Shown here: piece after piece, positions 1-7,480 of the stretch
Layout of the letters: every line of letters begins with the position of its first letter
Position numbering within the stretch: the stretch's first letter is position 1
Assembly (NCBI GenBank): GCA_038826135.1
Contig: JAWBON010000057.1
Coordinates: 1-7,480, forward strand
DNA length: 7,480 nt
DNA from: Candidatus Odinarchaeota archaeon
Lineage (GTDB): Archaea; Asgardarchaeota; Odinarchaeia; Odinarchaeales; Odinarchaeaceae
Reading direction: 5' to 3'
Notes under the pieces: generated by a model
What the model was told of the DNA's origin: nothing
Database searches by the model: none
Seen by the model: only the letters and a program-made list of their open reading frames with translations
Position numbers and translations under genes: made by a program

Positions 1-359
1 GGACAAACATAGCATATACCGATGCCTATACCGAATAAAAGACCGTATGTTATAACAAGACCTATAAGAGTTGTCATAGCTGCTGAGGACATAACCCCTA
101 TAGCCAGTATTATGCCACCTATTATAGTGGCTTTAATCGGACCTATACGCTGCTGCAGTTGACCGGCGAAAATCATTGTTAAACCGAATGCTAGAAGACC
201 GACACCGAAAACGAAGACTGTTAATTCACGGGGCATACCTAAGTAGGGTGATACGAATATAGTCATTACACCCCATGTGTAAATTGTCCCTAAAGCTAGT
301 TGAATTATAACAGCACCGACTACAACAATCCATCTTTTAAAAGGTTTATTCTCAGACAT
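1..359 (-). CDS. MFS transporter, oxalate:formate antiporter (OFA)-like family; N-terminal 119 aa, runs off the left edge
   Basis: Manual translation from ATG 359: MSENKPFKRWIVVVGAVIIQLALGTIYTWGVMTIFVSPYLGMPRELTVFVFGVGLLAFGLTMIFAGQLQQRIGPIKATIIGGIILAIGVMSSAAMTTLIGLVITYGLLFGIGIGICYVC. It has four hydrophobic helices, an MFS motif-A-like loop (AGQLQQRIGP) and OFA-type signatures (G.IY.W, YG...GIG.G..YV). A GGGAG Shine-Dalgarno lies 8 nt upstream. Substrate cannot be determined. Confidence 0.85.
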   Translation of the reverse strand, partial: MSENKPFKRWIVVVGAVIIQLALGTIYTWGVMTIFVSPYLGMPRELTVFVFGVGLLAFGLTMIFAGQLQQRIGPIKATIIGGIILAIGVMSSAAMTTLIGLVITYGLLFGIGIGICYVC

Positions 360-439
360 ATATGTGACTCCCTAAAATTGTAATCGAGTAATTAAATTTC
401 AGCTTTAAACAATCCTCCTTTAAAAGCTTTAGGTAGTTT

Positions 440-449
440 GAAGAAAAAA
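440..449 (-). terminator. Putative archaeal oligo-T terminator of the photolyase gene
   Basis: The minus strand reads TAA TAA TTTTTTCTTC directly after the photolyase ORF; archaeal intrinsic terminators are U tracts. Confidence 0.45.
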
Positions 450-452
450 TTA

Positions 453-1811
453 TTATCTCAAAGAATTAACTTTATCAATATATTTACTGAAAATTAATCG
501 CTTTTTTCTATCAGTCAGACCCATGAATCTAACTTTACCGAATATAGGTCTTTCAGGCCAGGGGCGGTCGTGTTTTCCAAAACACCAAGCGATACCAGCA
601 TAGCTGTTAGGATCCCTACCGTCAACCTCGTATTTATCATTTAAGTAAACAGCCCTGTTATAGGCTTCCTCGATTGTTTCAGACCATTCGATTATTTTCT
701 TACACCAGTACATTCTCATATAGCTGTGCATCTTCCCGGTTTTAACCATTTCAATTTGGCAAGCATTCCAAAGTTGATCGTGAGTTCGACCTTTCTCCAG
801 ATCTTCAAGCGAGTAAATATAAGGTCTTAAATCTCTCTCATGTATGGTTAAAGTTTTTTTAGCCCAGTCCGGAAGCGCTTGAATTGAATCATAATTAGAA
901 TTATAATAAACAAAGTTTATAGAAAGCTCCCGTCTCACCACTAACTCCTCAAGGTAGCTGTCTACACCAGGACTGTTCGATTTAATAACTTCGAGTGCTA
1001 TGTATAAAGGTGAGATCTGTCCGAAATGAAGATAAGGGCTCATACCAGATAAACAATTAATAGAAGGGTCATTTCTAAAATTAGGATAATCATCCAGTTT
1101 CTCCCTGATGAAACTTTTTAAAAAATGTTTAGCTTTACCTGTTCCCCCCTTCAGCGAATCTACAGGTTTCACATCTCTTAATATATTAAGCTTGGAGAGT
1201 GTAAGGTTGATGTCATCTATATCCAGTGACTGGAAATCCATGTTAAGGGAGGAAAATCTCGGCTTCAACTCGGGAAGCGGGATTAAATACTCATGAAGCT
1301 TACGGAAGATTTTAGGTCGGAAAGTAGCTGCCGAATATTCTTCTTTATTAGAAGCTTCTTCAACAGGTACTATTACATTTGTTTCAACCTGGATTAGAGG
1401 GCAAGCCACAGATGCTGCTGCTTTTTCACGCCAATCCCGCTCTATTCTGAGATAACCTCTGTCAACTACGATCAAATTAGCGTTTTCAGCGAATTCATTA
1501 ATAATTGAGGGAGGGTTCCCCTGACGGATTATAAGCAATATACCCCTGTTTTTGAGAGAGCTTTCAACTTCTCTGAGCCCTTCTAACATAAAATAATAGT
1601 GGCGTTCATTAGCTCGCGGAAAATTCTCTGTTAAAGTAAATAAAACAATCAGGGGAGTATGCATTTCATTAGCTTTTATTATCGCGTATTCAAGAGCGTG
1701 GTTATATTCACATCTATGAGATGCTTGCATCCAGTAAAGTATATAGCGCCCACTATAATTTACAGCTTTAGCATTAAGTAATTTTACTCTAGTATGTTGA
1801 ATTGAATCCAT
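453..1811 (-). CDS. phr: Class II CPD photolyase (deoxyribodipyrimidine photo-lyase)
   Basis: 452 aa with class II signatures: YWMQ..R...N.AL..A, SGMSPYLHFGQIS, EEL..RREL, GKMHSYMRMYWCKKI.EW, DGRDPNSYAGIAWC and ERPIFGKVRFM. The class II tryptophan-triad pattern is present (QLW, MYW, IEW). Confidence 0.95.
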   Translation of the reverse strand: MDSIQHTRVKLLNAKAVNYSGRYILYWMQASHRCEYNHALEYAIIKANEMHTPLIVLFTLTENFPRANERHYYFMLEGLREVESSLKNRGILLIIRQGNPPSIINEFAENANLIVVDRGYLRIERDWREKAAASVACPLIQVETNVIVPVEEASNKEEYSAATFRPKIFRKLHEYLIPLPELKPRFSSLNMDFQSLDIDDINLTLSKLNILRDVKPVDSLKGGTGKAKHFLKSFIREKLDDYPNFRNDPSINCLSGMSPYLHFGQISPLYIALEVIKSNSPGVDSYLEELVVRRELSINFVYYNSNYDSIQALPDWAKKTLTIHERDLRPYIYSLEDLEKGRTHDQLWNACQIEMVKTGKMHSYMRMYWCKKIIEWSETIEEAYNRAVYLNDKYEVDGRDPNSYAGIAWCFGKHDRPWPERPIFGKVRFMGLTDRKKRLIFSKYIDKVNSLR

Positions 1812-1922
1812 AATTATTTAACATGGTTTGGCTGGTACTATAATATTAATATTTAGGTTCTGTTAATTGAGTTAACGAAGGGTTAATAAGGTAGATTTTA
1901 TGTAATATAATTGATAATATTA

Positions 1923-1937
1923 TGTAGCGAAGCTACA
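1923..1937. repeat. Perfect inverted repeat TGTAGC-GAA-GCTACA upstream of the longin-GTPase gene (possible operator or hairpin)
   Basis: 6-bp arms with a 3-nt spacer, ending 15 nt before ATG 1953, in the divergent phr/GTPase intergenic region. Confidence 0.4.
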
Positions 1938-1952
1938 CAAAGATGATTAGAA

Positions 1953-2849
1953 ATGATCCATTCAATATACATAATGCGGAAAACTGGTGAAAACATATAT
2001 ACGAAAAAATACGAGCAGAGCAGCATAGATGATAATCTGATTTCAGGGTTCCTAAGCGCGCTTCAAAACTTTGTTTCAGAGGTAAGCAGCGGCGATGTTA
2101 TAAGAACTATAAAAACAGGGAACGTTAAATTCATCTATAATATCATCCATGATATAATAGTTGTAGCTGTAGCAGACCAGGAAGATGATGAGAAAAAAAT
2201 ACAGGAAAAAGTTGAGAAAATCGCTGAAATATTTTATAATAAATTTAAAGTAAACCTTGAAAACTGGACAGGGGATGTAAGCCCTTTTAAACCGTTCGAA
2301 GAAGATTTAGAGGACATAGTATCAGGAACTCTAAAAGTCTCATTAATAGGATACGGTGGCGTTGGGAAAACCACCATACTGAAACTTTTAAAAAACGAGG
2401 AAATACCACTGAAACATAATCCTACAATAGCCGTAGATATAAAACCGTTTAAAGAAATAAATATCTCAGGTTTAAAGCTGATAGTATGGGATTTCGCCGG
2501 TCAGGAAAGATTTGAAAGCCTCTGGAAAATGCTGATAAAAGGGACAGATCTGATAATAGTTGTTGTCGACTCTACAATGATCAACCTGTTAAGAACAAGG
2601 AGAAAAATTATGAAAATGATAGAGGAGGAGAACCCTAAAGCAAAAGTGATAGTGATAGCTAATAAACAAGATCTTCCGAAAGCGATAAAACCGAATATAA
2701 TAGAAGACTTACTTAACGCCCCCACATATGGTTTCGTAGCTATAGATCCATCATATAGAAGAGATATTCTAAAGATAATAAACGAAAAAATAGATGAACT
2801 TTCAAAAGCAAGTAAAAAAGAGAGCAGCGTTGTCGCCAGCGCTGCATAA
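1953..2849 (+). CDS. N-terminal longin-like domain fused to a Ras-superfamily small GTPase (Asgard Arf/Rab-related)
   Basis: GTPase boxes: G1 GYGGVGKTT, G2 NPTI, G3 WDFAGQERF, G4 NKQD and a G5-like FVAI. The N-terminal ~120 aa (MIHSIYIMRKTG...LISGFLSALQNFVSEV...IVVAVAD...IAEIFYNKF) follows the beta-beta-alpha-beta-beta-beta-alpha longin pattern. Confidence 0.85.
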   Translation: MIHSIYIMRKTGENIYTKKYEQSSIDDNLISGFLSALQNFVSEVSSGDVIRTIKTGNVKFIYNIIHDIIVVAVADQEDDEKKIQEKVEKIAEIFYNKFKVNLENWTGDVSPFKPFEEDLEDIVSGTLKVSLIGYGGVGKTTILKLLKNEEIPLKHNPTIAVDIKPFKEINISGLKLIVWDFAGQERFESLWKMLIKGTDLIIVVVDSTMINLLRTRRKIMKMIEEENPKAKVIVIANKQDLPKAIKPNIIEDLLNAPTYGFVAIDPSYRRDILKIINEKIDELSKASKKESSVVASAA

Positions 2850-2861
2850 ATCATAGAAGAT

Positions 2862-3332
2862 TTATCTTCTTCTAAAACCGCGTTTACGCTGATCCCTACC
2901 GCCGTATCCTCTCTGAGACGGCGCGTTGAATGGTCTCCTAAACCGAGGCTGCTCAAATACTTGATCAGACAGGTTCTTATCAGAGTTAACTGTTCCAAAA
3001 TCCTCAGATGTAATCTCTTCAATACTACCGTATTTACCAGTATTCAACCTCATAGAACCCTTAAATAATGTAACATAACCATTGTTAATCTGATATATTC
3101 CACCGTCTTTAAGATTATCTATATCCTCATTCCATAGTGTTAAAAGTATCGACGCTGTCTCATCACCGACTAAGGCTTCAGCAACTCTAAGTGTTTCACC
3201 GGATAGTTTAGACACTACTTCTCTAGGTTCCGTCTTAGACACTACCTTAACCTTTAAATTAACATTTTTAGAGTTAGGTTTTAACTCTTCAACAGTTATA
3301 AACTGTACCACATTCTCGTTTTCTTCAGACAT
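2862..3332 (-). CDS. ssb: Single-stranded DNA-binding protein, single OB fold (crenarchaeal SSB / hSSB1-like)
   Basis: LKPNSKNVNLKVKV, VGDETASILLTLW and NGYVTLFKGSMRLNTG match the Sulfolobus SSB/hSSB1 OB fold, including the base-stacking W, Y and F positions. An Arg/Gly-rich tail follows. Confidence 0.9.
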   Translation of the reverse strand: MSEENENVVQFITVEELKPNSKNVNLKVKVVSKTEPREVVSKLSGETLRVAEALVGDETASILLTLWNEDIDNLKDGGIYQINNGYVTLFKGSMRLNTGKYGSIEEITSEDFGTVNSDKNLSDQVFEQPRFRRPFNAPSQRGYGGRDQRKRGFRRR

Positions 3333-3399
3333 TCAAACTCAACTCATATAGATTTTTAACGCAAAATTATAAGTTAATTTCGCGCAGATTTTTATAAGC

Positions 3400-3500
3400 G
3401 ACCGGGTGATTATGAACGGCTTCCCGCTTAAAATGAGCTTCCAGATCTTATCCAACGGAGGCTTCATACAGCAGGCTCTTAGAGCCGTAATCCCCGCATC
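3400..3500. ncRNA. Candidate structured non-coding RNA or cis-regulatory leader (family unknown, strand unresolved)
   Basis: 51 G+C in 3401-3500 versus 13/50 (3341-3390) and 11/50 (3511-3560) in the flanks. Nested complementary segments form a long irregular hairpin of about 28 bp, and BRE/TATA-like elements point into it from both sides. Confidence 0.4.
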
Positions 3501-3540
3501 CATCCTATTTTAACAGACACTATCATATAAACGTTACGTT

Positions 3541-3560
3541 AAAAATCACTATATAAAATA
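3541..3560 (-). terminator. Putative T-rich terminator of the ESCRT-III operon
   Basis: After the TAG stop the minus strand reads TGTTATTTTATATAGTGATTTTT (T4 and T5 tracts). Confidence 0.35.
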
Positions 3561-3563
3561 ACA

Positions 3564-4205
3564 CTACTCTTTCTCCCGCAGATCTTCCTCTGACAAGGCT
3601 TTTTTCAACTCTTCAACCTCTCGTTTAACCCTCTCACGCTTAGACAACTCCTCCGGCGTCTCACGGGGGGCTTCAGGTAGAATAGCTGTTTCTTCAACAG
3701 CAACTTCACTCTGCAATTTTTCGAATTCTCTATCAATCATTGATTCATCAGCCTCACCCAGTTCAAGAGCCTGCGCGAGCTCGCTCTGTTTAGCTTCAAT
3801 CTCACTAACTAATTCCTGCGTCTCCACTCGTGTATCAATAGCATCCTCGATTGTTAAGATTTTAGTAGCGTTAGAAAGCAGTCTATTCGCTGATTTAAGA
3901 GCCCTATTCATAGCAACCGTGTCCTCAGCTGACTGAATGCTTTCAATCGTATCCTCTAATAGATCTATCTGCTTCTGGTACGTGTTAGAAAGAGTATTAT
4001 ATTTAATCCAGCGCTTAAGCTGACTGCGAGAAGCATCATTATTCCCCTGCTTTAAATATTTTTTAGCCGTTTCCCGGCTGGAAAGCGCCTTATTATAATA
4101 GTTTCTAGTCCGGAGCGTAAACTGGTTTATAGTAGACCTGAGACTGGCTATTGTCTCATCCTTAGATTCTTTTCTTTTCGGAAAAAGTTTTCTCCAAATA
4201 CCCAC
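3564..4205 (-). CDS. ESCRT-III subunit, Vps20/32/60 (Snf7/CHMP4-6-like, ESCRT-IIIB)
   Basis: Snf7-type helical hairpin (AKKYLKQGNNDASRSQLKR...LEDTIESIQSA), acidic C-terminal half and an LPEAP proline motif. The track starts at GTG 4238, but AGGGTGG sits 5 nt before in-frame GTG 4205, giving MGIWRKLFPKRK, so 4205 is preferred. Subfamily assignment is by motif resemblance only. Confidence 0.8.
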   Translation of the reverse strand: MGIWRKLFPKRKESKDETIASLRSTINQFTLRTRNYYNKALSSRETAKKYLKQGNNDASRSQLKRWIKYNTLSNTYQKQIDLLEDTIESIQSAEDTVAMNRALKSANRLLSNATKILTIEDAIDTRVETQELVSEIEAKQSELAQALELGEADESMIDREFEKLQSEVAVEETAILPEAPRETPEELSKRERVKREVEELKKALSEEDLREKE

Positions 4206-4243
4206 ACACACCACCCTACTAAATAAATTATCATCCACCGTTT

Positions 4244-4855
4244 TTAAACGTTAGATTCCCTCATTTTCTCAATTTCTTTTTCCAACTCTGAGATTTTACC
4301 TGAAGGTTCCGGCAAAGACTTCTCAGCTTCCACCGCTATCTCCTGATCTATCTCATTTAAAACTTTTTGAACATCATCTTGCTGAATCTGACTCACTTTA
4401 GTCATGGATAATATACGTCCTTCAGCTAAATCTTTAGCCCCGCTTATATGCTTCATACTCCGATCAATTTCCTCTAATGTTTTAGTTAAATCAGGGATCC
4501 TTATCCGATTTTTAATAACACCTATAACATATTTGAGACTCCCTAGAATCTTCGACACATCGCTTACAGCCTCATTCATTTTAAGATCAACTAGAAGACC
4601 CTCTATACCGAGACGGTAAGAGTCTATTTCAACCACTGAATTTTTAAATTTAAGATAGTGATTTATATATGTTTTAGCAGCCTCCTCATCCCCCTCTAAA
4701 CGTGCTTTCTTAGCTTTCACCCTATTGTTTTTAGCTTGTTTATCAAGCCTTGAACTTTCAATTTCAAGCTTTCTACAAACGATTTCAAGTTTCCTATTCA
4801 ACTCAGATAGTTTAGGCCCTCTTAACCAAGATACGAGTCTATCCAGAAATGGCAT
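4244..4855 (-). CDS. ESCRT-III subunit, Vps2/24/46 (CHMP1-3-like, ESCRT-IIIA)
   Basis: RKLEIESSRLDKQ and AKKARLEGDEEAAKTY resemble CHMP2/3 helices 1-2. Basic N-terminal half, acidic C-terminal half and a MIM1-like terminal helix (SELEKEIEKMR). AAGGTG Shine-Dalgarno 6 nt upstream of ATG 4855; adjacent to vps4. Confidence 0.82.
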   Translation of the reverse strand: MPFLDRLVSWLRGPKLSELNRKLEIVCRKLEIESSRLDKQAKNNRVKAKKARLEGDEEAAKTYINHYLKFKNSVVEIDSYRLGIEGLLVDLKMNEAVSDVSKILGSLKYVIGVIKNRIRIPDLTKTLEEIDRSMKHISGAKDLAEGRILSMTKVSQIQQDDVQKVLNEIDQEIAVEAEKSLPEPSGKISELEKEIEKMRESNV

Positions 4856-4978
4856 TTAAAGCACCTTTAAAGCAACTAATAATATACTATTCATTTTAAA
4901 CATTTAAACCATTACGCTGTAATAAAAATATTAAGAAGAATACATAGTTTATTTAAGTATACTTTATTAAATATAATT
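4856..4978. promoter_or_regulatory. Divergent promoter region between the ESCRT-III operon and vps4-vps25
   Basis: 123-bp very AT-rich spacer between head-to-head genes. TATA-like TTTATTTA (4948-4955) and TTTATTAA (4963-4970) on +, about 30 nt before ATG 4979 and ATG 4991; TTTAAATG (4908-4901) on -. Exact boxes are unverified. Confidence 0.5.
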
Positions 4979-6634
4979 ATGGGGTTTAATATGAGCCATG
5001 AACTATTCGAAGCTGCTTCTAAGATAGCTAAGGAGGCTGTTAAGTTAGATAAGCAGAATAACCCGCGGGAGGCGGCTGAAAAATATCTTAAAGCCGCAGA
5101 TGTTCTTATTAAACTTTCTAAAGTGACGGAAAACTCGACTCTTAAAAATATTTGCTTCAAAACAGCGGAGCAATATATTAAAAGAGCTAAAGAGCTTAGA
5201 AGAACAGCCCGAGGTAATTTCAAAGAGGATACGGGTTCTAGCGCAGATACCGGTGAAGTTGAATTAGCTGGAAATATTTCAGATATTATTTTAACAGAGA
5301 AGCCTTCTGTCCGCTGGAGTGATGTAGCCGATCTGAAGGAGGCGAAGCAGGCCCTCAGAGAAGCAGTGATACTGCCAATGCTCAGACCTGACCTTTTCAC
5401 AGGTGCAAGGGTACCTTGGCGTGGAATACTTTTATTCGGCCCACCAGGATGCGGCAAGTGCGTGTGTGAGGATGAAACCGTAATCACCGAGACAGGTGAG
5501 AGGGAGACAGCGGCGGAGATCTTCCATAAAGTGAAAAAACGGTTATTAACAGGAGGAGTCGGGGAGTATGTTTATACACCTGAGGGAGGCTTGAATCTGT
5601 TATCGGTAAATATTTCGGGAAAAATAGTGCCTGACAGGGTTTCATTCCTCTACACTAAAAAAGATGCTAAATGCCTCAGACTCAGATTAGAATACGGGGG
5701 CGATATAAAAATAGGTGAAAACCATCCACTATTATGCGCTAAAGAGAAAGGGTACACCTGGGTTAGGGGAAGCATGCTTCAACTTGGGGACCGAGTGGCG
5801 TATATTCAGAATATTAGTAAACGCCGTGAAAGATGCGTGAATAAATGGGTTAAGTTCCCGAAGATTATAGATATAGAAGTTTTTAAACAGGATATTTATG
5901 ATTTTGAAACAGTGAGAAATCACACGTATCTAATCGGGGAGGGTTTTATTTCACATAACACTTTTATTTCCAAAGCAGTGGCGAATGAGTCTAACGCGAC
6001 ATTCTTGAGCGCGGATGCTGCTACACTTGTCTCAAAATGGCTTGGTGAATCAGAGAAAGCTATCAAAAGTCTTTTCAACGCCGCCAGAGAGAACGCTCCG
6101 TCAATTATATTTATCGATGAAATTGACGCGATAGCTGGTACACGGGATGAGGATGAGGTTGGCGGTGAAAGGAGATTGAAAACACAGATGCTGATTGAAA
6201 TGGATGGTGTAAAAGAGTACAAGTCCAAGCAGCTTATGGTTTTAGGGGCTACTAATAGACCATGGGATATTGATCCAGCTTTTAGGAGAAGATTTGAAAG
6301 AAGAATATATATTCCCCTACCAGATAAAGACGCTAGAAAAGAAGTTTTCAAGTATCATTTGAAAGGAATAGATTTAGATGAAGATGTGGACTTAGATGAG
6401 TTAGCGGAGAAATCAGAGGGGTTCACTTCATCCGATATAGCTTTAATATGCCGTGAATCTGCGATGACACCTATACGGGAACTTGACGAACAGGGATTAC
6501 TTGAAAACGTTGACTGTAAACCGCGGCCTGTCAACAGGAGTGATCTAATCAGCTCGCTTACTAGGATAAAACCTGTAGTCACACCCAGCGAAATAAAGAG
6601 ATATGAAGAGTGGGCTTCCGAATACCGGAGTTGA
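4979..6634 (+). CDS. vps4: Vps4/CdvC AAA+ ATPase (MIT + AAA), intein-containing precursor
   Basis: N-terminal MIT domain (AKEAVKLDKQNNPREAAEKYLKAADVL), Walker A GPPGCGK|T split by an intein, pore loop SKWLGESEK, Walker B IIFIDEID, ATNRPW, arginine fingers AFRRRF and C-terminal helix EIKRYEEWASEY. Located between ESCRT-III and ESCRT-II genes. The true start may be ATG 4991. The spliced product is 384 aa (380 aa from 4991). Confidence 0.93.
   Translation: MGFNMSHELFEAASKIAKEAVKLDKQNNPREAAEKYLKAADVLIKLSKVTENSTLKNICFKTAEQYIKRAKELRRTARGNFKEDTGSSADTGEVELAGNISDIILTEKPSVRWSDVADLKEAKQALREAVILPMLRPDLFTGARVPWRGILLFGPPGCGKCVCEDETVITETGERETAAEIFHKVKKRLLTGGVGEYVYTPEGGLNLLSVNISGKIVPDRVSFLYTKKDAKCLRLRLEYGGDIKIGENHPLLCAKEKGYTWVRGSMLQLGDRVAYIQNISKRRERCVNKWVKFPKIIDIEVFKQDIYDFETVRNHTYLIGEGFISHNTFISKAVANESNATFLSADAATLVSKWLGESEKAIKSLFNAARENAPSIIFIDEIDAIAGTRDEDEVGGERRLKTQMLIEMDGVKEYKSKQLMVLGATNRPWDIDPAFRRRFERRIYIPLPDKDARKEVFKYHLKGIDLDEDVDLDELAEKSEGFTSSDIALICRESAMTPIRELDEQGLLENVDCKPRPVNRSDLISSLTRIKPVVTPSEIKRYEEWASEYRS
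5459..5959 (+). mobile_element. Mini-intein (167 aa, no homing endonuclease) in the Vps4 Walker A motif
   Basis: Begins with Cys (CVCEDETV, block A); block B-like IKIGENHPLL; WVRGSMLQLGDRV; block F IYDFETVRNHTY; ends GFISHN followed by Thr+1. Removing it restores GPPGCGKTFISKAVANE. The central linker is only about 14 aa, too short for a LAGLIDADG domain. Confidence 0.93.
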
Positions 6635-6660
6635 ATAATAGGAGTGAGAGGGGTTAACGG

Positions 6661-7359
6661 TTGGGTTCTAGCAGGGAGTTAGAAAAAACAAAGAGTAAAA
6701 AAGAAGAGTTAATGGAAACGATAGATAAGCTGAAAGAGGATTTAACATCTGACATGATTCAAACAAAGGAGAGTGTTTTAAAACCTCGAATGATCAATTT
6801 AAAAGAGATTGAGGAGATTAAAGAGGAGCCGTTAAGCCGTCAAATACCTTCTGAAGGATTCGATTGGGCTGTTAACCGTGAAAAATATCCTTGGATGTAT
6901 TGGATCCCGTCTAAAAACGAGGATGTTGAAAGCTGGTTGAACGAGTGGTCTGATTTCACTCTTCAATGGTTTAAAGCTAACAAGATACATATTATACCGT
7001 TCGCGGAGCTTATGGGTGAAAGACCCTTCATCTATCTTCAGAATAAGATTGATTCTCTAAAACTTATCATTGAAAAACTGATTTCTAGAAAATTCTGCTC
7101 GTATACAGGGGAAGACGGCAGGAGTATCCGAGTGTTTTGGCGCGGATACGAGGATTGGGGTGATTTAATATATAACTGGGCTTTAAAAAATGGCATGGTT
7201 GATTTCACACTTTTCGATATAATCGACTTAGAGGAGAGTACTGATAACTTTCACAGGCTGCCGCAAGAGGATTTGAAAAAAATTTTCAGTCTTCTAGTTA
7301 AAAATAAGAGAGCTGTTTGGATCAGTAAGAAAAACGCGCATATAAAAATATTATTTTAA
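6661..7359 (+). CDS. vps25: ESCRT-II subunit Vps25 with an N-terminal extension
   Basis: VFWRGYEDWGDLIYNW, FTLFDI and NFHRLPQEDL align by eye with human VPS25 (IMWRRPEEWGKLIYQW, FTLYEL, EFHGLDEATL), and YPWMY resembles the PPxY-like motifs. TTG start with GAGGGG 7 nt upstream, 26 nt after the vps4 stop; alternative ATG at 6712. Confidence 0.88.
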   Translation: MGSSRELEKTKSKKEELMETIDKLKEDLTSDMIQTKESVLKPRMINLKEIEEIKEEPLSRQIPSEGFDWAVNREKYPWMYWIPSKNEDVESWLNEWSDFTLQWFKANKIHIIPFAELMGERPFIYLQNKIDSLKLIIEKLISRKFCSYTGEDGRSIRVFWRGYEDWGDLIYNWALKNGMVDFTLFDIIDLEESTDNFHRLPQEDLKKIFSLLVKNKRAVWISKKNAHIKILF

Positions 7360-7374
7360 TAAAGCATTAACGAG

Positions 7375-7480
7375 TTACTTGTTTAAAAAAGCTGGAAAAT
7401 AATATTTTTTCCCATGTGAGTAACTTGAGTCAACTTTAGCCAGACCGTATTCAACCAGTTTAATCAATATCATATTAACT
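7375..7480 (-). CDS. C-terminal 34 aa of a probable ESCRT-II Vps22/Vps36 (EAP30 family) protein entering from the right edge
   Basis: Open frame from 7479 to TAA at 7377-7375: VNMILIKLVEYGLAKVDSSYSHGKKYYFPAFLNK*. It resembles the final winged-helix end of SNF8/Vps22 (L..L...GLA..D......Y..PA) and converges on vps25 with a 15-bp gap. Only a short fragment is visible. Confidence 0.62.
   Translation of the reverse strand, partial: VNMILIKLVEYGLAKVDSSYSHGKKYYFPAFLNK

Follow-up and report, generated by a model that had tools for sequence, protein, structure and literature searches.

The P-loop of ATPases is a recognised hot spot of intein insertion (PMC4760082, PMC4513877). The P-loop inteins of RFC-S (site a), MCM (site a), DnaB (site b), LonB and SMC all sit straight after the Walker A lysine, in the arrangement G-K/C...H-N/T or S (slashes mark the splice junctions), and many of them carry LAGLIDADG endonucleases. 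The nearest solved relative of the element described here, the mini-intein of Pyrococcus horikoshii (Pho) RadA (PDB 4E2T, 2LQM), is likewise archaeal and from a thermophile, has about 170 aa and no endonuclease, and interrupts an ATPase P-loop with Cys1 and Thr+1. Its conditional splicing has been demonstrated and is governed by the native exteins and temperature, and a RadA P-loop precursor that could not splice had no ATPase activity (PMC4513877). The mini-intein of Thermoplasma volcanium VMA (TvoVMA, PDB 4O1S) is also natural and endonuclease-free, and its host, subunit A of the A/V-ATPase, is also a non-replicative ATPase. [quoted passage not shown] 2011, as described in PMC3922620 and PMC10663303).

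An analysis of 7,480 nucleotides of an Odinarchaeon, referred to as the window, revealed a mini-intein of this kind in Vps4, the ATPase of the ESCRT machinery, whose gene lies among other ESCRT genes. The features are as follows.

3564..4238, minus strand: second ESCRT-III (Snf7 family) gene, assigned by Pfam
4244..4855, minus strand: ESCRT-III (Snf7 family) gene, assigned by Pfam; divergent from and adjoining Vps4
4979..6634, plus strand: Vps4 precursor gene, a single open reading frame of 551 aa, 62.3 kDa
4979..5458, plus strand: N-extein, 160 aa, with the MIT domain, the linker and the first strand of the AAA domain, ending at the Walker A Lys160
5438..5458, plus strand: N-terminal part of Walker A, GPPGCGK, in which Cys158 (5450-5452) is position -3 of the splice junction
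5459..5959, plus strand: class-1 mini-intein within the Walker A of Vps4, 167 aa, 501 nt, 19.1 kDa
5960..5962, plus strand: Thr+1, which is the Walker A Thr328 and also the nucleophile for transesterification; invariant in the alignment
5960..6631, plus strand: C-extein, 224 aa, with the remaining AAA domain, the lid and the Vps4 C-terminal helix
6661..7359, plus strand: ESCRT-II subunit (Vps25-like) gene directly downstream of Vps4 (PF05871, E 7.8e-14)

The Pfam scan of the Vps4 open reading frame located MIT (PF04212, residues 11-74), AAA (PF00004, 328-447), AAA_lid_3 (PF17862, 469-505) and Vps4_C (PF09336, 514-549), the layout of a Vps4 with MIT at the N-terminus, one AAA domain and the C-terminal helix, and the AAA match began no earlier than residue 328. 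Most orthologues point to the ATG at 4991 (MSHELF...) as the probable start of translation. Over the whole extein, identity to the Vps4 of Ca. Odinarchaeum yellowstonii was about 80%; the N-extein was 73% identical to residues 3-162 of the intein-less Odinarchaeum Vps4, and the C-extein, which contains the Walker B D380-E381 (6116-6121), was 84% identical to residues 158-383. The ESCRT-III product of the adjoining gene is likely a substrate or partner of Vps4. The gene order Snf7, Snf7, Vps4, ESCRT-II was kept in the intein-bearing loci L037-L039 (all with upstream DNA), and at the intein-bearing locus L041 the downstream ESCRT-II gene was the one part of the order that was kept. Farther out, EAP30 and a UEV-like E2 were found at intein-bearing loci, and L038 also had Vps28 and ubiquitin. 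Vps4 was a single-copy gene in this genome (93% complete), in which the remaining AAA matches were double-AAA frames, of the CDC48 type by length, and weaker single-AAA frames. The intein-bearing Odinarchaeon lives in hot springs.

The insertion was in frame, and the protein read GPPGCGK (Lys160), then Cys1 to His-Asn of the intein, then Thr328 followed by FISKAVA. Since the intein-less orthologues ran without gaps across the site in the alignment (GPPGCGK-TF(I/L)SKAVA), the borders of the intein are exact, and the flanking extein residues were identical in occupied and empty alleles. Cys1 (5459-5461) was invariant in five alleles, as were G86, H89, D148, F149, H155, H166 and N167. These residues belong to block B (G-E-N-His89, His at 5723-5725), block F (Asp148 at 5900-5902, His155 at 5921-5923) and block G (His166-Asn167 at 5954-5959). 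Block B read G-x-N-H in all five alleles instead of the usual T-x-x-H, with Gly86 at the position of the threonine, whereas Pho RadA has T-P-S-H. The histidine is the most conserved residue, and the threonine assists the first step of splicing (PMC10663303). No LAGLIDADG, HNH or other nuclease family was found in the intein by the Pfam scan, and the element was classed as a mini-intein because blocks B and F have no nuclease between them and its length lies within about 130-200 aa. The preliminary description of this DNA had proposed a Cys...His-Asn/Thr mini-intein of 167 aa between the Walker A Lys and Thr, free of a homing endonuclease; the open reading frame and the alignment bore out the former, and the missing LAGLIDADG and HNH matches and a compact HINT model agreed with the latter. 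Its span of 5438-5962 does hold the intein, but it also includes GPPGCGK and Thr+1, and the exact element is 5459-5959. Its statement that other archaeal ATPases are occupied at the equivalent P-loop site was upheld for RFC, LonB and GTPase-like proteins (weak matches), the SMC of the same genome and Pho RadA.

Intein_splicing (PF14890) matched the Vps4 open reading frame at E 1.9e-7 with 31.4 bits, below the cut-off of 35.8 bits, and scored 32.9 bits in the genome scan. In many inteins, linkers break up the PF14890 model, and the sub-threshold score is outweighed by the evidence from profile and fold. A profile of the five alleles had the Pho RadA intein as its best match among solved structures (E 6.5e-17). 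The AF2 model of the Vps4 intein (pLDDT 86.8, pTM 0.81) predicted a HINT fold in a single compact domain, in which about 10 residues form a loop of poor order. In the Foldseek search, this model matched mini-inteins with TM 0.82-0.83, namely those of TvoVMA (the top match, TM 0.82, E 5e-12), TFIIB and Pho RadA (TM 0.83). There were 72 PDB matches at E <= 0.001; among the best 50 of the 72, most were inteins and the rest were other HINT-domain proteins (hedgehog autoprocessing, BIL). A chance match is excluded by the fold TM of 0.82-0.83 together with the profile E of 6.5e-17. Sequence identity was only about 21% to Pho RadA, whose host is a recombinase and not an ESCRT ATPase, and 21% to TvoVMA. 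The P-loop inteins of RFC-S, MCM, DnaB, LonB and SMC were weakly related to the Vps4 intein (E no better than 1e-7 in the full library), none of them lies in Vps4/CdvC, and the endonuclease that many of them carry is absent here.

The same Vps4 site was occupied in four other assemblies, and contigs from three further hot-spring samples of two studies spanned both intein junctions. An assembly artefact or chimera was ruled out by these same junctions in independent assemblies and samples. No joint skipping 5459-5959, as expected of an empty allele in the population, was present in the contigs of four hot-spring runs, which as contigs drop rare variants; the loose contig ends at 5457/5458 were short, mismatched P-loop matches from ATPases of other organisms. 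The mini-intein was thereby confirmed as a genuine insertion, and it looks functional for splicing, as judged from its conserved residues.

Translation would yield a precursor of about 62 kDa whose P-loop Lys is separated from the Thr by the 167 residues of the intein. It can soundly be inferred that this precursor has no activity before splicing, since the insert moves the Mg-coordinating Thr, together with helix alpha1, away from the Lys, and since the RadA precursor unable to splice lacked ATPase activity (PMC4513877). The AAA domain of the Vps4 precursor should accordingly fail to bind ATP-Mg. The insert is expected to fold as a HINT domain. As the conserved residues suggest, Cys1 would attack the carbonyl of Lys160, the N-extein would pass to Thr328, and cyclisation of Asn167 followed by an O-to-N shift would restore GPPGCGK-T, leaving a Vps4 of 43 kDa and a free intein of 19 kDa. 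The intein would most probably splice unaided at the growth temperature under reducing conditions, and if it proved sensitive to temperature or oxidation, this would be a by-effect of the splicing chemistry.

Inteins at this site were found in six clusters among 5.8 billion, all of them Vps4 and all mini. The six alleles had 167-179 aa and no endonuclease, and the Vps4 inteins were mutual best matches. The intein was present in one of four species of the genus and in one of seven species of Odinarchaeia. It was absent from the three other congeneric species and from about 150 other listed Asgard Vps4, among which the intein-bearing protein was the only long frame. The preliminary description had called for a survey of orthologues for empty, mini and full-length alleles; empty and mini alleles were found, and no full-length allele was among the listed Asgard Vps4. 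In the extein tree (29 rows, mixture model), occupied and empty alleles were interleaved, and monophyly of the occupied alleles was rejected by the AU test (p 0.002), for a group that was named after inspection of the tree. The tree requires two or more losses, or else repeated gains, and at least three to four state changes in all, and it placed the occupied allele P0026 outside the Odinarchaeia clade.

For four pairs of occupied alleles, extein and intein identities were 94 and 79%, 76 and 43%, 60 and 27%, and 50 and 27%, and the ratios of intein dN to extein dN were 3.7, 3.0, 2.5 and 1.8, respectively. Across these sequences, the divergence of the intein tracks that of the extein. Between the window and L037, dN/dS was 0.157 for the intein and 0.073 for the extein, and the Vps4 intein is under purifying selection. 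A splicing defect would destroy the single-copy Vps4, which accounts for this selection; purifying selection is expected on any intein in a single-copy gene. The GC content of the intein (41.3%) was host-like (extein 42.9%), which argues that the intein is not recent. The comparisons suggest that the intein was most likely inherited mostly vertically within Odinarchaeia, with precise loss in several sister lineages. We assign a probability of about 0.68 to the reading that it is an old, endonuclease-less, Vps4-specific and mostly vertically inherited self-splicing relic, tolerated by its host and not itself a dedicated regulator.

The same patchiness would have another meaning if the element were still mobile and spread horizontally among hot-spring Asgard archaea by repeated gains instead of losses, either through unsampled endonuclease-bearing relatives, an endonuclease acting in trans or homologous recombination of Vps4 segments. 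The state changes on the tree and the position of P0026 would suit such spread, among the weak relatives outside Vps4 are P-loop inteins with a LAGLIDADG endonuclease, whose hosts are LonB-like, Rad17-like and GTPase-like proteins, and the genome holds several other inteins, in SMC, MCM (three), RtcB and one more protein. The Vps4 intein protein matched only itself in the genome at E <= 10, and at this level these other inteins were unrelated to it. Among 1.84 billion representatives, the single strong match was another Vps4 intein (E 8e-36), the remaining matches had E 9e-8 or weaker and mixed hosts, and no close relative was found in other host proteins, so that no donor site can be named from these searches. 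All six alleles lack an endonuclease. A search of longer proteins for full-length Vps4 alleles returned none, as weak evidence, since it was dominated by double-AAA CDC48 proteins, and a profile search of longer proteins for endonuclease-bearing alleles, also weak, returned the known mini alleles only. Together with the scaling of intein with extein divergence, a pattern that recent transfer should not produce, the equal GC of intein and host and, weakly, the lack of an empty-site joint in the population contigs, this makes continued mobility, by any of these routes, distinctly unlikely. A dead insert that does not splice, in a decaying and non-functional Vps4, would explain the Pfam score under the gathering threshold and the replacement of the block B Thr by Gly. 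We consider it very improbable, as the frame is open, the nucleophiles and the His-Asn are all invariant, dN/dS is low in extein and intein alike (values above), and this is the sole Vps4 of the genome within an intact and syntenic ESCRT cluster. A pseudogene was ruled out by the open frame and the dN/dS values.

The remaining alternative is that the intein was kept since it gates Vps4, and hence ESCRT-III turnover or division, by conditional splicing, either through a Cys158(-3)-Cys1 disulfide under oxidative stress or through a thermal lock like that of Pho RadA, opening only once the growth temperature is reached, while the MIT-bearing precursor might occupy ESCRT-III tails. A C-G-K-C motif (C158-G-K-C161) was present across the N-terminal junction in four of the five distinct alleles, with the same geometry as the native Cys-3/Cys1 disulfide of P. 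abyssi MoaA and an engineered DnaE redox trap, as these are described in PMC3922620 and PMC10663303. The disulfide has been demonstrated in MoaA, whereas the CXXC of Vps4 is read from sequence, and its Cys-3 is part of the conserved P-loop. This Cys-3 belongs to the extein and is conserved both in Asgard Vps4 proteins that have an intein and in those that lack one, and one occupied allele has Thr at -3; the CXXC is therefore a by-product and not a co-adaptation. The non-canonical Gly of block B may slow the first step, the habitat is hot, the nearest solved relative responds to its exteins and to temperature, and an intein without an endonuclease persisted under purifying selection; but such selection is expected in a single-copy gene anyway, conditional splicing is established for RadA and the Vps4 intein is known here by sequence and model, and the three other species of the genus and two sister clades lack the intein, as do the roughly 150 other listed Asgard Vps4. 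Retention as a switch is thus unlikely. A version for these Odinarchaeia, in which oxidative or cold stress would keep Vps4 as a precursor that is ATPase-dead yet MIT-competent, held by a Cys-3/Cys1 disulfide or a thermal lock, and would so gate active Vps4 and with it ESCRT-III disassembly during division or membrane remodelling, is decidedly doubtful, although the benefit of such a switch would explain how an endonuclease-less intein survived deep splits. The "retained post-translational switch" and the "inactive competitor" for ESCRT-III of the preliminary description found no support in the sporadic distribution, the loss from sister clades and the unchanged flanking extein. It had also held that a sporadic distribution, together with fast constitutive splicing, would make the element a neutral parasite; the distributional part of this was observed and fits a neutral relic.

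Several observations count against the view of the intein as a self-splicing, tolerated relic. Its Pfam score lies under the curated cut-off, the G-x-N-H block B could make splicing slow or dependent on conditions, the C-G-K-C motif leaves room for redox control, and persistence without an endonuclease across Vps4 proteins that are only 50-60% identical could mean a benefit. The Cys-3/Cys1 pair makes redox control testable, and this intein, which is small, comes from a thermophile and has a CXXC at its junction, is a handy test case for the debated role of P-loop inteins as stress-responsive switches on ATP consumption, with the naturally empty sister alleles as ready controls.

No prior report of an intein in Vps4/CdvC was found in open-access papers and preprints, in keeping with the earlier remark that no characterised example was known, and among these sources this is the first intein noted in any ESCRT component. 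The element itself is ordinary, as P-loop inteins are well known, and the new part is its Vps4 host. The ESCRT machinery of Asgard archaea serves as a model for that of eukaryotes, and splicing must be accounted for when the Vps4 of these Odinarchaeia is expressed or modelled. Automatic annotation labels the intein-bearing Vps4 proteins only as "AAA family ATPase".

The longest plus-strand frame of the window (4979-6634, 551 aa) encoded Vps4, and the following Pfam domain matches were found in it (residues of the 551-aa frame):

11-74, plus strand, MIT domain
177-327, plus strand, Intein_splicing, sub-threshold
328-447, plus strand, AAA domain
469-505, plus strand, AAA lid
514-549, plus strand, Vps4_C

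The onset of the AAA match was delayed to residue 328. On the N-terminal side, ...ILLFGPPGCGK ran into an insert of 167 residues that began with Cys-Val-Cys and ended with Ser-His-Asn, and Thr-Phe-Ile-Ser-Lys-Ala-Val-Ala followed on the C-terminal side. Alignment with intein-less orthologues revealed a single clean gap between the invariant Walker A residues Lys160 and Thr328, which located the intein at window positions 5459-5959. The span of 5438-5962 in the preliminary description, which comprises the intein together with GPPGCGK and the +1 Thr, was exact to the base. The listed frame starts at the ATG at 4979 (MGFNMSHELF); most orthologues begin at the Met matching 4991 (MSHELF), which from the sequence is the more likely start. 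A 98% identical allele (P0003, 536 aa) had 11 residues missing within the MIT domain, after ...AADVLI, a gap that strain variation, assembly, or gene calling may account for.

Cys1, Gly86 and His89 of block B, Asp148-Phe149 and His155 of block F, and His166-Asn167 of block G were invariant in five distinct alleles, in every one of which the +1 residue was Thr. Block B read G-x-N-H in all five instead of the usual T-x-x-H, and the Intein_splicing score (31.4 bits) was under the curated cut-off of 35.8. The AlphaFold2 model built from the five-allele alignment (pLDDT 86.8, pTM 0.81) had as Foldseek neighbours the natural archaeal mini-inteins TvoVMA (4O1S), TFIIB (5O9I), and Pho RadA (4E2T), with TM scores of 0.82-0.83 and E values of about 1e-11. 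The best solved sequence for the five-allele profile was the Pho RadA P-loop mini-intein (E 6.5e-17). The predicted fold and the profile match outweigh the sub-cut-off Pfam score and identify the insert as an intein. A Pfam scan detected no nuclease family in the insert and the model formed one compact domain; it is thus a mini-intein, as expected from the earlier claim that it has no homing endonuclease. Both intein junctions were bridged by contigs from three further hot-spring samples of two studies.

The canonical class-1 residues were present, and Thr+1 doubles as the Walker A Thr. The 62.3-kDa precursor would be unable to form the P-loop, and splicing would give a 43.2-kDa Vps4 with GPPGCGKT restored and a 19.1-kDa intein. 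A precedent for such inactivity is Pho RadA, whose P-loop-interrupted precursor is inactive (PMC4513877). The junction C-G-K-C contains Cys158 (extein position -3) and Cys1. This arrangement, read in Vps4 from sequence alone, is that of the Pab MoaA intein, whose splicing is blocked by a native Cys-3/Cys1 disulfide, and of an engineered DnaE redox trap (PMC3922620, PMC10663303). The pair occurred in four of the five distinct alleles. Because Cys158 is conserved in the Asgard Vps4 P-loop whether the intein is present or absent, the pair is a by-product and does not point to adaptation.

The P-loop is a documented intein hot spot, in DnaB, MCM, RFC-S, RadA, LonB, V-ATPase, and others (PMC4760082, PMC4513877). 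No intein linked with Vps4, CdvC, or archaeal ESCRT was found in a search of open-access papers and preprints, in line with the preliminary description, which named no characterised one in Vps4/CdvC. P-loop inteins are known; the host protein and the small, old, Vps4-specific allele are new. Among 5.8 billion protein clusters, six were found with an intein at this site, all of them Vps4 and all mini (167-179 aa). Of the empty, mini, and full-length alleles envisaged earlier, the empty and mini forms were found. Among 1.84 billion representatives, the sole strong match was another Vps4 intein (E 8e-36); the remainder had E values of 9e-8 or weaker and mixed hosts. Several of these weak matches, in RFC, LonB-like, and GTPase-like proteins, have the intein right after the Walker A Lys, some with LAGLIDADG domains. 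In a cross-comparison whose set was chosen from the window intein's own matches, the Vps4 inteins were one another's best matches.

The source genome is an Odinarchaeia assembly of 1.26 Mb, 93% complete, and the extein was about 80% identical to Vps4 of Ca. Odinarchaeum yellowstonii. Vps4 was flanked on one side by two ESCRT-III (Snf7) genes, transcribed divergently, and on the other by an ESCRT-II (Vps25-like) gene. This order was the same in three of four other intein-bearing loci; in the fourth (L041) only the ESCRT-II gene was kept, because Vps4 lay near the end of the examined DNA. EAP30 and a UEV-like E2 lay further along these loci, joined in one of them by Vps28 and ubiquitin. A longin-domain plus Arf/Roc-like small GTPase (1953-2849, plus strand) and an OB-fold Ssb-like protein (2862-3332, minus strand) adjoined the ESCRT-III genes. 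The position of the OB-fold gene was kept in 3/3 related loci with upstream DNA and that of the GTPase in 2/3, which suggests that an extended neighbourhood is conserved. A DNA photolyase gene (453-1811, minus strand) had no connection to the intein.

The intein was present in one of seven Odinarchaeia species genomes, and the three other species of the same genus had an empty site. A search with the MIT region across 400 Asgard genomes gave a single long frame, that of the window, among the roughly 150 Vps4 genes listed; 122 further matches lay outside this list. In the Odinarchaeia clade of a mixture-model extein tree, the intein-bearing P0009 was basal, followed by an empty clade (P0010-12), the intein-bearing P0005, and innermost a pair of sister groups, the window's (with intein) and that of Odinarchaeum yellowstonii (empty). 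The sixth allele, P0026, formed a long branch outside this clade. The AU test rejected grouping of the occupied alleles (p 0.002), a group named after the tree had been seen. The simplest history is that the ancestral Odinarchaeal Vps4 carried the intein and that it was lost precisely at least twice; gain on several occasions is a possible alternative. Vps4 of three genomes placed in the window's class and order (G001-G003) was identical to P0017, P0020, and P0021, named Hodarchaeota or Promethearchaeota by NCBI; naming differs between sources. A further Asgard genome had a Vps4 match with an in-frame TAG in the N-terminal region (G133:C207:4361-4765).

We favour a tolerated, putatively self-splicing relic (probability about 0.68). 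Extein and intein identities to the window allele were 94/79, 76/43, 60/27, and 50/27%, and the ratio of intein to extein dN for the same four pairs went down no further than from 3.7 and 3.0 to 2.5 and 1.8. The GC content of the intein equalled that of its host, and dN/dS in the closest pair was 0.157 for the intein and 0.073 for the extein. These values are consistent with long co-residence in the host gene under purifying selection, and ongoing mobility of the intein is improbable. An AAA search of the 93%-complete genome found no second Vps4, the remaining matches being double-AAA frames (CDC48-type by length) and weaker single-AAA frames; therefore, active Vps4 must derive from the intein-bearing gene, and a dead insert is very hard to credit. 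A genuine conditional splicing switch is unlikely, if slightly less so than mobility. The CXXC motif at the junction, a block B that departs from the canonical form, a thermophilic host, and kinship with the RadA intein count toward some conditionality of splicing, but sister lineages do without the intein, occupied and empty alleles have identical flanking extein residues, and purifying selection is expected of any intein in a single-copy gene, all of which argue against a required regulatory role.

The intein load is high for a 1.26-Mb genome. An SMC gene (G000:C14:1368-5591, plus strand) had an intein of about 200 aa right after the Walker A Lys (GPNGSGK|C...H-N|S), which showed no sequence relationship with the Vps4 intein at the level tested. 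Junctions of the type H-N|S/T/C were also seen in a 1992-aa frame judged MCM-like by its sequence only (three; G000:C9:16453-22428, minus strand), in a 995-aa frame judged RtcB-like in the same way (one; G000:C16:2373-5357, plus strand), and in a 1276-aa frame that is possibly a DNA polymerase (one; G000:C90:1-3828, minus strand).

Follow-up and report, generated by a model that had tools for sequence, protein, structure and literature searches.

The vps4 gene of an Odinarchaeia-like Asgard archaeon is interrupted in its P-loop by a mini-intein, and a C-x-x-C pair spans the junction between the host protein and the intein. From our comparative and genomic analyses, we conclude that this pair is probably a by-product of the site at which the intein inserted, and that it neither arose with the intein nor has been kept because of it. 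Its second cysteine, Cys1, is the ordinary nucleophile of the intein. The first, Cys(-3), is by the evidence of the aligned homologues ancestral in the Walker A motif of Asgard Vps4, and other AAA ATPases in the same genome share it; these alignments demonstrate that it was present before the intein and does not depend on it. Interpreting the pair as a redox device is legitimate, yet unsupported.

The vps4 precursor ORF occupies positions 4979–6634 of the plus strand in the window (the whole stretch of DNA analysed, 7,480 nucleotides) and encodes 551 amino acids with the intein, or 384 in the spliced product. Pfam matches comprised MIT, a single AAA domain, AAA_lid_3 and Vps4_C, plus Intein_splicing. 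The exteins share 84% identity with the Vps4 protein of Candidatus Odinarchaeum yellowstonii, and mammalian VPS4B is the top PDB match for the N-extein. Two Snf7/ESCRT-III genes lie upstream on the minus strand (3564–4238 and 4244–4855), an ESCRT-II Vps25-like gene lies downstream (6661–7359), and the other neighbours encode an Arf-like GTPase, an SSB-like OB-fold protein and a photolyase. The MIT, AAA, lid and Vps4_C domains and the ESCRT neighbourhood identify the product as Vps4/CdvC, the ESCRT ATPase from the meiotic clade of AAA proteins, encoded in the ESCRT locus of an Asgard archaeon that resembles Odinarchaeia and has a genome of 1.26 Mb (93% complete). A minus-strand ORF at 4912–5487 overlaps the junction site and is antisense to the well-supported vps4 gene.

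Positions 5450–5467 read TGC GGC AAG TGC GTG TGT in the frame of the ORF and encode the hexapeptide C-G-K-C-V-C across the N-terminal splice junction (this and the following features are all on the plus strand). The N-terminal part of the Walker A motif, G-P-P-G-C-G-K (5438–5458), forms the final seven residues of the N-extein; in intein-free orthologues GPPGCGK is followed directly by Thr. Cys(-3) is amino acid 158, the native Walker A cysteine (5450–5452). Cys1 (amino acid 161, 5459–5461) is the splicing nucleophile of block A and is invariant in all six Vps4 inteins. Cys3 (5465–5467) is non-catalytic and forms a C-x-C motif with Cys1; it is found in four of the six, with His in P0004 and Ser in P0025 at this position. 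The intein extends over 167 amino acids (161–327, positions 5459–5959), begins with C-V-C, finishes with S-H-N and is followed by Thr. The C-extein (5960–6634) supplies the remainder of the AAA domain, the lid, Vps4_C and the stop codon. Excision of residues 161–327 gives GPPGCGKTFISKAVA (GPPGCGK joined to TFISKAVA), identical to the corresponding region of two of three intein-free congeneric genomes, the third having TFLSKAVA. The intein boundaries are certain, because excision restores the Walker A region of these congeners. An earlier note on this DNA had reported the junction hexapeptide, five intein cysteines and a Vps4 host with a P-loop intein; all three readings were borne out, by the codons in frame, by cysteines at intein positions 1, 3, 72, 93 and 126, and by the domain matches together with the excision.

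The element is a class 1 mini-intein with a predicted HINT fold, and its conserved residues suggest that it is competent for splicing. Block B reads G-E-N-H (5714–5725), in which His89 is retained and Gly86 replaces the usual Thr of TxxH. The G-x-x-H form, with invariant His and Gly instead of Thr, occurs in all six Vps4 inteins, and it is a deviation in an accessory rather than a defining residue. The block F region comprises D-I-Y-D-F-E and N-H-T-Y-L (5891–5932), with D and F of D-F-E and H and Y of H-T-Y invariant among the six homologues. Block G consists of S-H-N plus Thr+1 (5951–5962), where Thr+1 serves both as C-extein nucleophile and as the Walker A Thr; H326, N327 and T328 are invariant across the six Vps4 inteins. 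The Pfam Intein_splicing match (residues 177–327) scored 31.4 bits, slightly below the gathering cut-off of 35.8; the family is divergent. Among solved sequences, the Pyrococcus horikoshii (Pho) RadA mini-intein comes closest (E 4e-9; PDB 2lqm, 4e2t and 4e2u); it has about 170 amino acids, also matches structurally and also lies in a P-loop, where its presence disrupts ATPase function. We take it to follow the Walker A lysine and to have Thr+1, as in Vps4. It differs in its host (the RadA recombinase), in its canonical T-x-x-H block B (T-P-S-H, aligned with G-E-N-H), in the absence of a Cys at -3, and in being controlled by extein-intein contacts, temperature and ssDNA rather than by redox state. 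An AlphaFold (AF2) model of the intein with 20-residue flanks had a core pLDDT of 75–90 and disordered flanks. Foldseek searches with this model returned only inteins and other HINT domains (E values down to 1.9e-12), the top matches being the TvoVMA, TFIIB, CDC21-1 and RadA mini-inteins, with TM scores of 0.7–0.78 on the target. The redox-trapped DnaE intein 3nzm was also among the matches. A homing endonuclease was considered and rejected, given the length of 167 amino acids and a model that has no inserted domain.

The origin of Cys(-3) was traced in relatives with and without the intein. Among the 120 best homologues, all 108 that are intein-free carry GPPGCGKT. The same motif is present at the Vps4 loci of 26 of 29 other Asgard species, including three intein-free congeners, and the remaining three species, all from one family (f9), have GPPGTGKT. 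An intein is found at exactly this site in six protein clusters, five of them with Cys(-3). The sixth, P0025, reads GPPGTGK/C-I-S, combining Thr(-3) and Ser3 with an intein, so that Vps4 inteins persist without CxxC. Its C-extein is closest to the f9 lineage (69–71%), whose intein-free gene has Thr. No association between Cys(-3) and intein presence was seen across the 108 intein-free homologues, the 29 Asgard species and the six intein-bearing clusters, and residue -3 appears to track host lineage instead. With only about four independent lineages known to carry the intein, this absence of co-variation is weak evidence. The host genome itself encodes three more AAA-type ATPases with G[PE]PGCGKT and no intein, and the other N-junctions read in it all have Cys1 (SMC-like P-loop GPNGSGK/C, MCM P-loop GDPGTAK/C and RtcB DIN/C). 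Because Cys(-3) is the lineage norm, a CxxC arises automatically for any Cys1 intein that follows the Walker A lysine. The frequency of CxxC at this site is not above chance expectation, and only Cys3 is unexpected. The earlier note had proposed that oxidation gates Vps4 maturation through this pair, with the caveat that GPPGCGKT is native and the CxxC may be incidental. Our comparison favours the caveat, through the 108 homologues, the 26 species and the Thr(-3)/Ser3 intein. The gating proposal is without comparative support, since residue -3 follows lineage, an intein with Thr(-3) and Ser3 exists, and the proteome carries no disulfide signature.

Under the reducing conditions of the anaerobe's cytoplasm, the precursor most likely splices constitutively. 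Splicing would start with an N-S acyl shift at Lys160-Cys161 and continue with transesterification to Thr+1, and cyclisation of Asn167 and an O-N shift would then rebuild GPPGCGKT. Oxidants slow most Cys1 inteins, and they would probably slow this one in vitro, as a side effect rather than as a selected gate. Two features are left unexplained by the by-product reading, namely the recurrence of Cys3 (two divergent intein branches, four of six inteins) and the family-wide loss of the block B Thr. The block B Gly could slow the first step and thereby give a disulfide time to form. Because Cys3 recurs and the block B Thr is lost, control through an internal partner or a slow first step is kept alive at low probability.

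One alternative is compatible with the by-product reading. It holds that the redox target is the Walker A cysteine of mature Vps4, conserved for that reason, and that the intein is irrelevant. We regard this as a tentative possibility. The cysteine is conserved across Asgard Vps4 and shared by other AAA ATPases of the genome, and the D2 domain of the classical AAA ATPase p97/VCP has the identical Walker A motif, GPPGCGKT, whose Cys522 is a documented target of oxidative stress: its S-glutathionylation inhibits the ATPase (PMC5389986). The oxidation-prone Walker A cysteine of p97 is conserved in Asgard Vps4 as well, and any redox sensitivity may reside in the mature enzyme rather than in the intein. 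The p97 case differs in that a mature, eukaryotic enzyme without an intein is modified. Thr occupies the position in mammalian VPS4B (GPPGTGK) and in the Asgard family f9. Against this alternative, the conservation may be lineage inertia.

A genuine redox trap at the junction is, in our assessment, unlikely. Oxidation would pair Cys158(-3) with Cys161(1) and remove the nucleophile; newly made Vps4 would remain a precursor unable to bind ATP until thioredoxin or anoxia released it, and ESCRT-III recycling would be tied to redox state. If true, redox state would switch the ESCRT system of the closest archaeal relatives of eukaryotes at the post-translational level, and the trap would be a second natural example of the MoaA type. 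A Cys158-Cys161 disulfide is sterically plausible and chemically possible, and Gly at -2 should permit the tight turn. The junction carries both cysteines, Cys(-3) and Cys1, that redox-trap inteins of this type require. The Cys(-3)-Cys1 precedent invoked in the earlier note is confirmed in so far as PMC10663303 and PMC3922620 recount it: a native Cys-3/Cys1 disulfide in the Pyrococcus abyssi (Pab) MoaA intein, and an engineered Cys-3 that traps the Ssp DnaE intein (C-P-G-C, PDB 3nzm; Callahan et al. 2011, as presented in these two sources). As these sources describe them, both are class 1 inteins with an extein Cys-3 and an intein Cys1 in the same C-x-x-C spacing across the N-junction as in Vps4, and the Pab MoaA host is likewise an archaeal thermophile or anaerobe. 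By the same accounts, a disulfide and redox-dependent splicing were demonstrated in those systems, whereas the Vps4 junction is known from its sequence. The intervening residues are G-K and not P-G as in the DnaE trap, the host is an AAA ATPase rather than an oxygen-labile enzyme as in Pab MoaA, and Cys(-3) predates its intein and is independent of it. The AF2 model aligns to 3nzm, and an oxidant-sensing P-loop intein is documented in Mycobacterium smegmatis (Msm) DnaBi1 (PMC6195587).

Ecology does not speak against the redox trap. Oxygen would be a real stress for the organism, an anaerobe whose defences are limited; a photolyase gene lies close to vps4, and rubrerythrins and photolyase together fit occasional exposure to oxygen and light. 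The genome encodes thioredoxins as well as rubrerythrins, so a reducing system exists. Peroxiredoxin (above the cut-off), superoxide reductase, cytochrome bd and haem-copper oxidase were not found in the genome, a provisional result at 93% completeness. Several points argue in the other direction. Cys(-3) does not co-vary with the intein, and an intein of the same type is retained alongside Thr(-3). The trap would act on nascent protein alone and leave the spliced Vps4 pool active, making for a slow response; for ESCRT disassembly to halt, either spliced Vps4 would also have to be turned over or the precursor would have to be dominant-negative. Thermophile inteins usually splice fast at growth temperature, which would leave little time for trapping. 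There is also no sign that the organism tolerates cytoplasmic disulfides. Disulfide-rich thermophiles show an excess of proteins with even cysteine counts, and a comparison of even with odd counts in this proteome gave no such signature (436 even, 487 odd). One point weighs against the by-product reading instead: in the Pab MoaA precedent, too, the cysteine seems to belong natively to the host motif, and if so, a native Cys(-3) does not by itself exclude a function.

That Cys1 is controlled from within the intein is decidedly unlikely. It could be paired with Cys3 (C-x-C) or with Cys72, Cys93 or Cys126, through a disulfide as in Msm DnaBi1, or it could take part in Zn or Cu binding by C-x-x-C-x-C. 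Cys3 is unusual in block A, as the three other junctions in the genome begin C-V-T, C-L-A and C-L-S, and it is kept in four of six Vps4 inteins across an intein identity of 28%; Cys72 is present in five of six and Cys93 in four of six. P0004 (His3) and P0025 (Ser3) nevertheless lack Cys3, and Cys72 corresponds in the alignment to a Leu in the core of the Pho RadA intein and is thus probably buried and structural. The DnaBi1 intein, an oxidative-stress sensor in vivo, resembles the Vps4 intein as a P-loop mini-intein whose +1 residue is the Mg-coordinating Ser/Thr, and a disulfide of its catalytic Cys, formed with a non-block cysteine 11–12 Å away, blocks splicing reversibly (PMC6195587). It uses a different cysteine pair, with an internal partner (Cys48-Cys118), and it is a bacterial class 3 intein validated in vivo (PMC6195587). 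Highly improbable is a combined form in which pulses of oxygen bring about the Cys158-Cys161 disulfide in vivo, the precursor, which keeps its MIT domain and oligomerisation surfaces but is unable to bind ATP, acts as a dominant negative that sequesters ESCRT-III or poisons Vps4 hexamers, and Cys3 is a resolving or back-up thiol, although a small unspliced pool could then quickly pause ESCRT-dependent membrane remodelling until reducing conditions return.

The by-product reading, which we prefer, has a more general implication. Conserved active-site motifs that host inteins often contain Cys, and junction CxxC pairs then come free; a junction CxxC should not be taken as regulation without experiment. 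As a small mini-intein of the thermophile type whose CxxC junction is natural, the Vps4 intein would suit a splicing assay, for which its relatives provide natural controls (Thr-3, His3 and Ser3).

P-loop inteins are known from the archaeal AAA+ proteins MCM (site a) and RFC-S (site a), which have the same kind of P-loop insertion point in the AAA+ fold; these hosts are replication proteins, and Vps4/CdvC is absent from the hosts listed in that study (Novikova et al. 2016, PMC4760082). Within the host genome, too, the MCM and SMC-like genes have a P-loop intein. A literature search found no intein in CdvC, and, by their titles and abstracts, the publications listed for inteins and Vps4 apparently do not have a natural Vps4 intein as their subject, which suggests that the Vps4/CdvC intein lacks a description in the literature found. 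The intein is also rare in sequence collections. The DNA pattern for G-P-P-G-x-G-K-C, expected for Cys1 inteins in classical-AAA P-loops, was found once in 400 genomes of the phylum, at this locus and nowhere else among them. A profile of the six precursors gave, among the matches listed from these 400 genomes, a contiguous match here only, the remaining best matches being intein-free and confined to the C-extein. The intein portions of P0025 and P0008, used as queries, recovered nothing but themselves, and an exhaustive search of 1.84 billion representatives returned one strongly related cluster, P0004.

Within this small family, intein and extein identities fall together (99/100, 79/94, 43/76, 28/61 and 27/50 percent), and the GC content of the intein (0.41) is close to that of the exteins (0.42–0.44). 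Because its composition matches the exteins and its divergence tracks theirs, the intein appears to be a long-resident passenger. A recent horizontal arrival was considered and rejected on the same grounds, namely extein-like composition and intein divergence that parallels the extein tree. The extein tree came from a quick IQ-TREE search in which SH-aLRT was the only support measure. In it, the intein-bearing sequences form a paraphyletic set inside a well-supported Odin clade, and intein-free clades are nested within that set. This pattern fits an old, vertically inherited mini-intein that has been lost at least twice.

From our phylogenetic analysis of the exteins (Vps4 homologues P0001–P0011), the intein-bearing Vps4 sequences of the Odin clade are paraphyletic. 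The genomes of the three congeneric species lack the Vps4 intein. This distribution implies that the intein was ancestral and has been precisely lost at least twice. In all six aligned Vps4 inteins, namely that of the window (block B at 5714–5725, plus strand) and those of P0002, P0003, P0004, P0008 and P0025, the usual block B Thr of TxxH is replaced by Gly, giving the variants G-E-N-H, G-V-E-H and G-G-N-H. This Thr, a residue said to put strain on the scissile bond, is on this alignment lost throughout the Vps4 intein family, and its loss might slow the first splicing step.

The source genome (1.26 Mb) contains at least seven inteins, including that of Vps4. MCM carries three and an SMC-like gene one, with further inteins in RtcB and in a polymerase-like frame; three inteins of this genome are immediately preceded by a Walker A lysine. 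The intein-related regions outside the window lie on contigs C14 (1584–2150), C9 (17314–21354), C16 (2763–4205) and C90 (706–1818).

The Walker A motif GPPGCGKT, with its Cys, is present in Vps4 of 26 of the 29 other Asgard species, at a position occupied by Thr in mammalian VPS4B. Since the equivalent Cys of p97 is a known site of oxidative modification (PMC5389986), mature Asgard Vps4 may, by analogy, itself be oxidant-sensitive. The source genome encodes thioredoxins and rubrerythrins. A DNA photolyase homologue of 452 aa (453–1811, minus strand; PF00875, E 6e-29) co-occurs with the apparent absence of terminal oxidase, superoxide reductase and peroxiredoxin, none of which was detected in this genome (93% complete; for peroxiredoxin, none above the cut-off).

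No Rfam family met its gathering score in the window (1–7480), including 3400–3500. Adjoining the ESCRT cluster is a gene (1953–2849, plus strand) for a 298-aa protein in which an Arf/Roc/Ras-type small GTPase domain is fused to a longin-like N-terminal region, the latter a weak match to Fuz_longin_1, below the cut-off.
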